The notes under the pieces: generated by a model | Database searches by the model: none | Told to the model about the DNA's origin: nothing | What the model saw: only the letters and a program-made list of their open reading frames with translations | Part shown: piece by piece, positions 1 to 64,000 of the stretch | Layout: each line of letters starts with the position of its first letter | How positions within the stretch are numbered: the first letter of the stretch is position 1 | Translations under genes and position numbers: made by a program | Sequence record: MZ436830.1 | DNA from: Escherichia phage JK1 | Strand: one strand, 5' to 3' | Length of the DNA stretch: 64,000 nucleotides

Positions 1-1512
1 ATCAAGAATTAGTGTGTTTATTTTAACACCTGAAACTTTTTCAGCAATATCACGCCAAGTAAATAAAAGAGCAATATCAATTCGTGCTTTTTCACCTTGA
101 CTGAATGAAGCATAACTAAAATCTTCACGACCACGGGATTTAATTGTCTCATTAAATTCTTCATCTAATGTAAACACATAATCCGCTTCCATTATTTTAA
201 GATAATGGTTAATCTGCTTATTAAATAATGGAATGTACTTTTTAATAATAGCACCTTTAATACCAGAATCTTTGAGCATATCAGTCAAAATTCCTCGGTG
301 GTATTTTTCCATTACTAAATTAGTTTTTGTCTTAACAATTTTATCAAGTTCTTCTTGAAGCAGTGCTATTTCATCAGCATGGTCAATAAACTCAGAAGAT
401 GCTTTTTCTATAGCTGCTTTAACTTTTTTAGCTTTATCTACTGTCGTGATTAGAGATTGCTTTTTATTGCGAATATCATTTGCCAACGACTGTTGGGTTT
501 TAATATTATCTCGGTATTCATCAACAAGAACTTTTAAATTATCACGGTGTGTTGAAAGCTGTTCAAACGAATGCGTACATTCAGAAACTTTATCTTTAAT
601 TTTAGAAACAACTTTATCACCGGAACTCAATTGTGACAAACAGGTTGGACATAATCCACCTTCGTGATACATATTAATGACTTTATTATACGAGTCAATT
701 TTTGATTTAATTAAAACTGCTTCTTGACCGATTTTATTAAATGCATCAGTCGGGTCTTCGTCTAAAACAATATTAACTAATCTTTCATTAGCTTCTTCTA
801 TTTCCGATTTTAGCGTTCTAGCTTCTTTTGCCAAATCATCATACATATTTTGCAGACGAGTAAGATTGTCACCCGTTAATTTTTTCTGGCGTTCAACGTT
901 ATCATTATATATTTTAATTTGTTGGATAATACTATCTTTTTTAACATCAAGCACTTGGTTTTGTGAATTTAATTCACGTATTAGTGCTTTATTAAGCTTA
1001 TCCATTTCAGCTAATGTTCCTACCTCGAGCAGGTCTTCCACAAGCTTTCTTCGCGCAGGGGTCGACAAACCCATGAAAGGGGTATACCCTGCTGTACCAA
1101 GGACAACAATCTGCTTGAAACTGGCATATGACATTCCGATAAGCTGTTCAAATTCTGCTTGGAAATCTTTACTGCTGGCAGATTCATTAAGACGTGTACC
1201 GTTAACGGTGATTTCGAAAACGTTTGGTTTTTGTCCTCTTTTGATATAGTACTTTTTCTCATCATATTCCATCCACAGTTCAACTAAAAGTTCTTTCTTA
1301 TTTGTGCTGTTTATTAATTGACCTTTCTTTACATCACGAAATGGTTTGCCAAAAAGCCCAAATGTGATGGCTTCTAACATAGTAGACTTACCACCGCCAT
1401 TTCGGCCAGTAATAAGAGTTTTTTGAACCTTATCTAGTTGAATGTCAATAGGATTTCCACCTACTGACATTATATTTTGATACCTAACTCGGTTTAGTTT
1501 AAAATTCTTCAC
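1..1512 (-). CDS. 46: Recombination endonuclease subunit gp46 (Rad50/SbcC-like ATPase), N-terminal part; C-terminus lies beyond the window start
   Basis: Minus frame open from window edge; own translation gives (V)KNFKLNRV..MSVGGNPIDIQLDKVQKTLITGRNGGGKSTMLEA with Walker A GRNGGGKST; GTG at 1512 preceded by AAGGAA (alternative ATG at 1470); sits downstream of gene 47 as in T4. Confidence 0.8.
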   Translation of the reverse strand, partial: MKNFKLNRVRYQNIMSVGGNPIDIQLDKVQKTLITGRNGGGKSTMLEAITFGLFGKPFRDVKKGQLINSTNKKELLVELWMEYDEKKYYIKRGQKPNVFEITVNGTRLNESASSKDFQAEFEQLIGMSYASFKQIVVLGTAGYTPFMGLSTPARRKLVEDLLEVGTLAEMDKLNKALIRELNSQNQVLDVKKDSIIQQIKIYNDNVERQKKLTGDNLTRLQNMYDDLAKEARTLKSEIEEANERLVNIVLDEDPTDAFNKIGQEAVLIKSKIDSYNKVINMYHEGGLCPTCLSQLSSGDKVVSKIKDKVSECTHSFEQLSTHRDNLKVLVDEYRDNIKTQQSLANDIRNKKQSLITTVDKAKKVKAAIEKASSEFIDHADEIALLQEELDKIVKTKTNLVMEKYHRGILTDMLKDSGIKGAIIKKYIPLFNKQINHYLKIMEADYVFTLDEEFNETIKSRGREDFSYASFSQGEKARIDIALLFTWRDIAEKVSGVKINTLILD

Positions 1513-1772
1513 AAAAGATTCCTTTTAATGTATCTTTTAGACCATTCTATCATATCATCATAATCTAAAAAGTATTCATCAAATTCAGCCATGCAAACAA
1601 CACCTTGTGCTGCTTTTGATGTGATATAAATTATTCCAACATATCTAGAATCTTCTTCGGTATAATCAATATTTGCTATGAATTCATCATTAATGTCAAA
1701 TGTCGAAAACTTCACAGTATGCATCCTTAATACAAGATACAGCCATATCTTGTAATGATTTAGGTGTGTCAT
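1509..1772 (-). CDS. Small hypothetical protein (T4 46.1-like position); true start probably an internal ATG near 1724
   Basis: 87 aa ORF between genes 47 and 46; overlaps the upstream ORF in another frame, so start is uncertain. Confidence 0.4.
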   Translation of the reverse strand: MTHLNHYKIWLYLVLRMHTVKFSTFDINDEFIANIDYTEEDSRYVGIIYITSKAAQGVVCMAEFDEYFLDYDDMIEWSKRYIKRNLL

Positions 1773-1959
1773 TATCTAAAATGTTGAAGTTAAAAGATAC
1801 AGCCCAGTCAGTGCAGACTGTAACCTTTTTAATACAATTATCTTCAACCTCTAACGGTTCAAACCAATATTCAATAATTTCTTTATGCCCAATATCATCT
1901 TTTACTTCGCATTCAAAATGCTGACTCATCATAACATTTTTAAATTCATCAAAAGTCAT
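1696..1959 (-). CDS. Small hypothetical protein (T4 46.2-like position)
   Basis: 87 aa ORF; its ATG overlaps the gene 47 stop (ATGA at 1956-1959). Confidence 0.45.
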   Translation of the reverse strand: MTFDEFKNVMMSQHFECEVKDDIGHKEIIEYWFEPLEVEDNCIKKVTVCTDWAVSFNFNILDNDTPKSLQDMAVSCIKDAYCEVFDI

Positions 1960-2975
1960 TGTGTTGCCTCTACATATAGCTGATTCGCATATTGAATAAG
2001 TGCTTCACGGTCAGAATCAGTGATGTCTGGAATTGCATTAATGTATTCTTCCATCAACGTCTGAAGAGATTGAACTTCAACTTCTTCACTTTCATCTGAC
2101 TCGACAGAGTTATCAATTTTTGACACAACTCGTAATGAATGCACAACTTTTTCTAGTTCAGATTCGAACTTCGTTAGATTTTTGTCTACTTCAGTTACTA
2201 TAACACGTACTGATAGATTTGTAAAATCTTTATAGTCAATTTTTCCTTTAAATGGATAATGAATTCTACGATGCCAGGTAGTATTGTTTGGAATAAATTC
2301 CATTCGTTCTGTTTCTGTATCAAACATCCAGAACCCACGAGGGTCATTCTCGTCACCTGCAGTTAGTGTCCATGGTGTCCCAATATATCTGACGTTAGCA
2401 GCCTCAGAGATAGTATGGAAGTGACCAGACCACACTTCCTTATAAGTCTTAAGGAAATCAGGTTCAAGACCGTGAGATTTCATTCCTTTATAAAAATAAA
2501 ATCCGTTCAGTTCCCAGTGACCAACGCAAAAAGAAGCAGATGAAGTTTTGATGTGTTCAAGAATTTCACCAGTATTTTCTTCACACATCCAAGGAATTAA
2601 ATCAATTAAACATCCGTCAAAATCTACTGTAGTAGGCTTATCATATACTTTAACATTAGGATATTTAGCCAAAAGCTCAGTAGAGGCATTTGGAGTTAAA
2701 GTATTTTTAAAGTGCATATCATGGTTTCCTACAACAGTATGTAGGGTAATACCAGCATCATCAAGCATTTGAACTATTTCACGAGCAAACTCCATAGTTT
2801 TATGCGTGATTGCTTTTCGCACATCAAAAATATCGCCGTATTGAATCCATGTAGTAATTCCATTTTTCTTAGAATATTCTATTGCTTGTTTAATTCCATC
2901 CAACTGAATGGATTGAACCCACTCATCATCGGCTTTAACGCCTAAATGCCAATCACCTAAATTTAAAATTTTCAT
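1956..2975 (-). CDS. 47: Recombination nuclease subunit gp47 (Mre11/SbcD-like metallophosphatase)
   Basis: 339 aa; phosphoesterase motifs GDWHLG, GDIFD, GNHD; T4 gp47 length and position. Confidence 0.9.
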   Translation of the reverse strand: MKILNLGDWHLGVKADDEWVQSIQLDGIKQAIEYSKKNGITTWIQYGDIFDVRKAITHKTMEFAREIVQMLDDAGITLHTVVGNHDMHFKNTLTPNASTELLAKYPNVKVYDKPTTVDFDGCLIDLIPWMCEENTGEILEHIKTSSASFCVGHWELNGFYFYKGMKSHGLEPDFLKTYKEVWSGHFHTISEAANVRYIGTPWTLTAGDENDPRGFWMFDTETERMEFIPNNTTWHRRIHYPFKGKIDYKDFTNLSVRVIVTEVDKNLTKFESELEKVVHSLRVVSKIDNSVESDESEEVEVQSLQTLMEEYINAIPDITDSDREALIQYANQLYVEATQ

Positions 2976-3151
2976 ATATCAAGAACCGTCATTGAAATGC
3001 AAAATAAAATTATTGAAATAAACCCATCTGGTGTGCTAAAGAACCCAATCCAACATGCTTTAGTGAATAGATAAAATGCAAGAAAAAGTATCACATATTC
3101 AAGAAATATCATTATATCAAACTCCGTATAAAGCTAAAGGGCCGAAGCCCT

Positions 3152-4354
3152 TTATTTTGTAATAATGTCAAACTGTTCTTTAAAGCAGAAGCTTGAATCT
3201 TGATGCTGATACAAAAATTCATAAGCTTTTTCGCGTTCGCGGTCATAAAGAGTTCGGTCAGATGACAGTTCTTTAATACGTTCAAATGTTGATTCCATGT
3301 CATTTTCATCAAACCAAATGATACCGCTATCATGCGAGGTCAAAGGAGTATTATCAACACGGAATTTTAAATTTTCGCCAGTAGATTTCCAAAATACCGG
3401 AATTGTTCCACATGCACCAAGCTCGAGATGAGTATATTCTAAAGAACGTTGTAGATATTTTTTATCCAACTTACTCAACTGATAACCAAAACCGGATTTA
3501 CTCATACGTTCAAGCATTTCGCTATTTACATAACGGTCAAGAATTTGCGTTGGCAAATTAGGAGCAATTTTAATTTGGTCTACTTGATGAAGACGATAAT
3601 ACTCGTATGGAATTCCTTTTTCTTTAATAGGAATGAACGCTGGAGAACGTTCCAGACCTTCCATAATAGTACTTAGTCCTGCAGGTTTAAGATGTTTTTC
3701 ATGAAAATCAAACATCTGATAAAAACCTTTCCATGTAGTCGTACGACCAATCCAACGGTTGATATTCATGTTAATTTCAGAAACATCTTTCCAGTAGGTT
3801 GACCGAACCTTCGCAATATCCATAGGAGGCTGAAAGTTATATACTGTCGGTGCTTCTTCAATATCATCAAACAGAGAAACTGTTTCAGGATACCATTCTT
3901 TCATCAGAACTTTATTAAAATCACCATTATCAGAATGGCTAAAAATAACATCAGCTCGACGAACAGTTTCTTCTAATCCCAAATTTCGGCGCAAAGAAAG
4001 AGAAGAATGGTCATGTTGATAAACTACAACACGAACAGAAGGTTTAATGTTATCAATAATTTTTTTATAGTTATTAATAGTGTCTTCTTCAACCGAAGTA
4101 GCAGGAACTGAATTGATAATTAGAATATCACAATCATTTACCAGCTTAAGTGTTTTATCATATTCTTTTGCCAATAAAACCGGAATTGAAAATGATTTAT
4201 AATCATGCGCGCAATTACGAGTAAATGATTTATCTTTAGCATAAACCAAAGTTACTTCATGACCATTCTTAATAAACCAATCACGTTGCTCAAGAGAAAA
4301 TTTAGTTACACCACAACCTTCAAGACCTCGAGCCATAAAAATACATACTTTCAT
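3152..4354 (-). CDS. agt: DNA alpha-glucosyltransferase
   Basis: 400 aa; N-terminus MKVCIFMARGLEGCGVTKFSLEQRDWFIKNGHEV matches my recollection of T4 a-gt; located between 47 and 55. Confidence 0.85.
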   Translation of the reverse strand: MKVCIFMARGLEGCGVTKFSLEQRDWFIKNGHEVTLVYAKDKSFTRNCAHDYKSFSIPVLLAKEYDKTLKLVNDCDILIINSVPATSVEEDTINNYKKIIDNIKPSVRVVVYQHDHSSLSLRRNLGLEETVRRADVIFSHSDNGDFNKVLMKEWYPETVSLFDDIEEAPTVYNFQPPMDIAKVRSTYWKDVSEINMNINRWIGRTTTWKGFYQMFDFHEKHLKPAGLSTIMEGLERSPAFIPIKEKGIPYEYYRLHQVDQIKIAPNLPTQILDRYVNSEMLERMSKSGFGYQLSKLDKKYLQRSLEYTHLELGACGTIPVFWKSTGENLKFRVDNTPLTSHDSGIIWFDENDMESTFERIKELSSDRTLYDREREKAYEFLYQHQDSSFCFKEQFDIITK

Positions 4355-4597
4355 TTAATATCCTCTTTGTTTTGGTTTATTTTACCAAAAATTTATAAAG
4401 CAATATAGGAGCCGAAGCTCCTATCTACATAATACGCCATACAGAGGCTCGTTAGAACTTTTAAATTTTATGCGCTTATATTTTATAGTTCCTTCTGCTT
4501 TAGCTTTATCATGAGACGCTTTAAAGAGTCTCATCATTTCCTCTTTAGAGGAACGAATTTTATTATAATCTATTTCAGAAGTCTGGGTGTTCATCTT

Positions 4598-4804
4598 TCA
4601 TAACTGCCACCATTTTTTGACTTGATAAGAATCAACCCACACTTTCATATTAGGGTCTGCTCTTACAATAGGAGGATTAACTTCTTTAATTGAACTATCA
4701 TGGTATTCTTTTTCAGAAATTTTCACACAAAGATGACCATTCAAAGATTCAGTAAATCCTGCATTAATTTTAAGACGCTTGAATTTTACGTGTGTAAGCA
4801 TCAA
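4598..4804 (-). CDS. Hypothetical small protein
   Basis: 68 aa minus-strand ORF in the early gene array. Confidence 0.35.
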   Translation of the reverse strand: MMLTHVKFKRLKINAGFTESLNGHLCVKISEKEYHDSSIKEVNPPIVRADPNMKVWVDSYQVKKWWQL

Positions 4805-5087
4805 TCATATCCTCAATCTGCGATCTAGTAGTCTTCCAAAGAATACTAATGAGTTCATCGTTATATGGCTGTTTTAGAATATCCCGACTTTTCTTGATAG
4901 CATATTCGTATTGAGCAAAATTATTGTTTTCAGCTGCAATCTGAGCGTGCTTATAAAGACGATTCAGTTCGCGTTTGTTTTTAGACAATAACTTATTTGC
5001 TTTTCTTTCTGCTTCAAGACGGTTCTTTTCTTCAATAGAAGAAATAAGCTTTTCCACTTCATCATTAATTTCGGGTTTATCAGTCAT
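4770..5087 (-). CDS. Hypothetical protein, predicted coiled-coil
   Basis: 105 aa ORF, charged and helical in composition. Confidence 0.45.
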   Translation of the reverse strand: MTDKPEINDEVEKLISSIEEKNRLEAERKANKLLSKNKRELNRLYKHAQIAAENNNFAQYEYAIKKSRDILKQPYNDELISILWKTTRSQIEDMIDAYTRKIQAS

Positions 5088-5088
5088 A

Positions 5089-5307
5089 TTATTTCTCTAA
5101 TATAAAATAAAAATCATCATCTGTCAAATGATACCTGTAATTTAATTCTACACCATTAGATTTAAAAGCGGTATCATACGGATTTTCTGGATCAATATCA
5201 ATGTCAAGAGCTAAAACTTCCCTGAGATACATTTTAAGTAAATAGGGAATAGCTTCAACTTCAGGTATTTCTTCCAAGAATCCGGAGAGGTTAATCGTTA
5301 GCCTCAT
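5089..5307 (-). CDS. Hypothetical small acidic protein
   Basis: 72 aa ORF, tightly packed after the preceding ORF. Confidence 0.4.
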
Positions 5308-5848
5308 ATAAAAAATCCAAACTAGGAGAATCGTCTACAACACTTTTCTTTTCAGCCCCCGGTGTTCTATAGGTTGATTCTTCGTAATGCGTCATTTTAT
5401 CGTAGATGTCTTGAATAAAAGTTTCATCTACTAACGCAACCATATCGTCGTCACGACTGTCATAGACATTGTGAACGAAGTAACTATATTTCTTTGCAAC
5501 TTCCTTACGTTCTTTTTTAATACGCTGGACGAATGCATTAAAACAAGCTTGAGTTATATACGCATGTGGGTTTTTATATTTCGTTTCATCAAAATTATGA
5601 AGCCCCTTAATAGAAGCTTCTATACCATCTGCAATCATTTCTTGTTTCCAAGACTGGGTGTATCCTGAAAAGTTGAAACGTTTAGATAAGCCTTCTGCAA
5701 TAAGCATAATGGCTAATCCGATAGTATCATTTTGACGAACTACTTTATTTGGGTCTTTATTATTTGCTAATTCTGTTTTCCAATCAATAATAGCTTGTAA
5801 AAGCTCTTTATTGTTTACGTAATTATATTTAGGCTTAGTTTCTGACAT
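5291..5848 (-). CDS. 55: Late-transcription sigma factor gp55
   Basis: Start taken at [24 protein letters not shown] (185 aa, as T4 gp55); ORF track extends 2 codons upstream. Confidence 0.85.
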
Positions 5849-5926
5849 TTTCACCTCTTAGCTCAATTCATAGATCTATTATATCATAATATTTGAAGAT
5901 CTATCTTAAAGCATAGAGAATATCAG

Positions 5927-6196
5927 TTATCTAAGTAAACAGTATGCTTGGAATACTTTCTCCATCATCTTTTTAAATTCATGAATATCTATATAATGAC
6001 TAGTTAGATCAGCATGATATAAAAAGTCTAAAAACTTTTCATGTGTACTAACATATTCACTTTCATTTAATTCAGAAACATGGCTTTCCCAATATCCAAC
6101 ACCAGTCTTATTTGGGAAAAATGAAATTTTCATGTATTGGTCAACATAGAAAATGCCATAATTTTCAATAGTAATAGAAATATTAATAAATTTCAT
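5927..6196 (-). CDS. Hypothetical protein (55.x region)
   Basis: 89 aa ORF. Confidence 0.4.
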   Translation of the reverse strand: MKFINISITIENYGIFYVDQYMKISFFPNKTGVGYWESHVSELNESEYVSTHEKFLDFLYHADLTSHYIDIHEFKKMMEKVFQAYCLLR

Positions 6197-6408
6197 ACAT
6201 TCATCAACTTAGCCGCTTCAAGAGCTGCATCTAGTGAATCAAATTGGTCAACGTATTCAATCAATTCGCCATAATTGGCATATAACCACCATTGGCTAAA
6301 TTCATACTCAAGGATGAATCCGTTTCCTTCAATTTGAGTTAAACCAATGCCATTTGTATTTACTTCATATCCAGCAAGACGCAAATCGTTAATAAGAGCT
6401 TCGTTCAT
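6193..6408 (-). CDS. Hypothetical small acidic protein (55.x region)
   Basis: 71 aa ORF; 4-nt overlap with the downstream ORF. Confidence 0.4.
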   Translation of the reverse strand: MNEALINDLRLAGYEVNTNGIGLTQIEGNGFILEYEFSQWWLYANYGELIEYVDQFDSLDAALEAAKLMNV

Positions 6409-6410
6409 AA

Positions 6411-6737
6411 TTATACCTTAGTAATTTTCAGGTCTGCAAATTTTTTCTTGCGTTGATTTTTCATGCGACGAATAGTTTTATCGGAAATTTCATGCTTTTG
6501 ATAAGCTTTAGATTCTACACCAAAAGCTTTAACATCAAATTCTGACAAGATATATTGAACCAACAATTCACGGACAGTATTGCGTCCAATCTTCTGATCA
6601 TTCTGTTTCATCGTTTGATGAAGCTCTTTTTCCCATTTATCCAAACTTTGAGGAGTTACAATATCGCCTTTTTCTAGCAAAGAAACTACTTTATCATATG
6701 CGTAAGAATTGATGGCGTTTTTAATTTGAATAGTCAT
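6411..6737 (-). CDS. Hypothetical protein (55.x region)
   Basis: 108 aa ORF. Confidence 0.45.
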   Translation of the reverse strand: MTIQIKNAINSYAYDKVVSLLEKGDIVTPQSLDKWEKELHQTMKQNDQKIGRNTVRELLVQYILSEFDVKAFGVESKAYQKHEISDKTIRRMKNQRKKKFADLKITKV

Positions 6738-6789
6738 ACATTATCCTCAATTGCGTTAAAATTTTATTATCCAAAAAGGGCCGAAGCCC

Positions 6790-6990
6790 TTAGCTAAACT
6801 TTTTGGCACCCTTCCAGCCTTCATACATCATTGCGGCTGATATTAATATTGCTCCTGAGCAACTTGAATATTTGTGATTCCAAAACCAGTTTAGAAAAAC
6901 TTCGTCATCAATACCTTGTGCTATCATATTTTCAAAGAACTGACGACGAGCTTCGGCAATTCGCTGCGATAATTTAGATTCAGGATTCAT
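6790..6990 (-). CDS. Hypothetical small protein
   Basis: 66 aa ORF. Confidence 0.35.
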   Translation of the reverse strand: MNPESKLSQRIAEARRQFFENMIAQGIDDEVFLNWFWNHKYSSCSGAILISAAMMYEGWKGAKKFS

Positions 6991-7206
6991 TTAAATTTTC
7001 CAATTACCGTTTTCATCAATGAATTTAATCCAGTCATTTACTGACCACTTAGTTGTATCGCCTTTTGGAGTAACATTTAAAGTATATAGCCCTTGCTTAA
7101 AAAGCATTCGTTTGATATTCATAATTTCCTCAGCTGTAACGATAGCACTCGTTTGATTTACGTTTAGCAACTCGTTGAGAAGTATTATAATCAAAATCAT
7201 CGTCAA
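6991..7206 (-). CDS. Hypothetical small protein; start uncertain
   Basis: 71 aa ORF overlapping the next ORF by 77 nt; probably starts at an internal Met. Confidence 0.3.
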   Translation of the reverse strand: MTMILIIILLNELLNVNQTSAIVTAEEIMNIKRMLFKQGLYTLNVTPKGDTTKWSVNDWIKFIDENGNWKI

Positions 7207-7462
7207 TGTAAACTGATTTTTTCAACTTTCTTACTTCACCACGTAATTGGCGATTTAGCTCATCTTTAACTTCTGAATCAATACCTTTCATTCTACGCCA
7301 TTTATCTGAGCGAAAAATGTTTTCAACCATATCTTTATGACTTACACCATCAGGAGCTTTACGCTTTCCGAAATAGTCATAATCACGTACTTTTAAATCT
7401 TTACGACGATACGTTTTACCCATGGAGTTTAATTTCCTTAGCAACTGAACTAAATGCAGCAC
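7130..7462 (-). CDS. Hypothetical basic protein; start probably internal (MGKTYRRKD, near 7423)
   Basis: 110 aa ORF rich in Lys/Arg. Confidence 0.4.
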   Translation of the reverse strand: MLHLVQLLRKLNSMGKTYRRKDLKVRDYDYFGKRKAPDGVSHKDMVENIFRSDKWRRMKGIDSEVKDELNRQLRGEVRKLKKSVYIDDDFDYNTSQRVAKRKSNECYRYS

Positions 7463-7598
7463 GATCGCAAATCATGCGTTTATGTAACTTGAGTATAATA
7501 TAGCAAACTTCAAAACTATTTACATGAGTAACGCGAACAGCATTACCATTAATAAGATAATACTGTCCCTTTTTAATTTCTTTATCAATCATAACCAT
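7416..7598 (-). CDS. Hypothetical small protein
   Basis: 60 aa ORF immediately downstream of an early promoter-like motif. Confidence 0.3.
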   Translation of the reverse strand: MVMIDKEIKKGQYYLINGNAVRVTHVNSFEVCYIILKLHKRMICDRAAFSSVAKEIKLHG

Positions 7599-7628
7599 AT
7601 CAATTCCTCAAAGGCAATTCATATGTTA

Positions 7629-7658
7629 ATAATACCACGGTTTGAACTTGTTGTAAAC
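7629..7658 (-). promoter_or_regulatory. Early (sigma70-type) promoter, T4 early class: GTTTAC -35, 18-nt spacer, TATTAT -10
   Basis: Plus-strand gtaaac at 7653-7658 and ataata at 7629-7634 (reverse complement GTTTAC..TATTAT); intergenic. Confidence 0.5.
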
Positions 7659-7756
7659 AACTTTGTGAAAAATATTTTAGGGAATGATAAGAAAGGAACG
7701 ATAGCTTAGAATGGTAATATACAGAATGTGAGAAAGAAAGGCCCAGAGGGCCCGTC

Positions 7757-8065
7757 TTAATCTTCTATGATATCTCTATCATATCCAAGTGAAATGAGAG
7801 TTTCTTTGAAGTGTTTAATGTTCTTTTGTCTAGAATCATTAATGAAAATGACTGGATAACGAATGTTAAGAGATGTGAATCCAGCGCGTTTAGCAAGAGA
7901 TACAATCAGTGGACGATCATACTCAATCTTACCATTATTTGTAAGAACTTTATAGAAAGTAAAAGGAGCATTGAGCTCCTTTAGAAGTTTTGTAACTGAT
8001 TGACATCCAGGACAACGACCTACTTCATCTGGAATTCCATAGACTTCAATCTTATTTTGTTTCAC
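7757..8065 (-). CDS. nrdH: Glutaredoxin-like protein NrdH
   Basis: 102 aa; CPGC redox motif (RCPGCQS); adjacent to nrdG/nrdD. Confidence 0.7.
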   Translation of the reverse strand: MKQNKIEVYGIPDEVGRCPGCQSVTKLLKELNAPFTFYKVLTNNGKIEYDRPLIVSLAKRAGFTSLNIRYPVIFINDSRQKNIKHFKETLISLGYDRDIIED

Positions 8066-8067
8066 AA

Positions 8068-8280
8068 CTATTCCTTACTAAGAGCAGCATTCAGCTTGTT
8101 AGTAATTTTATCCAGACGCTCATTGAACTCACTAGAAGATAAGCCCTTTTCTGGAGAAATTAAACTAATCACGAAAAATACAACAATAAAAGGAATAAGA
8201 AAAATAGCTCCAACTGCCATAAACAGAAAGAACGTTACAGTTGTAAGAAAATCAGCTAAACCTTTACGAAATTTATACAT
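8068..8280 (-). CDS. Small membrane protein
   Basis: 70 aa; long hydrophobic segment FLTTVTFFLFMAVGAIFLIPFIVVFFVISLI. Confidence 0.45.
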   Translation of the reverse strand: MYKFRKGLADFLTTVTFFLFMAVGAIFLIPFIVVFFVISLISPEKGLSSSEFNERLDKITNKLNAALSKE

Positions 8281-8395
8281 ATTTTACCCTTAATTGATTA
8301 ACCAAGCATTGATAAGCACTAAACTATATTGCGAATAAAATTCTGGACCAAAATGAAAAATCATATCATTTATAGTGTCCATAATATAATTCAAT

Positions 8396-8866
8396 TTAAT
8401 CATGTTTCCACACCCCATCGGTATTTGACCAAAGTCGCTGATTATCTGATCCTCGCCACAGCTTTTTAGTCGGAAGATTTTTCTCATACTTCCCATCAAT
8501 AATAACATCAACATATTTAAGCATTTCTAGTTGTTTAATATCTTCAAACTTATATCCTGTCCACAACCAAATGCTTTTATTGGGATAAAGATTTTTTACT
8601 GTTTGAACCACAGAGTGAATCACGTCTCTGTTATCAGGATAAAGAGGGTCACCTCCGGTTATAGTTAATCCTTCTATATAATCATTATTCAAACATTCAA
8701 TCAATTGTTCTAGTGTTTCACCAGTAAATGGAATACCATTTCTAGCATTCCATGTTGATTTATTATAACACCCTTCGCATTTATGCAAACAACCTGTAAC
8801 GAAAAGAACGACCCTGCAACCAGGGCCATTAACAAAATCGCAAGGATAAAATCTATCATAATTCAT
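8396..8866 (-). CDS. nrdG: Anaerobic ribonucleotide reductase activating protein (radical SAM)
   Basis: 156 aa; CxxxCxxC cluster motif CLHKCEGC; 4-nt overlap with nrdD. Confidence 0.9.
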   Translation of the reverse strand: MNYDRFYPCDFVNGPGCRVVLFVTGCLHKCEGCYNKSTWNARNGIPFTGETLEQLIECLNNDYIEGLTITGGDPLYPDNRDVIHSVVQTVKNLYPNKSIWLWTGYKFEDIKQLEMLKYVDVIIDGKYEKNLPTKKLWRGSDNQRLWSNTDGVWKHD

Positions 8867-10680
8867 TGGTGTTTAACCCTATGCATGATTTCTTTATTTT
8901 TACCGAGATTAAATCCGCGTTCGTTTGGATTTCCCAAATAACCACATGTTCTTCTTATGGTGTTCATCTTTTTAGGATCAGTTTCTCCACAAATAGAACA
9001 AACAAATCCGTTTTCAGTAGGAGTCATTTCATGGGTACTTCCACATGTAAAACATTTATCTACTGGCATATTAACACCAAAATAATCTAAATGTTGTGCA
9101 GCATAATCCCATACGGCCTCAAGACCTTTCAAGTTATTTTTCATATCAGGAAGTTCAACATAAGAAATGTGACCACCTGTCGCAATGAAATGATATGGCG
9201 CTTCACGAGAAATCTTTTCAAACGGAGTAATATTTTCTTCTACTGAAACGTGGAAACTGTTAGTGTACCAGCCTTTATCGGTAACATCTTTTACACTTCC
9301 ATATTTTTCTGTATCAAGTTTACAGAAGCGATAACAAAGGTTTTCAGCAGGAGTCGAATATAAACTAAAAGCAAATCCAGTTCTTTCAGTCCACTGTTTA
9401 AGATGAGCATTCATTTTAGTTAAAATTTCTTGTCCAATATCACGACCGACAAGAATATTCAATTCGTGAATACCAATGTATCCTAGGGACACTGAACTTC
9501 TACCGTTTTTAAATAACTCAATTATGTCGTCATCAGGTTTAAGACGAACCCCGAATGCACCTTCTTGGTAAAGAATAGGAGCAACAGTAGCTTTAACTCC
9601 TTTTAAGGAACTAATTCTACACATCAATGCTTCAAAACACAGATCCATTCGTTCATTGAACAATTCAACAAATTTCTGTTCATTGAATTGTGTTCCAATA
9701 TAAGAATCTAACGCGATGCGAGGAAGATTCAATGTTACAACACCAAGATTATTACGTCCATCAAGAATTTCATTACCGGTCGAATCTTTCCATACGCTCA
9801 AGAAACTACGGCATCCCATCGGAGAAACAGGAACAGATGAACCAGTGATAGCTTTATTGTTCTTAGCCGAAATGATGTCAGGATACATTCTTTTGCTTGC
9901 GCACTCTAAAGCAAGCTGCTTAATATCATAGTTCGGGTCGTCTTTATAAAGATTAACACCTTCTTCAACGAACATAACAAGCTTAGGGAAAATAGGAGTT
10001 ATCCCATCACGACCAAGACCTTTAATACGATTTTTCAGAATTGCTTTCTGAATCATTCGTTCAGTCCAGTCAGTTCCCGTACCAAATGTAATTGTTACAA
10101 AAGGCGTTTGTCCGTTTGAACTAAAGAGAGTATTTACTTCATATTCATAAGCTTGGAATGCATCGTATACGTCTTTTTCTGTTTTAGATTGAGCATAATT
10201 CAATGCATCAGCGATTTGCCATTTTTCTGCATCCTCAATATGTTTTGCATAGGTGCGTTTAACATAAGGAGAAAGTACTTTATCTACATTAGCAAAAGTC
10301 GTTCCGCCGTATTGGTGAGAAGCAACCTGTGCAGTAATTTGTGCCATAATTGCAGTAGCAACACCGATTGATTTAGGAGTTTCAATCTGTGCATTACCAA
10401 GCTTAAATCCGTTCTCAAGCATTCCTTTTAAATCTACTAAACAGCAATTAGTAAATGGAAGAGCAGGGGAATAATCAATATCATGGAAATGGATAATTCC
10501 GCTTTCATGAGCTTTCATAATAAAAGACGGGACCATATTTTTGGCAATGTGTTTAGACACAATACCAGCCATAAGGTCCCGTTGAGTTGGAAAAACACGA
10601 GAATCTTTATTAGCATTCTCGTTTAAAAGGTCTTTATTAGTTTTATGAATCAATCCTTCAATTTCTTTTTCAATTGTCAT
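8863..10680 (-). CDS. nrdD: Anaerobic ribonucleoside-triphosphate reductase, uninterrupted
   Basis: 605 aa continuous ORF; C-terminal glycyl-radical motif RRTCGYLG and Zn-ribbon CFTCGS..CSICGE. Confidence 0.9.
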   Translation of the reverse strand: MTIEKEIEGLIHKTNKDLLNENANKDSRVFPTQRDLMAGIVSKHIAKNMVPSFIMKAHESGIIHFHDIDYSPALPFTNCCLVDLKGMLENGFKLGNAQIETPKSIGVATAIMAQITAQVASHQYGGTTFANVDKVLSPYVKRTYAKHIEDAEKWQIADALNYAQSKTEKDVYDAFQAYEYEVNTLFSSNGQTPFVTITFGTGTDWTERMIQKAILKNRIKGLGRDGITPIFPKLVMFVEEGVNLYKDDPNYDIKQLALECASKRMYPDIISAKNNKAITGSSVPVSPMGCRSFLSVWKDSTGNEILDGRNNLGVVTLNLPRIALDSYIGTQFNEQKFVELFNERMDLCFEALMCRISSLKGVKATVAPILYQEGAFGVRLKPDDDIIELFKNGRSSVSLGYIGIHELNILVGRDIGQEILTKMNAHLKQWTERTGFAFSLYSTPAENLCYRFCKLDTEKYGSVKDVTDKGWYTNSFHVSVEENITPFEKISREAPYHFIATGGHISYVELPDMKNNLKGLEAVWDYAAQHLDYFGVNMPVDKCFTCGSTHEMTPTENGFVCSICGETDPKKMNTIRRTCGYLGNPNERGFNLGKNKEIMHRVKHQ

Positions 10681-11150
10681 TTTAAACTCTTTCTAAGCTG
10701 CTTCTTAAATGAAGCTATTAACTGTGTTTTGGTGTCAGATTCATTATATTCAAATCCTCTTTGAAGCATCTCGGCCATCATTTCCTCTTTTCCTAAACGA
10801 GAAAATTCCTTTGATTTATCTCCAACAAAGTTAGGGTGAATATTATTTTGGGTGTAATCGGATTTTAAGTAAGTAAGTAAATTTTCTAACCATTCAAGAT
10901 AATCAACACCTTGTCCCTTTAAGCCAGAACGATTAAATTTATGCTTCATTTGACCTTCTGCGGCATTACAGAGATTACAAAGCAATCCACGTACCTTTCC
11001 TGCTTTTGGTCCATTTAATTCATGGTCATGGTCGAGGTGATTAGCTTGAACATCAGGATTTAGTTCTCGTTGGCAAATTAAGCATTTACCGTTTTGTGCA
11101 TCATAAAATTTCTGTTTTTCTTCTTTATATAATTTGCCAGTCAATAACAT
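10677..11150 (-). CDS. 49: Endonuclease VII (Holliday junction resolvase)
   Basis: 157 aa; MLLTGKLYKEEKQKFYDAQNGKCLICQRELNPDVQANHLDHDHE matches T4 gp49 as I recall it. Confidence 0.85.
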   Translation of the reverse strand: MLLTGKLYKEEKQKFYDAQNGKCLICQRELNPDVQANHLDHDHELNGPKAGKVRGLLCNLCNAAEGQMKHKFNRSGLKGQGVDYLEWLENLLTYLKSDYTQNNIHPNFVGDKSKEFSRLGKEEMMAEMLQRGFEYNESDTKTQLIASFKKQLRKSLK

Positions 11151-11192
11151 AATAAAACCCTTACCTTAAATAGATAAGGGTATTTATTATTT

Positions 11193-11678
11193 TCAAGTAT
11201 TGTAAAACATTTGATTCAATCGCTTATATTGCCGAATCTTTTGGTCAGAAAAAGAAATTTGGGTTTCAAGCCATTCAATATATTCTGCCGCAGCTTGCAT
11301 CAAATTTCCTTCATAGCCATCGTTATTTTCTTGTGCAGCTAATTTAGCTAATGCATATGAAATACGTTCACCTTGAAAATCGGCTTTAGGCTTCTGAACA
11401 ACTTGATTAGTTCGCTCTACAACTTCTTCAATTTCGCCATTTTCGACTGATTCAGTATTCCACAAGCACCAATACGTAATTGGCTTATCGTAGATGTTAA
11501 TAATCTTTCCATCAGAAAGTTCAATTTCAATAATTCCAGTGTCAGGCTCTATATCATCTTCACATTCTTTTGCAAGTTCACGAACTTTAAAGACAGTACC
11601 TGCACTAAGTTCCGGCCAGTAATTACACAGCCCTGTATCAGCACGATTAATTCTAAACCACTTATCTACTGTAATCAT
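11193..11678 (-). CDS. pin: Probable protease inhibitor Pin
   Basis: 161 aa from internal Met MITVDKW (ORF track gives 167 aa); size and position after gene 49 match T4 pin. Confidence 0.55.
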   Translation of the reverse strand: MITVDKWFRINRADTGLCNYWPELSAGTVFKVRELAKECEDDIEPDTGIIEIELSDGKIINIYDKPITYWCLWNTESVENGEIEEVVERTNQVVQKPKADFQGERISYALAKLAAQENNDGYEGNLMQAAAEYIEWLETQISFSDQKIRQYKRLNQMFYNT

Positions 11679-11801
11679 GTCCCATCTCCATATCAATTAA
11701 GTCATTTATCGTTGGTTCATTATATACTGTTTCTTCATCAGTGTAAACCGGTTCTTCCAGCTCTGGCTCTACAGTTTCCCATCTAGCCGCCCACCAAGGT
11801 T

Positions 11802-12122
11802 TTATAGCGTAATCCATTCTCGTACTGTCTGAGTTACTACACGTTCATGGGGCTCGACTAGTTCAACAGTCGGAACTGCATAATACCAGTCAGAATGATA
11901 AGAACCTGACCGAGATTCATTTACAGCCACATGTACATTATGTTTTGGACTAAAGTAAACACACTGACGATATTGACATTTACCATCTTGCACCCAGTCT
12001 TCTATTTCGACAGGTTTAAGATAATCGGAAAAATCGAAATCATAGTTTTCCGAAAATGCATCATGGTCTTCAATGATTTCGCTCAGAACTGCATCAACAT
12101 CTAATTTATTTTCAATAGTCAT
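11802..12122 (-). CDS. Hypothetical protein (49.1-like position)
   Basis: 106 aa ORF. Confidence 0.45.
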   Translation of the reverse strand: MTIENKLDVDAVLSEIIEDHDAFSENYDFDFSDYLKPVEIEDWVQDGKCQYRQCVYFSPKHNVHVAVNESRSGSYHSDWYYAVPTVELVEPHERVVTQTVREWITL

Positions 12123-12305
12123 TTTTCACCAATTAATTTCGCAATTTATTAAGTTCTTCATCATCAATCCAGGATTCTAGTCCTGATGGCAGGTCACATT
12201 CAATTTCCCAAAGAAGTTCTTCAATTTTCTGAAGACGATCTAGTTCTTCAGCTGGAATAGTAACCATTGACGGAGCTCGTGATACATTAATATCGTAAAT
12301 CATAT

Positions 12306-12521
12306 TTACCCCAATTTAACCATACAATCGCCGTATTTCCACTTAGAAATAGACTTTTCACCGTTAGAATAATAAACTTCGAGTTTAGCACGATTATTTT
12401 TAATTTGAATAACCTTGGCTGTCATCAAAGTTCCATACCCATAGTAAACTGCAACTTCATCACCTACATATACCGCGCTTCCGCGGTAATCATGGATATA
12501 ATCAGTTCCTTCGAGAATCAT
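12306..12521 (-). CDS. Hypothetical small protein
   Basis: 71 aa ORF; 4-nt overlap with nrdC. Confidence 0.45.
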   Translation of the reverse strand: MILEGTDYIHDYRGSAVYVGDEVAVYYGYGTLMTAKVIQIKNNRAKLEVYYSNGEKSISKWKYGDCMVKLG

Positions 12522-12781
12522 TTAAAGTATTCTCGCAATTGGTCAAATCCACCAATATGACTTCCATCAGGAGCAAATACCTGAGGCATTGTTAAGCCGA
12601 TTTGAGTATCACGACCTAGTTTAGTCAGAAGCTCAGCAATTTTCTCATCATCAAAAACACCTTTTTCCGGCATAATGTTGATAAATTCAAACGGCTGTTT
12701 CTTCACGGTCAAAAGACGTTTTGCATTATCACAATACACGCATTTATGAATGCTGCTATCATAACCATATACTTTAAACAT
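12518..12781 (-). CDS. nrdC: Thioredoxin/glutaredoxin NrdC
   Basis: 87 aa; CVYC active-site motif; matches T4 NrdC as I recall it. Confidence 0.8.
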   Translation of the reverse strand: MFKVYGYDSSIHKCVYCDNAKRLLTVKKQPFEFINIMPEKGVFDDEKIAELLTKLGRDTQIGLTMPQVFAPDGSHIGGFDQLREYFK

Positions 12782-12782
12782 A

Positions 12783-13025
12783 TTATTCCTTAATTCCTAG
12801 TACTTGTTTAAAAGTCTCGTCGTAATCAAGACTTTGGCCCGTTTGTTCTTTATGTTTGTATATAATATCACTTACTTCTGATAGCATATTTTTATATGAA
12901 CGAGTTAAAGCAGATTTAAGCACGCTGTATCTATCAGGAAATTTACCATGTTCATTATAATACGCTATTGCTAATTCACGGACTGCCTTTTCAGCAGTCT
13001 CCATATATTCTTTACGCTTTGTCAT
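12783..13025 (-). CDS. Hypothetical protein; start set at internal Met MTKRKEY
   Basis: ORF track 12783..13166 overlaps the upstream ORF by 155 nt, so the internal start is preferred. Confidence 0.4.
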
Positions 13026-13326
13026 TTTCTTCTCGGTCAAATCGGTGTTTACAATGGCGGCATTTATAACGAAGATTACTAGTCTGCCAATGAACCAATT
13101 GCACCTGTTCAGTTCCGCATTCAGGGCAATTAGGAACGTTTTTAGAAGCACGTTCGCGGCGTTCAACCATGACCATTACAGAATCCCAATTAATAGGGCT
13201 GCTATAATCATCACAACCATGAATCTTTCCACGCATTTCCAAATCGTCTTCTTCACCAGCCATAATAATTTTAATTAGACTGGAATTACTAGAAGCTGCA
13301 ATATCTTCTAATAGACGCTTTTTCAT
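13012..13326 (-). CDS. Zinc-ribbon protein
   Basis: 104 aa; CPECG..CRHCKH four-Cys pattern. Confidence 0.5.
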
Positions 13327-14249
13327 TTCAATACCTCAATAGCATTACGTAAACCATTTGCTTTTGCATTAAGAGCTTTTAACAATTTGGTGTGTTCTGC
13401 AATTTGGGCTTCAACTTCAATCAAACGAGTATTGAGATATTCGCGTTCTTCTTTCATAGTATCATTCCCATGATTGGGTTTTGACGTAGGTTTAAATTCA
13501 CTAGGGTCCTTTAACTTAATAACAACTTTAGTTTCAAACAACGAAAGACCATAATTTGTATTATCATCAAAGGATTCAACTACATCCATTTTAGATAATA
13601 ACATACGCAAATTATAAGTCAAAGAACGAATTGTTTCATTGTGTTTATTAGCTTCACGCGGTTTCATATACGGAAGATTTTTATATATCTCGTGCGGAGC
13701 ACAGATAATAACTGATAATTCAGATGATTTATTCTGGGATGATGGAATGAATTTAGCCGTAACCCAGTCTTTTACATTCACATTAATAGTACGATCATCG
13801 CCATGACAAAACAGTCTACGAGAATGCTTAAAAAGCATATTCACGTTATTATTGAATTCGTGTGAAAACTCACTAGTAAATTTTTCTTTACTATTTTTAG
13901 AAAACCATTCTTCTAAATAAGTTCTTTTCACGTCGTTAATAATATTAAATGTAACAACACTAGCATTTGATACATTAGTCTCAATGTAGCTTGGATACAT
14001 AAATTTTTTAATGTTCTCACGAGCTACAGTAGAAGATAACACACGAGAACGCTTGAACCACTCAAGTAAAGAACCAAGAGATTGTGAATACGCATTCTGA
14101 GTATCCTTACAGATATGATTTTCCTGTCCAGTATAATCTAAAAAATCACGAAGAATATTATTGATTACTGCTCTGTGTCCGATTTGATAATTACGGTGTT
14201 TAGTAATAAGACTGTCAAAATAATCAATATAATGTTTACGAGTTTTCAT
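13323..14249 (-). CDS. Hypothetical protein with C-terminal coiled-coil
   Basis: 308 aa; first of four consecutive 300-350 aa ORFs that each end in a heptad-like helical tail. Confidence 0.6.
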   Translation of the reverse strand: MKTRKHYIDYFDSLITKHRNYQIGHRAVINNILRDFLDYTGQENHICKDTQNAYSQSLGSLLEWFKRSRVLSSTVARENIKKFMYPSYIETNVSNASVVTFNIINDVKRTYLEEWFSKNSKEKFTSEFSHEFNNNVNMLFKHSRRLFCHGDDRTINVNVKDWVTAKFIPSSQNKSSELSVIICAPHEIYKNLPYMKPREANKHNETIRSLTYNLRMLLSKMDVVESFDDNTNYGLSLFETKVVIKLKDPSEFKPTSKPNHGNDTMKEEREYLNTRLIEVEAQIAEHTKLLKALNAKANGLRNAIEVLK

Positions 14250-14301
14250 GTTCTTCTCACTTGGTTAATGATTTATACTCCGAGCCATCCTTGGCTTTAA
14301 A

Positions 14302-15354
14302 TTACTTAATTAACTGTAAAGCTTGTTCCAGACGATCAAGACGATTAACGGATTCTTCCCAAATCTTTTTAGCCTGCTCATATTCTTTGTGCGCTTTATT
14401 AGAAATTTCTAGAACTTCTTTATAAGCTTTTTCTAGTGCAATAACTTCTGGACGAATTTCTATCGGTTCAGGTGAATCGTCAAGACATTCCATTAGTTCC
14501 TCAAGGGTAGTTTCTTCTTTAGGAGTATTCACAATTTCATCACATTTTTGTTGGTAAATTTCTTTATCAGTCGGTGAGTACGCACACTTTACTTCACGAA
14601 GACTAATTACAATTTTATATCCTTCCCATCCGCATATATTCTTAAAAGGATATGTATGAATACTTTTTACAGTTTCCATACAGCCCAAAGCCATCTCTAA
14701 TTGATGAGTTATAGTGCTAGCAATTGAGAAAAATTTATTAATGTTCTTTTGATTAGCTGCTGGTGTAAAAAATCCATAATTCACAAAAATAGCTACTTTA
14801 TTTTTATCAAGCTCATATTCTTTTACGATAATCATATCAGAAGCCAAAGGATGAATTTGACGATAATCGCCATAACATAATTTAGAAGCTGATTTTAGAA
14901 TTTGTCCTTTGAAAAGTCTGAAATTACTAATCCAACGACGAGTAAAAATATTCTCAGGGTCTTCTTTGATATTAAGATGATAAGAATTAACATCACCGAA
15001 CCAATTATATCCTACTACATCTTTAGTTCGTTTAATTTCTTTCCCAAAATTACCAAGAATATCCCTATTAACCAAATATGAAAGAAGACGAGACCCTTTA
15101 AAGGTTTTCTTAATGGCATCTTTATCTGTACGACTAGAAATTTCACGAACTTCATGAATAAATTTGCCGGAAGAAACAATACTTGCATCAGTATTATTGA
15201 GCCATTGATTGATAATAGAAAGAACACTATTTTGGCCAAACAGCGGTATAACTTTATCATCAATAACGCTATTGAATGATTTGATATATTCGTTACGAGT
15301 CATAATAATCTCCTCAGTAGAAAGTAAGAACATTATACCACATCCTTGTGGCAA
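14302..15354 (-). CDS. Hypothetical protein with C-terminal coiled-coil
   Basis: 350 aa (start may be internal MTRNEYIK). Confidence 0.6.
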   Translation of the reverse strand: MPQGCGIMFLLSTEEIIMTRNEYIKSFNSVIDDKVIPLFGQNSVLSIINQWLNNTDASIVSSGKFIHEVREISSRTDKDAIKKTFKGSRLLSYLVNRDILGNFGKEIKRTKDVVGYNWFGDVNSYHLNIKEDPENIFTRRWISNFRLFKGQILKSASKLCYGDYRQIHPLASDMIIVKEYELDKNKVAIFVNYGFFTPAANQKNINKFFSIASTITHQLEMALGCMETVKSIHTYPFKNICGWEGYKIVISLREVKCAYSPTDKEIYQQKCDEIVNTPKEETTLEELMECLDDSPEPIEIRPEVIALEKAYKEVLEISNKAHKEYEQAKKIWEESVNRLDRLEQALQLIK

Positions 15355-15360
15355 AGTAAA

Positions 15361-16383
15361 CTAGTTCAGTGCATTTAGTGCATTGTTCAGTTTAGAACGT
15401 TGCTTCGTGAGATTTTTGACTTTTTCTTGAGCTTTTTCTAGCATCTTTTCAGCTTCTAACACTTCATTAGTTGCTTTAACGAGTTCATCATCTACTGCCT
15501 TGATAGACTTCTCAATCGCATGTGCATGCCATTTTTCAACAGGTTTAAGACTCGGATTTTCAATAGGAAGAAAATTCACTTTATTGAATTTCCATGCATC
15601 CTTATTACCTGAACTATACATCCAAAATTTAGGATCGTTTGATAAGTAATTAGATAAATTTAAGTTATCTTGCACTTCTTGCTTTTTCTCTTGCGTAACT
15701 TCGTCCTTTCTCAAAAAATCGTATTTAAATGAAACGATCATATCAAGTTCATATGTTGTTGTGTCTAATTTAAATCGTTCGAAATGCTGTGAAATCTTAG
15801 ACTGAACTGCAGCAACAACATCCATATACTTAAATGCTTCTGTCAACTGCGATTTAAGGCATTCGCAAATTGAAAGAGAATTTTTTGTATTAGGTTTAAA
15901 GCTAATTCGTGCAGTTCTATTATTTTCTTTTAATGGTCTTACTTCCATCTGAAGAGTATAACCATCAAATTTCAGGTTCTTTAAGTTAATGTCAGAACCT
16001 TTTAATCGACTAGCCGTCGACAAAATTTGCTTTAATTGTTTACGGAATAGAGCAATAAATCTCCATTCAATACGATAATGATTTGGATTGAAAAATCCAG
16101 ATGATAAATCAACCTTACTCTGACCAACACCTTGAACAAATAGAGGATTTTTATAATCAATAGTTTTACAGAAATCGGTGAGCTGCTCACGAGCAGTCAT
16201 TTGTGTAATATACCCCGCTTTACTAAAATGACGTAACCATTCACTGCTATTCAGATGTTTAAAGGCGTGAATGGAACAATTAACTTTACCAAGGTCTAAA
16301 TTATTTTCGCACAAAAATGTCATAGCATCACGAGTATAGCTGGCATTACGAACCATATCTTCAATTTGAGAACGAGTTTTCAT
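15361..16383 (-). CDS. Hypothetical protein with C-terminal coiled-coil
   Basis: 340 aa; begins MKTR like the 308-aa ORF. Confidence 0.6.
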   Translation of the reverse strand: MKTRSQIEDMVRNASYTRDAMTFLCENNLDLGKVNCSIHAFKHLNSSEWLRHFSKAGYITQMTAREQLTDFCKTIDYKNPLFVQGVGQSKVDLSSGFFNPNHYRIEWRFIALFRKQLKQILSTASRLKGSDINLKNLKFDGYTLQMEVRPLKENNRTARISFKPNTKNSLSICECLKSQLTEAFKYMDVVAAVQSKISQHFERFKLDTTTYELDMIVSFKYDFLRKDEVTQEKKQEVQDNLNLSNYLSNDPKFWMYSSGNKDAWKFNKVNFLPIENPSLKPVEKWHAHAIEKSIKAVDDELVKATNEVLEAEKMLEKAQEKVKNLTKQRSKLNNALNALN

Positions 16384-16391
16384 GGTGTTCC

Positions 16392-17294
16392 TTAAGATTT
16401 AAGTAAATCAACAATTTTAATTAATTTTTCACGCTCAGATTTAGCTTTACTACTCAATCCAGATAGTCTGAAAATTTCATCGTCATATTGTTGAATAGAA
16501 ATATTCAGCTCTTCAATCTGTTTATTAAAATAATCAATTTGTTCAGAATGTTTTTCGTTACTACGAACTGGTACAGGTTTTGTAGGCAATTTAGTTAAAC
16601 TGGATTCATCCGGGCGATAAATTAAAATACAATTTGAACCAATCGGGCATTTAGCACCAGACACATATTCTAATGTTCCAGCTTCTTTTAAAACTTCAAA
16701 AGCTAAACAGAGATGATGCCCCATATTGACATAATCTGTAGAGTGAGCTCTGACGTAATAATCATCTCCACGAGTGCTAAATTTAAAGCATTTAAGGTCT
16801 TCTGTATTATTAGTTTTAAAAATCATTTGTTTATCTAGACCTTTAGCCAATCGAGCACCTAATGCTAATAATCGTCGTTGATTTTCCCACAAATCCTCAA
16901 TCATTTGATCAAATGATAATTTCGGCATTAGTCGACCATAAAGGTCATATCCTTTATTATAATTACGAAGGATTTCACTCGCATTAATACGAGACAACGC
17001 TCCAATTTTATTAAGGGCTTTCATGATGCGATTAGATAAACTCATTCCAGACCCGTTTGTTCGCTGTAAATGTTTTTCTAATCCAAATCCAATATCAACT
17101 TTAAACTTATCTAAAATTTCTGCATGAACATCTCTGTCAATAACATTCAAATCCAAAGTTGGGTTAAATCTATGAAAAAATTTATCTGGCTCTCCACGAC
17201 GAAGTACAGTCCATTCATTCAATTTTTTATTAACTAAAGATTTAATTACTGCATTGACATTATTAATTACTACTGACATATTTTTCTCACTCAA
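16392..17294 (-). CDS. Hypothetical protein with C-terminal coiled-coil
   Basis: 300 aa. Confidence 0.6.
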   Translation of the reverse strand: MSEKNMSVVINNVNAVIKSLVNKKLNEWTVLRRGEPDKFFHRFNPTLDLNVIDRDVHAEILDKFKVDIGFGLEKHLQRTNGSGMSLSNRIMKALNKIGALSRINASEILRNYNKGYDLYGRLMPKLSFDQMIEDLWENQRRLLALGARLAKGLDKQMIFKTNNTEDLKCFKFSTRGDDYYVRAHSTDYVNMGHHLCLAFEVLKEAGTLEYVSGAKCPIGSNCILIYRPDESSLTKLPTKPVPVRSNEKHSEQIDYFNKQIEELNISIQQYDDEIFRLSGLSSKAKSEREKLIKIVDLLKS

Positions 17295-17695
17295 TTTTCA
17301 ATTTTACTAAATACACAGAATATGATGGAAAAGACTATATAAGCACCACACACAGATTGAACTAATACCATTCCAAAGAACCAAACAATATTATCAAACA
17401 ATGTCTGTTTTACGTCGAAAGGACGTAAACTTACAGTAATATTATCGCCTTTTTCTATTGATGAATACATCTCTGGAGAAATATATTCACTAAATCTATA
17501 ACCGTCTTTGAGTTCATATACAGCAATAAACGATAAACTAGACCCCTTTCCTTGAGTTCCTGTAAGGGTATTAACTACAGTAACATCATAATCTTTATAA
17601 TGCATATAATCATTAATTGCGTAATAACCATATGCAACTACTACACATAAACAACATATCAATAAATTCAATCTTTTAATTATCAACTGTTTCAT
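17291..17695 (-). CDS. Membrane protein (two predicted TM segments)
   Basis: 134 aa; hydrophobic N- and C-terminal segments. Confidence 0.55.
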   Translation of the reverse strand: MKQLIIKRLNLLICCLCVVVAYGYYAINDYMHYKDYDVTVVNTLTGTQGKGSSLSFIAVYELKDGYRFSEYISPEMYSSIEKGDNITVSLRPFDVKQTLFDNIVWFFGMVLVQSVCGAYIVFSIIFCVFSKIEN

Positions 17696-17750
17696 AATAA
17701 TCTCAGTTAAAAGGGCTTAGAACCATTATACCATCCTTGGTATAAAGCGG

Positions 17751-18278
17751 TTATGCGAGTACCGTCTTTAACCGTTCTTCAAACTTCCGAAGAGTATTTT
17801 GGCGTTCAGCTCTTTGCTTTTTGTAAGTTTCAATACGCTCTGAAATGAGAGTGTATCGTTCATTTACTGATTCTTTCATAAAATCAGGAATTTCACGAGA
17901 AGCTTTAATCTCGTCAAATTTATCAATAACAGCTTGCTCTTCAGCAATTAAGTTATCATACATCAAAATATCTTTCTTGATGAACTCAATATCTTCTTGA
18001 GTTACGCGAGATAATTTAGATGCTTTATCCTTTTTGTACTGTTCGTTAGTATCACGAGACCAGTGTAATGTACGATTTTTATTCGTATTCTTATAAATTT
18101 CTACAATACCAATCTCATCAATAATAACGATCCAATTCCAACGGGATTTGTAAATTTGTCCTCCATCAACTGTGATTTCACCTCCGATTGAGATGTCATT
18201 AAAGAACTTGCTTTGTGCTTCAGATTTAAATTTACCATCGTTGTAATTTACCAAGTTGAAAATATCTTTAGCGTTCAT
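17751..18278 (-). CDS. Hypothetical protein
   Basis: 175 aa; early promoter motif directly upstream. Confidence 0.55.
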   Translation of the reverse strand: MNAKDIFNLVNYNDGKFKSEAQSKFFNDISIGGEITVDGGQIYKSRWNWIVIIDEIGIVEIYKNTNKNRTLHWSRDTNEQYKKDKASKLSRVTQEDIEFIKKDILMYDNLIAEEQAVIDKFDEIKASREIPDFMKESVNERYTLISERIETYKKQRAERQNTLRKFEERLKTVLA

Positions 18279-18306
18279 TTTCTGTTCCTCCGTAGTTGAT
18301 AGTTGT

Positions 18307-18336
18307 ATAATACCACAGAGGAACAGTCTTGTAAAC
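18307..18336 (-). promoter_or_regulatory. Early promoter (GTTTAC-N18-TATTAT)
   Basis: Plus gtaaac 18331-18336, ataata 18307-18312; followed by conserved leader gttgatagttgtataatacc. Confidence 0.5.
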
Positions 18337-18338
18337 CA

Positions 18339-18653
18339 CTAAAAGAAACTTCTTTCACAATTTTTTCCACTGAACCAAGCGCTCACTGCTTTCTTAGTCT
18401 CAGGAGCAGTGTTATCCATAAACCATTCAAAGGCAGCCTTTTTATGATTCTGGAGGGCTTCTCGGGCTTTAATCTGTTCACGGTCTATTAACACTAACAT
18501 ATGAGCCTTTCTTGTCACCAAGGGCTTCTTATGATTTTTTGAATACTCCCAATCATTTGTCCATCGCATCGTTGTTGCGAACTGAAATACTGCTTCTTTA
18601 ATTTTAGTTTCGTAAATTTCACGAGCCTTTGAGTATAACATCACTACCTCCAT
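18339..18653 (-). CDS. Hypothetical protein
   Basis: 104 aa ORF. Confidence 0.5.
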   Translation of the reverse strand: MEVVMLYSKAREIYETKIKEAVFQFATTMRWTNDWEYSKNHKKPLVTRKAHMLVLIDREQIKAREALQNHKKAAFEWFMDNTAPETKKAVSAWFSGKNCERSFF

Positions 18654-18742
18654 TTACCAGTTTAATTCTAATCATCTTTTTGATGGCAGTCCATATAATC
18701 TATTTCTGAACTGCCTTTTTATCTTAGAAGGCCTCTTATGAA

Positions 18743-19723
18743 TTATTTCAGAAGAGTAACCTCAGCGATTTCTTCCCAACCGTTTTTGTCGGTCATAATA
18801 AAGTCAGCAAGATAAAGAGCAGTACGCAGTGAAACATTACGTAAACGATTAACATTGACTTTCATCCATGATAATGCTTTATAAGTTTCTTCATCAGAAA
18901 GACCGCGCTTTTGCATCATGTCAGTTGAAAGAATAACATCTTCAACCCTGACCATAATTTCTTCATTAGTGTGAACACCCAAATCCAAATAAACTGAGCG
19001 GGACACTAATGCTTGTAAATGTGGAGCAAGTTTAGTACCACGGTCTAATTCGCGGTCAATGTCAACGTTTGTGATAAAAACAATCGTTCCTTTAAATTCA
19101 AACTCACGCTCAATGCCTTTTTCTTCTAAGTAAGAAGATGCAGTGCTCCAGCAGACTTTACGGGTCTCTCCAGTGTCCAGAGCAGCTTTTAGAAGATTAA
19201 GAATGTCCATATCAGAGAAAACATCCACATCATCAATCAAAAGGACAGAATTCTCTTCACGATTATTCCAAAGCTGTTCATAAAGACCGATACCGGAGAT
19301 TTTACCGTTAATGCTTTTATATTCAATGTATCCAATATCATTTGCTTTATTTAAAGCTTTATCTAAAGAATACGTTTTACCAATACCTGCCGCACCAGAG
19401 ATAATTAATGAACGAATGTTTCCGTTAATAATACCATTCGTCATCATTCCCATAACATTAAATCTTTTATTAATGCGGGTTTTCATATCTTCATACGATT
19501 CTTTAACTTCTTCAACTTTTACACCATCATATGAAATGTCTGATTTGTAAACCCAAACACCGCGACGTTTACCGTCAATTTCAACAAAAACTTTACCATC
19601 TCCTTGTGCATCTACCGGAGCATTATCTGGGAACCATTCGCCTAAGAGCTCAAAAGTTCCAGAGATTTCTTTACCGAAGTAGATACCCTTATTGATAGTT
19701 ACAGTTTTCATTTTATTCTCCAA
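18743..19723 (-). CDS. P-loop ATPase (AAA-like; T4 nrdC.10-like position)
   Basis: 326 aa; Walker A GAAGIGKT, Walker B VLLIDDVD. Confidence 0.65.
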   Translation of the reverse strand: MENKMKTVTINKGIYFGKEISGTFELLGEWFPDNAPVDAQGDGKVFVEIDGKRRGVWVYKSDISYDGVKVEEVKESYEDMKTRINKRFNVMGMMTNGIINGNIRSLIISGAAGIGKTYSLDKALNKANDIGYIEYKSINGKISGIGLYEQLWNNREENSVLLIDDVDVFSDMDILNLLKAALDTGETRKVCWSTASSYLEEKGIEREFEFKGTIVFITNVDIDRELDRGTKLAPHLQALVSRSVYLDLGVHTNEEIMVRVEDVILSTDMMQKRGLSDEETYKALSWMKVNVNRLRNVSLRTALYLADFIMTDKNGWEEIAEVTLLK

Positions 19724-19745
19724 ATCCGTATCAGTTGATAGTTGT

Positions 19746-19775
19746 ATAGTACCATAAAGCTTTATGCTTGTAAAC
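19746..19775 (-). promoter_or_regulatory. Early promoter (GTTTAC-N18-TACTAT)
   Basis: Plus gtaaac 19770-19775, atagta 19746-19751; 22-nt leader identical to the one at 34983-35004. Confidence 0.5.
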
Positions 19776-19799
19776 AGTTTTGTGAAAAATTTTTGAAAT

Positions 19800-19824
19800 A
19801 AAAAAGGGAGCCCGAAGGCTCCCT
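19800..19824 (-). terminator. Intrinsic terminator-like hairpin with C(UUCG)G loop and U-run on the minus-strand RNA
   Basis: Plus agggagcc-cgaa-ggctccct at 19805-19824, preceded by aaaaa; lies just downstream of the 337-aa ORF stop. Confidence 0.5.
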
Positions 19825-19825
19825 A

Positions 19826-20839
19826 TCATTTATAATAACTTTGGTGGTTTTCAAGATAGACCTTCTCAAGGAAGTCATCCCAGAAACTCATGTCTACTGT
19901 TTTAGGCATACCATTCTTAGAAGCTTCAGTAGATGCTGCTTCTACTTGATCGACCACATCTTCCAAAAACTCTTGAACTGTTTTAAATGGATGTTTACCC
20001 AACTTCACGTCGAGAATAAATGGAGCATCTTGGAGTGGATAAATCAAGTCGCCAGTTTTGTAAATTTCCAATAGTTGAAGTCCACCACGACAAGCATGAC
20101 TTAGTGCTTTCCAATCAATACCTTCATTAGCTTCGGCTTTACGAGCACGTTCACCATATTCAGCATCTAATTTGTTCAGTGACTGCTTAAGCTCAATAAG
20201 AGAAAGCGTTGTCTGATATTTACGACCCAGCACTGTATAGAACGTTTGTGGACCTGTTTTCTCATGATTATGGAACACCCATTCACAGAATTCGTTTTCT
20301 GGAAGACGATGCTTAATATCTTCAACTTTAGTACGACGCTGCTTAATGGAACCGTCTTCTTGGTAATCAACCCATTGCTCAGGGATTTGATTAACTACTT
20401 TCAATACATCGCGTAATGCAGCCAAACGAGAACCCTTGACACCGTATTTAGAAGCTTGCTTGCGGACATATCCTAAATAGGATTTCATGTTAGTCGTATA
20501 AAAACGAGAACGGTTGTCTTGAATAAACTTCCACACATCAGGCAAATCAGATTTAACCACTAGTTTAGGTGGAGTATGAAGCATATCCAATGCTACAGTT
20601 TCACCATCTGCTGCTAATTTAAAGAAATATTTAAGACTGTATAGTTCATGGTCAATATCATCTTTAGTGTTTTTAGATGATGTATTGTTAGTATTTTTAC
20701 TCATATGCTCTTTAACATTTCCGACAAGAATATCGCGAGCAGGAGGAACAAAGATTTCTTTAAAATCTACATCAGATTCTGGGGTAGAAGTTCCATAAAG
20801 ATGACTACCAAAATAGCTTTTCATTACTGTTTTCATCAT
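19826..20839 (-). CDS. Hypothetical protein (T4 nrdC.11-like position)
   Basis: 337 aa ORF. Confidence 0.6.
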   Translation of the reverse strand: MMKTVMKSYFGSHLYGTSTPESDVDFKEIFVPPARDILVGNVKEHMSKNTNNTSSKNTKDDIDHELYSLKYFFKLAADGETVALDMLHTPPKLVVKSDLPDVWKFIQDNRSRFYTTNMKSYLGYVRKQASKYGVKGSRLAALRDVLKVVNQIPEQWVDYQEDGSIKQRRTKVEDIKHRLPENEFCEWVFHNHEKTGPQTFYTVLGRKYQTTLSLIELKQSLNKLDAEYGERARKAEANEGIDWKALSHACRGGLQLLEIYKTGDLIYPLQDAPFILDVKLGKHPFKTVQEFLEDVVDQVEAASTEASKNGMPKTVDMSFWDDFLEKVYLENHQSYYK

Positions 20840-21297
20840 TCAGCCTTATATTCAATAACAGGACATACTTTAGCTTTACGAGCTTTTAAAAATTCAACGA
20901 TAATCGATTTCTTGGGTTGAATAGGAGGTAAACCTTTATACGCCCTATCAATATTTTCTACGTGTAAAGCATAATCCTTTTTCCATTTATAATCTTTATA
21001 TTTTTCACGCAAATGTGCAGGAATAACAAATGAACCGATAATAAGTAAAACAACCAAAAGCGCAAGTATAAATGCCGATGGAAGAAGAGTCCATAAACTA
21101 CCGAAAATAAGCCAACGTTGTAGGCTTTCTGCACAAATAATTGTTAGCCCTACGAGTATAGCACACCCAAAAATAGAAACGAAAAATGTAGGAATGGCAA
21201 TAGACCAAAAATATGCGCATAGTGTCTTAGGTCGTTGCCATTCATCGTTAAACAATTTGAATAATTTATAGTGCCAAGAGTTTTCATTAATAATCAT
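20836..21297 (-). CDS. Membrane protein (multiple TM segments)
   Basis: 153 aa; hydrophobic stretches AIPTFFVSIFGCAILVGLTIICA and LLALLVVLLIIGSFVI. Confidence 0.55.
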   Translation of the reverse strand: MIINENSWHYKLFKLFNDEWQRPKTLCAYFWSIAIPTFFVSIFGCAILVGLTIICAESLQRWLIFGSLWTLLPSAFILALLVVLLIIGSFVIPAHLREKYKDYKWKKDYALHVENIDRAYKGLPPIQPKKSIIVEFLKARKAKVCPVIEYKAE

Positions 21298-21299
21298 AA

Positions 21300-21821
21300 T
21301 TATCCTTTCATTGAAGGCGTAACGGTTGTTAAATACTTAATCATAGCTTCAGCTTCTGATTTTGATAATGAAATTTCTCCATTGTTTTGACGAATAGAAA
21401 TAAAATCCGGATGACGGTCACCACCAGCTTTTAAAACACACATATAAGTATCAGTTTCACCTTCAATATTTGAAATGATTGAAGCAGTTCCACATGAATG
21501 TGGTTTTTGATAAATCAATGCAGCTTTTCTTCCGCCATTTGACTGCTCATAGGCTTTTAATACATCAAGCAAATCAGTTCTTTTATCAATAGCTAAAATG
21601 TTATTTTCATCTTCAATGTTAAATCCTTCGGATACTTCATAAAGCGTTACCCATAAATCACCAATGTCAATAACAGCATTTACTTTTCCACGGCTTTCAA
21701 GAGTATGACAAATTTTCTTGATTTCGTCATAACTCATTTTAATAATATCATCTCCTTGAATAAGGAAGATGTCATTTTTAAATTCAACACGAATTAAACC
21801 ACTTTCACTTGAAATAAACAT
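21300..21821 (-). CDS. Hypothetical protein, paralog of the following ORF
   Basis: 173 aa; C-terminus EAEAMIKYLTTVTPSMKG resembles that of 21828..22382. Confidence 0.5.
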   Translation of the reverse strand: MFISSESGLIRVEFKNDIFLIQGDDIIKMSYDEIKKICHTLESRGKVNAVIDIGDLWVTLYEVSEGFNIEDENNILAIDKRTDLLDVLKAYEQSNGGRKAALIYQKPHSCGTASIISNIEGETDTYMCVLKAGGDRHPDFISIRQNNGEISLSKSEAEAMIKYLTTVTPSMKG

Positions 21822-21827
21822 ATTTCC

Positions 21828-22382
21828 TCACTTTGAAATCATAGTTGGAATAACAGAATCAAGATAAGTCTTTAGTGCAATAGCTTCGTCTTTGGTAAAT
21901 GTGACAATATGTGCTCGAGAATCATCAATTTGGCGAACAAGTACGACATCGCCATCTTCATAAGAAGTCTTGACATCCAAAGTCGTAGTATAATTTGCAG
22001 CTACTGGATTAATAATGCTAGCACCACGATCTTTAGCCCATTGAAGTTTAGCCTTTTCGGGTGTTTCGACTGTTTCAGATTCCAAGAATTCTTTCACCTT
22101 GGCAACGAATGTTGCCCAATTGTTGATAGAAAGACACATAAATTCAGTTTCAATATTACCGCCGTAAAGGCCACGATAAAAACGAACTTGGAGGTCGCCT
22201 GTAATATTAGTTACACCGGTAACTCCTGAGGGAGCATAAGATAAAATCGCAGCCAGTTCCATAGGAAGAATAGTAATACTATCGTCTTCCTGCGTCAGAA
22301 CGTATACATTATCACGTTTTTCGATAACCAGGTCACCGAACAAATCAGTTGTTTCAATTACAGCTTTCATATTATTTACCAA
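21828..22382 (-). CDS. Hypothetical protein, paralog of the preceding ORF
   Basis: 184 aa; C-terminus EAIALKTYLDSVIPTMISK. Confidence 0.5.
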   Translation of the reverse strand: MVNNMKAVIETTDLFGDLVIEKRDNVYVLTQEDDSITILPMELAAILSYAPSGVTGVTNITGDLQVRFYRGLYGGNIETEFMCLSINNWATFVAKVKEFLESETVETPEKAKLQWAKDRGASIINPVAANYTTTLDVKTSYEDGDVVLVRQIDDSRAHIVTFTKDEAIALKTYLDSVIPTMISK

Positions 22383-22557
22383 TTAAAGTTTCAATATAAG
22401 AATCAAGATTTACTTTAGCTTCTTCCATAAGAGTTTTGTATTTAATCTTGTTAGCATGTCCGGAGAAAGCTGATTCATCAATAATTGTTGATGTATGAAC
22501 AGCTTTACTATACGTCTCAATTAATTCTCTTAATTTAAAAGCCTGCTCACTTGTCAT
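22372..22557 (-). CDS. Small helical protein, member of the xEQxxKLxELI paralog family
   Basis: 61 aa; MTSEQAFKLRELIETY N-terminus. Confidence 0.45.
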   Translation of the reverse strand: MTSEQAFKLRELIETYSKAVHTSTIIDESAFSGHANKIKYKTLMEEAKVNLDSYIETLIGK

Positions 22558-22689
22558 TACATACTCCTTTGAATCATATCAATAATATTGTTCACCAGAT
22601 TATAGGTAAACAAAGGATAATTATATTGAATCATCACATACACAACAAACAAAACTTTCATTCTCTTCTCCTTGGCAGTTGACAAGATT

Positions 22690-22719
22690 ACTATACCATA
22701 ACCTTGCCAACTTGTAAAC
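22690..22719 (-). promoter_or_regulatory. Early promoter-like motif (GTTTAC-N18-TATAGT)
   Basis: Plus gtaaac 22714-22719, actata 22690-22695. Confidence 0.35.
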
Positions 22720-22721
22720 CA

Positions 22722-22895
22722 TTAAATGACGTTTTCGATAAAATTCTGAAGCTTTGTATGAGCATCAACCATGATTTTCATTTCTTCCTTTGCGAAAGCT
22801 GTACCTCTTTCACGAGAAGAACATTCATAGTCAGAAACTGCATTAGCATATTCTTCAATTAGCTTCATTAAAAACATCTGCTTTTCAGTTTTCAT
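22722..22895 (-). CDS. Small helical protein, not in the ORF track; possible member of the same paralog family
   Basis: 57 aa read manually: MKTEKQMFLMKLIEEYANAV..; start overlaps the upstream ORF end (alternative ATG at 22877). Confidence 0.3.
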   Translation of the reverse strand: MKTEKQMFLMKLIEEYANAVSDYECSSRERGTAFAKEEMKIMVDAHTKLQNFIENVI

Positions 22896-23079
22896 TATTC
22901 CACCTAATCATTTCAAGATATTGAACTAACTTAGCTTTGGATTTATCCAAATCCTTTTTAGCTGCTTCTATACCGTCGTATGAATATCCTTCACAATGCT
23001 CAACTGCCAATTGATATGAATCTATTTCAATATCACGTGCTAATTTAATGATTTTTTCAAACTGTTCGCGTGTTAGCAT
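22885..23079 (-). CDS. Small helical protein, member of the xEQxxKLxELI paralog family
   Basis: 64 aa; MLTREQFEKIIKLARD N-terminus. Confidence 0.45.
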   Translation of the reverse strand: MLTREQFEKIIKLARDIEIDSYQLAVEHCEGYSYDGIEAAKKDLDKSKAKLVQYLEMIRWNNEN

Positions 23080-23081
23080 AA

Positions 23082-23321
23082 TTAAACTCTCGTATTATGA
23101 TCGATAATTTCATCAAGAAACATATCTAACGCTTCTAAAGCATTATCAACTTTAGTTTCAAAGTCTTTAATGCCTTTATTCGAAATACCCGATGAATACC
23201 AAGCAAAGTCAATCAGCTCTTCATCTGCTTTACGAATTGAAGCCACTAATTCCTTGATTTTATCTGCTTGCTCTATACTAATCATTATTCCACCACATAT
23301 GACAGAGAGAATATTGCACAC
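23082..23321 (-). CDS. Small helical protein, member of the same paralog family
   Basis: 79 aa ORF; internal start gives [17 protein letters not shown]. Confidence 0.45.
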
Positions 23322-23473
23322 GCCATGTGAGTTGCAACTTCATCACACATATTATAACGTTTCTTAAGAAATTCTACAAGTTCTTCACTAGTAACTTCAT
23401 CCATGTCGACGAAAAAATCACCATTAATGATGACGTAGATATTTCCTTCTTGATTGAGTGCTTCAATTTTCAT
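23285..23473 (-). CDS. Small acidic protein; start set at MKIEALNQ with GAGGAG ribosome-binding site
   Basis: The ORF-track start at 23518 lies upstream of the -10 element of the adjacent promoter, so the internal ATG at 23473 is preferred. Confidence 0.4.
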
Positions 23474-23501
23474 GATGTTCTCCTCTTTATCCGATAGTTG
23501 T

Positions 23502-23531
23502 ATAGTATCACAGCTCAAACGGAAAGTAAAC
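23502..23531 (-). promoter_or_regulatory. Early promoter (GTTTAC-N18-TACTAT) immediately downstream of a stem-loop
   Basis: Plus gtaaac 23526-23531, atagta 23502-23507. Confidence 0.5.
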
Positions 23532-23541
23532 CGGTAAAATG

Positions 23542-23564
23542 AAAAAAGTCTCCCGAAGGAGACT
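23542..23564 (-). terminator. Intrinsic terminator-like hairpin, C(UUCG)G loop plus U-run
   Basis: Plus agtctcc-cgaa-ggagact at 23547-23564, preceded by aaaaa. Confidence 0.5.
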
Positions 23565-23568
23565 AATG

Positions 23569-23955
23569 TTATTCGAGGGAAAGAAGATACTTACTCTGGT
23601 AAAACATCCCAGTAATATCATCTATCGTGCTTTGGATGGCTGGAGGCATTTCTTTATAAATGCTGTTAGATTGGTCTAGTATGCGATCAATCATTTTAAT
23701 TGTGTCGGTAGGAAGTTTACTGGCATCTGGAATTGAAGGTGTGTATTTTCTACCAGAATACCCCAAATATTGCTCACCAAATTTATCAATCAAATCTGGC
23801 AACTCGGAGAAAATAAAATCGTATGCTTTGTGTCTAGCATAACTTTTAGTTTCAAAATGTGCAGAATGAAAATAAGCTTGTGCAGCCATTAATAAACCTA
23901 AGTATTCATCTGCCTTTGAAGGTTTTCCACTTTGTGAAAAGTCGCTGAATTTCAT
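23569..23955 (-). CDS. Hypothetical protein (rI.-1-like position)
   Basis: 128 aa ORF immediately upstream of rI. Confidence 0.5.
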
Positions 23956-24245
23956 TCAGTCTCCAATTTAATGTTCATAATTCTAGCGTATGATTGTGCC
24001 ATCTCCGCGCCTCGTTCTATACATTCAAAATCAGAAGAGCACGGGTCATTTTTATAGGTCGTTCTCATAAAACTATAGAATTGTTCAGACGATTCTACGC
24101 TTTTATTTTCAAAAAGTGTATAAACGTGCCTAATACCAGATTCCATAAATTTATCAAAATGAGGATCGACATTCGCTTCAATCGATGGAGATAAAACAAA
24201 TGACAATCCTAGCATGGCAAATAGTGCCGTTGCTTTTAAGGCCAT
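23952..24245 (-). CDS. rI: Lysis-inhibition regulator RI (signal-anchored)
   Basis: 97 aa; MALKATALFAMLGLSFVLSPSIEANVDPHF matches T4 RI as I recall it. Confidence 0.8.
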   Translation of the reverse strand: MALKATALFAMLGLSFVLSPSIEANVDPHFDKFMESGIRHVYTLFENKSVESSEQFYSFMRTTYKNDPCSSDFECIERGAEMAQSYARIMNIKLETE

Positions 24246-24257
24246 AAAGGCCTCCTA

Positions 24258-24470
24258 TCATTTTTGTCCTGTATTTACTTTATGCCGATGCACGGCCTTA
24301 ACTTTATCAAGGTATTTTTCAAAATTTCGCAATCTAGTATAGTCTGCCGGAGATTGGTTGAGTGATACTTCTCGACGCAAAGCTGAAATAACATTTCCAA
24401 CTTCCCTACGAATTTCATCTAATTGAAGCACAGTAAGATTGCGAAGTTGCTTTTCAGTTAATTGTAGCAT
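24258..24470 (-). CDS. Hypothetical small protein (rI.1-like position)
   Basis: 70 aa ORF. Confidence 0.45.
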
Positions 24471-24512
24471 ATATACCCCTTTAGTTAGATAAACCTATTT
24501 ATAACTTTTGCA

Positions 24513-25094
24513 CTAACCGAGCTTTTTAGTTAATTCATTCCAATGTTTTCTACACAAAGAAACATAAATTTCATCACCAATACAGATTTGATTACCTTCT
24601 TTAACTGGTGTTCCATCTTCCATTAATCGAGCTGTCATAATCGCTTTTTTACCACAATGACAAACTGCTTTTAGTTCAATAAGTTTATCTGCAATCGCTA
24701 AAAGTTCTTTAGAACCTTCAAACAATTTTCCAGCGAAATCAGTCCTTAATCCATAAGCCATAACAGGAACATTATATGTATCAACAATTCGGCTCAATTG
24801 ATGCACTTGTTCAGTTTTTAAAAACTGAGCTTCATCTACAAATACGCAATGAATATCTTTTTGTGCTTCAGCCCATTTATAGAACTCGAAAATATCCATA
24901 TCATCTGTAATAATATTCGCTTCCTGTTTAATTCCAATGCGAGAAACAACTTCACAGACAGAATCGCGAGTATCAATAGCAGGCTTAAGAACTAATACAC
25001 TCATTCCACGTTCTTTATAATTATGTGCAGCAGTCAAAAGAGAAGCAGATTTTCCAGCATTCATTGCTGCATAAGTAAAAATTAAACTCGCCAT
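24513..25094 (-). CDS. tk: Thymidine kinase
   Basis: 193 aa; P-loop AMNAGKS; C-terminal Cys cluster CHCGKK..C..C. Confidence 0.9.
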   Translation of the reverse strand: MASLIFTYAAMNAGKSASLLTAAHNYKERGMSVLVLKPAIDTRDSVCEVVSRIGIKQEANIITDDMDIFEFYKWAEAQKDIHCVFVDEAQFLKTEQVHQLSRIVDTYNVPVMAYGLRTDFAGKLFEGSKELLAIADKLIELKAVCHCGKKAIMTARLMEDGTPVKEGNQICIGDEIYVSLCRKHWNELTKKLG

Positions 25095-25103
25095 ATCACC
25101 TTC

Positions 25104-25289
25104 TTAAAGCGTATTCACATAAGCTATTAATTCATTTTCTTTCTTATCAAACAGATCAGCAAATTCTTCCTGCTGTTCAGGAGATAGCGGGCCGTATTCA
25201 TCATAAAAGGTGTTTGCTTCTGTATGCTCATCTAGAAGTTCATGGATAAGCTCAAACAATTTATCTTTTTGTTCTTTACTCAGACTCAT
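25104..25289 (-). CDS. Small helical acidic protein, xEQxxKLxELI family-like
   Basis: 61 aa; MSLSKEQKDKLFELIHELL. Confidence 0.45.
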   Translation of the reverse strand: MSLSKEQKDKLFELIHELLDEHTEANTFYDEYGPLSPEQQEEFADLFDKKENELIAYVNTL

Positions 25290-25455
25290 ATATTAATTTC
25301 CAGGAGTTTTAAGATAATTCGCTTTTGCTTAAATATTTCCATCGTTAAATGATCAATATCTTTTTGACCAATTCCAATAGCAAAACCCTTATTTACGGCA
25401 AGTTCAATTAAATTATCAATATTGCGTAAAACTTCATAACGTAACTCAAAATTAT

Positions 25456-25683
25456 TCATTTTGGTTCACCTTCTTTAACGAAATCAGGATAAGGATAAAA
25501 TCCTGAATAAAATCCTTCACCTTTATGATTGATGCATCCTTTATTAGAACAATAGCACCAATAATCGAAATCACAAGCCATTTCATCGTTGCATAAAGCA
25601 AAAACAACCGGCCACTTACACTTTTCACAGTGGGCATTTTTAAGAATACTAGTTTGGCTCATAACCATGTAACCTTTAAGCAA
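25456..25683 (-). CDS. Small Cys-rich (putative zinc-binding) protein
   Basis: 75 aa with 8 Cys, including CEKCKW and CYCSNKGC. Confidence 0.45.
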   Translation of the reverse strand: MLKGYMVMSQTSILKNAHCEKCKWPVVFALCNDEMACDFDYWCYCSNKGCINHKGEGFYSGFYPYPDFVKEGEPK

Positions 25684-25871
25684 TATTCTTCTACATGTTG
25701 TTTACGACCTTTCTTATCAATAAAGGTATATTCAACGAATGTTCCAATGTAGTCTTTATCTACATCATGTGGACTATTAATTGGACATTTAGTACGGCAA
25801 ATGCGTTCCCATTGACGAATAATTACTGCTTTGTTTTTAGGATCAAACGGATGTGGGTAATGCACTTTCAT
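25659..25871 (-). CDS. Hypothetical small protein
   Basis: 70 aa ORF. Confidence 0.4.
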   Translation of the reverse strand: MKVHYPHPFDPKNKAVIIRQWERICRTKCPINSPHDVDKDYIGTFVEYTFIDKKGRKQHVEEYCLKVTWL

Positions 25872-26322
25872 AATCCACCACTATTAAATCAATATCAGGA
25901 GTAAACATGTCGATTAATTTAGAAACCTTATCCCAATCGCCGCCAGCAATACCACAACCTATGCGTGGAATGTAAATTACCGGTTTAAACAAAAGGGTTT
26001 CTGCCTGTAGATTTAATTCTATCATGCAGTTTACTAAAGCACCATAATCAAGATTAGGACCTGGTTCGTATTGCGTATACAGGTTATAGCATATACCAAA
26101 TCCCGTAGGACTATGTTTAAAAACAATAGACATATCGCCTAATTTATCACGAGAACCGTACTCAGTAGTGGTTTTATCTATTTCTAAAATTTTGGGATAG
26201 GCTCTGGCTAATTGACCCGCTACACCTGAACCCATAGTATGAAAACAATTGCACCCGTGCGCAATAATATTACCTTGAAGAAATAGGGCGACAATATCGC
26301 CCTTGATATATTTTACAATCAT
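25843..26322 (-). CDS. Possible macro-domain (ADP-ribose binding/processing) protein
   Basis: 159 aa; Gly-rich motif HGCNCFHTMGSGVAGQLARAY resembles the macro-domain N..N...GGGV.GAI..AAG signature; by eye only. Confidence 0.4.
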   Translation of the reverse strand: MIVKYIKGDIVALFLQGNIIAHGCNCFHTMGSGVAGQLARAYPKILEIDKTTTEYGSRDKLGDMSIVFKHSPTGFGICYNLYTQYEPGPNLDYGALVNCMIELNLQAETLLFKPVIYIPRIGCGIAGGDWDKVSKLIDMFTPDIDLIVVDYESALPTSV

Positions 26323-26660
26323 CTAGTACTCAATCCTCGATTATAAGAATCTACCAAACGGTCAACCATTGAATGACAAGCGGCTTTATCTTTCTCCTCC
26401 GCAACTGAACATTCTAAGGTATTCCACTTTTTAGCATATCGTTTTAACAATGTATCATTTTTGTATCTGCTTGATTTATCTCTTTCTCCGTCTTTATATG
26501 CATATATTAATTTCTGCGCAAATTCAGCTTGGCATGCTTTATTTTTCCCGCAATAATCCGCTGCAGTACGGTTTACATACTCTCTAATTTCAGTATATGA
26601 TGTATCTGCTAACGCAGAAAATGAAATTAATCCTATACATAAAACCAAAATTTTAGTCAT
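26319..26660 (-). CDS. Small secreted or periplasmic protein with signal peptide
   Basis: 113 aa; N-terminal MTKILVLCIGLISFSALA; several Cys. Confidence 0.45.
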   Translation of the reverse strand: MTKILVLCIGLISFSALADTSYTEIREYVNRTAADYCGKNKACQAEFAQKLIYAYKDGERDKSSRYKNDTLLKRYAKKWNTLECSVAEEKDKAACHSMVDRLVDSYNRGLSTR

Positions 26661-27198
26661 TTACTATTTCCAAAAGTTTATTATTTTTAAGGTAATTAGC
26701 CTTTTCTAGGACTTCAGAAGCATATTTAGAACCTGCTTTAACATTCCATCCCGAATTATAAGAGGATATTGCTTTTCTTATATCGCCCTTATGTATATTT
26801 AACCAATAAGAAAGTTCAATGTACGCCCAGGAAGCTGAATTGGACCGTTTATTCAACATTCTTTTTATTTCAGCATCGGTCATATTATAACCAAGTTCCT
26901 TAACTCTTGCTCGCATAGTAGGCAAATAATTTTGGAACATTCCATAAGCGTGATGCTTTGGTTTAGATTTTAAATTAACTCCGCCAGAGCTTTCTTGCCA
27001 TAAAATAGCAGCCATTATATGACCTAATCCGCTCTTGTGGATATTTTTGTGTGTTTTATATTTTCCATCCTTAGAAAATTGTTCCCCGAATTGATACGCG
27101 TAACGCATGTTATCGAGTTGGACATTACTGAAAGTATGCTCGGAGCTATGTGCCATCATTGAAATGGCCAATAGACCAGCGAGTAGTGCTTTTCTCAT
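26653..27198 (-). CDS. Secreted lytic-transglycosylase-like (SLT domain) protein
   Basis: 181 aa; signal peptide MRKALLAGLLAISMMAHS; AILWQESSGG (catalytic E-S) and SYNSGW motifs. Confidence 0.55.
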   Translation of the reverse strand: MRKALLAGLLAISMMAHSSEHTFSNVQLDNMRYAYQFGEQFSKDGKYKTHKNIHKSGLGHIMAAILWQESSGGVNLKSKPKHHAYGMFQNYLPTMRARVKELGYNMTDAEIKRMLNKRSNSASWAYIELSYWLNIHKGDIRKAISSYNSGWNVKAGSKYASEVLEKANYLKNNKLLEIVND

Positions 27199-27205
27199 GC
27201 TTACC

Positions 27206-27667
27206 TCATTGAGTTTTAATTACTGCTTTAGAAGCCTTTCCTGGTAAACGACGACTGTTGATAATTGCCATCCTGCATTGAAGTGACGGGTTTTTGAACT
27301 TCTCATTAGGCTTACAAACCGTAAATCCAAGCCAAAGATTTCCATCTGTGATTTCTAAACGTCCAGGACGATATTCAACCCCATCAATAAAATCCTCGTC
27401 AATGTCAGGACGCGGAGGCATACTCAGGAATTCATTAACTTCTAAAACATGGTCTTTTATTTTATGGAATAATTCAAAAACATATGTCTCATCAATCTCC
27501 CGTTGAATTGCACGATCAAGAAGATGTTGAGAATATTTTAGATGAAACGATGAGACTCCTGCTGCTTTTGATGCCTCACGAATCTCATTGTTAATTTGAC
27601 GAAACTCCGACTCAAAGTGACGACGAAGCTTATTTCGACGGATAAAAACTTCTGTATTGATAGTCAT
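27206..27667 (-). CDS. regB: RegB endoribonuclease
   Basis: 153 aa; length, position and N-terminus consistent with T4 RegB as I recall it. Confidence 0.75.
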   Translation of the reverse strand: MTINTEVFIRRNKLRRHFESEFRQINNEIREASKAAGVSSFHLKYSQHLLDRAIQREIDETYVFELFHKIKDHVLEVNEFLSMPPRPDIDEDFIDGVEYRPGRLEITDGNLWLGFTVCKPNEKFKNPSLQCRMAIINSRRLPGKASKAVIKTQ

Positions 27668-27694
27668 GTTATTCTCCTCTTAACTGATAGAAAA

Positions 27695-27724
27695 ATTATA
27701 CCACAGTCAAGAGGAAAAGTAAAC
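27695..27724 (-). promoter_or_regulatory. Early promoter upstream of regB (GTTTAC-N18-TATAAT)
   Basis: Plus gtaaac 27719-27724, attata 27695-27700. Confidence 0.5.
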
Positions 27725-27726
27725 AG

Positions 27727-28005
27727 TTATTCTTTAAATCTAATCAATTTATTCATAGACTTTGAAACTTCTGCACGAACCTCATGTAAGTTTTTAAGCT
27801 GTTCAAGACGCTGCTCATAGTAAGCAATTTCATCTTCTTCGAGACAGTCCTGTGAATCTTCTTTAAGATAACGTGCATAGTCCTGGAAAGCTTTACGGAC
27901 TACTTCCTGGAAGTCATCAAGACTTTGAATTTTCTTAGGAGCGACAGATACACGACGAGGTGCAGTATAATACTCATAACCAAACCCTGCACTTAATTGA
28001 GCCAT
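27727..28005 (-). CDS. Hypothetical protein; start at internal Met giving TAATG coupling
   Basis: ORF track 27727..28047; ATG at 28005 overlaps the upstream stop. Confidence 0.4.
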
Positions 28006-28271
28006 TAGTATTTTTCCTCTGGTTGGAACACTGCACGACAAGCCCACATACTGGCTTCTTTGAGTTTCGTTTTAGCAATAGTTAACTGATCGAGGCTTTC
28101 GGCGTAATTCTTCGCGAGTTCATCATCTTCACAGCTATCAAATGCTTCCCAAAATTCATCGTATAAAGCATCAAAGATAAGTCCTAAACGAACTTCAGCG
28201 TCTTTAATAGCATTTACTTTACCGATTTTTTCGTCGGTATGTGGCTTATAACCTTTAATATCTTCAATCAT
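28005..28271 (-). CDS. Hypothetical acidic protein; start at internal Met (MIEDIKG)
   Basis: ORF track 28005..28307; ATGATTGA overlap with the upstream ORF. Confidence 0.4.
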
Positions 28272-28485
28272 ATTTGACTTCCTCACCAGTACATAAATCG
28301 TATTCAACTAAACGAATAGGTTCATGAATGCCATATCCCTGAACAGAAATTTCTGTAGTAGGATAAATTCCATCAATATCACCCATATTCCACGCTTCGT
28401 TAAATTGCTGTTCGCCTGAATTACTAAACCACTCGGCGAAAGCATTTAGCACATCTTTAGAACCTTCAATAATTATCTTTGCCAT
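28264..28485 (-). CDS. Hypothetical small protein
   Basis: 73 aa; TAATG overlap with the upstream gene. Confidence 0.45.
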   Translation of the reverse strand: MAKIIIEGSKDVLNAFAEWFSNSGEQQFNEAWNMGDIDGIYPTTEISVQGYGIHEPIRLVEYDLCTGEEVKYD

Positions 28486-28847
28486 TACAAACTCTCGGTG
28501 AAGGTACGAGCGATAACGTCGCGCTGCTGTTCCGGAGTCAGAGAGTTAAAGCGAACTGCATAACCGGATACACGGATGGTCAGCTGCGGATATTTTTCCG
28601 GATGCTTAACTGCATCTTCCAGAGTTTCACGACGCAGAACGTTAACGTTCAGGTGTTGACCACCTTCAATTTTAACTGTAGGCTGTGGCTCAATTTCAAT
28701 TTCACGGGCATGCAAACCGTAGAAAATTTCTGGGTCTACAAAAGAGTCCTCTTTAAAGGTTTTAGAGACAATAATTCGTGCTTGAATACCATCTTCAAAA
28801 TAAATAGTGCCTTTATGTGTGCCTTCAAGAATTTGATATGCTTTCAT
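28485..28847 (-). CDS. Autonomous glycyl-radical cofactor (GrcA/YfiD-like)
   Basis: 120 aa; C-terminal glycyl-radical motif [25 protein letters not shown]. Confidence 0.8.
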
Positions 28848-28854
28848 ATAAACC

Positions 28855-29184
28855 TCAATTAGAAAATAAATTTATCCAAGATTGTTCTTTAATTAAAAAT
28901 GGCTCAGAATCATATGCCATTAAACTTTGGGTAATTAATCCTTTAAAAGGTCCATCAATAAATTCCATGGTAAAATATGGAATTTTATTCATTAGCCGTG
29001 CATTAGGAGCAGTGCACAAAACTCTGCATCCTTTGAATATACCTTTTTGTAATTTGTATTGCTTGGGATAAAATTCGCTCAAAGTGTTATTATTTGCCAA
29101 AATTTCAAAATGATTCACCAATTTATTTTTAATAGTTTTTGGCGAAAAATAAAGATATTCGAAAAGCTGAGTGTCTGTCATCAT
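28855..29184 (-). CDS. Hypothetical protein, translationally coupled to the upstream P-loop ORF
   Basis: Start MMTDTQ at 29184 (ATGATGA overlap with the upstream stop); ORF track 28855..29235. Confidence 0.45.
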
Positions 29185-29771
29185 TGCATTCCAATCACAA
29201 AAAATTGAGGACGAGTAATACCACCAATGCAACATTTACTATTACAGCAGTAGTGTACAGTGTCAATATGGACGCTATAAATCTTATCCATATCAGGAGA
29301 TTTGACAGGCTCATCAATTATATACAAAATTCGCGAAAGCGATAAACCTCTGAACTTACTTCCTTTATTACCAATAAAACTGCGCACAGAATCAGTAAAT
29401 AAACGAAAACGTATATCATCATTAGAATAACGCGAAAATTCCTTTTTAATGTTATTTGCAGAAATTTTAGCGTAAGCTGAAGTATTAGAAAGAACAATAA
29501 CTGTTCCGCCATCATACAGCCAATTAGCAGCAAAGTTAGTCACAGCAATTGATTTACCAGATTGACGTCCACCATCTAGTCGAAGTGTACAATATTCTTT
29601 AAATAAATGCGACGAATCAGGTACATAAAATCCACTATTACAAATTTCTTCTACTCTAGCATCAGAATGGTGTGTAAAAGCATTCATCAGGGATAGATAA
29701 GGACCAGTTAAAAATGTTCTCATTTTATTCTCTCTAAATTTGGGCCATTCCGTGGCGCATGAATTGTCCAT
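29181..29771 (-). CDS. Small P-loop NTPase
   Basis: 196 aa; Walker A LDGGRQSGKS, Walker B-like LYIIDEP. Confidence 0.5.
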   Translation of the reverse strand: MDNSCATEWPKFRENKMRTFLTGPYLSLMNAFTHHSDARVEEICNSGFYVPDSSHLFKEYCTLRLDGGRQSGKSIAVTNFAANWLYDGGTVIVLSNTSAYAKISANNIKKEFSRYSNDDIRFRLFTDSVRSFIGNKGSKFRGLSLSRILYIIDEPVKSPDMDKIYSVHIDTVHYCCNSKCCIGGITRPQFFVIGMQ

Positions 29772-29864
29772 TTCTGTATTTACCCATTACCGCACTCAGG
29801 CTCGACCTTATCACAGGTTGGCGGGAATCCCTCACAGAATCATGAGGTCCAGCTTGTTCCCATA

Positions 29865-30338
29865 TTATTTGAACGATTTAACGTACTGAATAGAACCTTT
29901 ACTATTCACAAAGGCAATTTTACCATTTTTATTATACATGGTAGCAGTACGTTGATAACCATAAGTTTGTTTACCAGATTGATAACCAACTAATGCGAAA
30001 TTATCTTCGCCCATTTTATTCTGTTTAGCGCGAATGCGTTCATGACCATGTGCCATAAGAACCTTAGCATCACCGGTTGCAATGGATCGACGAGTTTTTT
30101 CATCTTCAACTGTATTAACAAAGTCGTCAAATGAATCAAATTTAGCATGAGATTTATTATACAGTTTTCCATCTACTGCATAATTATATCCCTGTACATC
30201 CATCTCAACTTCTGTACCATCATCCAATACAGCAGTGATTTTTTGACCTTTTTTAAATTTCAAAAGATCAGTAAAAGATTCAGCAATAATTTGAGAATTA
30301 ATAGCTGCTTCAGTGATAAATTCTTGATATGTTTTCAT
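29865..30338 (-). CDS. Internal-protein-like ORF with capsid-targeting-sequence (CTS)-like N-terminus
   Basis: 157 aa; N-terminus MKTYQEFITEA matches the T4 internal-protein CTS (MKTYQEFIAE) with an I-x-E protease-type site; immediately downstream of denV. Confidence 0.6.
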   Translation of the reverse strand: MKTYQEFITEAAINSQIIAESFTDLLKFKKGQKITAVLDDGTEVEMDVQGYNYAVDGKLYNKSHAKFDSFDDFVNTVEDEKTRRSIATGDAKVLMAHGHERIRAKQNKMGEDNFALVGYQSGKQTYGYQRTATMYNKNGKIAFVNSKGSIQYVKSFK

Positions 30339-30347
30339 ATGTTTCCT

Positions 30348-30764
30348 TTAAATGTAAATATTTTTACCGTAATACTTATACCAATGTGGTTTCATTAAAA
30401 TTTTTTCATCAAGTCGTTGTTGACTCAATTTAATAGCTGATTTGCATGGATTATAATCATTTTTCCATTCTATTGGAATATCGCTGATGTCAGGAACTTC
30501 AGTATCTTTTATACTGAACCCGCGTTTTAAGCATTCCGTTATAATGTCTAATTGACGCTTTCGCAAAAATTCTAACTTATCGTAAAAGAACGTAACATGA
30601 CCAGAACCTAAAATAAACTCGGAAGATATTTTAAAATCTTTAACGCGCTTACCGTTTGCCACATGCTTACGAACTATACCAAAAACACGTGGCAATTCAC
30701 GATATTCTGCAATTAAATGCTGATCAGTAAGTTCAGATACTAAAGTCAAATTAATACGAGTCAT
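30348..30764 (-). CDS. denV: Endonuclease V (pyrimidine dimer DNA glycosylase)
   Basis: 138 aa; [37 protein letters not shown] matches T4 DenV as I recall it. Confidence 0.9.
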
Positions 30765-30789
30765 TTTATCCCTCCAAGTAACTGTGAAT

Positions 30790-30819
30790 ATACTATCACA
30801 ATTCTAGGAGAAAGTAAAC
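30790..30819 (-). promoter_or_regulatory. Early promoter-like motif upstream of denV (GTTTAC-N18-TAGTAT)
   Basis: Plus gtaaac 30814-30819; weaker -10; occupies the 60-bp denV-e intergenic gap. Confidence 0.4.
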
Positions 30820-30823
30820 AACT

Positions 30824-31792
<969 letters not shown>

Positions 31793-31811
<19 letters not shown>

Positions 31812-32281
31812 TCAGTGATAAAGCTATTTAAATTTTGGGTATATTTCTTTTCATCAAAAATCTTTTGTTGTCTGCGTAAACGCCATGGCATTTCAATGAA
31901 CGTGTACCATATCCCAGATAATATTGCTGCTGTAAAAATATTAACAAGTATGGTTAAAATAATCCAATCTCCCGTTCTGTCTACTGGACTTTCTCCAAAG
32001 AAGCAAAATACAAATGATGTCACAGGAAAACTAATAATGTACCACAGAATCATAATTTTATCTGTGAACCAATCAGCATTTGTTAACTTAGCACGACCAT
32101 TATGAATACACACGAATTTATCATCTGTTATAATAGATGGCTTAGCTGCTTGATATCCCATTCTAAACTCCCTAATCAACAAATTTTTCATATCTTCGGA
32201 ACAACCATTCCAGTCAACTCTATTAACTGAAATGCCATCATCCCCATCATCTAAATCATACCAGCGAGTTTTTAAAATCAT
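31793..32281 (-). CDS. Membrane protein (2 TM), member of tandem triplet with C-terminal (D/E)CRK(L/I)K-like tail
   Basis: 162 aa; hydrophobic core; ends FITECRKLK. Confidence 0.5.
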
Positions 32282-32640
32282 TTAATTTTCCTACAATCAC
32301 TCACAAACTCTTCCATTGATTCTTTTTCAATATAAGACATGTAGCTATTATATTCCTTTAATTGTATTTTGTAATCCTTTTTTCTTTGCCAATTTATTTT
32401 AAAATTATCATAATGAAAATATAACATGGTACCAAAGAATGAAAATAATGAAATAATTTTAGTATAGTGAAGTTCACTCCAAACTTCTATTATATTTACT
32501 GTGCCGTCAATGTTTAAAATAAGACAGTCAATTAACAATCCAAAAAGACTACCCGCAAGAGCTGCAGCCAACGCTACAGCAAAAATTAAAAATGACTCAG
32601 GAAGAGAATATTTGACTTTATTTAGTTTTGGCTTTTGCAT
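32278..32640 (-). CDS. Membrane protein (2 TM), tandem triplet member
   Basis: 120 aa; ends FVSDCRKIK. Confidence 0.5.
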   Translation of the reverse strand: MQKPKLNKVKYSLPESFLIFAVALAAALAGSLFGLLIDCLILNIDGTVNIIEVWSELHYTKIISLFSFFGTMLYFHYDNFKINWQRKKDYKIQLKEYNSYMSYIEKESMEEFVSDCRKIK

Positions 32641-33035
32641 CGTGATTCCTTAACAAATTTCATAATTTCATCAAATTCATGCGCAGCAAGTTTAAGCTGA
32701 TGTTCCTTTTTAATCTTTTTACACTGAGCTTTCCAATCACGTACACGTTTACGATAGTGTCTTCCTTGATACCAGTATCCTATCCAATTTATAGGTACTA
32801 ATAAAAGCGGAACTACCAATGGAAGAATTAGTGTTGCTCCAAATATTGCACCAGATTCAATATCAGTCATAACGTCTATAACTATTCCAGCAATCAGCAG
32901 AATCACAAATGATACGGCTACCACAGGACCTATTAATACATCAGTAGGAATTAGCTGACGTTTTAGTTCATACTTCACAGGTTCACTTGGAAGGTATAGT
33001 GATGGCTTTGACATATTCTCTACATTCCTTAACAA
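32622..33035 (-). CDS. Membrane protein (2 TM), tandem triplet member
   Basis: 137 aa; ends FVKESRCKSQN. Confidence 0.5.
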   Translation of the reverse strand: MLRNVENMSKPSLYLPSEPVKYELKRQLIPTDVLIGPVVAVSFVILLIAGIVIDVMTDIESGAIFGATLILPLVVPLLLVPINWIGYWYQGRHYRKRVRDWKAQCKKIKKEHQLKLAAHEFDEIMKFVKESRCKSQN

Positions 33036-33588
33036 ATTTTTCTAATAATAAATCGCTTTCAAAATTAGGATTTTCTACGAATTTATCAAAAAGATCATCA
33101 ACAATAGTTAAGATATTCTTTTTACTAAGAATACGTTTATTTTCATGCTTCGTTTCAGAATCAACTATAAGAGTAAAGAAATATTTCTTGCCCTGAAATT
33201 TTACAGTAGTATCAATATAGAATAAATTTGACTTTTGTAAATTACGTTTAAACCATGCATCACTTAAACTATAAACGCCAAGATAATCATAATCGTCGTT
33301 TAAATAACAGACCGTCCATTCAGGAGAAACAAAATCAGTAAATTCAACGTCAAAATCGCATGTTAATAAATGAATTGATTCAATACTGTTAATAAGTATT
33401 CCAGGACGTATTAAAGACTTTTTACCTTTATAAAATCCAGAAAGACTTTCATCAGTTTCATATGAAGAACCCCAATAATAATTACGTCCTTCTGCCATAC
33501 GTTTAAGAGCATTTAATAATTGGTCTGGAACATCAACCTGTCTTTGGAACTCTTCAAACATTGAATTGAAATCACTTTGCATTTTCAT
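32983..33588 (-). CDS. Hypothetical protein
   Basis: 201 aa ORF. Confidence 0.55.
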   Translation of the reverse strand: MKMQSDFNSMFEEFQRQVDVPDQLLNALKRMAEGRNYYWGSSYETDESLSGFYKGKKSLIRPGILINSIESIHLLTCDFDVEFTDFVSPEWTVCYLNDDYDYLGVYSLSDAWFKRNLQKSNLFYIDTTVKFQGKKYFFTLIVDSETKHENKRILSKKNILTIVDDLFDKFVENPNFESDLLLEKFVKECREYVKAITIPSK

Positions 33589-33608
33589 TCCTACTTACTT
33601 CAAGTAAT

Positions 33609-33624
33609 AGGGGCCGAAGCCCCT
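33609..33624 (-). other. Intergenic C(UUCG)G-loop hairpin (RNA-stabilising or weak terminator)
   Basis: Plus ggggc-cgaa-gcccc; no clear U-run. Confidence 0.35.
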
Positions 33625-33629
33625 TATCA

Positions 33630-34223
33630 TTATTTCAGAGAATTAATGTATTCCTGAACATCGGCAGAGGTAGTTTCAACCCCAGAAATATTGCCATTAA
33701 AGGTTTCAACTCGAGCAAGAGTATCTTCAATATCAACCTTAGTCAGTGCTGCAATTTCAACTACATCATCAGCAGTACTAATTCCGAGGGCATTCGCGGC
33801 GCGAGTTTCACGGATATATTCCAATTTAACTGCAAGTTCTTGGCGAGCATCATCTAACTCAACTACTTTCTTGGCGATTTCAATTCGCATTTCAGCATAA
33901 CCATCAGCTTTAGTAGTCAACTGCTCAGCTGTTCGACGATATAGTAAACCAAGTTTAGCATGCATTGTTACATCTTGACCTTCAGAAAGAAGCTTGCGAA
34001 TTTCACGCTCTTTTGATTCGGCCTGTCGATTCTTTTCGACAATAAGTTCACGAATACGTTTTTCTTCATTAATAGATTTAACAGAAGCAGTTTTTAGATC
34101 TTTAATCTTATCAAGTAGTTTTGCTGCCGCAGCAGTATACTGTTCTTCAACAGATAAATTTTTAGCCATAGCAGAACCAAGTTTAGTGCGAATAAACTCA
34201 ACAATTTTCTTCAGCATGTTCAT
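33630..34223 (-). CDS. Coiled-coil protein, possibly PspA/IM30-like
   Basis: 197 aa, strongly helical and charged; family assignment by eye only. Confidence 0.45.
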
Positions 34224-34298
34224 AGCATTTCCTTTAGTTAATTAAGGGTTTTTATAATCCGTGGGAGTATTATACTCTACTCCCAAGAGTTTGTAAAC

Positions 34299-34631
34299 TT
34301 ATTCTTCGTCCAATTCATCAATAAATTTATCGATACTACTATTAATAGACTCATCGATGATTAACAAAGCATCATCATCCATAATATTAATATTTTCTAA
34401 AGCATCAATATAAGCTTGATTGACTATAGACCATGCCCTTTGAAAATATGGGGCTTCATCATCAGGACTGAACCAACGTACACCTTCAAAGATACGTTTG
34501 GCATAATCTAACACCCATTGTACAGGCATGTTTTGAGAACGTTCGTTAAACTCTTTAAAGTCCTTAGATTCAAAAAGCTCTTCAGGATAATAATTTCTAT
34601 TACAAAAAGCTTTACTAAAGTTACGTTTCAT
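34299..34631 (-). CDS. Hypothetical acidic protein
   Basis: 110 aa ORF. Confidence 0.5.
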   Translation of the reverse strand: MKRNFSKAFCNRNYYPEELFESKDFKEFNERSQNMPVQWVLDYAKRIFEGVRWFSPDDEAPYFQRAWSIVNQAYIDALENINIMDDDALLIIDESINSSIDKFIDELDEE

Positions 34632-34687
34632 AATGTTCTCCTCAAAGTTATAGGCTCATAATATCTCAATCATGAGCCTGTGTAAAC

Positions 34688-34963
34688 TTATTTCATATTA
34701 TTGAAATATTCTTCTGCGATTTCATCGTTATCATGGTAAACTTTAGAAGACAGTTTAACATAACCTTCTGCTGTGAACATATTAATCACAACCTTTACAG
34801 TATACCACTGACCATCTTCATTACCCATTACTGCGTAAGTTTCAAACATCGGATGGTCAGGACCGATAACTTTAATATCATTCACTGTACGACCAAAATC
34901 TTCTGAAACACATTTCATAAAGAAGTTGAACAGTTCGCCGTAATTATCCATTTCATTCTCCAA
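34688..34963 (-). CDS. Hypothetical protein
   Basis: 91 aa; early promoter directly upstream. Confidence 0.5.
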   Translation of the reverse strand: MENEMDNYGELFNFFMKCVSEDFGRTVNDIKVIGPDHPMFETYAVMGNEDGQWYTVKVVINMFTAEGYVKLSSKVYHDNDEIAEEYFNNMK

Positions 34964-34994
34964 GTTGTTTTCTGTATCAGTAGTTGATAGTTGT

Positions 34995-35024
34995 ATAGTA
35001 CCATGGAAGGGTAAGGATGTAAAC
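34995..35024 (-). promoter_or_regulatory. Early promoter (GTTTAC-N18-TACTAT)
   Basis: Plus gtaaac 35019-35024, atagta 34995-35000; leader identical to 19734-19755. Confidence 0.5.
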
Positions 35025-35154
35025 TGTTTTGTGAAAAAAATTTTTAAAAAGTTTTGGGGAATTCTAGGGCAGGGAGGGGCAATTAAAAGATAGGATAATA
35101 TATTATAAAGGATAGAAACTAAATGATGTCTAGAGAGGCCCGGAAAGGCCTAGA

Positions 35155-35189
35155 TACCAAAAAGCCCCAACCTTTTGGTCGGGGCTAAG
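35155..35189 (-). repeat. 35-nt direct repeat, copy 1 (terminator hairpin plus U-run), downstream flank of the CTS-like ORF
   Basis: taccaaaaagccccaaccttttggtcggggctaag; 32/35 identical to 35690-35724. Confidence 0.7.
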
Positions 35190-35193
35190 AATG

Positions 35194-35655
35194 TTATTTG
35201 ATTTGTTTAGCAGACCAAATGCGATCTTTAATAATTTTTTGGATGTCTTCAACATACTCTAGGTCATGAGCATGTGGATTATCTTTGAAACTATGAGCTC
35301 GCGCAAGTTTCTGGCCTTCGGTCTTAATTATCAAAAGTTCTTTAAGAATTGCTTCATACCTAGAGATAATTCCTTTAGCAATATTTTTTTCTTGTGCTGC
35401 TTTAGGGTCAGCCTTAGGAGCAGGTTTACCAGAAGGTTTTTCGAAAGCCGCACCAGTAGCAACCAGGCTTTTCCAGGCGGTGGTAACATAGTTACCCACA
35501 AAGCCTTCAGCTCTCATATCGTCATAGAACTTGTACCGAGATTCGTCAGAAGCATCTTTATAAGAATATTTACCAGCTTTAATAGCAGCAGTTGCTACAG
35601 CGCGAACATCTGAAGCGGATGCTTCGGTCATTAAAAATTGAGCATAAGTTTTCAT
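35194..35655 (-). CDS. Candidate packaged internal protein: CTS-like N-terminus, own late promoter
   Basis: 153 aa; N-terminus MKTYAQFLMTEA (CTS-like, L-x-E site); AGGAAA ribosome-binding site; TATAAATA 28 nt upstream; flanked by direct repeats. Confidence 0.55.
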   Translation of the reverse strand: MKTYAQFLMTEASASDVRAVATAAIKAGKYSYKDASDESRYKFYDDMRAEGFVGNYVTTAWKSLVATGAAFEKPSGKPAPKADPKAAQEKNIAKGIISRYEAILKELLIIKTEGQKLARAHSFKDNPHAHDLEYVEDIQKIIKDRIWSAKQIK

Positions 35656-35683
35656 TATTATTTCCTGTGTTAATTAACTCATC

Positions 35684-35691
35684 TATTTATA
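35684..35691 (-). promoter_or_regulatory. Late promoter TATAAATA upstream of ORF 35194..35655
   Basis: Plus tatttata at 35684-35691. Confidence 0.5.
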
Positions 35692-35724
35692 CCAAAAAGC
35701 CCCAACCTTTCGGCTGGGGCTAAG
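35690..35724 (-). repeat. 35-nt direct repeat, copy 2 (terminator hairpin plus U-run), upstream flank of the CTS-like ORF
   Basis: taccaaaaagccccaacctttcggctggggctaag; hairpin 35698-35721 followed on the minus RNA by UUUUU. Confidence 0.7.
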
Positions 35725-35762
35725 CCTTGCGGCAACCTTGTCGGGGTTCCACCTGCTAAGGC

Positions 35763-36030
35763 AAGTGTTTGTACGAAACGCCGGGATTCGAACCCGGTTA
35801 TTAAGTAGTTGACGCTACTCAATATTTTTAAAAGGCCATATCTCGACCATATCCGAACGTTCCGTCAAAAACGCTACTCGGCTTATGGCAAAGATATTTC
35901 CTCGAATCGATAATTCGGTGCGCCGTTTCTGCTGTGATGTAAGAGGGCATCAATAAACGTAAAGATTATTAACGCAATTCCTTACTCAGGGAACATCAGT
36001 CCGACGACTTGCCGGTAGCGACCCGGCTTC
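35763..36030 (-). ncRNA. Possible stable small RNA(s) with tRNA-like 3' T-arm (T4 species-1/2 RNA-like), downstream of tRNA-Arg
   Basis: About 270 nt with no ORF between tRNA-Arg and the terminator; 3' end CCGGGTTCGAATCCCGG plus acceptor-like strand; cloverleaf not resolved. Confidence 0.3.
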
Positions 36031-36035
36031 TTGTC

Positions 36036-36111
36036 TGGTCGAGGCAGTAGGGATCGAACCTACGACCCAGGACTTAGAAGGTCCTTGCTCTTCCTTCTGA
36101 GCTATGCCTCG
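36036..36111 (-). tRNA. tRNA-Arg (anticodon UCU)
   Basis: Hand-folded: 76 nt, CCA encoded, anticodon loop CUUCUAA, T-arm GGTTCGATCC. Confidence 0.8.
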
Positions 36112-36115
36112 TATT

Positions 36116-36190
36116 TGGCGGACGTGATAGGATTCGAACCTATAACCAATCGCTTAACAGGCGATCGCTCTGCCATTGAGCTACACATCC
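36116..36190 (-). tRNA. tRNA-Asn (anticodon GUU)
   Basis: Hand-folded: 75 nt, CCA encoded, anticodon loop CUGUUAA, T-loop TTCGAAT. Confidence 0.7.
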
Positions 36191-36194
36191 AAAT

Positions 36195-36281
36195 TGGTGG
36201 GGAGTGGTGGAGTCGAACCACCCGAGTCGCAATGACAATGGATTTACAGTCCACACCGCTACCTCTACGGGATAACTCCCC
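36195..36281 (-). tRNA. tRNA-Tyr (anticodon GUA), long variable arm
   Basis: Hand-folded: 87 nt, anticodon stem-loop GTGGA-CUGUAAA-TCCAT, type II variable arm, CCA encoded. Confidence 0.7.
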
Positions 36282-36290
36282 AAATTAATT

Positions 36291-36365
36291 TGGTGGCCCT
36301 GGGTGGAATTGAACCACCATCTGGCGATTATGAGTCGCTTGCTTGAACCTTCCAGCTACAGGGCC
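36291..36365 (-). tRNA. tRNA with CAU anticodon (Ile via modified C34, or Met)
   Basis: Hand-folded: 75 nt, acceptor GGCCCTG/CAGGGCC, anticodon loop CUCAUAA. Confidence 0.7.
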
Positions 36366-36366
36366 T

Positions 36367-36442
36367 TGGTGCTGATTGACGGAATCGAACCGCCGACCTT
36401 CTCATTACAAGTGAGTTGCTCTACCTACTGAGCTAAATCAGC
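36367..36442 (-). tRNA. tRNA-Thr (anticodon UGU)
   Basis: Hand-folded: 76 nt, D-arm GCTCAGTAGGTAGAGC, anticodon loop CUUGUAA. Confidence 0.8.
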
Positions 36443-36447
36443 AAAAC

Positions 36448-36537
36448 TGGCGGAGGCGATAGGATTTGAACCTATGAGTCGCCGGAGCGACTGCCGGTTT
36501 TCAAGACCGGTGCATTAAACCACTCTGCCACGCCTCC
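36448..36537 (-). tRNA. tRNA-Ser (anticodon UGA), long variable arm
   Basis: Hand-folded: 90 nt, anticodon stem-loop CCGGT-CUUGAAA-ACCGG. Confidence 0.8.
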
Positions 36538-36539
36538 AG

Positions 36540-36613
36540 TCTCCATACAAGGATTTGAACCTTGGACCTCCTGATCCCAAATCAGGCGCTCTACCAAACT
36601 GAGCTACACGGAG
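36540..36613 (-). tRNA. tRNA-Pro (anticodon UGG)
   Basis: Hand-folded: anticodon loop UUUGGGA; CCA not encoded. Confidence 0.75.
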
Positions 36614-36623
36614 TAAATTAAAT

Positions 36624-36697
<74 letters not shown>

Positions 36698-36702
36698 AAA
36701 TT

Positions 36703-36789
36703 TGGTGCGAGAAGTGGGACTCGAACCCACAAGGAAATCATTCCGCAGCATTTTAAGTGCTGTGCCTTTACCAATTTGACCATTCTCGC
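36703..36789 (-). tRNA. tRNA-Leu (anticodon UAA), long variable arm
   Basis: Hand-folded: 87 nt, anticodon stem-loop CAGCA-CUUAAAA-TGCTG; one nucleotide separates it from tRNA-Gln (dimeric precursor). Confidence 0.8.
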
Positions 36790-36790
36790 G

Positions 36791-36863
36791 CTGGGAATAA
36801 AGGACTCGAACCTTTGCATCCTGGAATCAAAATCCAGTGCCTTACCAACTTGGCTAATTCCCA
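36791..36863 (-). tRNA. tRNA-Gln (anticodon UUG)
   Basis: Hand-folded: acceptor TGGGAAT/ATTCCCA, anticodon loop UUUUGAU. Confidence 0.8.
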
Positions 36864-36949
36864 ATTATTAACAAAGGCTCTCAAACAAGAACCCTTGATG
36901 ATAGAGGGTATTAATCAGTGCGGTATGAGTTAATAATAACAAATAATTC

Positions 36950-37465
36950 TTAAAGCAAATTAAACATTTTAACGGTCGGCAAAACAATTTCTTTTTCTAT
37001 ATAAGAGTATTTAACACTCTCAACTACACGCAAAAAATCATAATCATAATACTCAGAAGCACTGCCTAAAATATTAATAAGTCCTTCAAGCACTTTATTA
37101 CCATTCACAAAGAATAAGTCAAATACGCGTTCTTCGTCTTCTTCGGATTTATTACCAAGGTCAACTTCTATATCAAAGACCTTTTTAATGAATTCTGGAT
37201 AAAGTTGTTCTGAGAACAGTCCTTCAACCAAGTATTCATAAATAAAAAGCGATTGCTCGCTGAACAAGCCATTACCACAATAACGTTCAGCTTTAGTACT
37301 AGAATGTCTACTTTTAAACTTCTTTAAAAGATATTGAAATTGTAAGATTTCATGCTCTTCTACGCCAAACAGTGTTTTAGTTTTATAGTTGTCACCATCA
37401 TTTTCCCAGGTAGTGACATCAATTACGTAACCCTGCGGAATTGTAGTACCTAAACAAATATTCAT
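36950..37465 (-). CDS. Hypothetical acidic protein
   Basis: 171 aa ORF between the tRNA cluster and the internal-protein-like gene. Confidence 0.5.
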   Translation of the reverse strand: MNICLGTTIPQGYVIDVTTWENDGDNYKTKTLFGVEEHEILQFQYLLKKFKSRHSSTKAERYCGNGLFSEQSLFIYEYLVEGLFSEQLYPEFIKKVFDIEVDLGNKSEEDEERVFDLFFVNGNKVLEGLINILGSASEYYDYDFLRVVESVKYSYIEKEIVLPTVKMFNLL

Positions 37466-37755
37466 TTGCTCACCATATTAATGTAAGTATATTCAATACA
37501 TTCAAGACCCAAAGGATTCTTGAAAATATCATATTCAAGAGGACCTTTTTCCGTTTCAATAAAGAAATCAAAATTTACTGTATTAAATTTACGGTCTTCC
37601 TTCACTAATTTAACCTGAGAAGATGAACGGTCAATGTAAACCTTTTCAACTTCAAAACATGTTAAAATGCCATAATCATCAATCAAGGCTTTAGCTGCTT
37701 CTTGATCATATTTATATCCATTTTCAATGGATGATACTTTAGCATAAAGAATCAT
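37462..37755 (-). CDS. Hypothetical protein
   Basis: 97 aa; 4-nt overlap coupling. Confidence 0.5.
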   Translation of the reverse strand: MILYAKVSSIENGYKYDQEAAKALIDDYGILTCFEVEKVYIDRSSSQVKLVKEDRKFNTVNFDFFIETEKGPLEYDIFKNPLGLECIEYTYINMVSK

Positions 37756-37757
37756 TA

Positions 37758-38168
37758 TCAGCCTCTATCAACGATAGCATGAGTATGGGCATTTACGATT
37801 TGCCACCAGTCGAAACGATTGGAACCATAATCTGGTTTATTTTCATTTTCTTTAATGATATCACGCAGTTTATCTTCTGTTTCAGCATACGCAATTAAAT
37901 CATCATATCCGCCACAAGGATAATAATTATCACCTGCGAATAAAAGAAAATTTACCTTAGATGGATTTACGTAATAATGGTCTTTAGGATATTTAGTTCC
38001 TCTCCAATCAGTTACTTCAACATAACGGTAAGAAAATCCATTTTTACTTTCAATCCAACTCCACGCTTCAAAAGGAGTATTAAAAACTTTATCAGGTATT
38101 AAATTACCTTCAAAATGAGAAGGATTTGCATAATCCCCGGCATAAACATAATATTCGTTAATACTCAT
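37758..38168 (-). CDS. Hypothetical protein
   Basis: 136 aa, Tyr/Trp-rich. Confidence 0.5.
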   Translation of the reverse strand: MSINEYYVYAGDYANPSHFEGNLIPDKVFNTPFEAWSWIESKNGFSYRYVEVTDWRGTKYPKDHYYVNPSKVNFLLFAGDNYYPCGGYDDLIAYAETEDKLRDIIKENENKPDYGSNRFDWWQIVNAHTHAIVDRG

Positions 38169-38354
38169 CTATTCACCTTTAGAAATTTTATCCATAACGA
38201 TAGCGATTAAACCAATTAAAAATGCTACTACAAGTGAAAACACATTTTCTGCTGTAGTCAATAATCCACATATAAATCCAACAAACATTGAAAAACTAAA
38301 AGCGGAAGCAGAAATTGCAATAGCAACATTTCGAATTAATTCACAACGTTTCAT
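38169..38354 (-). CDS. Small membrane protein
   Basis: 61 aa; ISASAFSFSMFVGFICGLL and LVVAFLIGLIAIV hydrophobic segments. Confidence 0.45.
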   Translation of the reverse strand: MKRCELIRNVAIAISASAFSFSMFVGFICGLLTTAENVFSLVVAFLIGLIAIVMDKISKGE

Positions 38355-38382
38355 TTTATTCTCCTCGGTAGTTGATAGGGTA

Positions 38383-38412
38383 ATAGTATCACTACCCTAT
38401 CTAAAAGTAAAC
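38383..38412 (-). promoter_or_regulatory. Early promoter (GTTTAC-N18-TACTAT), copy of the module at 38683-38712
   Basis: Plus gtaaac 38407-38412, atagta 38383-38388; 24-nt ttgatagggtaatagtatcactac identical to 38672-38695. Confidence 0.5.
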
Positions 38413-38646
38413 TTATTTTTTACGAAAAATTGATTTATATTTATCAGCCCATTTCTCAATGACTTTTGCCGGGCCATAGATAACAAAGTAATCGCCAAAC
38501 TCTTCACCACCGAGTTGACCGAAATCATCTAATGCATCACGAAGAACTCCATGAGGCATTTCACCCATTTTATCTTTCTTGCCAGTGTAAATAAACTCAA
38601 CTTTTACATCAGCAGTTTCAGCAATAAATTCTTGATACGTTTTCAT
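38413..38646 (-). CDS. Internal protein with canonical CTS (IPI-like by position, just upstream of 57B)
   Basis: 77 aa from MKTYQEFIAE (exact T4 CTS decapeptide); GGAGAA ribosome-binding site; ORF track extends 6 codons upstream. Confidence 0.65.
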   Translation of the reverse strand: MKTYQEFIAETADVKVEFIYTGKKDKMGEMPHGVLRDALDDFGQLGGEEFGDYFVIYGPAKVIEKWADKYKSIFRKK

Positions 38647-38682
38647 TTTGTTCTCCAATTTCACATTTGTTTTGATAGGGTA

Positions 38683-38712
38683 ATAGTATCACTACTAAAA
38701 CCCCATGTAAAC
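38683..38712 (-). promoter_or_regulatory. Early promoter (GTTTAC-N18-TACTAT) for the internal-protein-like gene
   Basis: Plus gtaaac 38707-38712, atagta 38683-38688. Confidence 0.5.
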
Positions 38713-38724
38713 AACTTTGTGAAA

Positions 38725-39421
<697 letters not shown>

Positions 39422-39422
<1 letters not shown>

Positions 39423-40147
39423 TATAGTACCTTTAGTGTATTTTTAATTTTAGAAAAAAGTTCTTCAAGAGAACCATCGTTTGTAATTACTAAATCGCCA
39501 TCACGAATTGGCAATCCAGCTTCTGTAATATGTGTATCATTGGATTTTTGACCAGGACGAACTACATGAATTACTGTAGCACCCATCGCCCTAGCCGCAT
39601 CCATTTCATGATCTTGACGAGTATCAGGAACGATATAATAATCATAACCTGAGTTAAATTTATCAAGATAATCTAAAGCAAATAATTTTACCCAATACAT
39701 GCGGTCGAAGTTATTAACAATCAAATCCGTACCTAGGGCTTGCATCAGACGACGGACTGACCATTGATCTTCAATATTATTTATAACGTCAATAATCTTG
39801 TTAAATGCTACGGAATTAACTGATTCTTGTCCTTCGTCATCAAAAACAAACACACCCTTAATTGGGCTTTTACCATTAAGATAGCAAAATGCTTGTTCCA
39901 TAATCGTGATTACTTCTGATTTAGTCAGATTTAAATTAGTCTCACGATCATAGTCAATTCCTTCAAACTCTTTACGAGTTAAGCAAGGATAGTCAGTGTT
40001 TGCTGCAAATACTCCCCATGCATAAGCCAATGCATCCTTAATAGGACCAGCAAGTTGGTATTTAACTGCAGAATAATTGCTCATGATAAAATCAGCAGTA
40101 GTATCTTTTCCACTACGCTTTACACCGCTTAAAAAGATTAGTTTCAT
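39422..40147 (-). CDS. 1: Deoxynucleoside monophosphate kinase (gene 1)
   Basis: 241 aa from MKLIFLSGVKRSGKDT (P-loop); GAGGAG ribosome-binding site; ORF track extends 13 codons upstream. Confidence 0.85.
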
Positions 40148-40196
40148 GTGTTTCTCCTCAAATTTAATTAAGATTATAACACACAAAACTGAAGCA

Positions 40197-40727
40197 TTAA
40201 ACTTCTGCTATAATTTTTCCATCTTTTTCTACTTGAAAATATGTGTAAGGAATCGTTGCAGTACATACTAAAGCCGGGTCTGAATCTTCTGTGTAGCTAA
40301 ATTCTACTTCAGATAGGTCAGAAACCCAAGGCTTATAAAAATTTATTGACATCACGATTTCAGTTTTGCTATTATCTAAGATGTAAAGCGTAATGTACTC
40401 AGGACCTGTTTTTTGAGCAGTATTTTCACCTGTAAGATAGTTGCTAGTTCCTAGCATCCATTCATACATTCCTATCCATGATTTAAGTTCTTCATCAACT
40501 ATAAATCTCACAATGAGTGGATCATACTCGAATGTAACACCTGGACGTTGTGCTCGGCCCAGTCCAAACGGCCCAGTCACGGTATCAGTAACAGGTATTC
40601 TAATTCCTGGAATAGGAACTGACTGAGCATTTAAAGTAAAAGCAGATGTAGTATTACTATGTGGTATTGATAATACAAAGTTAGTTGTATTTGCTTGGTT
40701 AAAAATTTGTTGCAGAGCTTGCGACAT
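40197..40727 (-). CDS. 3: Tail completion / sheath stabiliser gp3
   Basis: 176 aa from internal Met MSQALQQ with GAGGAA ribosome-binding site; position between genes 1 and 2. Confidence 0.7.
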   Translation of the reverse strand: MSQALQQIFNQANTTNFVLSIPHSNTTSAFTLNAQSVPIPGIRIPVTDTVTGPFGLGRAQRPGVTFEYDPLIVRFIVDEELKSWIGMYEWMLGTSNYLTGENTAQKTGPEYITLYILDNSKTEIVMSINFYKPWVSDLSEVEFSYTEDSDPALVCTATIPYTYFQVEKDGKIIAEV

Positions 40728-40833
40728 ATATTCCTCATAATGCTTTATAACTGTTGGTGGTATAATGGGTCTAAGTCCCTTCCATTCAATTCCATTTAGA
40801 ACAAACAACAGAAAAGAATGGAAGATAATAGAA

Positions 40834-41658
40834 TTAGATATTTGACCAGACTTTGTTTGCAGAGAAACGTTTTCCTTTTGAAACGAACTGCTGAAGTGGC
40901 ATCAACACAACGTTCGCCCAGTCTTTCGGGGCGATTTCAACAAGGCTACCCATAATATTACCAGGTATATATGCCTTAATCATTTGGTCTGCACCCCTAA
41001 ATCCTTTCACTTGACTCCAATCAATTTTTAATTTCGTTTTATTAGTAATAGTAGGTGTATTTGCATATTGCTTTAAAAGCTCTTCTAGGAATTGCTGACG
41101 AGCTTTAGGTGGAATATAGTGCAAGTTTAATCCGTACATTAAATTATGCTTACCTAAACCAAGGTAAATTATCAAAGGAAATTTATCCCAGTAAGGAAGA
41201 GTTTCCTTGTGTTTAGCATCATAAGCAAAAGCATATATTCGTCCCGGCTGCGGGCGAACAACTTTATGTCCTTTTACTTGCTTAATAGTTTCAGCAAACC
41301 ACTTTCTGGTTTTATTATTAATTGCTGCACCTTCATTACGAATTTTATCGCGCAATGTTTGTCTGAATGAATTTATCATAAGCAGTTGTCTTTCTTGCTT
41401 ATTGAGCTTATTCATTGGTTTTGATTCAAGCTTTTGAATCTTTTCAGCTGTTTTAATTCCTGAAGCATATTTTGACATTGCCGAAGTAAACGTAGAGTAT
41501 TTGATTCCTCTTTCTTCAGCAAATTGCTTTCCTGTCATTCCTTTTGCTTTGGCCTTTTTATATTCAAGACCTATTTGAATCCATTTCTTTTCGTTTAATG
41601 ATTGCTTAACCTTTGGAACTTGGGGAGTGCTTTCATTAATTATTTGAAAAATAGCCAT
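40834..41658 (-). CDS. 2: DNA end-protector protein gp2
   Basis: 274 aa, basic; size and position as T4 gp2. Confidence 0.75.
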
Positions 41659-42110
41659 TATGCCCCCTTAAAGCCAAGAGCTCGTAATCCATCTTCTGTT
41701 AGAATTCTAAATTTTATTCCACGCTTTTCAGCTAAAGCTTGCGCTGCTTTCCATTTGTCGGTATTAACGGAATATGTATAAATTTCATTCATAAATCTTT
41801 TCTTCGCTGCAGTTGTTAGATGTGCTGGTTTAACCGGTGGTTGTGTTTCTTTTTTAGGTTTTATTTCAATAAAAAATTCTTGCCCAGAAGAATCTTTCAT
41901 CCAAATATCCATGAAGTATCTACGTTTTTTCCCTTCTGCATTACAAAAATAAGGAATTACTGCTGTTTCACTACCCCATGCAATAATTTCTGGATTTTTA
42001 TCTAACCATTCAAAAAAGAATTTTTCCCAATTTGATCTATACGTAATTTTTTTAGGGTCACCTCTATACTTTGATATATTTTTAGGAACCCATTTTCCAG
42101 AATATGCCAT
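41658..42110 (-). CDS. 4: Head completion protein gp4
   Basis: 150 aa; divergent from gene 53 across a late-promoter region. Confidence 0.7.
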
Positions 42111-42121
42111 TGGATTCTCCT

Positions 42122-42129
42122 TATAAATA
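42122..42129 (+). promoter_or_regulatory. Late promoter TATAAATA for gene 53
   Basis: tataaata at 42122-42129, 29 nt before the ATG. Confidence 0.55.
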
Positions 42130-42136
42130 GATAATA

Positions 42137-42144
42137 TATTTATA
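42137..42144 (-). promoter_or_regulatory. Late promoter TATAAATA for gene 4 (divergent)
   Basis: Plus tatttata at 42137-42144. Confidence 0.45.
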
Positions 42145-42157
42145 AACAGGAGGGCCC

Positions 42158-42748
42158 ATGCTCTTTACATTTTTTGATCCGATTGAATATGCGGCCAAAA
42201 CGGTGAATAAAAACGCGCCGACTATTCCTATGACAGATATTTTTAGAAACTATAAAGACTATTTCAAACGTGCTCTTGCGGGATACCGCTTACGTACTTA
42301 TTATATTAAAGGTTCACCACGCCCGGAAGAATTAGCAAATACTATATATGGAAATCCACAGTTGTATTGGGTTTTATTGATGTGTAATGATAATTATGAT
42401 CCATATTATGGATGGATTACTTCACAAGAAGCTGCTTATCAAGCATCTATACAAAAATACAAAAATGTGGGTGGAGATCAGATAGTATATCATGTGAATG
42501 AGAACGGTGAAAAATTTTATAATTTAATATCATACGATGATAATCCATATGTTTGGTATGATAAAGGCGATAAAGCTAGAAAATATCCTCAATATGAAGG
42601 AGCACTTGCTGCGGTCGATACGTATGAAGCTGCTGTTCTTGAAAATGAAAAACTTCGTCAAATAAAAATAATAGCAAAATCAGACATCAATTCATTTATG
42701 AACGACCTTATACGTATAATGGAGAAATCTTATGGAAATGATAAGTAA
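42158..42748 (+). CDS. 53: Baseplate wedge protein gp53
   Basis: 196 aa; first gene of the plus-strand baseplate operon. Confidence 0.8.
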   Translation: MLFTFFDPIEYAAKTVNKNAPTIPMTDIFRNYKDYFKRALAGYRLRTYYIKGSPRPEELANTIYGNPQLYWVLLMCNDNYDPYYGWITSQEAAYQASIQKYKNVGGDQIVYHVNENGEKFYNLISYDDNPYVWYDKGDKARKYPQYEGALAAVDTYEAAVLENEKLRQIKIIAKSDINSFMNDLIRIMEKSYGNDK

Positions 42749-44459
42749 TAACCTTAATTGGTTTGTTGGTGTTGTTGAAGATAGAATGGACCCATTAAAA
42801 TTAGGTCGTGTTCGTGTTCGTGTGGTTGGTCTGCATCCACCACAAAGAGCGCAAGGTGATGTAATGGGTATTCCAACTGAAAAATTACCATGGATGTCAG
42901 TTATTCAACCTATAACTTCTGCAGCAATGTCTGGAATTGGAGGTTCTGTTACTGGACCGGTAGAAGGAACTAGAGTTTATGGTCATTTTTTAGACAAATG
43001 GAAAACTAACGGAATTGTCCTTGGCACGTATGGTGGAATAGTTCGCGAAAAACCGAATAGACTTGAAGGATTTTCTGACCCAACTGGGCAATATCCTAGA
43101 CGTTTAGGAAATGATACTAACGTACTAAACCAAGGCGGTGATGTAGGATATGATTCCTCTTCTAATGTTATTCAAGATAGTAACTTAGACACTGCAATAA
43201 ATCCTGATGATAGACCACTATCAGAGATTCCAACTGATGATAATCCAAACATGTCAATGGCTGAAATGCTTCGCCGTGATGAAGGATTAAGACTAAAAGT
43301 TTATTGGGATACTGAAGGATATCCGACAATTGGTATTGGTCATCTTATCATGAAGCAGCCAGTTCGTGATATGGCTCAAATTAATAAAGTTTTATCAAAA
43401 CAAGTTGGTCGTGAAATTACAGGAAATCCAGGTTCTATTACAATGGAAGAAGCGACGACTTTATTTGAGCGTGATTTGGCTGATATGCAACGTGACATTA
43501 AATCACATTCTAAAGTAGGACCAGTCTGGCAAGCTGTCAACCGTTCTCGCCAAATGGCATTAGAAAATATGGCATTTCAGATGGGTGTTGGCGGTGTAGC
43601 TAAATTTAACACAATGTTAACTGCTATGTTAGCAGGAGATTGGGAAAAAGCATATAAAGCCGGTCGTGATTCATTGTGGTATCAACAAACAAAAGGCCGT
43701 GCATCCCGTGTTACCATGATTATTCTTACGGGGAATTTGGAATCATATGGTGTTGAAGTGAAAACTCCAGCTAGGTCTTTATCGGCAATGGCTGCGACTG
43801 TAGCTAAATCTTCTGACCCTGCTGACCCTCCTATTCCAAATGACTCGAGAATTTTATTCAAAGAACCAGTTTCTTCATATAAAGGCGAATATCCTTATGT
43901 GCATACAATGGAAACTGAAAGCGGACATATTCAGGAATTTGATGATACCCCTGGGCAAGAACGATACAGATTAGTTCATCCAACTGGAACTTATGAAGAA
44001 GTATCACCGTCAGGAAGAAGAACAAGAAAAACTGTTGATAATTTGTATGATATAACCAACGCTGATGGTAATTTTTTGGTAGCCGGTGATAAAAAGACTA
44101 ACGTCGGTGGTTCAGAAATTTATTACAACATGGATAATCGTCTTCACCAAATAGATGGAAGCAATACAATATTTGTACGTGGCGATGAAACTAAGACGGT
44201 TGAAGGTAATGGAACTATCCTAGTTAAAGGTAATGTTACTATTGTAGTTGAAGGTAATGCTGACATTACAGTTAAAGGAGATGCTACCACTTTAGTTGAA
44301 GGAAATCAGACTAATACAGTAAATGGAAATCTTTCTTGGAAAGTTGCTGGGACAGTTGATTGGGACGTTGGTGGTGATTGGACAGAAAAAATGGCATCTA
44401 TGAGTTCTATTTCATCTGGTCAATACACAATTGATGGATCGAGGATTGACATTGGCTAA
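42732..44459 (+). CDS. 5: Baseplate hub / cell-puncturing protein gp5 with lysozyme domain
   Basis: 575 aa; internal lysozyme domain MAEMLRRDEGLRLKVYWDTEGYPTIGIGHL (paralog of e); C-terminal VEGN-type beta-helix repeats. Confidence 0.9.
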   Translation: MEMISNNLNWFVGVVEDRMDPLKLGRVRVRVVGLHPPQRAQGDVMGIPTEKLPWMSVIQPITSAAMSGIGGSVTGPVEGTRVYGHFLDKWKTNGIVLGTYGGIVREKPNRLEGFSDPTGQYPRRLGNDTNVLNQGGDVGYDSSSNVIQDSNLDTAINPDDRPLSEIPTDDNPNMSMAEMLRRDEGLRLKVYWDTEGYPTIGIGHLIMKQPVRDMAQINKVLSKQVGREITGNPGSITMEEATTLFERDLADMQRDIKSHSKVGPVWQAVNRSRQMALENMAFQMGVGGVAKFNTMLTAMLAGDWEKAYKAGRDSLWYQQTKGRASRVTMIILTGNLESYGVEVKTPARSLSAMAATVAKSSDPADPPIPNDSRILFKEPVSSYKGEYPYVHTMETESGHIQEFDDTPGQERYRLVHPTGTYEEVSPSGRRTRKTVDNLYDITNADGNFLVAGDKKTNVGGSEIYYNMDNRLHQIDGSNTIFVRGDETKTVEGNGTILVKGNVTIVVEGNADITVKGDATTLVEGNQTNTVNGNLSWKVAGTVDWDVGGDWTEKMASMSSISSGQYTIDGSRIDIG

Positions 44460-44988
44460 TATACTTCCAATGAGCGCTGATTTAGGAGAATCCATGGAAG
44501 GTTCTTCTATCGACGTCACCTTTACCGCTCAATTAGAAACAGGTGAAACGTTAGTATCTATAAATATAACTAGTTACGAAGAAACTCCTGGGGTTTTAGT
44601 AGAAGAAAATCGCTTATATGGAACATATGAATCTGTATTTGGTTTCGGAAATGACGCGTTGAAATATCGTTTAGGCGATGAATTTAAAACTGCTGCTTCA
44701 TGGGAAGAACTTCCTACTGATTCTGATACTCAGTTGTATTTGTGGAAAGCTCCTCAGAATCTCCAGAAGACATTCACTTACGAAGTAACATTAATATATG
44801 ACTACCAAGAACAAAGTGAATCTGGAGGTTCTGGCAGTAATTCTAGGTCATCTTCTGATACTACTGAACCGACAGATCCTCCTGCTCCAGTAAGAAAAAC
44901 TCTCGTTAAAAATTATACTAAAACTATAGTTGGAAATTGGAGTCGTTGGGCTAATAAATTGAGAAGCTATGTGTATGAGAGGCCATAA
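44431..44988 (+). CDS. gp5.1-like protein
   Basis: 185 aa; start overlaps the gene 5 end (alternative start MSADLGE near 44470). Confidence 0.5.
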
Positions 44989-45282
44989 ATGTCAGGATTA
45001 AGTTATGATAAGTGTGTTACTGCTGGCCATGAAGCGTGGCCTCCAACAGTTGTGAATGCTACACAAAGTAAAGTATTCACTGGAGGAATTGCTGTTCTCG
45101 TAGCAGGTGATCCAATTACAGAACATACAGAAATTAAAAAGCCATATGAAACACATGGCGGAGTGACACAACCCAGAACTTCTAAGGTATATGTCACTGG
45201 AAAGAAAGCTGTTCAAATGGCTGATCCAATATCATGCGGTGATACTGTGGCTCAGGCATCATCTAAAGTATTCATTAAATAG
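44989..45282 (+). CDS. 5.4: PAAR-repeat spike-tip protein gp5.4
   Basis: 97 aa; position immediately before gene 6. Confidence 0.7.
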
Positions 45283-45290
45283 GATTTAAA

Positions 45291-47273
45291 ATGGCAAATA
45301 CCCCTGTAAATTATCAATTAACAAGAACAGCAAATGCTATTCCCGAGATATTCGTCGGGGGTACGTTTGCTGAAATAAAACAAAACCTCATTGAATGGCT
45401 TAATGGCCAAAATGAATTTTTGGATTATGATTTTGAAGGCTCAAGATTAAACGTTCTGTGTGACCTTTTGGCTTATAATACATTGTACATTCAACAATTT
45501 GGTAATGCTGCTGTGTATGAAAGCTTTATGCGTACTGCTAACTTACGAAGCTCAGTTGTTCAAGCTGCGCAAGATAACGGATATTTACCTACTTCAAAAT
45601 CCGCTGCGCAGACCGAAATTATGTTAACATGCACCGACGCATTGAATAGGAATTACATTACAATTCCTCGCGGAACTCGCTTTTTAGCATATGCAAAAGA
45701 TACTTCTGTTAATCCATATAACTTCGTTTCTACCGAAGACGTTATTGCTATTCGTGATAAAAATAACCAATATTTTCCGCGTTTAAAATTGGCCCAGGGA
45801 CGTATAGTAAGAACTGAAATCATTTATGATAAATTAACACCTATTATCATTTATGATAAAAATATTGATAGAAACCAGGTTAAATTATATGTTGATGGAG
45901 CGGAATGGATTAACTGGACAAGAAAGTCAATGGTTCATGCTGGTTCAACATCAACGATTTATTATATGCGTGAAACTATTGATGGAAACACTGAATTCTA
46001 TTTTGGTGAAGGTGAAATTTCTGTTAATGCTTCTGAAGGAGCTTTGACCGCTAATTATATCGGAGGTCTTAAACCTACTCAGAACTCTACGATTGTTATT
46101 GAGTACATCAGTACTAATGGCGCTGACGCGAACGGAGCAGTCGGATTTTCATACGCAGATACATTAACAAATATAACTGTCATCAATATTAATGAAAATC
46201 CAAACGATGACCCAGATTTTGTTGGGGCAGATGGCGGCGGCGATCCAGAAGATATTGAACGTATTCGCGAATTGGGTACTATTAAACGCGAAACCCAGCA
46301 ACGCTGCGTAACTGCAACTGACTATGATACATTCGTTTCAGAGAGATTTGGTTCTATTATTCAAGCAGTTCAGACTTTCACTGATTCTACTAAACCTGGG
46401 TATGCATTTATTGCTGCTAAACCTAAATCAGGACTGTATTTAACTACTGTACAGCGCGAAGATATTAAAAATTATCTCAAAGACTATAATTTAGCTCCTA
46501 TTACGCCATCAATTATTTCTCCTAATTATCTTTTTATTAAGACTAATTTAAAAGTCACATATGCTTTAAATAAACTGCAAGAATCCGAACAGTGGCTTGA
46601 AGGTCAAATAATTGATAAAATTGATCGCTATTATACCGAAGATGTAGAAATTTTTAACTCGTCTTTCGCTAAATCTAAGATGTTGACATATGTAGATGAT
46701 GCAGATCATTCTGTCATTGGTTCATCAGCGACTATTCAAATGGTTCGTGAAGTACAAAACTTCTATAAAACGCCTGAAGCAGGTATTAAATACAATAATC
46801 AAATAAAAGATCGTTCTATGGAATCTAATACGTTTTCATTTAATTCTGGACGAAAGGTTATAAATCCTGATACTGGTTTAGAAGAAGATGTATTATATGA
46901 CGTTCGCATAGTATCAACAGACCGAGATTCTAAAGGAATTGGTAAAGTTATTATTGGTCCATTTGCTTCTGGCGATGTTACAGAAAATGAAAACATTCAG
47001 CCGTATACAGGCAACGATTTTAACAAATTAGCAAATTCTGATGGACGCGACAAATACTATGTTATCGGTGAAATAAATTATCCAGCTGACATGATTTATT
47101 GGAATATCGCTAAAATTAATTTAACATCTGAAAAATTTGAAGTTCAGACTATTGAATTATATTCTGACCCAACTGATGATGTTATCTTTACTCGCGATGG
47201 TTCACTGATTGTATTTGAAAATGACTTACGTCCACAATACTTAACTATCGATTTGGAGCCTATATCACAATGA
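45291..47273 (+). CDS. 6: Baseplate wedge protein gp6
   Basis: 660 aa, size and order as T4. Confidence 0.85.
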   Translation: MANTPVNYQLTRTANAIPEIFVGGTFAEIKQNLIEWLNGQNEFLDYDFEGSRLNVLCDLLAYNTLYIQQFGNAAVYESFMRTANLRSSVVQAAQDNGYLPTSKSAAQTEIMLTCTDALNRNYITIPRGTRFLAYAKDTSVNPYNFVSTEDVIAIRDKNNQYFPRLKLAQGRIVRTEIIYDKLTPIIIYDKNIDRNQVKLYVDGAEWINWTRKSMVHAGSTSTIYYMRETIDGNTEFYFGEGEISVNASEGALTANYIGGLKPTQNSTIVIEYISTNGADANGAVGFSYADTLTNITVININENPNDDPDFVGADGGGDPEDIERIRELGTIKRETQQRCVTATDYDTFVSERFGSIIQAVQTFTDSTKPGYAFIAAKPKSGLYLTTVQREDIKNYLKDYNLAPITPSIISPNYLFIKTNLKVTYALNKLQESEQWLEGQIIDKIDRYYTEDVEIFNSSFAKSKMLTYVDDADHSVIGSSATIQMVREVQNFYKTPEAGIKYNNQIKDRSMESNTFSFNSGRKVINPDTGLEEDVLYDVRIVSTDRDSKGIGKVIIGPFASGDVTENENIQPYTGNDFNKLANSDGRDKYYVIGEINYPADMIYWNIAKINLTSEKFEVQTIELYSDPTDDVIFTRDGSLIVFENDLRPQYLTIDLEPISQ

Positions 47274-50200
47274 CAGTAAAAGCACCTTCAGTCACTAGTC
47301 TCAGAATTTCCAAGTTATCCGCAAATCAGGTGCAAGTACGCTGGGATGACGTTGGTGCTAATTTCTACTATTTTGTAGAAATCGCTGAGACAAAAACAAA
47401 CTCGGGGGAAAATCTCCCGAGTAATCAATACAGATGGATTAACTTAGGATATACTGCAAATAACAGCTTCTTTTTTGATGATGCTGATCCATTGACATCA
47501 TACATTATCAGAGTAGCTACAGCTGCGCAAGATTTTGAGCAGTCTGATTGGATTTATACCGAAGAGTTTGAAACTTTTGCTACAAATGCTTATACATTTC
47601 AAAACATGATTGAAATGCAATTAGCCAATAAATTCATTCAGGAAAAATTTACTCTTAATAATTCTGATTATGTTAATTTTAATAATGACACTATAATGGC
47701 TGCATTGATGAATGAATCATTTCAATTCAGCCCATCGTATGTTGATGTTTCATCAATAAGTAATTTTATTATTGGTGAAAATGAGTATCATGAAATACAA
47801 GGTTCTATTCAGCAAGTATGTAAGGATATTAACCGAGTTTATTTGATGGAATCAGAAGGAATTCTATATCTTTTTGAGCGCTATCAACCTGTAGTTAAAG
47901 TATCCAATGATAAAGGACAAACTTGGAAAGCTGTAAAGCTCTTCAATGACCGTGTAGGATATCCTTTATCTAAGACAGTATATTACCAATCTGCGAACAC
48001 AACATACGTTCTAGGATACGACAAGATTTTCTATGGCCGCAAATCTACTGATGTTAGATGGTCAGCCGATGATGTCAGATTTAGTTCTCAGGATATAACA
48101 TTTGCTAAACTTGGCGACCAACTTCATTTAGGATTTGATGTAGAAATTTTTGCCACTTACGCGACTTTGCCAGCGAATGTATACCGCATTGCAGAAGCTA
48201 TTACTTGCACCGATGATTACATTTACGTTGTCGCCAGAGACAAAGTTAGATACATAAAAACGAGTAATGCACCTATAGATTCTGATCCATTATCTCCAAC
48301 ATATTCGGAAAGACTTTTTGAACCTGATACTATGACTATAACCGGAAATCCTAAAGCGGTATGCTATAAAATGGATTCTATCGGTGATAAAGTTTTTGCT
48401 CTTATTATTGGTGAAGTTGAAACATTAAATGCTAATCCTAGAACATCAAAAATAATTGATTCCGCTGATAAAGGAATATATGTTTTAAATCATGACGAAA
48501 AAACATGGAAAAGAGTTTTTGGTAATACCGAAGAAGAAAGAAGACGTATTCAACCCGGATATGCGAATATGTCAACTGACGGTAAATTAGTTTCTCTGTC
48601 TTCGAGTAATTTTAAATTTTTAAGTGATAATGTTGTTAATGACCCTGAAACTGCAGCAAAATATCAGTTAATTGGTGCTGTCAAATATGAATTTCCTCGT
48701 GAATGGCTAGCTGATAAGCATTATCATATGATGGCATTTATAGCGGATGAAAAATCTGATTGGGAAACTTTTACTCCTCAACCAATGAAATACTACGCAG
48801 AACCGTTCTTTAACTGGTCTAAAAAATCTAACACACGCTGTTGGATAAACAACTCCGATAGGGTTGTAGTAGTTTATGCTGATTTAAAATACACTAAAGT
48901 TATAGAAAATATTCCGGAAACATCACCAGATAGATTAGTTCATGAATACTGGGATGATGGCGATTGTACTATAGTAATGCCAAATGTTAAATTCACTGGA
49001 TTTAAAAAATATGCATCTGGGATGCTTTTCTATAAAGCCTCTGGTGAAATAATTTCTTACTATGATTTTAACTATCGCGTGAGAGATACAGTAGAAATTA
49101 TTTGGAAGCCAACTGAAGTATTTTTAAAAGCATTTTTACAAAACCAAGAGCATGAAACTCCTTGGTCGCCTGAAGAAGAGCGTGGATTGGCTGACCCTGA
49201 TTTAAGACCATTGATTGGCACAATGATGCCTGATTCTTATTTGTTGCAGGATTCGAATTTTGAGGCATTTTGCGAAGCATATATTCAGTATCTTTCTGAT
49301 GGATATGGAACTCAGTATAACAATTTACGAAATTTAATTCGTAACAAATATCCACGAGAAGAGCATGCATGGGAATATTTGTGGTCAGAGATATATAAAA
49401 GAAACATTTATTTAAATGCTGACAAACGTGATGCTGTTGCAAGATTTTTCGAATCACGTAGCTATGATTTTTATTCTACTAAAGGAATTGAAGCATCATA
49501 CAAATTTCTTTTTAAAGTTCTTTATAATGAAGAGGTTGAAATTGAAATTGAATCTGGGGCTGGTACTGAATATGATATAATCGTTCAATCTGATTCTTTG
49601 ACTGAAGACTTAGTAGGACAAACGATTTATACAGCTACAGGAAGATGTAATGTTACTTATATAGAAAGAAGCTATTCTAATGGTAAATTGCAATGGACCG
49701 TAACTATTCATAATCTTTTGGGACGATTAATTGCTGGCCAAGAAGTTAAAGCAGAAAGACTTCCTAGTTTTGAAGGCGAAATTATTCGTGGGGTTAAAGG
49801 AAAGGATTTGCTTCAAAATAATATAGACTATATTAATAGAAGTCGATCATATTATGTAATGAAAATTAAATCCAATTTACCTTCTTCTCGTTGGAAATCT
49901 GACGTTATTCGTTTTGTTCATCCAGTAGGATTTGGATTTATAGCAATTACCCTTTTAACGATGTTTATTAATGTTGGTTTAACTCTTAAACACACAGAGA
50001 CTATAATTAATAAATACAAAAACTATAAATGGGATTCTGGATTGCCTACTGAATATGCTGATAGAGTAGCTAAATTGACTCCAACTGGTGAAATTGAGCA
50101 TGATTCGGTAACAGGCGAAGCAATTTATGAGCCTGGCCCAATGGCTGGTGTAGAATATCCTCTTCCTGATGACTATAATGCTGAAAATAATAATTCAATA

Positions 50201-50368
50201 TTTCAAGGTCAATTGCCGTCTGAACGACGTAAATTAATGAGTCCTTTATTTGATGCATCTGGAACAACATTTGCGCAATTTAGAGATTTAGTTAATAAAC
50301 GTCTAAAAGATAATATAGGAAATACAAGAGACCCTGAAAATCCAACACAGGTTAAAATAGATGAATGA
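47270..50368 (+). CDS. 7: Baseplate wedge protein gp7
   Basis: 1032 aa, size and order as T4. Confidence 0.85.
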   Translation: MTVKAPSVTSLRISKLSANQVQVRWDDVGANFYYFVEIAETKTNSGENLPSNQYRWINLGYTANNSFFFDDADPLTSYIIRVATAAQDFEQSDWIYTEEFETFATNAYTFQNMIEMQLANKFIQEKFTLNNSDYVNFNNDTIMAALMNESFQFSPSYVDVSSISNFIIGENEYHEIQGSIQQVCKDINRVYLMESEGILYLFERYQPVVKVSNDKGQTWKAVKLFNDRVGYPLSKTVYYQSANTTYVLGYDKIFYGRKSTDVRWSADDVRFSSQDITFAKLGDQLHLGFDVEIFATYATLPANVYRIAEAITCTDDYIYVVARDKVRYIKTSNAPIDSDPLSPTYSERLFEPDTMTITGNPKAVCYKMDSIGDKVFALIIGEVETLNANPRTSKIIDSADKGIYVLNHDEKTWKRVFGNTEEERRRIQPGYANMSTDGKLVSLSSSNFKFLSDNVVNDPETAAKYQLIGAVKYEFPREWLADKHYHMMAFIADEKSDWETFTPQPMKYYAEPFFNWSKKSNTRCWINNSDRVVVVYADLKYTKVIENIPETSPDRLVHEYWDDGDCTIVMPNVKFTGFKKYASGMLFYKASGEIISYYDFNYRVRDTVEIIWKPTEVFLKAFLQNQEHETPWSPEEERGLADPDLRPLIGTMMPDSYLLQDSNFEAFCEAYIQYLSDGYGTQYNNLRNLIRNKYPREEHAWEYLWSEIYKRNIYLNADKRDAVARFFESRSYDFYSTKGIEASYKFLFKVLYNEEVEIEIESGAGTEYDIIVQSDSLTEDLVGQTIYTATGRCNVTYIERSYSNGKLQWTVTIHNLLGRLIAGQEVKAERLPSFEGEIIRGVKGKDLLQNNIDYINRSRSYYVMKIKSNLPSSRWKSDVIRFVHPVGFGFIAITLLTMFINVGLTLKHTETIINKYKNYKWDSGLPTEYADRVAKLTPTGEIEHDSVTGEAIYEPGPMAGVEYPLPDDYNAENNNSIFQGQLPSERRKLMSPLFDASGTTFAQFRDLVNKRLKDNIGNTRDPENPTQVKIDE

Positions 50369-51365
50369 TTCAAGTGTTATCTATCGTGCGATAGTTACTT
50401 CAAAATTTAGAACAGAAAAAATGTTGAATTTTTATAATTCAATTGGAAGTGGTCCGGATAAAAACACTATCTTTATCACATTTGGAAGATCAGAACCGTG
50501 GTCATCAAATGAAAATGAGGTGGGCTTTGCCCCACCTTATCCTACCGATTCTGTATTAGGTGTAACTGACATGTGGACTCATATGATGGGAACAGTAAAG
50601 GTTCTTCCATCAATGCTTGATGCTGTTATTCCTCGTAGAGATTGGGGAGATACTAGATATCCGGATCCATACACATTTAGAATTAACGATATTGTAGTGT
50701 GTAACTCAGCTCCTTACAACGCTACTGAATCAGGCGCAGGCTGGTTAGTATATCGTTGTTTAGATGTTCCTGATACCGGAATGTGTTCAATCGCATCTTT
50801 AACTGATAAGGATGAATGCCTTAAGTTAGGTGGAAAATGGACTCCTTCTGCTAGGTCAATGACTCCTCCTGAAGGTCGAGGAGATGCTGAAGGAACAATT
50901 GAACCTGGGGACGGATATGTTTGGGAATATCTATTTGAGATTCCGCCTGATGTATCTATAAATAGATGCACGAATGAATATATCGTGGTTCCTTGGCCTG
51001 AGGAATTAAAAGAAGACCCGACTAGATGGGGATATGAAGATAATCTCACTTGGCAGCAAGATGATTTTGGATTAATTTACCGTGTTAAGGCAAATACTAT
51101 CCGTTTTAAAGCATATTTAGATTCAGTTTATTTTCCTGAAGCTGCATTGCCAGGAAATAAAGGATTTAGACAAATATCAATAATCACGAATCCTCTTGAA
51201 GCTAAAGCTCATCCAAATGACCCAAACGTTAAAGCTGAAAAGGATTATTATGATCCGGAAGATTTAATGAGGCATTCGGGCGAAATGATTTATATGGAAA
51301 ATAGGCCACCTATTATTATGGCAATGGATCAGACAGAAGAAATCAATATTCTGTTTACATTTTAA
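50361..51365 (+). CDS. 8: Baseplate wedge protein gp8
   Basis: 334 aa. Confidence 0.85.
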   Translation: MNDSSVIYRAIVTSKFRTEKMLNFYNSIGSGPDKNTIFITFGRSEPWSSNENEVGFAPPYPTDSVLGVTDMWTHMMGTVKVLPSMLDAVIPRRDWGDTRYPDPYTFRINDIVVCNSAPYNATESGAGWLVYRCLDVPDTGMCSIASLTDKDECLKLGGKWTPSARSMTPPEGRGDAEGTIEPGDGYVWEYLFEIPPDVSINRCTNEYIVVPWPEELKEDPTRWGYEDNLTWQQDDFGLIYRVKANTIRFKAYLDSVYFPEAALPGNKGFRQISIITNPLEAKAHPNDPNVKAEKDYYDPEDLMRHSGEMIYMENRPPIIMAMDQTEEINILFTF

Positions 51366-51370
51366 ATTAA

Positions 51371-51393
51371 GGGAGCCCATGGGCTCCCTTTTT
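51371..51393 (+). terminator. Rho-independent terminator after gene 8
   Basis: gggagcccatgggctccc hairpin followed by ttttt. Confidence 0.6.
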
Positions 51394-51396
51394 CTT

Positions 51397-51404
51397 TATA
51401 AATA
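51397..51404 (+). promoter_or_regulatory. Late promoter TATAAATA for gene 9
   Basis: tataaata at 51397-51404, 25 nt before the ATG. Confidence 0.55.
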
Positions 51405-51428
51405 CTATAAACTCATAAGGAAACCGCT

Positions 51429-52295
51429 ATGTTCATTCAAGAACCAAAGAAATTGATTGATACCGGCGAAATTGGTAACGCTTCTACTGGTGATATCTTA
51501 TTCGACGGTGGTAATAAAATTAATAGTGATTTTAACGCAATTTATAATGCGTTTGGCGATCAACGTAAAATGGCAGTAGCAAATGGCACCGGAGCAGATG
51601 GTCAAATTATCCATGCTACTGGATATTATCAAAAACACTCTATTGCAGAGTATGCAACTCCAGTAAAAGTTGGCACTAGGCATGATATTGATACCTCTAC
51701 TGTAGGTGTTAAAGTTATCATTGAAAGAGGCGAACTCGGCGATTGTGTTGAATTCATTAATTCTAACGGATCAATATCAGTTACTAATCCTTTGACAATT
51801 CAAGCTATTGATTCAATTAAAGGTGTTTCAGGTAATTTAGTAGTAACTAGCCCATATAGTAAAGTTACTTTACGCTGTATTTCATCTGATAATTCTACGT
51901 CGGTTTGGAATTATTCTATTGAAAGTATGTTTGGACAAAAGGAATCACCAGCTGAAGGTACATGGAATATTTCTACATCTGGATCAGTTGATATTCCACT
52001 ATTTCATCGCACTGAATACAATATGGCTAAATTACTAGTTACATGCCAATCGGTAGATGGAAGAAAAATTAAAACAGCAGAAATAAATATTCTTGTGGAT
52101 ACTGTCAATTCAGAGGTAATTTCTTCTGAATATGCTGTCATGCGAGTTGGGAATGAAACCGAAGAAGACGAAATCGCTAATATTGCATTTAGTATTAAAG
52201 AAAATTACGTAACGGCGACTATAAGTTCTTCAACTGTCGGTATGAGAGCAGCAGTTAAAGTTATCGCTACGCAGAAAATCGGGGTGGCTCAATAA
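51429..52295 (+). CDS. 9: Baseplate protein gp9 (long tail fibre socket)
   Basis: 288 aa. Confidence 0.85.
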   Translation: MFIQEPKKLIDTGEIGNASTGDILFDGGNKINSDFNAIYNAFGDQRKMAVANGTGADGQIIHATGYYQKHSIAEYATPVKVGTRHDIDTSTVGVKVIIERGELGDCVEFINSNGSISVTNPLTIQAIDSIKGVSGNLVVTSPYSKVTLRCISSDNSTSVWNYSIESMFGQKESPAEGTWNISTSGSVDIPLFHRTEYNMAKLLVTCQSVDGRKIKTAEINILVDTVNSEVISSEYAVMRVGNETEEDEIANIAFSIKENYVTATISSSTVGMRAAVKVIATQKIGVAQ

Positions 52296-54103
52296 TGAAA
52301 CAAAATATTAATATCGGTAATGTTGTAGATGATGGTACCGGTGACTACCTGCGTAAAGGTGGTATAAAAATAAATGAAAACTTTGATGAGCTTTATTATG
52401 AACTCGGTGATGGTGATGTTCCATATTCAGCCGGTGCCTGGAAAACTTATAATGCTTCATCAGGACAAACATTAACAGCAGAATGGGGAAAATCGTACGC
52501 TATTAATACATCTTCTGGAAGAGTGACTATAAATCTTCCAAAGGGCACAGTTAATGATTACAACAAGGTAATTAGAGCTAGAGACGTATTTGCTACATGG
52601 AACGTCAACCCAGTTACACTAGTAGCTGCTTCCGGAGATACGATTAAAGGGTCTGCAGTACCAGTTGAAATTAATGTTCAATTCAGCGATTTAGAACTAG
52701 TGTATTGTGCCCCAGGACGTTGGGAATATGTCAAAAATAAACAAATTGACAAAATTACCAGTTCAGACATTAGTAATGTAGCTCGTAAAGAATTTTTAGT
52801 CGAAGTCCAAGGACAAACAGACTTTTTAGATGTTTTCCGTGGAACCAGTTATAATGTAAATAACATCAGAGTAAAACATCGTGGTAACGAATTGTATTAT
52901 GGCGATGTGTTTAGCGAAAACAGTGATTTTGGCTCTCCGGGCGAAAATGAAGGAGAACTAGTTCCTCTTGATGGATTTAATATTCGATTAAGACAGCCTT
53001 GTAATATTGGTGACACTGTTCAAATTGAAACATTTATGGATGGTGTATCGCAGTGGAGAAGTTCATATACAAGACGTCAAATTAGATTGTTAGATTCAAA
53101 ATTAACGTCAAAAACTTCTTTAGAAGGAAGCATTTACGTTACTGATTTATCAACAATGAAATCAATTCCATTTTCTGCTTTTGGATTAATTCCAGGAGAA
53201 CCTATTAATCCTAACTCTCTTGAGGTTCGTTTTAACGGGATTTTGCAGGAATTGGCTGGCACAGTTGGAATGCCATTATTTCATTGTGTTGGTGCCGATT
53301 CAGACGATGAAGTAGAATGCTCTGTTTTAGGTGGAACTTGGGAACAATCTCATACCGATTATTCAGTTGAAACTGATGAAAACGGCATACCGGAAATTTT
53401 ACATTTCGATAGAGTATTTGAGCATGGTGACATTATCAATATCACCTGGTTTAATAATGATTTAGGTACATTATTAACAAAAGATGAGATTATTGATGAA
53501 ACTGATAATCTCTATGTATCGCAAGGACCAGGAGTAGATATTTCCGGTGATGTAAATTTAACAGACTTCGATAAAATTGGTTGGCCAAATGTAGAAGCAG
53601 TTCAATCTTATCAACGCGAATTTAATGCTGTTTCAAATATCTTTGATACGATTTATCCTATTGGAACTATATATGAAAACGCTGTTAATCCAAACAACCC
53701 TGTTACATATATGGGATTCGGCTCATGGAAATTATTTGGGCAAGGAAAAGTTTTAGTTGGATGGAATGAAGATATTTCGGACCCTAACTTTGCTCTAAAT
53801 AACAACGATTTAGATTCGGGTGGAAATCCTTCGCATACTGCAGGTGGAACAGGTGGTTCTACTTCTGTTACATTGGAAAATGCTAATCTTCCTGCAACTG
53901 AAACAGATGAAGAAGTTCTAATAGTTGATGAAAATGGATCAGTCATTGTTGGTGGGTGTCAATACGATCCAGATGAATCCGGTCCAATTTACACTAAATA
54001 CCGTGAAGCTAAAGCATCTACTAACTCTACTCACACTCCGCCAACATCAATAACTAACATTCAACCATATATTACAGTTTATCGTTGGATAAGGATTGCA
54101 TAA
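52295..54103 (+). CDS. 10: Baseplate wedge protein gp10
   Basis: 602 aa. Confidence 0.85.
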
Positions 54104-54762
54104 TGAGTTTACTTAATAATAAAGCGGGAGTTATTTCCCGCTTAGCCGATTTTCTTGGTTTTAGACCTAAAGCTGGTAATATAGATGTAATGAATCGTCA
54201 ATCAGTTGGGTCAGTGACAATTTCTCAATTAGCGAAAGGATTCTATGAACCAAACGTAGAATCAGCTATTAATGATGTTCATAATTTTTCTATAAAAGAC
54301 ATTGGTACAATTATTACTAATAAAACTGGTGTTTCTCCTGAGGGTGTTTCTCAAACTGATTATTGGGCATTTTCTGGAACTGTAACAGACGATTCTCTTC
54401 CTCCGGGTTCTCCTGTTACGGTATTAGTATTTGGTCTTCCAGTTTCAGCAACTACTGGAATGACGGCAATTGAGTTTGTTGCAAAAGTTCGTGTTGCCCT
54501 TCAAGAAGCTATTGCGTCATTTACTGCTATTAACTCATATAAAGACCATCCAACAGATGGTAGTAAATTAGAAGTTACTTATTTAGATAATCAAAAACAT
54601 GTATTAAGCACATATTCTACATATGGAATAACTATTTCACAGGAAATTATTTCTGAGTCTAAACCTGGCTACGGTACATGGAATTTATTAGGCGCACAAA
54701 CTGTAACTTTAGATAATCAGCAGACTCCTACAGTACTTTATCATTTTGAGAGAACAGCATGA
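54103..54762 (+). CDS. 11: Baseplate wedge protein gp11 (short tail fibre attachment)
   Basis: 219 aa from MSLLNNKAG; TAATG overlap with the gene 10 stop; ORF track starts 6 codons upstream. Confidence 0.8.
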
Positions 54763-56342
54763 GTAATAATACATATCAACACGTTTCTAATGAATCTCGT
54801 TATGTAAAATTTGATCCAACTGGTACAAATTTTCCGGAAGAGATTACTGATGTTCAGGCTGCTATAGCAGCCATTTCTCCTGCTGGCGTAAATGGAGTTC
54901 CTGATGCATCGTCAACAACAAAGGGAATTTTATTTCTTGCCACTGAACAGGAAGTTATAGATGGAACTAATAATACCAAAGCAGTTACACCGGCAACGTT
55001 GGCAACAAGATTATCATATCCAAATGCTACCGAAGAAGTTTATGGACTTACACGTTATTCAACAGACGATGAAGCTGTAGCTGGTGTTAATAATGAATCA
55101 TCTATAACTCCGGCTAAATTTACTACAGCAATTAATCACATTTTTGATACACGAATTTCTTCTGAAAGTTCACTTGGCGTTATTAAGTTATCATCTCTAC
55201 CGCAAGCATTAGCTGGTGCAGATGATACTACTGCAATGACTCCATTAAAAACGCAGCAGTTAGCTATTAAATTAATTGCGCAAATTGCTCCTTCTGAAAC
55301 CACAGCTACCGAATCGGACCAAGGTGTTGTTCAATTAGCAACAGTAGCGCAGGTTCGTCAGGGAACTTTAAGAGAAGGCTATGCAATTTCTCCTTATACG
55401 TTTATGAATTCATCTGCTACTGAAGAATATAAAGGCGTAATTAAATTAGGAACACAGTCAGAAGTTAACTCGAATAATGCTTCTGTTGCTGTTACTGGTG
55501 CAACTCTTAATGGTCGTGGTTCTACAACGTCAATGAGAGGCGTAGTTAAATTAACTACAACTGCCGGCTCACAGAGTGGAGGTGATGCTTCATCAGCACT
55601 AGCTTGGAATGCTGATGTTATCCACCAAAGAGGTGGTCAAACGATTAATGGAACACTTCGCATTAATAATACGCTTACAATAGCTTCAGGTGGAGCAAAT
55701 ATTACCGGAACAGTTAACATGACTGGCGGTTATATTCAAGGTAAGCGTGTCGTAACACAAAATGAAATTGATAGAACTATTCCTGTCGGAGCTATTATGA
55801 TGTGGGCCGCTGATAGTCTTCCTAGTGATGCTTGGCGTTTTTGCCACGGTGGAACTGTTTCAGCGTCAGATTGTCCATTATATGCTTCTAGAATTGGAAC
55901 AAGATATGGCGGAAGCTCATCAAATCCTGGATTGCCTGACATGCGTGGTCTTTTTGTTCGTGGTTCTGGTCGTGGCTCTCACTTAACAAATCCAAATGTT
56001 AATGGTAATGACCAATTTGGTAAACCTAGATTAGGTGTAGGTTGTACTGGTGGATATGTTGGTGAAGTACAGAAACAACAGATGTCTTATCATAAACATG
56101 CTGGCGGATTTGGTGAGCATGATGATTCTGGGGCATTCGGTAATACCCGTAGATCAAATTTTGTTGGTACACGTAAAGGACTTGACTGGGATAACCGTTC
56201 ATACTTCACCAATGACGGATATGAAATTGACCCGGCATCACAACGAAATTCCAAATATACATTAAATCGTCCTGAATTAATTGGAAATGAAACACGTCCA
56301 TGGAACATTTCTTTAAACTACATAATTAAGGTAAAAGAATGA
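54759..56342 (+). CDS. 12: Short tail fibre protein gp12
   Basis: 527 aa. Confidence 0.85.
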
Positions 56343-57802
56343 CAGATATTGTACTGAATGACTTACCATTCGTTGACGGCCCTCCTGCAGAGGGCCAGAG
56401 CCGCATTTCCTGGATTAAAAACGGCGAAGAAATATTAGGAGCTGACACACAGTATGGAAGTGAAGGTTCAATGAATAGACCTACAGTTTCTGTACTAAGA
56501 AATGTTGAAGTTCTCGATAAAAACATTGGAATACTTAAAACATCTTTAGAAACCGCAAATAGTGATATTAAAACAATTCAGGGCATCTTAGATGTATCTG
56601 GTGATATTGAAGCTTTGGCCCAAATAAGTATCAATAAAAATGATATTTCTGACCTTAAAACGCTAACCAGTGAACATACAGAAATATTAAATGGGACTAA
56701 TAGTACAGTTGACAGCATTCTTGCTGATATTGGTCCATTTAACTCCGAGGCCAACTCTGTATACAGAACGATCAGAAATGATTTACTATGGATAAAGCGT
56801 GAACTTGGACAATACACAGGTCAAGATATTAATGGTCTTCCTGTTGTAGGAAATCCTAGTAGTGGAATGAAGCATCGTATTATTAATAATACTGATGTCA
56901 TTACTTCACAGGGAATACGTTTAAGCGAATTAGAAACAAAATTTATTGAATCTGATGTAGGTTCTTTGACTATTGAAGTTGGCAATCTTCGCGAAGAGCT
57001 TGGACCGAAACCACCATCATTTTCACAGAACGTTTATAGTCGTTTAAATGAAATTGACACTAAACAGACAACAGTTGAGTCTGACATTAGTGCTATTAAG
57101 ACCTCAATAGGATATCCAGGAAATAATTCGATTATCACGAGTGTTAATACAAACACTGATAATATTGCATCTATTAATTTAGAGCTAAATCAAAGTGGAG
57201 GTATTAAACAGCGTTTAACCGTTATTGAAACTTCTATTGGATCAGACGATATTCCTTCAAGTATTAAAGGCCAAATCAAAGATAATACAACTTCAATCGA
57301 ATCTCTAAATGGAATCGTCGGTGAAAACACTTCATCTGGTTTAAGAGCGAATGTTTCGTGGTTAAACCAAATTGTTGGAACTGATTCTAGCGGTGGACAA
57401 CCTTCTCCTCCTGGGTCTCTTTTAAACCGAGTTTCTACAATTGAAACTTCTGTTTCAGGCTTGAATAACGATGTTCAAAACCTACAAGTAGAGATTGGTA
57501 ATAACAGCACAGGAATTAAAGGACAAGTTGTAGCGTTAAATACTTTAGTAAATGGAACTAATCCAAACGGTTCAACTGTTGAAGAACGCGGATTAACCAA
57601 TTCAATAAAAGCTAACGAAACCAACATCGCATCAGTTACACAAGAAGTAAATACAGCCAAAGGTAGTATATCTTCTCTGCAAGGTGATGTTCAAGCTCTA
57701 CAAGAAGCAGGTTATATTCCTGAAGCTCCAAAAGATGGTCAAGCTTACGTTCGTAAAGACGGCGAGTGGGTATTACTTTCTACCTTTTTATCACCAGCAT
57801 AA
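56339..57802 (+). CDS. wac: Fibritin (whisker antigen control, wac)
   Basis: 487 aa; coiled-coil; C-terminal foldon [27 protein letters not shown]. Confidence 0.9.
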
Positions 57803-57805
57803 CAT

Positions 57806-57821
57806 GGGGCCGCAAGGCCCC
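57806..57821 (+). other. GC hairpin with GCAA loop after wac (possible weak terminator or RNA-stabilising element)
   Basis: ggggcc-gcaa-ggcccc. Confidence 0.35.
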
Positions 57822-57834
57822 AAAGGATTTTTAA

Positions 57835-59536
<1,702 letters not shown>

Positions 59537-59577
59537 TAAATATTATAAACTAATTAAAGCCCAGATTAGGAGAAATC

Positions 59578-62718
<3,141 letters not shown>

Positions 62719-62746
62719 TATTAAAGCATATTAAAGAGGATTAAAA

Positions 62747-64000
62747 ATGACTTTATTATCTCCGGGCATTGAGCTCAAAGAAACTACGGTTCAAAGCACC
62801 GTGGTTAATAACTCTACTGGTACAGCAGCTTTGGCCGGTAAATTCCAGTGGGGTCCTGCTTTTCAGATTAAACAGGTTACAAATGAAGTAGATTTAGTTA
62901 ATACTTTTGGTCAACCAACCGCTGAAACTGCTGACTATTTTATGTCTGCGATGAATTTCTTGCAGTACGGAAATGACTTACGAGTAGTTCGTGCTGTTGA
63001 TAGAGATACCGCTAAAAACTCATCTCCGATTGCTGGTAATATTGAATACACAATTTCTACCCCAGGTAGTAACTATGCAGTTGGAGATAAAATCACGGTC
63101 AAATATGTTTCAAATGATATTGAAACTGAAGGTAAAATTACTGAAGTAGACGCAGATGGAAAAATTAAGAAAATTAATATTCCTACTGCAAAAATTATCG
63201 CTAAAGCTAAAGAAGTCGGTGAATACCCAACATTAGGTTCTAACTGGACTGCAGAAATTTCTTCGTCTTCCTCTGGTTTAGCCGCAGTAATAACTCTTGG
63301 AAAAATTATTACTGATTCTGGTATTTTATTAGCTGAAATTGAAAATGCTGAAGCTGCTATGACAGCGGTTGACTTTCAAGCAAATCTCGAAAAATACGGA
63401 ATTCCAGGAGTAGTAGCTCTTTATCCAGGCGAATTAGGCGATAAAATTGAAATTGAAATCGTATCTAAAGCTGACTATGCAAAAGGAGCTTCTGTATTAC
63501 TCCCAATTTATCCAGGTGGTGGTACTCGTGCATCTACTGCTAAAGCAGTGTTTGGATATGGACCACAAACTGATTCACAGTACGCTATTATAGTTCGTCG
63601 TAATGATGCTATTGTTCAAAGTGTTGTTCTTTCAACTAAGCGTGGTGAAAAAGATATTTACGATAGTAACATCTATATCGATGACTTTTTCGCAAAAGGT
63701 GGTTCAGAATATATTTTTGCAACTGCACAAAACTGGCCAGAAGGCTTCTCTGGAATTTTAACTCTTTCTGGTGGATTATCATCAAATGCTGAAGTAACAG
63801 CAGGAGATTTGATGGAAGCTTGGGACTTCTTTGCTGACCGTGAATCTGTAGATGTTCAACTGTTTATTGCGGGTTCTTGTGCCGGTGAATCTTTAGAAAC
63901 AGCATCTACTGTCCAAAAACATGTTGTTTCAATTGGGGATGCTCGTCAAGATTGCTTAGTATTGTGCTCACCACCACGTGAAACTGTAGTTGGAATTCCT
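62747..64000 (+). CDS. 18: Tail sheath protein gp18, N-terminal 418 codons (continues beyond window end)
   Basis: Frame open to window edge; MTLLSPGIELKETTVQSTVVNNSTGTAALAGKFQWGPAF matches T4 gp18 as I recall it. Confidence 0.9.
   Translation, partial: MTLLSPGIELKETTVQSTVVNNSTGTAALAGKFQWGPAFQIKQVTNEVDLVNTFGQPTAETADYFMSAMNFLQYGNDLRVVRAVDRDTAKNSSPIAGNIEYTISTPGSNYAVGDKITVKYVSNDIETEGKITEVDADGKIKKINIPTAKIIAKAKEVGEYPTLGSNWTAEISSSSSGLAAVITLGKIITDSGILLAEIENAEAAMTAVDFQANLEKYGIPGVVALYPGELGDKIEIEIVSKADYAKGASVLLPIYPGGGTRASTAKAVFGYGPQTDSQYAIIVRRNDAIVQSVVLSTKRGEKDIYDSNIYIDDFFAKGGSEYIFATAQNWPEGFSGILTLSGGLSSNAEVTAGDLMEAWDFFADRESVDVQLFIAGSCAGESLETASTVQKHVVSIGDARQDCLVLCSPPRETVVGIP

Follow-up and report, generated by a model that had tools for sequence, protein, structure and literature searches.

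The 64,000-nucleotide stretch of the Escherichia phage JK1 genome analysed here (MZ436830.1; hereafter the window) carries, on its minus strand, the well-known tk.3-tk.4-vs-vs.1 segment of a T4-like coliphage in the T4-type gene order. We consider it likely, taking the account as a whole, that the macro-domain protein of this segment, Tk.4, is a Gln-type thymidine-ADP-ribose hydrolase directed against DarT2, that Vs.1 is an exported protein with a GH23/SLT fold, and that the genes are neighbours by synteny. As originally stated, these findings contain nothing new and are already annotated or published: annotations have given tk.4 a macro domain for some twenty years, and the anti-DarTG2 role of the gene in T4 was reported in 2025. 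What goes beyond the existing annotation is the mosaic tk.4 allele, 58% identical to that of T4, and the invariant Gln84/Asn25 in place of a catalytic Lys.

The window is from a Tequatrovirus and shares 99.5% DNA identity with phages slur02/04. The minus-strand order is Zn-binding ORF, tk.3, tk.4, vs and vs.1, with tk and regB on either side (Table 1). All ORFs and motifs named in the original prediction were found again on this strand, but its gene list had left out tk.3, which lies between the Cys-rich and macro ORFs. The genes overlap: vs shares 8 nt at its start with the end of vs.1 and 4 nt at its stop with the start of tk.4, and the first 29 nt of tk.3 overlap the 3' end of tk.4. Probably, tk.4 is co-transcribed with these packed same-strand neighbours, and regB is likely the start of the shared transcription unit. 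A promoter-like site near regB (minus strand, 27723-27695; TTTACT-17-TATAAT with TG) is a consensus match only, and in a promoter and terminator scan of the region the number of sites was not above chance.

Table 1. Features of the tk-regB region of the window.
Feature	Position	Strand	Description
tk thymidine kinase, downstream flank	24513..25094	-	Pfam TK E=6.3e-61; 96.6% DNA identity vs T4
Cys-rich zinc-binding-domain ORF	25456..25662	-	68 aa, 7 Cys; Pfam PF23895 Phage_zn_bind E=2.6e-29
tk.3	25659..25871	-	70 aa; Pfam DUF7202 E=8e-39
mosaic (allele-replacement) segment	25838..26184		C-terminal two thirds of tk.4
tk.4 / adfM allele	25843..26322	-	159 aa, one macro domain
vs	26319..26660	-	113 aa; annotated 'valyl-tRNA synthetase modifier'
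vs.1	26653..27198	-	181 aa; SLT/GH23-fold, predicted export, candidate periplasmic lytic transglycosylase
regB endoribonuclease, upstream flank	27206..27667	-	Pfam REGB_T4 E=5.9e-69

Judged from its sequence and predicted structure, Tk.4 is a single, free-standing macro domain of the ALC1-like class that resembles SCO6735 and BT1257. The glycine-rich motif that had suggested a macro domain lies within residues 22-42 (HGCNCFHTMGSGVAGQLARAY), and the suggestion is borne out by the Pfam Macro profile (PF01661; E=1.3e-7 at 32 bits, cut-off 22; match over positions 2-117 of the 118 in the profile), by a confident AlphaFold2 model (pLDDT 94.6, pTM 0.89) with the three-layer alpha/beta/alpha macro fold, and by the structures that this model retrieves. 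Foldseek returned 162 matches in the PDB at E<=1e-3, and all of the 50 matches listed are macro domains or designed enzymes built on the TTHA0132 macro-domain protein. The best solved structures are TARG1, BT1257, Poa1p and DarG, all with a Foldseek probability of 1.00 and TM scores of 0.69-0.76 (about 0.75 at the top). The family profile of Tk.4 likewise finds BT1257 (7e-19), TARG1 (4e-17), SCO6735 (1e-15), Poa1p (1.4e-13) and M. tuberculosis DarG (5e-12) among solved structures. Sequence features gave no signal peptide for Tk.4, which would accordingly be placed in the cytoplasm in the explanation proposed here. By 2006 the A1pp domain match of tk.4 was in print, as was the similarity of vs.1 to SLT (PMC1524935). 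A tblastn search of Tk.4 against plasmids returned free-standing macro proteins and no DarG for comparison; the sequences of DarG, Slt70 and SCO6735 used here were taken from the alignments of the solved-structure searches.

The key residues of Tk.4 are H22, N25, the loop M30-G-S-G-V-A35, Q84 and the loop G122-C-G-I-A-G-G128. H22, N25, G33, A35, Q84, G122 and G124 do not vary among 46 homologues, whose identities go down to 38%. In the profile alignment, Q84 occupies the column of DarG K80, TARG1 K84 and SCO6735 Q85, and N25 that of SCO6735 N27; the catalytic Lys is thus absent, and Gln84 stands in its place in all 46 homologues as in the window protein. SCO6735, which guards against DarT, is a thymidine-ADP-ribose DNA hydrolase, and its activity is abolished by Q85A/E and N27S (PMC9411070). 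Because Gln84 and Asn25 are invariant where DarG and TARG1 carry a catalytic Lys, the chemistry of Tk.4 is probably SCO6735-like rather than DarG-like. We infer the following hydrolytic mechanism from the alignments and from this analogy. Host DarT2 would ADP-ribosylate thymidines in single-stranded phage DNA, by which replication would be blocked. The two glycine-rich loops of Tk.4 would bind the ADP-ribose, and hydrolysis of the thymidine-ribose bond would make the DNA replicable again. Asn25 may hold Gln84, which in turn may position the distal ribose for a water-initiated reaction that involves no catalytic Lys.

The same residues bear on an older view of the protein, in which Tk.4 would be a phosphatase that, like yeast Poa1p, acts on ADP-ribose-1''-phosphate; its task would be to remove a nucleotide by-product and not to repair DNA. 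Legacy labels point this way: the T4 RefSeq entry for tk.4 notes an 'A1pp phosphatase motif' and PHROG 335 is labelled 'phosphatase'. Poa1p also ranks high among the solved structures that match Tk.4 (phmmer E=1.6e-9, besides the profile match given above), and it has the H-x-C-N-C...G-x-G-[IV]-A motif in common with Tk.4, including the His that is mutated in 6LFS (H23A). However, of the mutated Poa1p residues, H23 and S30 align with H22 and T29 of Tk.4, while F152 aligns with Ala126, the very residue of the F152A mutant. The invariant Gln84/Asn25 is, moreover, the pair that SCO6735 needs for DNA de-ADP-ribosylation, and the sole known phenotype of T4 tk.4 is the loss of DarTG2 resistance. Nor is a source of Appr-1''-p known in E. 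coli infected with T4, and a phosphatase function seems to us quite unlikely.

Protection from DarTG2 has been shown genetically for the T4 allele, whose product Tk.4 (NP_049723) was named AdfM, for anti-DarT factor Macrodomain, in 2025 (bioRxiv 10.1101/2025.11.20.689424). In a T4 screen with DarTG2, the tk.4 knockout was the single significant hit, and a clean knockout was sensitised; hydrolysis by T4 AdfM rests in that preprint on fold similarity only (bioRxiv 10.1101/2025.11.20.689424). T4 without adfA and adfN kept its DarTG2 resistance. The original proposal that the phage macro protein could reverse an ADP-ribosylation-based defence thus agrees with what loss of the T4 orthologue does, and the most likely task of the window-type Tk.4 would, by analogy, be counter-defence against DarT2. 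At 58% identity to the tested T4 protein, however, the activity or the toxin range of the window allele could differ.

This divergence is one reason to consider that the substrate of Tk.4 might be protein ADP-ribosylated by host enzymes or by the phage's own Alt, ModA and ModB, ADP-ribosylated RNA, or immune signals derived from ADP-ribose, with DarTG2 protection a side activity or absent in the window allele, which differs from the tested T4 protein at 42% of its residues. SCO6735 also strips ADP-ribose from auto-modified PARP1 (PMC9411070), and macro domains of the Tk.4 class are reported to reverse RNA ADP-ribosylation (PMC11833690, PMC13036486). We nevertheless hold such a substrate to be very unlikely, tk.4 being the single significant hit in the screen for DarTG2 resistance. 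Arginine is the residue modified by Alt and Mod of T4, and macro domains are not known to cleave the arginine ADP-ribose linkage. The further suggestion that the macro protein processes ADP-ribose signals found no footing in the present analysis, which gave no evidence tying Tk.4 to signalling nucleotides.

Over the full length (155 aa aligned; E=1e-70), Tk.4 of the window is 58% identical to T4 Tk.4, which occupies the same slot between tk.3 and vs. The T4 protein has 155 aa as compared with 159 in the window, the window protein bearing 4 extra C-terminal residues. The two proteins are almost the same over residues 1-46 and have the family-invariant residues in common, whereas the differing residues lie mostly in the C-terminal two thirds. 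At the DNA level, identity to T4 in 60-nt windows is 45-70% in the mosaic segment and 82-87% at 26185-26304, as compared with 88-100% (mostly 95-100%) in tk.3, vs, vs.1 and regB; the genes flanking tk.4 are 97-100% identical to those of T4. The window tk.4 is thus a gene-bounded mosaic allele, the break being confined to tk.4. Of the deposited phage genomes, more than 270 carry this allele, which some of them label 'macro domain protein'.

Most of the divergence between the alleles lies outside the N-terminal ADP-ribose-binding loop, as might be expected if Tk.4 protected by binding, either by sequestering or blocking DarT2 ('interaction-inhibition') or by binding ADP-ribosylated DNA, with the divergent C-terminal two thirds tracking toxin surfaces. 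In line with this, the dead variants SCO6735 Q85A, DarG K80A and TARG1 K84A still inhibit DarT in vitro, SCO6735 most strongly, and ICP1 AdfB neutralises DarT by direct interaction. Yet H22, N25, Q84 and both Gly loops are invariant in the 46 homologues, which argues for retained catalysis, and Tk.4, with only 159 aa, has no DarG-type DarT-binding C-terminal domain. We therefore regard protection by binding as unlikely and keep to the hydrolase. A tentative extension of the hydrolase reading, more doubtful than not in our judgement, is that tk.4 is a swappable counter-defence cassette with at least two allele classes, the T4 type and the window type, which are more than 40% diverged and circulate in T4-like genomes that are otherwise nearly the same. 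Each class would counter its own DarT2 variants, or other ADP-ribosyltransferases directed at thymidine or uracil in nucleic acids, by the lysine-free Gln84/Asn25 mechanism and possibly by toxin binding. If so, the identity of the tk.4 allele, and not the presence of the gene, would set which DarTG-armed hosts are open to a T4-like phage. Sharply bounded, diverged tk.4 alleles in near-identical backbones are the pattern expected under arms-race selection. The remaining usefulness of the analysis is for those working on DarTG and on phage host range.

Downstream of tk.4, tk.3 has a DNA identity of 92-100% with T4 tk.3. The Cys-rich ORF that follows ends at 25456, as had been predicted, but a TTG start at 25683 is not retained: most likely the coding sequence starts at ATG 25662, since the Pfam match extends from this Met onwards and the annotation of phage slur02 has the same start. 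The encoded protein belongs to PHROG 2306, labelled function unknown, and the ORF is also present in T2 and in about 770 phage records. DNA alignment detected no counterpart at the corresponding position of the T4 tk region, to which 25095-25657 is unalignable except for a tk.2-like match at 25113-25290 (68% identical).

Vs.1 had been proposed to be a secreted SLT-type lytic transglycosylase, and the SLT assignment is upheld by a score above the Pfam cut-off (PF01464; 25.1 bits with a cut-off of 21.3, E=1.4e-5), a lysozyme-like GH23 fold and the catalytic motifs AILWQESSGG (64-73) and SYNSGW (146-151); as for the Macro and Phage_zn_bind families, the Pfam match is beyond chance. E69/S70, G86..Q89 and Y147-N148-G150 of Vs.1 correspond to E478/S479, G493..Q496 and Y552-N553-G555 of Slt70, although the local HMM alignment of the Vs.1 profile with Slt70 spans the YNxG segment only and the catalytic Glu was placed with MAFFT --add. 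Among 36 Vs.1 homologues, E69, G86, Q89, Y147, N148 and G150 are invariant and S70 is nearly so. Sequence similarity to E. coli Slt70 and the other family-1 GH23 transglycosylases is very low and the Foldseek E value is only 8e-3; searches of solved structures with the Vs.1 sequence or profile gave no match. Unlike Slt70, Vs.1 has one small domain with its own N-terminal helical extension of about 40 residues, and its homologues are confined to T4-like phages. The gene is non-essential in T4.

Vs.1 and also, unexpectedly, Vs have the look of exported proteins, their signal peptides being judged by sequence features only. The N-terminus of Vs.1, MRKALLAGLLAISMMAHS followed by SEH, consists of MRK, a 13-residue hydrophobic core and a putative cleavage site between AHS and S, with a Kyte-Doolittle value of 2.40 (2.37 for the N-terminus of rI). 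Vs.1 is thus probably exported by the Sec route and probably cuts the glycan strands of peptidoglycan in the periplasm. It had been called a second muralytic activity, distinct from lysozyme e, but is the third lysozyme-superfamily protein of the window: besides lysozyme e (30827-31318), a gp5-type stretch (43251-43748) also resembles T4 lysozyme. The predicted signal peptide of Vs can likewise be recognised in its N-terminus, MTKILVLCIGLISFSALA followed by DTSY (cleavage between ALA and D; Kyte-Doolittle 3.04), which suggests export of this protein too. Vs is 97% identical to T4 Vs (PHROG 1256) and has 4 Cys in its predicted mature part. The homologue search found only 6 close relatives; the Vs homologues keep the hydrophobic N-terminus and C37, C43 and C95. 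Vs had no match among solved structures, and searches of the literature for vs.1 function or a Vs signal peptide yielded nothing beyond the 2006 comparative paper.

The original prediction had also drawn attention to the clustering of the macro, Cys-rich and two secreted proteins. Their proximity is real, but it reflects T-even synteny and is not a functional module. That the four form one module, for example an envelope-linked ADP-ribose system, would fit with the dense same-strand arrangement of the genes, whose start and stop codons overlap, and with the retention of the order regB-vs.1-vs-...-macro-tk.3 in phage Cronus, from a second Tevenvirinae genus. Close gene packing is, however, the rule throughout the T4 early regions. 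Cronus has an additional gene between vs and the macro gene, no SLT, Vs or Zn-ORF gene adjoins the macro homologues of Vequintavirus and Felixounavirus, the Zn ORF is without a T4 counterpart, and tk.4 is swapped as a single-gene cassette. Since the predicted compartments differ as well, with signal peptides on Vs and Vs.1 and none on Tk.4, a common module is extremely improbable.

Among the known systems, Streptomyces coelicolor SCO6735 (PDB 5E3B) and Bacteroides BT1257 (2FG1) are alike to Tk.4 in the A-H-x-C-N motif, the Asn and Gln pair and the PRIGCG[IL]AGG.W loop. Identity to the phage-encoded Tk.4 is about 25%, and the mobile loop of SCO6735 is 5 residues longer, an insertion (MKTgskgaP) with Lys89 and Lys94 that Tk.4 does not have. 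Val/Ile25 and the Lys-bearing mobile loop, which is used for DNA, have been described as SCO6735-specific (PMC9411070); Tk.4 has Gly23 at the position of Val25, and N-L-Y-T-Q where SCO6735 has N-M-I-G-Q. Human TARG1/OARD1 (PDB 4J5R/4J5S) is the top Foldseek match of Tk.4 (E=2.6e-10, TM 0.75/0.84), but its catalytic dyad K84/D125 is replaced by Q84/A126.

The DarG macro domain (PDB 5M3I, 5M31) shares fold and class with Tk.4 (TM 0.74-0.75), and the Asn is common to both (DarG N22). The NCBIfam DarG N-terminal domain matches Tk.4 with E=1.6e-6, although for the DarG family (NF048014) the score is 27.6 bits with a cut-off of 250 and only positions 2-138 of 338 are covered; the C-terminal DarT-binding domain of DarG has no counterpart in Tk.4. 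Of the characterised anti-DarT factors of phages, AdfB of ICP1 was weighed as the closest and set aside, as it is described as having low DarG similarity and acting by direct interaction, and not as a macro hydrolase. The biochemically tested phage AdfM is gp104 of PhiKZ (PMC13309987), which is not of the Tk.4 kind: it is a macro domain like that of DarG, contains the Lys and is only about 25% identical to Tk.4. DarG and PhiKZ gp104 bear the catalytic Lys in FPTK(K/D) where Tk.4, 20-25% identical to them, bears Gln. The T-even AdfM is thus Gln-type and SCO6735-like, the PhiKZ AdfM a Lys-type DarG mimic, and mechanistic conclusions are therefore not transferable between them, although the target of DarG and PhiKZ gp104, the thymidine-ADP-ribose made by DarT2, is the one proposed for T4 Tk.4 too.

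The 3.2-kb query from this region matched 748 phage records, nearly all of T4-like phages of Escherichia and Shigella, and matched the Escherichia phages slur02, slur04, slur11, and slur13 at 99.5% identity. Gene order was set from the RefSeq annotations of slur02 and T4 (see table). All ORFs and motifs of the original prediction were found in place, and the family matches of the region's ORFs (Macro, SLT, Phage_zn_bind, DUF7202, REGB_T4, and TK) are statistically sound. The prediction had missed tk.3, which is flanked by the Cys-rich ORF and the macro gene; for the Cys-rich protein, the ATG at 25662 is the probable start codon. Within 25095-25657 the T4 tk region does not align except for the tk.2-like ORF, and the alignment shows that T4 tk.1 is absent from this interval, which holds the 57-aa and Zn-binding ORFs instead. 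Beyond regB lies vs.6 (28485-28847), annotated as a GrcA-like glycyl-radical cofactor.

Genes of the tk–regB region
Feature	Position	Strand	Evidence
tk	24513-25094	-	Pfam TK E=6.3e-61
tk.2-like ORF	25104-25289	-	68% DNA identity to T4
57-aa ORF	25286-25459	-	PHROG 3452
small Zn-binding (Cys-rich) ORF, 68 aa	25456-25662	-	PF23895 Phage_zn_bind E=2.6e-29
tk.3	25659-25871	-	DUF7202 E=8e-39
tk.4	25843-26322	-	Pfam Macro, 32 bits (cut-off 22)
vs	26319-26660	-	slur02/T4 RefSeq order
vs.1	26653-27198	-	SLT, 25.1 bits (cut-off 21.3)
regB	27206-27667	-	REGB_T4 E=5.9e-69

By position and sequence, the macro protein (159 aa) is the orthologue of T4 Tk.4, to which it is 58% identical over its full length. 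A homologue search yielded 794 relatives, and in a 46-member alignment H22, G23, N25, C26, G33, A35, D49, G62, N80, Y82, Q84, P119, G122, G124, and W130 are invariant. The AlphaFold2 model is confident (pLDDT 94.6, pTM 0.89) and its closest solved structures are TARG1, BT1257, Poa1p, and the DarG macro domains of T. aquaticus and M. tuberculosis (probability 1.00, TM about 0.7-0.75). The same set came back when solved structures were searched by sequence and by profile, with profile E-values of 7e-19 for BT1257, 4e-17 for TARG1, 1e-15 for SCO6735, 1e-13 for Poa1p, and 5e-12 for M. tuberculosis DarG; the NCBIfam DarG model is matched in its N-terminal macro part only. The Pfam match, the model, and these structural neighbours therefore bear out the macro fold suspected from a Gly-rich motif. 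The Felixounavirus homologue of Salmonella phage SP116 (L006:2495-3280), annotated as “phosphatase,” is 261 aa long; approximately 100 further residues are therefore joined to its macro domain, whereas the T-even Tk.4 proteins are single-domain.

Compared with T4 in 60-nt windows, the DNA of tk.3, vs, vs.1, and regB (25658-25837 and 26305-27678) shows 88-100% identity, mostly 95-100%; Vs.1 and Vs are 100 and 97% identical to the T4 proteins. DNA identity is 82-87% in the part of tk.4 encoding residues 1-46 and falls to 45-70% over 25838-26184, the C-terminal two thirds of the gene. Furthermore, vs occurs at ≥95% identity in ~497 phage records but this tk.4 allele in only ~272; T2 carries the T4-type allele. 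Since the drop is bounded by tk.4 and fewer records carry the allele, the sequence comparison identifies tk.4 as a gene-bounded mosaic allele that near-identical backbones exchange as a single-gene cassette, a pattern compatible with arms-race selection. Within the 5′ part of tk.4 (26248-26303, minus strand) are two hairpins resembling terminators (AGGGCGATATTGTCGCCCT and ATTGCGCACGGGTGCAAT), each with a T-rich tail; the scanned region holds six terminator-like sites, against an expectation of 2.6 ± 1.8 after shuffling.

The genes follow one another closely, their start and stop codons overlapping, and are probably preceded by a promoter-like site in front of regB. This site is a consensus match only, and such sites are no more numerous in the region than chance would give. 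That the macro, Cys-rich, and exported proteins form one functional module was rejected upon comparison. In Cronus, of another Tevenvirinae genus, the order is kept, yet an extra gene separates vs from the macro gene, and in Vequintavirus and Felixounavirus small, unrelated genes surround the macro homologue. The Zn-binding ORF has no counterpart in the aligned T4 tk region, while it occurs in T2 and ~770 other records. The recombination break sets tk.4 apart from its neighbours, and the predicted compartments of Tk.4 and the exported proteins differ.

The N-terminus of Vs.1 has Sec signal peptide features (MRK, a 13-residue hydrophobic core, AHS|S), conserved in 36 homologues, every one of them from a T4-like phage. 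Its E69/S70, G86..Q89, and Y147-N148-G150, invariant or almost so in the family, align with E478/S479, G493..Q496, and Y552-N553-G555 of Slt70, making Vs.1 a credible candidate periplasmic lytic transglycosylase. Our literature search found no functional work on Vs.1; T4 can dispense with vs.1, as well as with tk.3, tk.4, and vs. Vs.1 had been proposed as a second muralytic activity besides lysozyme e (30827-31318, 96% identical to T4 e), but a second T4-lysozyme-like stretch, of the gp5 baseplate lysozyme type (43251-43748, 43% identical), makes it the third lysozyme-superfamily protein encoded by the phage. Vs, whose gene start overlaps the end of vs.1 by 8 nt, also has a strongly hydrophobic, Sec-type N-terminus (Kyte-Doolittle 3.04; MTK, hydrophobic core, ALA|D) and, in its mature part, cysteines that are conserved (C37, C43, and C95); only six close homologue clusters were found and no match among solved structures. 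Such predicted export fits poorly with the annotated role, modification of valyl-tRNA synthetase, a cytoplasmic enzyme. Knocking out vs impairs plating on minimal medium (bioRxiv 10.1101/2025.11.20.689424), a phenotype that does not distinguish between sites of Vs action. With rI (23952-24245; lysis inhibition, hydrophobic N-terminus) 2 kb away, several envelope-directed small proteins lie in the same early region.

Earlier work found T2 and T4 without adfN still resistant to DarTG2, a DNA-ADP-ribosylating defence, and T4 likewise when adfA was missing too; it predicted a further T4 factor. In a 2025 preprint, T4 transposon mutants were screened on a host carrying DarTG2, and tk.4 was the single significant hit; its clean knockout sensitised T4 to DarTG2, the gene was renamed adfM, and hydrolysis of DNA-linked ADP-ribose was inferred by the authors (bioRxiv 10.1101/2025.11.20.689424). 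This agrees with the predicted reversal of an ADP-ribosylation defence. SCO6735 of Streptomyces coelicolor, with Gln85 at the lysine position, is a thymidine-ADP-ribose DNA hydrolase protecting against DarT; activity is lost in its Q85A, Q85E, and N27S mutants. A water-initiated mechanism was proposed, with Asn27 holding Gln85 and Gln85 positioning the distal ribose (PMC9411070). Q84 and N25 of Tk.4 align exactly with Gln85 and Asn27. Our best reading is that the Tk.4 of this phage is a lysine-free thymidine-ADP-ribose DNA hydrolase of the SCO6735 type, in which Gln84, with Asn25, would serve to free DNA thymidines of ADP-ribose and so counter DarTG2. The first rival, protection by binding of DarT2, draws on the observation that catalytically dead SCO6735, DarG, and TARG1 still inhibit DarT. 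Other rivals are action on other ADP-ribosylated substrates and the legacy idea of an Appr-1″-p phosphatase; T4 RefSeq labels tk.4 “phosphatase; contains A1pp phosphatase motif.”

The original observation is confirmed and its interpretation supported, with the essentials already annotated or published; of value remain the sharply bounded tk.4 allele dimorphism, Vs and Vs.1 as predicted exported proteins, and the split between two “AdfM” proteins. DarG, SCO6735, and TARG1 sequences, taken from the solved-structure search alignments, were aligned to the Tk.4 profile. The family-invariant Gln84 aligns with the catalytic lysine of DarG (K80, FPTKKHW) and TARG1 (K84), and Ala126 with TARG1 D125. 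By analogy with SCO6735, glutamine instead of lysine would not be a defect. SCO6735 has a longer, Lys-bearing mobile loop that Tk.4 lacks, and its Val25 position is Gly in Tk.4. PhiKZ gp104 (L003:12518-13006), also named AdfM in a 2026 paper and shown there biochemically to remove ADP-ribose from DarT2-modified TNTC DNA (PMC13309987), has the DarG-type FPTK lysine (MFPTKDNW) and ~25% identity to Tk.4. These differences place the two published proteins, as judged from their sequences, in separate macro subfamilies: PhiKZ AdfM is DarG-like with a catalytic Lys, whereas the T-even Tk.4 AdfM, with Gln84, is SCO6735-like.

Follow-up and report, generated by a model that had tools for sequence, protein, structure and literature searches.

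The analyzed window is a 64,000-nt stretch of Escherichia phage JK1 (MZ436830.1), which is a Tequatrovirus, and the locus described here showed 98.9% identity to Tequatrovirus genomes. In the direction of the genes, denV (30348..30764) lies upstream of an internal virion protein gene (29865..30338, minus strand) with a capsid-targeting sequence (CTS), the product of which begins with MKTYQEFITEAA and matches Ip4/DUF7412 (Pfam DUF7412, 5.7e-96) and the PHROG 'internal virion protein' family phrog_3155. It is followed, on the minus strand, by a structured RNA-like element of 122 nt (29741..29862), the longest open reading frame (ORF) of vs.8 (29181..29771, 196 aa, stop codon included in the coordinates), and the coding sequence of vs.7 (28855..29184, 109 aa plus stop, beginning MMTDTQ). 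Directly downstream of the pair is a gene for a GrcA-like glycyl-radical cofactor (28485..28847, minus strand; Pfam Gly_radical, 2.8e-18), the name of which, vs.6, was taken from the annotation in relatives. In the same gene block, vs.4 is Acb2, a known anti-defence gene (Pfam Acb2_Tad1_hairpin). The sequence-only reading had placed the pair right beside the CTS gene; it is indeed downstream of that gene but does not abut it, a conserved non-coding element of 141 nt lying between. Between the upstream gene and vs.8, neither promoter nor terminator signals exceeded background.

On the basis of profile and homology searches, the two ORFs are orthologues of phage T4 vs.8 and vs.7. Vs.8 matched phrog_1488 at 3.5e-78 (profile positions 2-177 of 177), Vs.7 matched phrog_2049 over its full length at 7.9e-54, and PF26834 was present in all Vs.7 homologues in a precomputed table. 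With tblastn, homologues were found in 1009 (Vs.8) and 929 (Vs.7) phage records, all T4-like, and both genes occurred together in ~930 of ~1010 genomes. Across the approximately 1000 T4-like genomes the pair is labelled "hypothetical", and the T4 RefSeq record (NC_000866) names the genes vs.8 and vs.7. The pair, earlier described as uncharacterized, is thus a conserved and annotated T4 pair, though not one of known function. The labels 'Endoribonuclease RegB' and 'baseplate/tail' in some GenBank records were rejected as annotation carry-over with no profile support. PADLOC and PDB sequence searches returned nothing significant, NCBIfam gave no matches, and a full-text literature search for vs.7, vs.8, or the element sequence retrieved only gene tables in the CRISPRi-ART supplement.

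The Walker A and Walker B motifs reported for the 196-aa ORF were borne out, being not due to chance and conserved across 26 homologues (residues are numbered as in the 196-aa ORF; all coordinates on the minus strand). The P-loop GGRQSGKS (residues 67-74, 29550..29573), within the Walker A segment LDGGRQSGKS (residues 65-74), was invariant in these homologues (D66, G67, G68, R69, Q70, G72, and K73, down to 37% identity), and the Vs.8 consensus was GGRQ[ST]GK[ST]. Walker B, LYIIDE (residues 149-154, 29310..29327), includes the catalytic Glu154; I151, I152, E154, and P155 were invariant in the 26 homologues, and D153 was >90% conserved. Arg141-Gly142 (29346..29351), which precedes the Asp of Walker B by 12 residues, was also invariant, R141 being a putative arginine finger. 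At the C-terminus, F190, F191, G194, and Q196 were invariant within FFVIGMQ (29184..29204), which forms the final beta strand of the model (E189-193). More distant relatives have GH[ST] for GK[ST] and D[CV]A for DE, and ATP hydrolysis is therefore not universal in the wider family. A Pfam Toxin_19 (conotoxin) match at residues 174-194 was rejected; it falls on a Cys-rich loop, HYCCNSKCCIGG, that was modelled with low confidence and was unconserved beyond the closest relatives.

The ORF of 196 codons exists, but its product is 180 aa, and the N-terminus in the sequence-only reading was 16 residues too long. The coding sequence runs from the conserved Met17 at 29723 (29181..29723, minus strand, 180 aa plus stop). 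Many relatives have an in-frame stop 3-4 codons ahead of this Met (M-R/K-T-F-L-T), and in the DNA upstream of it all three reading frames are used across different phages. The 16-codon extension of the longest ORF (29724..29771, minus strand) reaches into the 3' portion of the RNA-like element and is conserved at the nucleotide level, not at the protein level, and residues 1-18 were disordered in the AF2 model. Judged from these comparisons, translation of the first 16 codons is very unlikely. In RefSeq, T4 Vs.8 is a 219-aa product starting inside the element, whereas the present evidence supports 180 aa.

The RNA-like element is on the sense strand, starts right behind the stop codon of the internal-protein gene, and ends about 20 nt ahead of the vs.8 ribosome-binding site. 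It is built of a closing helix round a hairpin, followed by a bulged helix that encloses a near-invariant 32-nt core, ACCUGUGAUAAGGUCGAGCCUGAGUGCGGUAA (29787..29818, minus strand), which occurs once in the window (0 expected by chance). A 3' hairpin, GCCA-CGGAA-UGGC (helix 6; 29744..29756, minus strand), lies ~20 nt ahead of the vs.8 start codon; it is conserved among T4-like copies, but rV5-like and Vibrio phages have the element without it. A first covariance model (R1), based on the automatic RNAalifold structure, was discarded, and a hand-specified structure was used instead; the resulting model (R2) scored 81 bits (E 4e-19) on the element. In the alignment, 94.6% of cells were paired, compared with 80.1% in shuffles, and compensatory changes were present in 21 of the 28 pairs. 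As a single sequence the element folded no more stably than shuffles (z 0.34), so the support for its structure is comparative only. Copies of the element flank internal-protein gene cassettes.

Rfam 15 gave no match to the element at E<=1 in the window, none in a Vibrio phage locus at the same cut-off, and, at E<=0.1, none in an rV5-like locus or in four T4-like ones. No tRNA or tmRNA was found, and searches for a host origin gave no match in 185,579 bacterial/archaeal genomes or 5,426 E. coli genomes. A small protein on the opposite strand (49-aa ORF, 29740..29889, plus strand) was rejected: it has no conserved start codon, the helix changes are compensatory and not synonymous, and the differences in length are not multiples of three. 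An ORF similar to it is annotated in Roth17. Near the rV5-like element, a 142-aa 'terminase-like family protein' was considered as a relative of Vs.8 and proved to be encoded by the first exon of the terminase proper, with a weak group I intron match after it. The 122-145-nt element may represent a structured phage RNA of a class not yet described, read as the Vs.8 N-terminus in RefSeq T4, an assignment that we make tentatively and at somewhat short of even confidence. The core is common to T4-like, rV5-like, and Vibrio phages and to uncultured viral contigs from metagenomes, which suggests conserved ligand or protein binding, or catalysis.

The stop/start overlap noted earlier (ATGATGA) was verified in the sequence. 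The junction reads GGA ATG CAA TGA / ATG ATG ACA, with the vs.8 TGA at 29181-29183 and a four-nucleotide ATGA overlap (29181..29184, minus strand) at which vs.7 starts with tandem ATG codons. A 4-nt overlap of the two genes is also annotated in T4, JS10, CC31, and Roth17, and the stop/start overlap is kept in Tequatrovirus, Dhakavirus, Karamvirus, and Klebsiella T4-likes. The overlap had been taken to imply a two-gene unit; its conservation in four genera agrees with this, but as evidence for a dedicated unit it is weak: overlaps of four nucleotides are the usual arrangement of adjacent genes in such genomes, and in MHG19, MW358927, and L030 vs.8 has no vs.7 with it.

Both ORFs are real genes under purifying selection, with dN/dS against close relatives of 0.13-0.24 for vs.8 and 0.11-0.34 for vs.7, and the pair is dispensable in the laboratory. 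In T2, vs.8 carries two frameshifting indels, present in two independent records, and vs.7 is intact. In the supplementary gene tables of the T4 CRISPRi-ART study (PMC11879866), vs.7 and vs.8 are listed with -0.11 and 0.37, respectively, both as 'Not Fit', knockdown having no effect on fitness. The vs.8 guides targeted the mis-annotated start, which lies ~120 nt upstream of the true start codon; the result for vs.8 therefore counts as weak evidence, and the start assignment explains why the guides may have missed the gene.

Profile searches upheld the identification of Vs.8 as a P-loop NTPase, all 26 homologues matching their own family, phrog_1488. Consistent sub-threshold matches to Terminase_6N, AAA_14, and the PHROG large-terminase family were obtained for 22-25 of the 26: phrog_2 (large terminase) was matched by 25 (best 1.2e-6) and Terminase_6N by 22 (best 5.4e-5). 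No Vs.8 match reached a curated family threshold, and JK1 Vs.8 scored 12.5 bits with Terminase_6N, below the 22-bit cut-off. When the Vs.8 family profile was aligned to JK1 gp17 with hhalign, E was 1.4e-4 over 103 columns, from Walker A to Walker B, at a probability of only 53%. The P-loop aligned to gp17 SRQLGKT, R141-G142 to gp17 R245-G246, and Walker B to gp17 MIYIDE. Of the other P-loop proteins in the window, the best (24513..25094) aligned over only 29 columns (E 6e-3).

The AF2 model of Vs.8 (pLDDT 80.5, pTM 0.79) is a single domain with an alpha/beta RecA-like core, and its chain stops with the strand that follows Walker B. Foldseek matches include the P74-26 terminase ATPase, RecD, and KaiC, and the fold comparison did not separate terminase from helicase RecA domains. 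The options of kinase, AAA-like, or ABC-like raised in the earlier reading gave way to an ASCE/RecA-like (terminase- or helicase-like) assignment. The C-terminal helical lid of AAA+ proteins and LSGGQ were absent from the Vs.8 sequence and model; its Walker B is followed by Glu, unlike that of the kinase type, and no kinase was among the top structural matches. Vs.8 is thus read as a stand-alone, single-domain ASCE/RecA-like P-loop ATPase, nearest to the terminase ATPase domains and presumably able to hydrolyse ATP. For Vs.7, two N-terminal helices (a helical hairpin) and an SH3-like barrel are predicted.

In the explanation that we favour, Vs.8 would most likely be an ATP-binding and, to judge by its motifs, ATP-hydrolysing switch or small motor, which would need either self-association, with the arginine supplied in trans by a presumed oligomer, or a partner. 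Since the tandem ATG of vs.7 overlaps the vs.8 stop, Vs.7 would be made by termination-reinitiation, its amount tied to that of Vs.8, and it would most plausibly act as an adaptor or regulator of the Vs.8 ATPase in a putative Vs.7-Vs.8 complex. The module sits in the denV-regB block of non-essential accessory genes, mostly early; it is presumably expressed early and is probably co-transcribed with the upstream genes behind the conserved structured leader. Its use is probably confined to some hosts, with a possible role in host takeover or counter-defence. Taken jointly over identity, class, mechanism, partnership, and role, this explanation, with the class assignment as part of it, is held with modest confidence, somewhat above even.

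The evidence on gene order bears on whether the two genes work together at all. That vs.8 and vs.7 are functionally independent, with the overlap reflecting only the tight packing of T4-type early genes, is a less likely reading, with several observations in its favour: according to the annotations, most junctions of the block overlap by 1-8 nt; Yersinia phage MHG19 has no vs.7, and its vs.8 shares 4 nt with a vs.5-like gene; and the downstream ORF overlapping vs.8 in MW358927 is not Vs.7-like. Furthermore, the vs.8-like gene of L030 is located between topoisomerase and rIIA genes, and in T2 vs.7 survives beside a dead vs.8. A functional partnership is favoured instead by the order, adjacency, and tandem-ATG overlap being kept in four genera with proteins only 30-50% identical, and by the co-occurrence of the genes in most of the genomes counted above.

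Other readings concern what Vs.8 itself does. Avs1-3 sense the large terminase, and Vs.8 could be a mimic of the terminase ATPase, acting as a decoy or inhibitor for Avs-type STAND NTPase sensors or as a regulator of gp17/gp16. Beyond its own family, the sequences nearest to Vs.8 are ATPase domains of T4-type terminases, JK1 gp17 included; among the genes of the block, at least vs.4 (Acb2) has a known anti-defence role, and vs.8 is dispensable in laboratory hosts. We nevertheless regard a mimic as improbable, as the PADLOC defence models gave no meaningful match (only a weak HerA match, E 0.021), invariant catalytic residues are needless for a passive decoy, and an early-made copy is expected to trigger the sensor, not to block it. 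Marginally more doubtful is a catalytically dead P-loop fold serving solely as a scaffold or nucleotide sensor, which would suit the distant relatives with GH[ST] and without Glu after Walker B, as well as the lack of a lid or second RecA domain in Vs.8; within the Vs.8 clade, however, the Lys, Asp, Glu, and Arg are invariant or >90% conserved down to 37% identity. It is very improbable that Vs.8 and Vs.7 are the split remnant of an SF1B (Dda/RecD-like) helicase, with the former as the 1A RecA domain and the latter as the SH3-like 2B domain, given that the second RecA domain is absent, the only helicase motifs are Walker A and B, Vs.7 scores at noise level with a ubiquitous fold, and the R-Q signature of the P-loop points to terminases.

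For the protein pair, the gain from the favoured explanation is modest: a class, a corrected start codon, and an argument for dispensability for two T4 genes, at a time when many T4 genes are still without a function after 60 years. The vs.8 motifs give concrete mutants, namely K73A, E154Q, and R141A. The RNA-like element may matter more than the pair. In the most thoroughly studied of all phages it has been masked by a mis-annotated ORF, and virulent phages of unrelated groups also have it; it would offer a new way into phage RNA biology. If the RNA assignment is true, the element in T4-like phages would also be a leader that sets vs.8-vs.7 expression.

Compared with known systems, Vs.8 is closest to the ATPase domain of gp17 (Terminase_6N; PDB 2O0H), with which it shares a P-loop having R-Q ahead of G-K-S/T and an Arg that precedes Walker B by ~10-12 residues. 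The two differ in size (~180 aa against 610 aa for the T4-type large terminase) and in parts, Vs.8 being without the lid subdomain, the RNase H-like nuclease domain, and the portal-binding part, and it therefore cannot be a packaging motor. Vs.8 also lacks a YQ motif for adenine binding at the usual distance and, at the coupling-motif position, has GMQ where gp17 has TTT, and its gene is among accessory (presumably early) genes, whereas the gp17 gene is among late packaging genes. The RecA1 domains of SF2/SF1B proteins (Mfd, DEAD-box, RIG-I, RecD/Dda) share 7-17% identity with Vs.8, which, unlike SF1/SF2 helicases, is a single domain without a second RecA domain, motifs Ia-VI, or the Q motif.

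The element resembles the structured 5' leaders and processing sites of phage mRNAs and riboswitch-like cis-regulators in its sense-strand position and its helices with compensatory changes. It is not simply a vs.8 leader, because in unrelated phage groups the core is found away from vs.8 and is followed by a promoter. The nearest counterparts of the pair are those of T4 itself. T4 Vs.8 (NP_049732, PHROG 1488) is 93% identical in amino acids to JK1 Vs.8 over the 180-aa core, and its gene has the same place, between the denV/ip genes and vs.7, and the same overlap with vs.7. T4 Vs.7 (NP_049731; Pfam PF26834 Phage_T4_Y06J; PHROG 2049; 109 aa) is 97% identical to JK1 Vs.7, starts with the same tandem ATG over the vs.8 stop, and shows no material difference from it.

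The window comes from a Tequatrovirus (T4-like) genome. Over the 1.9 kb around the two genes it shares 98.9% identity with Escherichia phage vB_Eco_TB37, and this stretch is matched at ≥80% coverage by 309 phage records. All genes of the block lie on the minus strand, in the transcription order e (lysozyme, 30824..31318), denV (30348..30764), an internal-protein (ip) gene with the capsid-targeting sequence MKTYQEFITEAA (29865..30338; DUF7412, PHROG 'internal virion protein'), the 196-aa ORF (29181..29771), the 109-aa ORF (28855..29184), and, directly 3' of these, vs.6 (28485..28847), encoding a GrcA/YfiD-like autonomous glycyl-radical cofactor (Gly_radical, 2.8e-18). In RefSeq T4 and well-annotated relatives the two ORFs are named vs.8 and vs.7, both labelled 'hypothetical protein'. 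The sequence-only reading had described a Walker-motif ORF coupled to a smaller partner, immediately downstream of the capsid-targeted gene. Both motif strings (Walker A, LDGGRQSGKS; Walker B, LYIIDEP) were found in the 196-aa ORF, and its stop overlaps the tandem ATG ATG of vs.7 (…CAA TGA / ATG ATG ACA…). The order relative to the ip gene also held, but a 141-nt gap separates it from vs.8. The pair exists and had been read correctly, but it corresponds to T4 vs.8-vs.7, already known although uncharacterised. What the analysis adds is a class for Vs.8, assigned with controls, a corrected vs.8 start, a natural pseudogene in T2, and a conserved RNA-like element that is translated in current annotations.

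Against curated families, Vs.8 gave only sub-threshold Pfam matches and no NCBIfam match; it falls in PHROG 1488 (3.5e-78), of unknown function, and phrog_2586 was the other consistent PHROG match of the family. When 26 homologues were scanned one by one against profile families, weak matches recurred to AAA_14 (25/26), AAA_30 (17/26), Terminase_6N (22/26, best 5.4e-5), and the PHROG large-terminase family (25/26, best 1.2e-6). In profile-profile comparison, the window's own terminase gp17 (60883..62715, plus strand) aligned with Vs.8 over 103 columns (E 1.4e-4), pairing SRQLGKT with GGRQSGKS, R245-G246 with R141-G142, and MIYIDE with LYIIDE; the next-best Walker-A protein of the window (ORF 24513..25094), used as a control, aligned over only 29 columns (E 6e-3). 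With key Walker A and Walker B residues invariant in all 26 homologues and these weak but recurrent ATPase/terminase matches, the proposed P-loop NTPase was borne out. Its class could also be assigned, but to none of the options offered: instead of a kinase, an AAA+ or an ABC protein, Vs.8 is predicted to be a terminase/helicase-like ATPase of the ASCE/RecA-like class. Vs.8 as a terminase proper was rejected, as it fails the family threshold and has no lid or nuclease domain. A conotoxin Pfam match was spurious and due to the Cys-rich loop HYCCNSKCCIGG (29223..29258, minus strand; residues 172-183 of the 196-aa ORF), which is variable in close relatives, missing from distant ones, and of low confidence in the structure model.

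A profile search run exhaustively over 1.84 billion cluster representatives returned only 72 related clusters, all of 66-259 aa. Distant relatives have GH[ST] instead of GK[ST] and D[CV]A instead of DE. In a sister clade of 150-180 aa (P0072, P0081, P0085, P0087, P0101, P0102, P0105, and P0108), the loop S/A-R-R/Q-S/T-G-H-S/T replaces GK[ST] and hhhD-C/V-A replaces DE; this loop looks like a conserved non-canonical P-loop.

The 26 homologues, drawn from a search of 5.8 billion proteins and 37-93% identical to the window protein, were aligned. Invariant positions (numbered on the 196-aa ORF) were D66 G67 G68 R69 Q70 G72 K73, R141 G142, I151 I152 E154 P155, and F190 F191 G194 Q196. This conservation marks the Walker motifs as selected and not accidental, and dN/dS (0.13-0.24 for vs.8, 0.11-0.34 for vs.7) shows purifying selection on both genes. 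A common start, M-(R/K)-(T)-F-L-T, is seen in the homologues, many relatives have an in-frame stop 3-4 codons 5' of it, the DNA upstream has any of the three frames (0, 1 or 2) with respect to vs.8, depending on the phage, and residues 1-18 are disordered in the structure model. Vs.8 is therefore taken as a 180-aa protein starting at 29723, after a purine-rich GAGAGAA, which leaves the 16 codons at the 5' end of the 196-aa ORF (29724..29771) outside vs.8. RefSeq T4 (NC_000866) annotates a longer vs.8 of 219 aa (64253..64912; 754..1413 in the extracted locus L070), which would read through the RNA-like element; comparative evidence favours the 180-aa product.

In phage T2, vs.8 is a pseudogene with two frameshifting indels (net -5 and -2 nt), the Walker A DNA being retained out of frame and the adjoining vs.7 intact; the same split was present in two independent genome records (AP018813, L071 648..1183; PV648364, L072 1143..1678). 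When T4 genes were knocked down genome-wide with dCas13d (CRISPRi-ART), vs.7 scored -0.11 and vs.8 0.37, both 'Not Fit' (PMC11879866, supplementary tables). The vs.8 result is weak because the guides (64887-64937) were placed about 120 nt 5' of the conserved start, at the annotated one; with the latter mis-annotated, they would hit the element and not the real ribosome-binding site. A literature search found no paper on the function of vs.8 or vs.7.

Vs.7 matched PHROG 2049 (7.9e-54), and its homologues carry Pfam PF26834 'Phage_T4_Y06J', named after an uncharacterised T4 protein. The suggested two-gene unit was supported in part. Adjacency, order, and the tandem-ATG overlap are maintained across four genera, the 4-nt overlap being annotated also in T4, JS10 (Dhakavirus), CC31 (Karamvirus), and Klebsiella phage Roth17, and vs.7 accompanies vs.8 in ~930 of ~1010 genomes. 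However, genes throughout this block as a rule overlap by 1-8 nt, and vs.8 is found without vs.7: in Yersinia phage MHG19 it overlaps a vs.5-like gene, in the distant T4-like MW358927 an overlapping 86-aa ORF is not Vs.7-like, and in another distant T4-like contig the vs.8-like gene sits between topoisomerase genes and rIIA. On balance, vs.8 and vs.7 are probably a dedicated pair. In MW358927 the vs.8-like gene holds the same place (lysin, vs.8-like, GrcA, denV, regB, vs, tk). A vs.5-like gene is fused to or moved beside vs.8 or vs.7 in some lineages (L007 3019..3243; L019 8563..9054); in MHG19 (L007) it replaces vs.7, and the overlap is again 4 nt.

For what lies past class, conservation, and dispensability of the pair, we infer the following. 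Vs.8 would most likely hydrolyse ATP to work as a switch or small motor, and would descend from the terminase ATPase subdomain or have a common ancestor with it. A lone RecA-like domain usually gets its arginine in trans, so Vs.8 probably has to self-associate or bind a partner; invariant R141 is a candidate for that arginine. Vs.7 may be produced through re-initiation at the vs.8 stop and serve as an adaptor of Vs.8. The pair lies in an accessory block of non-essential genes, vs.4/Acb2 among them; this location, together with the natural loss in T2, points to a host-specific accessory role.

The RNA-like element, which is unannotated, was encountered in checking the vs.8 start codon. It spans 122 nt (29741..29862, minus strand; 81 bits with the covariance model), with G+C of 0.52 in an ip-vs.8 gap of ~50%, and contains a 32-nt core (29787..29818, minus strand) common to rV5-like phages (Vequintavirus), Vibrio phages, and metagenomic contigs. 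It is far more conserved than the surrounding genes: ACCTGTAATAAGGTCGAGCCCAAGTGCGGTAA is near-identical in T4, JS10, CC31, Roth17, and MHG19, where Vs.8 is ~40-58% identical to the window protein, and against one relative (L021) only 8 differences fall in the 122 nt at a vs.8 dS of 0.72.

The covariance model was built on a hand-specified structure. Its predicted helices vary by compensatory change: the closing helix is GGGAA/UUCCC in T4, AAAGG/CCUUU in JS10, AAAGCU/AGCUUU in Roth17, GGGG/CCCC in rV5-like phages, and GUACC/GGUAC in Vibrio phage F96, and the helix enclosing the core is CUGG/CCAG in CC31 and CGAUA/UA(A)UCG in one metagenomic copy. Among 31 sequences, aligned by fitting to the model itself and including two matches of E ~0.8, 94.6% of cells were paired against 80.1% in shuffles (0/500 as high), and 21 of 28 pairs had compensatory changes against 9.1 expected; with partner columns slid by 1-3 positions, only 28-52% were paired. 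A 20-sequence version was also computed. The core interior is invariant, so covariation leaves its pairing unspecified, and single-sequence folds were not more stable than shuffles. A tRNA, a host-derived sequence, and an ORF on either strand were ruled out as explanations, and a search of Rfam 15 returned no match. The element is not merely a vs.8 operator, because its core occurs in phages without vs.8.

The model matched every tested T4-like locus having the core, as well as several small metagenomic contigs, and gave no match in the distant T4-likes L030 and MW358927. The rV5-like copies (44-50 bits) lie in a non-coding gap beside a tRNA cluster, followed by a sigma-70-like promoter. In these and related contigs (L008 2900..3120; L041, L046, L051, L066) the core is within a longer conserved non-coding stretch, with a repeated box AGAGGGCTTGA(T/A)AGTGC upstream of it and, in one group, also downstream; this stretch may be a larger RNA. 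Elsewhere in the rV5-like L008, the large-terminase gene (5257..5685 and 5673..5974) appears split after Walker B (…MVCFDEG), and the break is followed by a sub-threshold match to a group I intron (40.1 bits, E 4.9e-7). Vibrio phage F96 has a weak match, with a diverged core copy, within ~1.4 kb lacking credible ORFs (L029 2000..3400; the ORFs annotated there, on both strands, are all tiny, and there is no Rfam match) that adjoins a tRNA and an HNH endonuclease gene.

A further possible role of the element is as a boundary marker of ip-gene cassettes. In the Klebsiella T4-like contig L019, a capsid-targeted ip gene (100 aa, 9958..10260) is flanked by two copies on the minus strand, one full (10297..10440) and one partial (9895..9983), whereas the window has a single copy, with the ip gene upstream of it.

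Follow-up and report, generated by a model that had tools for sequence, protein, structure and literature searches.

The ORF that directly follows denV in Escherichia phage JK1 is, judged by its sequence, not a new gene: it is Ip4, already named and routinely annotated in T-even phages of the T2/RB51 type. We found it in a 64,000-nucleotide stretch of sequence record MZ436830.1, called the window hereafter, and we observed directly its identity, the family to which it belongs, the architecture of its locus and the junctions of the gene cassettes around it. It is probable that Ip4 is an interchangeable internal head protein of T-even phages, which would be packaged by its capsid targeting sequence (CTS), processed by gp21 and injected, and that its gene is one cassette of an array. 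The first-pass annotation of this DNA was correct, but what it found is ordinary: the gene has had its name since the 1990s and is annotated in hundreds of genomes, and the difference in synteny from T4 is already documented in database records.

Identity and distribution of Ip4

The ORF list confirmed the 157-aa minus-strand frame that had been reported, with its coordinates (Table 1) and its N-terminus MKTYQEFITEA. Its start is separated from the stop codon of denV by a gap of 9 nt, in agreement with the proposed placement immediately downstream of this gene, and along the minus-strand transcript the genes follow each other in the order nudE, e, denV, Ip4 and vs.8. When we compared the protein with its relatives, we observed 99% identity (156/157) with Ip4 of RB51, the gene annotation of which reads 'Ip4 ... 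similar to T2, RB70 Ip4', and 100% identity with the copies of T2 and of many further phages. The Ip4 of K3, RB70, wV7 and ime09 is the same protein (99-100% identity; GenBank ACP31045; Q38388; DUF7412; PHROG 3155). The first-pass annotation had held that full-length identity to a known internal protein of T4 would speak against its reading; such identity does exist with Ip4 of T2/RB51, and was found with no protein of T4.

The Pfam family DUF7412 (PF24183) was matched with an E-value of 5.7e-96 and 319 bits for a cutoff of 27, over positions 1-157 of 158, and PHROG 3155, 'internal virion protein', with an E-value of 6e-102 over positions 1-157 of 157. The sole fold match in BFVD is UniProt Q38388, 'Ip4 [Enterobacteria phage K3]', with 99% identity and a TM of 0.96. 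By tblastn, 470 phage records carry Ip4: 310 at 80% identity or more and 160 at 60-80%, the latter including Klebsiella and Salmonella T4-like phages. The identity is at least 99% in 290 records, and the protein is near-invariant across Tequatrovirus. Only the small size of the ORF would speak for a chance open frame that is no real gene, and this reading is refuted by full-length conservation in 468 phage records at 60-100% identity, by the curated Pfam match far above its threshold and by a confident AF2 model; we give it practically no credence.

T4 IPIII was found by tblastn in 261 phage records, fewer than Ip4. Since Ip4 is the more widespread of the two, T4 is the atypical case, and the arrangement of T4, not that of phage JK1, is the less common one. 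The 1.7-kb segment e-denV-Ip4 is present at a coverage of at least 80% in 164 phage records, many of which name the gene Ip4 or ipIV or call its product an internal head protein; Ip4 is annotated at the same position of the locus in RB51, wV7, GiZh, ime09 and many others. The family comprises 14 clusters at 90% identity. An HMM search among 1.84 billion representatives returned just 7 matches, 3 of them distant homologues with 34-36% identity, so that the family is narrow. In the searchable literature (Ip4, ipIV, DUF7412, virion proteomics), no experiment or proteome with Ip4 in heads was reported.

Table 1. Features of the Ip4 locus and second CTS-type ORF, with positions in the window
Feature	Position	Strand	Basis
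vs.8, RB51-type start (MRTFL..)	29181..29723 (frame to 29771)	-	PHROG 1488 (E 3.5e-78); RB51 annotation
Conserved, probably structured RNA directly 3' of Ip4	29775..29868	-	Covariance model, covariation counts
Ip4 CDS (157 aa + stop), candidate internal head protein	29865..30338	-	ORF list, Pfam, PHROG, identity
Codons 11-20, ending I-A-E/S; possible second gp21 site, giving a 20-residue propeptide	30279..30308	-	
CTS MKTYQEFITE, codons 1-10; predicted gp21 cut after E10 (I-T-E/A)	30309..30338	-	
Shared ip leader and RBS AAAAATATTTACATTTAAAGGAAACAT, overlapping the last codons and stop of denV	30339..30368	-	
denV (endonuclease V, pyrimidine-dimer glycosylase)	30348..30764	-	PHROG 1183 (E 5.9e-62); Pfam Pyr_excise; aligns with T4 denV
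e-denV spacer (59 bp), PeSL-type early promoter and stem-loop	30765..30823	-	
e (soluble lysozyme)	30824..31318	-	
Late promoters, perfect TATAAATA motifs upstream of e	31332-31339 and 31345-31352		
nudE	31356..31811	-	
Second CTS ORF (77 aa, MKTYQEFIAET)	38413..38646	-	PHROG 8111 'internal virion protein'

Gene cassettes between e and vs.8

Polymorphism of the region from e to vs.8 is a textbook feature of T-even phages. We ran the synteny comparison of the denV-e interval that had been suggested, and observed that the interval is variable among phages, the layout of the window being that of RB51. Among the compared loci, the interval from e to vs.8 shows seven or more distinct gene orders. 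T4 (NC_000866) has e, ipIII, ipII, denV and then vs.8, which bears out the earlier statement that its ipII and ipIII lie between denV and e. The window, RB51 and locus L015 have e, denV and Ip4, and in RB51-type genomes the whole layout e-denV-Ip4-vs.8 is identical to that of the window. The order is e, denV, a 105-aa ip and Ip4 in teqsoen. Unlike the window, T2 carries Ip4 directly after e, without denV. In Klebsiella Jiaodavirus phages, Ip4, with about 69% identity to that of the window, lies between e and IPIII (KMI12: e, Ip4, IPIII). Other loci read IPIII, ip132, denV, ip99 (L013); e, ip93, ip86, IPIII (L028); denV, ip86, IPIII (L026); and e, ip93, denV (L012). Two very short ORFs follow Ip4 in T2 (locus L004 1919-2974).

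The ip leader is the same before T4 ipII, T4 ipIII, T2 Ip4 and teqsoen ipX, and the promoter and leader upstream of T2 Ip4 are exactly those of T4 ipIII. In the window, this leader, AAAAATATTTACATTTAAAGGAAACATATG, is fused to the end of denV, the C-terminus of which reads ..NIYI versus ..AIYA in T4. As the last four codons of denV (30348-30362, minus strand) derive from the ip leader, the cassette junction lies inside the coding end of denV. Locus L012 has kept this modified denV end and lacks precisely the Ip4 ORF, the junction lying in a TTYAAA microhomology that the leader has in common with the 3' end of Ip4; such a precise loss shows that the gene is dispensable.

As the junctions indicate, recombination shuffles the cassettes (ipIII, ipII, denV, Ip4 and other ip genes) where early promoter/stem-loop units are repeated and in the leader and CTS DNA that they share. 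Similar shuffling was described for the hyperplastic regions of T4-type phages, without specific discussion of the e-to-vs.8 locus (PMC2839356, PMC4122927). As in the published PeSL cassettes (Arbiol et al. 2010; Comeau et al. 2014), the spacer between e and denV places an early promoter and a stable stem-loop at a point where T4, T2 and the window differ in gene content; unlike them, some of the junctions observed here fall outside the PeSL unit, either in the ip leader/CTS or within 6 nt of microhomology.

Expression signals around denV and Ip4

The gap between denV and e had been put at about 60 bp with an early-promoter-like motif in it; it measures 59 bp, and the motif is a T4-homologous early-type promoter. 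Over about 52 nt the spacer is near-identical to the stretch of T4 between e and ipIII. Its promoter, GTTTACT-17 nt-TAGTAT, has a -35 box TTTACT (30813-30818), a -10 box TAGTAT (30790-30795) and a TG at -15/-14. The consensus of PeSL promoters in T4/PST is TTTACW-N17-TAYWAT (PMC4122927), to which the spacer promoter conforms at 11 of 12 positions with one mismatch in the -10 box. A generic sigma-70 scan did not flag this promoter because of its score of 8/12, and we accepted it on the basis of T4 homology and of the PeSL consensus.

The RNA of the spacer (30762-30826, minus strand) was predicted to fold with -18.9 kcal/mol (z = -4.0). In this stem-loop the -10 box is situated in the loop, and the Shine-Dalgarno sequence of denV, GGAGGG (UUGGAGGG), in the stem, where it pairs with sequence upstream of the -10 box. 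RNA reading through from upstream should therefore mask the denV RBS, whereas RNA started at the spacer promoter should expose it, and the translation of denV may vary with the promoter that made the transcript. The regions upstream of T4 denV and ipII have the same type of fold. The denV Shine-Dalgarno sequence also contains GGAG, the RegB motif; the GGAG of T4 denV is RegB-resistant in vivo.

Between 29700 and 31900, the two motifs before e were the only perfect late promoters upstream of Ip4, with none directly before Ip4. Late synthesis of Ip4, as a prohead protein requires, would thus need read-through from the e promoters across denV.

Capsid targeting sequence and predicted processing

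The single substitution by which the start of Ip4 had been said to depart from the canonical CTS is A9T, the sole change with respect to T4 IPII and IPIII (MKTYQEFIAEA). It falls at the free X of L/I-X-E, and Y4, F7, I8 and E10 are identical to IPIII. Mutagenesis of the T4 CTS tied targeting to positions 4 and 7 and processing to positions 8 and 10; in T4 IPIII, residues 1-10 suffice for incorporation into the prohead core, and gp21 cleaves after L/I-X-E, the propeptides of the T4 internal proteins having 10-19 residues (PMC9026906). With a six-frame motif scan of the 64-kb window that tolerated up to four substitutions, we found the CTS motif only twice, in Ip4 and in ORF 38413..38646; since each time it stands at an ORF start, a chance match is excluded.

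The distant homologues with 34-36% identity start with MNFEQFLNES and keep the pattern aromatic-4/F7/(L/I)8/E10, F7 and E10 being nearly invariant even among them. This persistence speaks for selection acting on the peptide, and not for mere shared DNA. It also argues against the view that Ip4 is an early cytoplasmic protein, not packaged, whose CTS-like start is a by-product of recombination through the shared leader and first codons. An early promoter just upstream and no perfect late promoter adjoining the gene would fit such a protein, as would the fact that the leader and the first ~30 nt are DNA common to the ip cassettes and located at junctions. However, E20 and a hydrophobic residue at -2 are conserved as well, and ten CTS residues are enough for packaging in T4 (PMC9026906); we consider a cytoplasmic protein very unlikely.

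As sequence motifs, [LI]xE sites occur in Ip4 at E10 (I-T-E/A) and E20 (I-A-E/S) and at no other place. E20 is invariant in the close family of 13 members, in which the -2 residue is hydrophobic. The computed mature protein has 16.5 kDa from A11 or 15.5 kDa from S21 and a pI of 9.1-9.3; it is similarly basic to IPII and IPIII, with computed pI of 9.6 and 9.65, respectively. AF2 gave an unusable pLDDT of 50 when only close homologues were supplied, and 83.9 (pTM 0.78) when the three distant homologues were added. In such conditions the model has a compact alpha/beta domain after poorly ordered residues 1-20, residues 10-18 being below a pLDDT of 50. From the E10 and E20 motifs and this disorder, we expect the propeptide to have 10 or 20 residues. 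A PDB profile search with Ip4 gave no match below E 0.6, and the modelled fold is an orphan without informative relative. In the Klebsiella sp. protein P0019 (1879 aa, 'retention module-containing protein'), eight repeated stretches match the profile of the Ip4 family (E 2e-6); the matching part of the profile is positions 36-55, a DDGTEV..V.GYNY beta-hairpin.

From this analysis we infer packaging, cleavage, injection and function of Ip4 as follows. The N-terminal CTS would dock the protein to the scaffolding core of the prohead, and gp21 would remove the propeptide after E10, possibly also after E20. The leftover basic protein, of about 15.5-16.5 kDa and with a pI of about 9.2, would stay inside the head and be injected with the DNA. 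Genes 21 (prohead protease) and 22 (scaffold) lie outside the 64-kb window and are both annotated in the RB51 genome, where the locus is the same, so that their presence in phage JK1 is presumed only from its relatives.

Ip4 and the other internal proteins

With 157 aa, Ip4 has a length unlike that of IPII (100 aa) or IPIII (193 aa), as the first-pass annotation had noticed. Its alignment with IPIII covers residues 1-13 only. By BLASTP, IPII has a weak similarity to Ip4, at 31% across 77 residues with the CTS among them (E 7e-7 for one pair), and the PHROG families of other internal proteins match only residues 1-14, 1-21 or 1-65 of Ip4, with E-values of about 1e-3 to 1e-2. According to these alignments, Ip4 has just the CTS in common with IPII and IPIII. 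The proposal of an internal-protein gene of a different type and at a different position thus holds, as similarity ends after the CTS and the gene is downstream of denV, whereas T4 ipII and ipIII are between e and denV. Ip4 resembles T4 IPII and IPIII in its CTS (MKTYQEFIxEA), in the ip leader/RBS DNA, in the basic mature protein and in its place within the e-to-vs.8 interval; the second LxE site, at E20, is present in Ip4 and absent from both.

No match to mature IPII or IPIII was found in the 64-kb window, and no homologue of either in the complete assembled RB51 genome (tblastn, E > 0.3). Relocation of IPII/IPIII elsewhere in the genome was rejected by these searches of complete RB51 and of the rest of the window. 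Three ORFs have CTS-like starts in the complete RB51 genome: Ip4, Ip5 (at the ipI locus) and the 54-aa gp61.1. With these three and neither IPII nor IPIII, Ip4 appears to replace the two proteins rather than to be added to them, and it would hold their place in the JK1 lineage as a larger basic CTS protein. In RB51-type phages, which lack IPII and IPIII, it is therefore the obvious candidate for the bulk basic internal protein. Gene 61.1 of RB51 (locus L007 17751-17915, minus strand) has a product starting with MKTYKEFIKED, in which D replaces A after E10 of the CTS-like start, and is not annotated as an internal protein.

By analogy, the injected protein may be bulk DNA-associated, may help head assembly like IPIII or may act in counter-defence like IPI*. 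T4 IPI*, an inhibitor of the GmrSD type IV restriction system, has a CTS-type propeptide, is injected with the DNA and belongs to a polymorphic ip locus (PMC9026906). Unlike Ip4, its locus is near 57B, where the window holds the 77-aa CTS ORF of Table 1. The product of this ORF has an acidic to neutral pI of about 5.8-6.5, in contrast to Ip4.

An alternative that differs only in function is that Ip4 is chiefly an injected counter-defence effector directed at one particular host system, in the way IPI* acts on GmrSD. Its gene lies in an accessory array that is hypervariable and polymorphic for gene presence and absence, which is consistent with this, as are its orphan fold and the attribution of internal protein variation to host restriction pressure (PMC9026906; PMC4122927), but an identity of at least 99% in 290 records is not the pattern expected of a fast arms-race interface, and PADLOC models of defence and anti-defence showed no meaningful similarity to Ip4. 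We regard such a specialised role as rather unlikely, though plausible. A further reading would make Ip4, in the large T2/RB51-type lineage without IPII and IPIII, no passive filler but an injected effector with an orphan small-beta-barrel fold that counters a host defence, as IPI* counters GmrSD, with the cut at E20 freeing the active form; separately, the adjacent RNA could be a new phage RNA family. As a whole this seems unlikely to us.

Conserved, probably structured RNA element downstream of Ip4

A GC-rich conserved stretch follows the stop codon of Ip4 (about 29742..29868). It includes an element of ~95-110 nt (Table 1) that, in all variants of the locus, separates vs.8 from the last cassette; further copies are in loci L011-L041 and in T4 (locus L002 3853-3946), where the element follows denV. 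Covariance model R1 matches the element of the window with 58 bits and an E-value of 8e-11. In an exact-pattern scan, the core ACCUGURAUAAGGUCGAGCnnnAGyGCGGUAA was found in 29 IMG/VR loci with four flank types; some of these loci adjoin tRNA genes, and one has an intrinsic terminator after the core. A scan of bacterial genomes with a shorter, 19-nt pattern gave only two matches, one by chance and one partial.

The flanks vary in sequence yet keep pairing. Helix P1 is GGGAA:UUCCC in Tequatrovirus and AAAGG:CCUUU, AAAGC:GCUUU or AAAGA:UCUUU in phages of the JS98/Klebsiella type; it encloses a variable hairpin, from which one phage lacks one whole base pair. Helix P2 closes an invariant core of two small hairpins, with AU, UA, CG, GU or UG as closing pair. 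With MAFFT alone, 13 type-B sequences gave an alignment in which 98% of the cells pair, versus 16-50% in slid controls, and three pairs have compensatory changes. A covariance model built from type B only recovers the other types with E-values of 1e-5 to 1e-12, matching the conserved core alone in three type-C loci. In a model-fitted alignment, which is biased by the fitting, 94.5% of the cells pair and all five pairs of P1 covary; its G:U pairs indicate an RNA of the sense strand. Folding of the single sequence is not unusually stable (z +0.67).

The element is probably a structured RNA, and it matches no family of Rfam 15. It could represent a new phage RNA family, and it could serve as a 3' stabiliser of the cassette transcripts, as a vs.8 leader or as a small RNA. 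The annotation of T4 gives vs.8 219 aa (locus L002 3254-3913) with a start inside this element. A coding role of the element as the N-terminus of vs.8, following that annotation, is unlikely since neither the window nor RB51 nor teqsoen has this frame intact. In the window, the frame of the T4 extension is a separate 33-aa GTG ORF (29734-29835, minus strand) that ends at 29734 and differs from the main frame of vs.8; vs.8 of RB51 starts with MRTFL, at 29723 of the window. The N-terminal extension of T4 vs.8 is probably an annotation artefact or specific to T4. It may be useful to annotators that the cassette array is bounded by an apparently structured RNA which in T4 is buried in the extended vs.8 ORF.

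The product of vs.8, the conserved gene that follows the array, carries the Walker-A-like motif GGRQSGKS and weakly matches the terminase large subunit and HerA. A 2026 preprint described this protein as resembling a terminase ATPase and as toxic upon co-expression with the defence sensor Avs2 (EcAvs2) (bioRxiv 10.64898/2026.04.30.721860). Between the RNA element and the start of vs.8, we also observed a second conserved block (29742-29760, minus strand), AUGYGCCAnGGAAYGGCCC, with a hairpin GCCA-nGGAA-UGGC. It is common to Tequatrovirus and to JS98/Klebsiella-type phages, and its equivalent in type C is GCUGG-GGACGGA-CCAGC.

Follow-up and report, generated by a model that had tools for sequence, protein, structure and literature searches.

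A short C-terminal motif, found both on three two-helix membrane proteins of a T4-like phage and on soluble proteins encoded beside them, clusters exclusively downstream of e.6, a gene that by its family profile belongs with the bacterial ESCRT-III proteins. The DNA analyzed here (Escherichia phage JK1, 64,000 nt; hereafter the window) is that of a Tequatrovirus, and the three minus-strand open reading frames (ORFs) under study are T4 genes e.2, e.3 and e.4, which are annotated, uncharacterized and encode candidate small inner-membrane proteins. The reading we favor, at a probability of roughly 0.35, is that their hairpins would be membrane anchors presenting a common docking helix, for which the e.6 product would be the most economical partner. 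Genes e.2-e.6 have been 'conserved hypothetical' ever since the T4 genome annotation; in a recent genome-wide screen they are still entered as unknown (PMC11879866 supplement), and we found nothing on e.2-e.4, or on e.6 as a PspA homolog, in the main text of papers.

Organization of the e.6-nudE locus

The three ORFs are consecutive and overlapping, just as the original prediction described them; they lie on the minus strand (31793-32281, 32278-32640 and 32622-33035, the last of 137 aa when read from a TTG), and on translation they end with the residues it gave, including FVKESRCKSQN. Its lengths of 162 and 120 aa also stand, but 137 aa does not: since full-length homologs of the third ORF are all 125-131 aa, and those inspected all begin MSKPS or MSNPS, the ATG at 33014 (MSKPSL...) is almost certainly the start codon, giving 130 aa, and the TTG at 33035 is unsupported by this comparison. 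The features of the locus are as follows.

31356..31796, minus strand: nudE (Nudix hydrolase; Pfam NUDIX, E 1.5e-13), last in the overlapping gene run
31793..32281, minus strand: e.2 homolog, 162 aa (ORF; PHROG 2203, E 2e-78; precomputed Pfam PF26896 of its homologs; Kyte-Doolittle peaks; AlphaFold2 helices), with a predicted cytoplasmic N-domain (1-75), TM1 (76-95), TM2 (106-129) and a basic tail (130-162) ending FITECRKLK
31805..31822, minus strand: e.2 tail motif, FITECR
32278..32640, minus strand: e.3 homolog, 120 aa (ORF; PHROG 2330, E 2e-60; alignment), with predicted TM1 (17-45), a weaker TM2 (61-77) and a tail (78-120) ending FVSDCRKIK
32290..32307, minus strand: e.3 tail motif, FVSDCR
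32622..33014, minus strand: e.4 homolog, 130 aa from the ATG (PHROG 2604, E 5e-69; homolog lengths and starts; AlphaFold2), with predicted TM1 (30-49), TM2 (54-76) and a tail (77-130) ending FVKESRCKSQN
32640..32657, minus strand: e.4 tail motif, FVKESR, its Cys displaced by two residues
33024..33039 and 32645..32660, minus strand: exact 16-nt direct repeat AAATTTGTTAAGGAAT, the two copies bracketing e.4
32983..33588, minus strand: e.5 homolog, 201 aa, no TM segment (ORF; PHROG 2607)
33019..33036, minus strand: e.5 tail motif, FVKECR, followed by 11 residues
33607..33627, no strand assigned: stem-loop GGGGCTTCGGCCCC between e.6 and e.5, without a T-run on the coding strand
33630..34223, minus strand: e.6 homolog, 197 aa, first gene of the predicted operon (PspA/Vipp1/IM30 profile matches)
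34269..34297, minus strand: sigma70-type early-promoter-like site just upstream of e.6, TTTACA-17-TATAAT (11 of 12; a consensus match only)

The PHROG matches of e.2, e.3 and e.4 span the full length of each protein, in the same families as in the T4 annotation (PMC11879866 supplement), and their closest homologs are 92-97% identical, with precomputed Pfam identifiers available for e.2 (PF26896) and e.4 (PF26873). The T4 genes are their orthologs: identity across Tequatrovirus is 82-100%, their arrangement between e.5 and nudE is unchanged, and the entire order e.6-e.5-e.4-e.3-e.2-nudE-e is the same here as in the T4 gene table (PMC11879866 supplement). Because they are transcribed on the minus strand, e.2-e.4 lie upstream of nudE and the lysozyme gene e, rather than downstream as had been proposed. 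Genes e.5 to nudE overlap one another, e.4/e.3 by 19 nt and both e.3/e.2 and e.2/nudE by 4 nt (ATGA); the latter overlap is formed by the annotated nudE ATG and the e.2 stop codon. Both occurrences of the late-promoter consensus TATAAATA fall at 31332-31352, in the interval from nudE to e, and the sequence scan found none before gene e in the e.6-to-nudE run. With a single predicted promoter before e.6, no late one until e, and overlapping genes, e.6 to nudE is thus predicted to form an early operon headed by e.6.

Two-helix hairpins and predicted topology

That each protein possesses two hydrophobic helices, as originally claimed, is borne out by the agreement of Kyte-Doolittle profiles, charge distribution and AlphaFold2 helices, with TM2 of e.3 the weaker case. 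Using a 19-residue window and peaks of at least 1.6, e.2 features hydrophobic helices at 76-94 and 106-129 and e.4 at 31-49 and 57-75; in e.3 the peak at 17-45 is strong and that at 61-77 weaker, yet the latter is clearly hydrophobic in remoter e.3 homologs. The AlphaFold2 models, of low to moderate confidence, comprise helices at 69-95 and 103-160 for e.2 (pLDDT 52) and at 30-49, 54-108 and 111-128 for e.4 (pLDDT 71). The e.2 model was too poor for a fold search, and the e.4 model returned no match in the PDB (best E 7). Lys and Arg account for 9 of 33 residues in the e.2 tail and 15 of 55 in that of e.4. Because the tails are basic while the loops between the helices hold only 0-1 K/R, the charge distribution of e.2-e.4 fits an N-in/C-in topology.

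A C-terminal motif on membrane and soluble proteins

The prediction of a conserved basic tail likewise holds, both in these K/R counts and in strong conservation, and the tail is under selection. Within Tequatrovirus it is the best-conserved region of e.2-e.4, with column entropies of 0.11-0.16 bits against 0.3-1.5 bits across TM1-loop-TM2. Each tail overlaps the next gene by merely 4-32 nt, so dual coding cannot account for its 33-54 conserved residues. The motif itself reads [LIV]-E-x-F-[IV]-x-x-C-R, or [LIV]-E-x-F-[IV]-x-x-[C/I/V/M]-[R/K] in its wider form, and its hydrophobic positions follow the spacing i, i+3, i+4, i+7; other e.4-type proteins feature I, V or M at the Cys position.

The original prediction overlooked that this tail is neither triplet-specific nor membrane-specific, being found also on the soluble e.5 and on dozens of proteins encoded downstream of e.6. 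Within the window, [FW][IV]xxC[RK] near a C-terminus is confined to this gene run. Across 11 diverse phages the motif was detected in 23 of 270 ORF tails, where shuffles predict 0.21 (maximum 3 in 500), and nowhere in 27,137 non-tail residues. At 37 Straboviridae loci, which come from related phages with conserved gene order and are therefore not independent observations, 124 of the 493 ORFs within 6 kb downstream of e.6 end in the motif, compared with 0 of 472 upstream; a further 24 downstream ORFs have I, V or M in place of the motif Cys, and the gene directly after e.6 is almost always a carrier. Among 75 non-redundant carriers, 40 contain at least one TM segment and 35 contain none; their architectures comprise soluble proteins of 180-290 aa, soluble proteins of 80-100 aa, and two-TM proteins with or without an N-domain. 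In the median carrier, 4 residues separate the motif from the C-terminus (range 0-24), and it follows the last TM by ~37 residues. A scan of IMG/VR for the exact peptide E-x-F-I-K-E-C-R-K, a pattern too narrow for testing the reverse association from motif to e.6, returned only four places, of which two are Mosigvirus-type e.3 genes; the place in L055 really reads C-S-K rather than C-R-K, and that in L057 is on the plus strand within the coordinates of an 819-aa ORF.

Kinship among e.2, e.3 and e.4

The genes had been described as a duplicated triplet, which is only partly supported: e.3 and e.4 are detectably related over the stretch that begins where TM2 ends and includes the tail, and e.2 shares only the last ~18 residues. 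With broader profiles, hhalign aligns e.3 and e.4 at a probability of 90-94% and a score of 45.9, against 14.8 +/- 3.3 in column-shuffled controls; removal of the motif leaves a probability of 65% and a score of 31.4, against a control maximum of 24. The same comparison matches e.2 to e.3 over the terminal motif only (18 columns, probability 70%) and finds essentially no similarity between e.2 and e.4 (6%). Pairwise BLASTP and narrow-profile hhalign detect no significant global similarity among the three proteins, and with these tools the TM hairpins are not alignable and their homology is not demonstrable. Different two-TM proteins gave shuffle Z-scores of 4-8 against one another; these were set aside as evidence of homology, because shuffling breaks up hydrophobic blocks and thereby inflates such scores.

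Unlikely in our estimate, and nonetheless consistent with part of these data, is the explanation that e.2-e.4 are fast-diverging paralogs arising by tandem duplication, the tail being their last recognizable remnant and the hairpins serving separate roles such as superinfection exclusion or, through the variable hairpin, the countering of membrane-acting host defenses. The kinship of e.3 and e.4 extends beyond the motif, tandem arrays of two-TM tail genes vary from one to four members between genera (four in PG7), and a natural e.4::e.2 chimera exists; moreover, homolog alignments reveal the hairpin and periplasmic loop to be the most variable part, with cassette-like allelic classes and indels. 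However, a neutral remnant would not be the best-conserved segment, the carriers clearly differ in architecture (soluble large, soluble small and two-TM), and neither Imm nor any defense-related family was matched in Pfam, PHROG or PADLOC. Superinfection exclusion and defense evasion, both raised in the original prediction, are neither supported nor excluded by these data.

Origin of the tail motif

The terminal helix might instead target membranes directly, as do the amphipathic C-terminal helices of MinD and FtsA, and would then require no protein partner; the presence of the motif on soluble proteins encoded beside membrane proteins would also be explained. Its C-terminal location, its hydrophobic register with K/R flanks, and a hydrophobic moment of 0.40-0.49, inside the range computed for the MinD and FtsA helices (0.29-0.57), are all compatible with such a role. 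We nevertheless consider it doubtful: the helix offers only around four hydrophobic positions, its frequent acidic residues (E 35% at -2, D/E 38% at -1, E 29% at +3) would be unfavorable on an anionic membrane, and nearly invariant F (91%) and R (85%) are seen more typically where a protein makes a specific contact.

An origin of the tail in coding constraints alone, imposed by translational coupling (the Shine-Dalgarno (SD) sequence and ATGA overlap of the next gene) with no function at the protein level, is improbable. Several features do point in this direction: K-E is encoded as AAG GAA or GAG GAA, an SD sequence whose distance to the following ATG is 7-12 nt; the final K and the stop codon read AAATGA; e.5 and e.4 have an identical 16-nt junction, AAATTTGTTAAGGAAT, coding for K-F-V-K-E plus the SD sequence of the next gene; and the distance from the F codon to the next start codon is usually 17-26 nt. 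Coupling accounts for only +2, +3 and the final K, however, as only the K-E and final K codons also serve the next gene, in its ribosome site and its ATGA overlap. Many synonymous codons preserve F, I/V, C and R, including six for Arg (AGA, AGG, CGT, CGC, CGA and CGG), both TGT and TGC for Cys, and both TTT and TTC for Phe. The distance from motif to next start codon varies from 11 to 95 nt, and the motif persists where that start is 43-95 nt away, where 11-24 residues follow it, and where +2/+3 are not SD-like (K-Y, K-H, D-Q, R-I, A-K); it is, furthermore, absent from all other overlapping gene pairs in the window. Because its codons vary synonymously, the motif is shown, on codon evidence, to be selected at the protein level.

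A C-terminal degradation or turnover signal, by which a host protease (ClpXP, FtsH or Lon) would clear early proteins later in infection, is very improbable: the motif is common to otherwise unrelated early proteins and sits a median of 4 residues from their ends with basic residues after it, but its distance to the free C-terminus ranges over 0-24 residues, and its conserved core, F-I-x-x-C-R, is unlike any degron known to us. Mimicry of the PspA/Vipp1 alpha5 'FERME' segment or of the FtsZ C-terminal peptide was dropped, as the tail presumably differs from both in hydrophobic register.

e.6 and the proposed docking tail

The profile of the e.6 family (28 members) retrieves Vipp1/PspA structures from the PDB as all of its top 8 matches (E 8e-5 to 2e-3). 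The match is collinear over residues 1-140, covering the N-terminal helix and the alpha1-alpha4 hairpin region. Pfam PspA_IM30 (PF04012) is matched by 5 of the 28 members (best E 8.9e-10), while the e.6 protein of the window, searched alone, falls below threshold. At the level of family profiles, e.6 thus belongs to the PspA/IM30/Vipp1 family.

According to the docking reading, e.2, e.3 and e.4 would be early-expressed inner-membrane proteins, each a two-helix hairpin with cytoplasmic termini and a short periplasmic loop. Their conserved part would be the cytoplasmic tail and not the hairpin; in this tail a basic juxtamembrane helix would lead into a short terminal helix of amphipathic character. 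We read this tail as a shared docking peptide because the same terminal helix ends e.5 and many proteins directly downstream of e.6. The hairpins would be interchangeable, fast-evolving anchors that display the tail at the inner membrane, and on the soluble carriers the peptide would be exposed in the cytoplasm. The docking partner may be e.6, by prediction co-transcribed, following the logic by which LiaI, in one operon with the PspA homolog LiaH, serves as its small membrane anchor, and PspB and PspC act as membrane partners of PspA (PMC9239133). A possible physiological role would be to keep the inner membrane of the infected cell intact.

Several observations count against docking. In RB43, an apparently truncated e.6-like ORF of 97 aa has no tail-motif ORF on its strand for ~4.5 kb in both directions; knock-down of T4 e.2-e.6 by CRISPRi-ART was scored 'Not Fit', meaning no laboratory fitness cost (PMC11879866 supplement file 15); the T4 reference e.2 is shortened, without TM2 and tail (PMC11879866 supplement); and no PspB, PspC or LiaI match was obtained.

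A wider proposal, which we put forward tentatively, is that T4-like phages might possess their own ESCRT-III/PspA-type membrane-remodeling or repair system, in which a C-terminal 'address' helix would recruit e.6. The adaptors bearing this helix would form a changing repertoire of one to four two-TM anchors plus soluble proteins such as e.5, and the fast-evolving hairpins and loops would set the site or timing of action in the infected cell envelope. A single short C-terminal peptide under strong selection, present on about a quarter of the ORFs downstream of e.6 across Straboviridae and borne by membrane and soluble scaffolds alike, together with the PspA/Vipp1 homology of e.6, makes this orphan block testable as a putative membrane-maintenance module of the phage whose adaptors are addressed by a peptide. 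Should this hold, phage infection would be connected, from the side of the phage, with ESCRT-III-like membrane biology, and a small docking motif that can be transferred would become available; should it fail, the tail remains a clean family marker, correcting widespread 'sulfurtransferase' and 'host specificity protein' annotations.

Comparison with known membrane systems

The LiaI-LiaH system of Bacillus subtilis resembles this locus in combining small membrane proteins and a PspA-family gene in one operon (here predicted), and in the logic of an anchor recruiting a PspA-like protein, an interaction that is here only proposed. LiaI has no sequence similarity to e.2-e.5, however, and the gene order is reversed relative to lia, the PspA-like gene coming first; several anchors and soluble proteins feature the same tail here, and the genes belong to a phage instead of a cellular stress regulon. 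PspB and PspC of the E. coli phage-shock operon are similarly small inner-membrane proteins encoded beside a PspA-family gene, with cytoplasmic segments thought to contact PspA (PMC9239133), but they are single-pass and of other families, and a PspF-type regulator is absent here. Operon sharing with a PspA-family gene, a trait of PspB, PspC and LiaI, is present, and the association is seen in the 37 loci. No Pfam match to PF06667, PF04024 or the LiaI family was found for e.2-e.5 at E <= 1, nor any in NCBIfam. Taken together, Pfam (in a copy without PF26896 and PF26873), NCBIfam and PADLOC returned no matches for these four proteins.

The suggestion that these genes act in lysis timing is disfavored by the predicted early operon, with its sigma70-like promoter upstream of e.6 and no late TATAAATA before e. 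Class II holins, e.g. S21 of phage 21, are also small two-TM proteins with N-in/C-in topology and a charged C-terminal tail, here basic and predicted to be cytoplasmic, and e.2-e.4 lie 0.5-1.7 kb from the lysozyme gene; a holin/antiholin-like function is nonetheless highly unlikely, as late expression with the endolysin is not predicted from the promoter scan, the same tail occurs on soluble proteins, knock-down has no fitness effect, and no lysis defect is known to accompany the truncated e.2 of the T4 reference. The T4 holin is gene t, which together with e, rI/rIII and the spanins explains T4 lysis.

T4 Imm is a small early inner-membrane protein of superinfection immunity with two hydrophobic segments and, to our knowledge, without this tail. 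No resemblance to Imm emerged from the family searches: neither e.3 nor e.4 has a Pfam match of any kind at E <= 1, and their PHROG families are different ones that bear no function. The rhodanese/sulfurtransferase label on many GenBank homologs of e.3 and e.4 was considered, as PspE is a rhodanese, and rejected; no rhodanese was found in Pfam or NCBIfam, and the e.4 model is a TM hairpin plus helices.

Two differences from the T4 reference were observed at this locus. The e.2 of JK1 is intact at 162 aa, whereas that of T4 is annotated at 102 aa. Moreover, T4 possesses ipII and ipIII between denV and e (PMC11879866), whereas in JK1 both are absent and denV adjoins e.

Genomic context of e.2–e.4

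The window derives from a T4-like phage, and the 2.4 kb around e.2–e.4 share 99.2% identity with Escherichia phages slur04, teqhal and teqsoen; the same stretch matches 513 phage records, nearly all Tequatrovirus. By sequence, the three ORFs are identified as homologues of T4 e.2, e.3 and e.4, long annotated, also in the T4 gene table, as 'conserved hypothetical, predicted membrane protein' (PMC11879866 supplement file 8). Each has a full-length PHROG match (2203, 2330 and 2604, respectively), and close homologues carry the precomputed Pfam identifiers PF26896 (e.2) and PF26873 (e.4), models absent from the Pfam set searched locally. The genes of the region are, in order of transcription:

33630-34223, minus strand, e.6
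32983-33588, minus strand, e.5
32622-33014, minus strand, e.4
32278-32640, minus strand, e.3
31793-32281, minus strand, e.2
31356-31796, minus strand, nudE
30824-31318, minus strand, lysozyme e
30348-30764, minus strand, denV

An ORF and sequence check recovered the ORFs, overlaps and three tail sequences as originally described. The 137 aa first given for e.4 become 130 aa from the ATG at 33014, as decided by homologue lengths and starts: full-length homologues all measure 125-131 aa, with MSKPS or MSNPS at the start of those inspected. The trio had also been placed downstream of lysozyme and nudE; in the transcription sense it lies upstream of both. A strong sigma70-type promoter-like site (TTTACA-17-TATAAT, 34297-34269) directly precedes e.6, a stem-loop without a T-run follows it, and the late-promoter consensus TATAAATA was found only between nudE and e. 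We predict an early operon e.6-e.5-e.4-e.3-e.2-nudE, headed by e.6.

Architecture and relationship of the three proteins

Hydropathy and AlphaFold2 concur on two hydrophobic helices in e.2 and e.4. By hydropathy, e.2 (76-94 and 106-129) and e.4 (31-49 and 57-75) each have two clear segments; e.3 has a strong segment at 17-45 and a weaker one at 61-77, and the counterpart of the latter is distinctly hydrophobic in the e.3 of Mosigvirus and Gaprivervirus. AlphaFold2 places helices at 69-95 and 103-160 in e.2 (pLDDT 52), and at 30-49, 54-108 and, after a break, 111-128 in e.4 (pLDDT 71); TM2 is thus predicted to run on into a long cytoplasmic helix, with the terminal motif described below on a separate helix. 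The tails are Lys/Arg-rich as anticipated (9 of 33 residues in e.2, 15 of 55 in e.4), and because these residues gather in the N-terminal segments and tails and are nearly missing from the inter-helix loops, the distribution indicates an N-in/C-in topology.

The suggestion that the triplet is duplicated probably holds for two of its members. Pairwise BLASTP and close-relative profiles yielded only short local matches among e.2, e.3 and e.4. With profiles widened by divergent Mosigvirus, Jiaodavirus, Gaprivervirus, Kanagawavirus, Marfavirus and Dhakavirus homologues, hhalign aligned e.4 with e.3 at 90-94% probability (score 45.9) over 44-47 columns that begin where TM2 ends and reach the motif. 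Shuffling columns separately within the TM part and the tail gave scores of 14.8 +/- 3.3 (maximum 24), and removing the motif left a score of 31.4. The e.2–e.3 alignment is limited to the last 18 columns (probability 70%), and the e.2–e.4 comparison is effectively empty (6%). These profiles make e.3 and e.4 probable paralogues, with e.2 appearing to have the tail alone in common with them; homology among the three hairpins was not demonstrable by pairwise or profile comparison.

A terminal motif on membrane and soluble proteins

The tail follows the pattern [LIV]-E-x-F-[IV]-x-x-C-R (position 0 = F). The soluble e.5 also ends in it (...EKFVKECREYVKAITIPSK), and no ORF outside the e.2–e.5 run does so in the 64-kb window. 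In other genera the tail occurs on many membrane and soluble proteins of the same region.

Table. Proteins ending in the tail motif (carriers) in related phages.
Mosigvirus ATK47: e.5, e.4, e.3; FIMECRE.., FVKEIRCK.., FIKECRK
Jiaodavirus KLB2: five proteins; FIKYCRE.., FVKEVRRK, WIRSCRK, WIKEMK, FIAKCRAK
Dhakavirus JS10: e.2; FIEECRK
Gaprivervirus VR7: e.4 and e.3
Kanagawavirus, Karamvirus, Marfavirus: several carriers in each
Aeromonas phage ZPAH1: FIKKCRG.., FVRKCRD.., FIKECRK..
Aeromonas phage Aes012: FVDYCRR..

Across 11 diverse loci, [FW][IVL]xxC[RK] is found within the last 30 residues of 23/270 ORFs on the e.6 strand (shuffle expectation: mean 0.21, maximum 3) and nowhere in the remaining 27,137 non-tail residues. 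In a further 37 IMG/VR loci, covering 6 kb each side of e.6 and not independent, being related phages with conserved gene order, the motif ends 0/472 ORFs upstream of e.6 and 124/493 downstream, where 24 more have I, V or M replacing Cys. The first gene past e.6 (the e.5 position; soluble, 180-290 aa) is almost always a carrier, and one to four two-TM carriers come after it, with four in tandem in PG7.

We reduced the carriers to 75 tails less than 70% identical; 35 lack a TM segment and the other 40 contain one or more. Position -3 is L/I/V/F in 69%, -2 is E in 35%, -1 is D/E/N, 0 is F in 91% and otherwise W, +1 is I or V in 94%, +2 is often K and +3 often E, +4 is C in 73% and otherwise I/V/M, and +5 is R in 85% and otherwise K. 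The motif lies a median of 4 residues (range 0-24) from the protein end and, in TM carriers, ~37 residues past the last TM. The hydrophobic positions -3, 0, +1 and +4 share one helix face, which favours reading the 'conserved Cys', replaced by S, I, V or M in e.4-type proteins, as a contact site for a small hydrophobic residue rather than a reactive thiol. In Tequatrovirus, conservation within each protein is highest over the entire tail of 33-54 residues (column entropy 0.11-0.16 bits), and the tail is under selection at the protein level.

A second tail family was seen in related phages and is absent from the window. It comprises tandem soluble ORFs of 65-101 aa ending G-x-W-[VIY]-S-S-S-x-x-C plus stop, interleaved with FIxxCR-tail genes (loci L006 2984-4243, L022 6210-7803, L027 6067-7637 and L024 5802-6328).

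e.6 as a candidate partner

An exhaustive phmmer search returned a compact e.6 family of 36 representative clusters. The top eight PDB matches of a 28-member profile are Vipp1 and PspA chains (E 8e-5 to 2e-3), aligned collinearly across residues 1-140, and 5/28 members match Pfam PspA_IM30 (best E 8.9e-10); the window e.6 on its own falls below threshold for a PspA/Vipp1 match. Some 55 C-terminal residues conserved in the family lie outside the aligned part. Profile comparison thus places e.6 in the PspA/Vipp1/IM30 (bacterial ESCRT-III) family.

The proteins are thus two-TM and N-in/C-in, and their selected amphipathic C-terminal helix, common to soluble neighbours, is strictly clustered downstream of a PspA-family gene. 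We propose that this helix may serve as a docking peptide for a single shared partner, and that the e.2, e.3 and e.4 hairpins would be interchangeable anchors presenting it at the inner membrane. As partner, e.6 would be the most economical choice; partner identity is the weakest step. There is precedent for small membrane proteins encoded beside PspA-family genes working in this manner: LiaI is the anchor of LiaH, and PspB/PspC work together with PspA (PMC9239133). No phage e.2–e.5 protein belongs to the LiaI, PspB or PspC families by sequence, and the comparison therefore concerns working mode, not family: the arrangement would be Psp/Lia-like, pairing a protein of the PspA family with small partners in the membrane, but encoded by a phage and addressed by a peptide. 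The whole model is tentative, with a probability of roughly 0.35. Against it stand the relatedness of the 37 loci; the apparently truncated e.6-like ORF of RB43, which has no carriers nearby on the e.6 strand; the knock-down of T4 e.2–e.6, which carried no laboratory fitness cost (PMC11879866 supplement file 15); and the missing TM2-plus-tail half of e.2 in the T4 reference. T4 itself has lost this half, since its e.2 is annotated at 309 nt/102 aa and 102-aa forms (homologues P0192 and P0193) also exist; the window e.2 is intact at 162 aa. Statistically the pattern is very strong, and it renders a long-standing block of T4 orphans testable; the mechanism we infer.

Alternative explanations

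The proteins might instead be divergent paralogues with roles of their own, e.g. exclusion or counter-defence via a variable hairpin. Variability in Tequatrovirus is greatest in TM1-loop-TM2 (0.3-1.5 bits), where indels and cassette-like allelic classes occur; the e.3 and e.4 alignments (A1 and A2) show discrete classes with 4-residue indels between nearly invariant flanks, such as an RSNV insertion in e.3 and a VEIIPVIMF... class in e.4. Such a pattern points to exchange of cassettes, or to diversifying selection, in the membrane and periplasmic part; either the hairpin is under weak constraint or it is diversifying. The array itself is remodelled by recombination, as the natural chimera P0142 (phage vB_EcoM-UFV05) shows: e.4 residues 1-31 are fused in frame to e.2 residues 88-162 with e.3 deleted (in the window, 32922-33014 joined to 31796-32020), the junction lying at a short common DNA stretch, TCCTGTG...ATCATTTGT, at the start of TM1. 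A 16-nt exact direct repeat, AAATTTGTTAAGGAAT, at the ends of e.5 and e.4 (33024-33039 and 32645-32660, minus strand) brackets e.4 and is a possible substrate for precise cassette loss or gain. Divergent paralogy fits these dynamics but leaves unexplained both the peak of conservation in the tail and the tail's placement on unrelated scaffolds, and we consider it possible but doubtful.

The terminal helix might also be a MinD/FtsA-like membrane-targeting helix. Its hydrophobic moments are similar, but the frequent acidic residues and near-invariant F and R favour protein contact, which makes this reading unlikely.

Still less probable is a pure translational-coupling artefact. Genes e.5 to nudE overlap, and each tail holds the next gene's ribosome-binding site: the K-E codons are AAG GAA or GAG GAA, the final Lys plus stop is AAATGA, containing the next ATG, and e.5 and e.4 have an exact 16-nt junction in common. 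Coupling thus accounts for +2, +3 and the last Lys, but for nothing beyond: the motif Arg uses six different codons, those of Cys, Phe and Ile also vary synonymously, and the motif is kept with non-SD residues at +2/+3 and with the next start 43-95 nt off, or up to 24 residues after.

The originally suggested lysis-timing role, or a role as holins, is very improbable given the predicted early operon, a late-promoter consensus only between nudE and e, and known T4 lysis genetics, and a C-terminal degron is equally improbable and speculative.

Annotation and further observations

The e.2–e.4 proteins themselves are known, annotated orphans. Literature searches returned no published description of a terminal helix common to e.2–e.5, of its restriction to genes after e.6 across Straboviridae or of its presence on both membrane and soluble proteins; the sole trace found of the PspA assignment is the note 'HHPRED similarity to shock protein A' on an e.6 homologue in the phage KLB2 GenBank record. 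Public records mostly call e.6 'hypothetical' or 'host specificity protein', the second label being unsupported by this analysis. Many GenBank/PGAP e.3/e.4 homologues carry the label 'sulfurtransferase'; neither a rhodanese nor any other sulfurtransferase domain is detectable, so the label seems to have been propagated in error.

The T4 reference table has ipII and ipIII separating denV from e (PMC11879866 supplement); both are absent between these genes in the window, where denV adjoins lysozyme e (30338-30824) and a 157-aa ORF (29865-30338) comes next after denV. Two near-identical terminator-like hairpins ~535 nt apart (35698-35721 and 35163-35186, minus strand), each AGCCCC..AAAGGTTGGGGCT followed by a T-run, bracket a 153-aa ORF at 35194-35655.

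Follow-up and report, generated by a model that had tools for sequence, protein, structure and literature searches.

What kind of gene lies between two nearly identical transcription terminators in Escherichia phage JK1, and why does its product open with a sequence that resembles the capsid-targeting leader of the T4 internal proteins (IPs)? The window analysed here is a stretch of 64,000 nucleotides of this genome and represents an RB27/JK1-type Tequatrovirus, with approximately 98% identity to RB27 across the region. A first-pass annotation, made from the sequence alone, had proposed that the gene is expressed from its own late promoter, was acquired as a cassette, and encodes a previously undescribed protein that is packaged and injected.

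The gene and its predicted product

The open reading frame occupies 35194..35655, as first proposed, and is read on the minus strand (35655->35194, with the stop codon at 35194-35196). It encodes a protein of 153 aa that begins MKTYAQFLMTEA (the sequence is also given as MKTYAQFLMTEASASD) and is identical to JK1_0132 of Escherichia phage JK1. The good ribosome-binding site that had been attributed to the gene is present as AGGAA at 35666->35662 (35662..35666, minus strand), 6 nt 5' of the ATG, and is kept at all homolog loci. An antisense ORF of 115 aa (35266-35613, plus strand) lies entirely within the gene; no support for it was found and it is treated as a by-product of coding-strand composition.

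The first 11 codons (35623..35655, minus strand) read MKTYAQFLMTE and form a capsid-targeting-type leader, with a predicted prohead-protease cleavage after Glu11. Residues 12-70 (35446..35622, minus strand) make up an N-terminal domain of three helices, common to homologs of other genera and bearing the conserved motif GKYSYKDxSDESRFxF...AWKS. This is followed by a low-confidence linker rich in Pro, Lys and Ala (residues 71-83, 35407..35445, minus strand) and by a C-terminal domain, a helical hairpin that differs among genera (residues 84-153, 35197..35406, minus strand). An AlphaFold2 model based on a 15-sequence alignment has a mean pLDDT of 77, places the three helices at residues 14-67, the linker at 70-83 and the hairpin at 84-150, and drops below a pLDDT of 50 in leader residues 1-11 alone. 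The mature part of the protein is basic (pI 9.4). The predicted fold is that of a generic helical two-domain protein and gives no hint of function.

Neither Pfam nor NCBIfam holds any match to the protein, and sequence and fold comparisons returned no match indicating any activity. PHROG 2280, a family of unknown function, matches it over its full length (E = 2.9e-52). The description of the protein as undescribed was borne out, in that no source assigns a function to the family and PHROGs carries no internal-protein label for it. No paper was recovered when full texts were searched with peptide strings of the protein, and the supplements of PMC12373910 do not contain it. Neither the family nor the rnaC-e.8 locus in which it lies is called an internal protein in PHROGs, in RB27/T4-style annotations or in the searchable literature, a comparison that did not include the approximately ten ip ORFs of Repoila 1994.

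A late promoter motif between two terminators

A T4-type late promoter motif, TATAAATA, is present at 35684..35691 (minus strand), and its claimed position was exact: it runs 35691->35684, 28 nt before the ATG at 35655. In the A+T-rich window this motif is not enriched (12 observed vs 9.8 expected), and because it is not over-represented in itself, its significance rests on its position and on its conservation across genera. The homolog loci examined all present a hairpin and T-run, then TATAAATA or a close variant within a few bases, then 28-45 nt, AGGAA and the ATG. The succession of terminator and TATAAATA or near variant is found at the same place in Tequatrovirus, Mosigvirus-type phages, Jiaodavirus (Mineola) and Yersinia phage MHG19, where the homolog is preceded by its own hairpin and TATAAATA. 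This arrangement, a late promoter motif after a strong terminator and kept across genera, indicates that the 153-aa gene would be expressed late.

The two flanking repeats were likewise confirmed as 35-nt sequences with 32/35 identical positions (33/36 with a one-base extension). A third copy is absent from the window, and none of 100 shuffles matched. As had been claimed, each repeat forms a hairpin with a U-run, consisting on the minus strand of a 10-bp G+C-rich stem, a 4-nt loop and UUUUU; both score as terminator-like. The upstream repeat (35690..35724, minus strand) is an intrinsic terminator with its stem at 35721->35698, a GAAA loop and a U-run, the tail of which overlaps the late promoter; the downstream repeat (35155..35189, minus strand), with its stem at 35186->35163, an AAAA loop and a U-run, is the gene's own intrinsic terminator. 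Folding energies of the two are -21.9 and -19.7 kcal/mol (z = -3.6 and -4.3). They differ at three positions; at two of these, within the 5' arm and facing UU, one copy has AG where the other has GA, so that pairing is retained with one A-U and one G-U pair in each copy. The corresponding hairpin positions read GA/GA, AG/GA or TT in other phages.

Because the upstream repeat follows rnaC, it closes the tRNA-rnaD-rnaC unit; the positions of rnaC and rnaD are those of the RB27 and T4 annotation, Rfam having no model for either. The downstream terminator is a near-identical repeat in many Tequatroviruses, and the ZN18-type locus (L007) has two copies with no mismatch across the hairpin and T-run (~31 nt). 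A different downstream hairpin is present in loci L005, L009 and L010, in Mineola and in MHG19, so the near-identical repeat is a lineage feature and not a universal cassette border. Outside the cassette, a sigma-70-type promoter-like site (TTTACA-17-TACTAT with TG; 34995..35023, minus strand) lies 5' of e.8 and is kept in T4.

A capsid-targeting-type leader with a variant predicted cleavage site

The likeness to the T4 capsid-targeting leader proved to be a good match, and the leader is kept in homologs of several genera. The accompanying claim of an L-x-E cleavage site did not hold for this allele, however, which reads F7-L8-M9-T10-E11 and has Met, not Leu, at P3. L-x-E is present in most homologs, and the FLMTE of the window allele is the minority form. 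For the IPIII leader, positions 4 and 7 have been assigned to targeting and positions 8 and 10 to processing (Mullaney & Black 1996, as summarised in PMC9026906). MKTYAQFLMTE has both targeting determinants, Y4 and F7, and resembles the IPIII sequence also in its hydrophobic position 8 and nearby Glu; it differs in that the Glu is at 11 and not 10, the Leu-to-Glu spacing being one residue longer than in the tested leader.

Many homologs differ from IPIII in another way, having two tandem L-x-E sites (FLNE-VVLNE) that give a 15-residue propeptide, as in MKSYAQFLNE-VVLNE-AS and MKTYNEFLNE-SVLTE-AS. In an alignment with the 157-aa homolog forms, Met9 falls opposite the P3 Leu of their second site, and the window leader therefore resembles the outcome of a short deletion together with a Leu-to-Met change. 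Further homolog leaders read MKSYAEFLTE-QS, MKFKEFLAE-AS, MLNFNEFLAE-SQEINE-AT, MLKFNEFLAE-GI and MITFNDILVE-GL. Leu8 is invariant in the family sequences (15/15), while an aromatic residue at position 4, a hydrophobic one at 7 and Glu at 10 are nearly constant. Homologs lacking the leader had been named as evidence that would count against a packaged protein; nearly all keep it in the form M-K/L-x-Y/F-x-E/Q-F-L-x-E, and homologs of other genera at 31-47% identity retain both the leader and the L-x-E site.

When every ORF start in the 64-kb window was scanned for the leader motif, three ORFs only were recovered, namely the 153-aa ORF and two in the classical IP loci. The latter are a 77-aa ORF in the ipI locus (38413-38646, minus strand; MKTYQEFIAE-TADVK...) and a 157-aa ORF in the ipII/ipIII locus (29865-30338, minus strand; MKTYQEFITE-AAINS...), both 'internal virion protein' in PHROG, which match PST ipVI and ipIV, respectively, in position and length. 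None of the three leader-tagged proteins in the JK1 window is T4 Ip1, Ip2 or Ip3. The mature parts of the three are unrelated to one another, and similarity between the upstream DNA of the 153-aa gene and that of the window's other IP genes is confined to the leader codons. Descent of the 153-aa protein as a paralog of the IpIV-like 157-aa protein, which is of the same length class, was considered and rejected, since similarity is absent.

Distribution of the family

A 701-bp region around the gene matches 674 phage records, of which 466 cover at least 80% of it, and tblastn recovered at least 80% of the protein from 469 records at 72-99% identity. Among the 60 matches listed, the protein is named 'hypothetical protein' or something similarly uninformative, or else carries no annotation. 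Homologs at 31-47% identity were found in Mosigvirus, in Klebsiella Jiaodavirus (Mineola, KP01), in Yersinia phages MHG19 and fHe-Yen9-01 and in Serratia phage PS2; the Mineola gene lies directly 3' of tRNA genes and a terminator and 5' of an e.6-like gene. A HMMER search of 1.84 billion representative proteins gave 9 matches, the named ones all T4-like phage proteins, with no informative distant relative and no extension of the family beyond T4-like phages.

Shorter versions of 93-111 aa in some phages look like truncations. The wide syntenic distribution, combined with the absences described below, suggests that the 153-aa gene is old and syntenic but dispensable in Tevenvirinae. Two metagenomic sequences contain parts of the protein: P0010 joins its residues 9-39 to a Nudix-like sequence and may have arisen when a deletion joined the gene to nudE, and P0009 joins an unrelated N-terminus to its last 32 residues. 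Both may be products of recombination or deletion at the locus, or assembly artefacts.

An empty site in T4 and its relatives

On the transcribed strand, the gene order of the window is 1, 57A, 57B, ipI, tRNA.4, tRNA.3, tRNA.2, a 171-aa ORF, ten tRNAs, rnaD, rnaC, the 153-aa gene, e.8, e.7 ... e. The first-pass annotation had rightly placed the gene between the tRNA cluster and the e-distal ORFs, more exactly between rnaC and e.8, but it was mistaken in placing T4 segB and tRNA.x ORFs there: in that phage segB is located within the tRNA cluster, and tRNA.2-.4 are found towards ipI. Between rnaC and e.8, T4 has one terminator and the e.8 upstream region, and no gene. In a three-way alignment of the window, T4 and RB27, the T4 sequence passes from rnaC through one hairpin to a junction between GGGGCTTTTTGGTAT and CTAG, where it directly joins what lies beyond the downstream repeat in the window.

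The unit that is present in the window and absent from T4 and T2 measures 535 bp (35155..35689, minus strand) and comprises one repeat, the late promoter, the ribosome-binding site and the ORF; its exact breakpoints are not placeable inside the repeat. The T2 empty site is identical to that of T4, and T6 and PST are also without the gene. A single terminator copy remains at the empty site in T4, T2, T6 and PST, which makes recombinational loss between the repeats likelier than gain, and on this sequence evidence deletion between the direct repeats is the most likely way in which these four phages lost the gene. The notion of the repeats as cassette borders thus survives in part: against T4 and T2 they delimit a precise 535-bp unit, but near-identical repeats occur in a subset of phages only. 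The further claim of cassette-type acquisition needs revision: the gene is no rare newcomer, being present in approximately 470 records and at the same site in other Tevenvirinae genera, including in Mosigvirus, Jiaodavirus and Yersinia phages. A recent insertion marked by the flanking repeats was also considered; the synteny of the gene across genera led us to reject it as the principal reading.

Other parts of this region vary as well. segB is absent from the tRNA cluster of the window (36036-36863, minus strand), which comprises ten tRNAs (Gln, Leu, Gly, Pro, Ser, Thr, Met, Tyr, Asn, Arg); that of T4 has eight, including Ile, with segB between Arg and Ile. The 171-aa ORF (36950-37465, minus strand; PHROG 2290, unknown function), which borders the cluster between tRNA.2 and tRNA-Gln, also varies in presence: RB27 and T2 have it, T4 and T6 do not. 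A 116-aa ORF lies between tRNA-Arg and rnaC in T2 (L015 5003-5353) and G8 (L002 2418-2768), roughly where T4 and RB27 have rnaD, which suggests that the rnaD position is likewise variable.

A second leader-bearing ORF at the same locus

In phages of the ZN18, fPS-65 and pSs-1 type, a 187-aa ORF (MKTYAEFLTE-AAKLPSE...) lies directly 3' of the homolog and before e.8, at L007 2100-2663 in Yersinia phage ZN18; it is absent from the JK1 window. Beyond it come a hairpin of its own and, leading into the e.8 upstream region, the same junction, CTTTTTGGTATCTAGG. The ORF occurs in 165 records and is unnamed in all of those listed. Its likeness to the 153-aa protein is limited to the leader, where 10/13 residues are identical, and the mature parts have no detectable similarity. 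PHROG 2280 lumps the two proteins together and may be held together partly by this shared leader. Based on its sequence, we regard the 187-aa ORF as a further candidate internal protein.

The rnaC-e.8 interval can accordingly hold no cassette (T4, T2, T6, PST), one (JK1 window, RB27, G8, fD1) or two (ZN18, fPS-65, pSs-1). The classical IP loci have been characterised as polymorphic, encoding unrelated proteins with a common leader and bordered by conserved regulatory sequences (Repoila 1994, as cited in PMC12373910 and PMC9026906). Unrelated proteins that carry one leader at a site of variable content are the signature of such loci, so rnaC-e.8 behaves as a third IP locus. Recombination within the terminator and promoter sequences that they have in common would exchange cassettes at this site or delete them.

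Evidence from virions

The protein g140 of phage fD1 (HE956711) is a 157-aa homolog encoded at the same locus, with 82% aligned identity. It was scored particle-associated by LC-MS/MS of purified virions (two or more peptides, mean spectral count ≥ 2) and is marked as without T4 counterpart (PMC8309999 Table S3). The fD1 dataset confirms that the homolog is made. As 113/277 phage proteins, including rIIB, were scored particle-associated in that study (PMC8309999), detection of g140 is weak proof of packaging, and we count it as modest evidence. No peptide corresponding to the mature N-terminus was found. One homolog, from Klebsiella phage KPKp, is named 'Internal head protein' in its UniRef record.

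Discussion

The 153-aa product is, in our view, probably a T-even-type internal head protein that is expressed late, targeted by its leader, cut after Glu11 and injected with the DNA. The parts of this reading do not stand equally firm. Packaging of the 153-aa protein is likely, targeting and cleavage of the window allele and its injection are what we infer from the leader, and an anti-defence role, proposed by analogy, is our leading guess.

According to this model, the terminator after rnaC would halt early and middle read-through from the tRNA operon, while TATAAATA, overlapping the terminator tail, would drive late transcription and the second hairpin copy would end the short transcript. 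The 11-residue leader, with Tyr4, Phe7, Leu8 and Glu11, would bring the precursor to the scaffolding core of the assembling prohead. Cleavage after Glu11 by the prohead protease gp21 would then leave a basic protein of 142 aa and ~15.7 kDa (pI 9.4) inside the capsid, predicted to consist of the conserved three-helix domain, a flexible linker and the variable helical hairpin. By analogy with the T4 proteins, the mature protein would exit with the DNA at infection and most likely bind and block a host nuclease-type defence.

T4 Ip1, Ip2 and Ip3 each inhibit one distinct GmrSD variant, and are mutually unrelated and fast-diverging (PMC12373910). The 153-aa protein has no sequence or fold similarity to Ip1*, Ip2 or Ip3 beyond the leader; given that the known Ip inhibitors are unrelated to one another, this is no argument against a similar mode of action. 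A broader proposal, which we offer tentatively as one that may well prove wrong, is that rnaC-e.8 is an unrecognised third IP locus of the Tevenvirinae, and its 153-157-aa product an injected defence inhibitor that T4, T2 and T6 have lost, leaving them exposed. The N-terminal domain would in that case be a common binding or delivery module, the C-terminal domain would confer target specificity, and the 187-aa neighbour would be a second effector.

Alternatively, the protein may be packaged but have no specific host target, acting as a general basic protein of the head interior in DNA charge neutralisation or organisation, in ejection or in protection of the DNA ends. The basic mature part, its pI of 9.4 and the Lys/Pro/Ala-rich linker would suit such a role. 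The gene is kept, with a well-conserved N-terminal domain, in genera that differ in host and DNA modification, unlike Ip1-3 (PMC12373910), a pattern that fits a housekeeping role inside the head as well as it fits an arms-race inhibitor. Because this domain is unusually conserved for an arms-race gene, a general role is a fair alternative, yet we think it rather unlikely: the gene is dispensable, being deleted in T4, T2, T6 and PST and reduced to apparent truncations of 93-111 aa elsewhere, its C-terminal domain is swapped between genera, and the three T4 internal proteins whose functions are known all act against restriction.

It is less probable still that the product is a late non-structural protein that is never packaged, its leader being a relic of the shuffling of IP-gene modules and the fD1 detection a carry-over from the lysate. 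The fD1 proteome does list many non-structural proteins as particle-associated, the window allele is without a strict L/I-x-E site, and the gene is outside both classical IP loci. A relic would have decayed, however, whereas this leader is retained across genera amid varying neighbours (Leu8, the aromatic residue at 4 and the Glu), and it is common to a second, unrelated ORF at the locus; non-packaging is unlikely for these reasons. A chance ORF between two terminators, for which the lack of a Pfam or NCBIfam match might speak, is already refuted by an ORF that is intact in approximately 470 records (72-99% identity) and has homologs in further genera, by the peptides detected in fD1, by the conserved ribosome-binding site and promoter and by a confident structure model.

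Our preferred reading, that of a packaged internal protein, places the family beside IPI-III (Ip1-3) and IpIV-IpVII, with which it shares a short leader of the MKTY.EF..E type that has an aromatic residue at 4 and Phe at 7 before a Glu cleavage site, the latter predicted here. Like the T-even Ips it is small, basic and non-essential, with a mature part unrelated to the others, and like their genes it occupies a polymorphic locus beside conserved regulatory sequences and varies in presence among close relatives. It differs from them in its location at rnaC-e.8 rather than at 57B-tRNA.4 or ipII/ipIII, in the lack of similarity to the named Ips beyond the leader, in the Met at P3, and in being far more widely conserved, with several genera carrying it at one site.

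The flanking sequences recall the PeSL elements (Arbiol 2010; Comeau 2014, PMC4122927), in which indels in a hyperplastic region are bordered by a stem-loop terminator joined to a promoter, and recombination between copies would similarly account for gain and loss of single-gene cassettes. A PeSL combines its stem-loop with an early promoter, whereas here the promoter is the late motif TATAAATA; moreover, the part that is repeated in JK1 is the hairpin and T-run, the promoter being found on the upstream copy only. The JK1 terminator/late-promoter repeat acts in the manner of a PeSL without fitting the definition.

Leader-tagged internal proteins in polymorphic loci have long been known as a phenomenon, and the 153-aa family is probably an unrecognised member of this T-even class. 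Before 2025 a target was known for Ip1 alone. With Ip2 and Ip3 since recognised as inhibitors of other GmrSD variants (PMC12373910), any additional protein bearing such a leader becomes a concrete candidate for a counter-defence factor that is injected. The family is present in roughly two thirds of sequenced T-even-type phages and in related genera, and its absence from the laboratory models T4, T2 and T6 is probably why it has no name. It would add a third polymorphic IP locus to the two described in 1994, and the locus illustrates how cassettes may be lost and gained through a terminator/late-promoter repeat. The empty site of T4, T2 and T6 offers a natural gain-of-function test for the 535-bp cassette.
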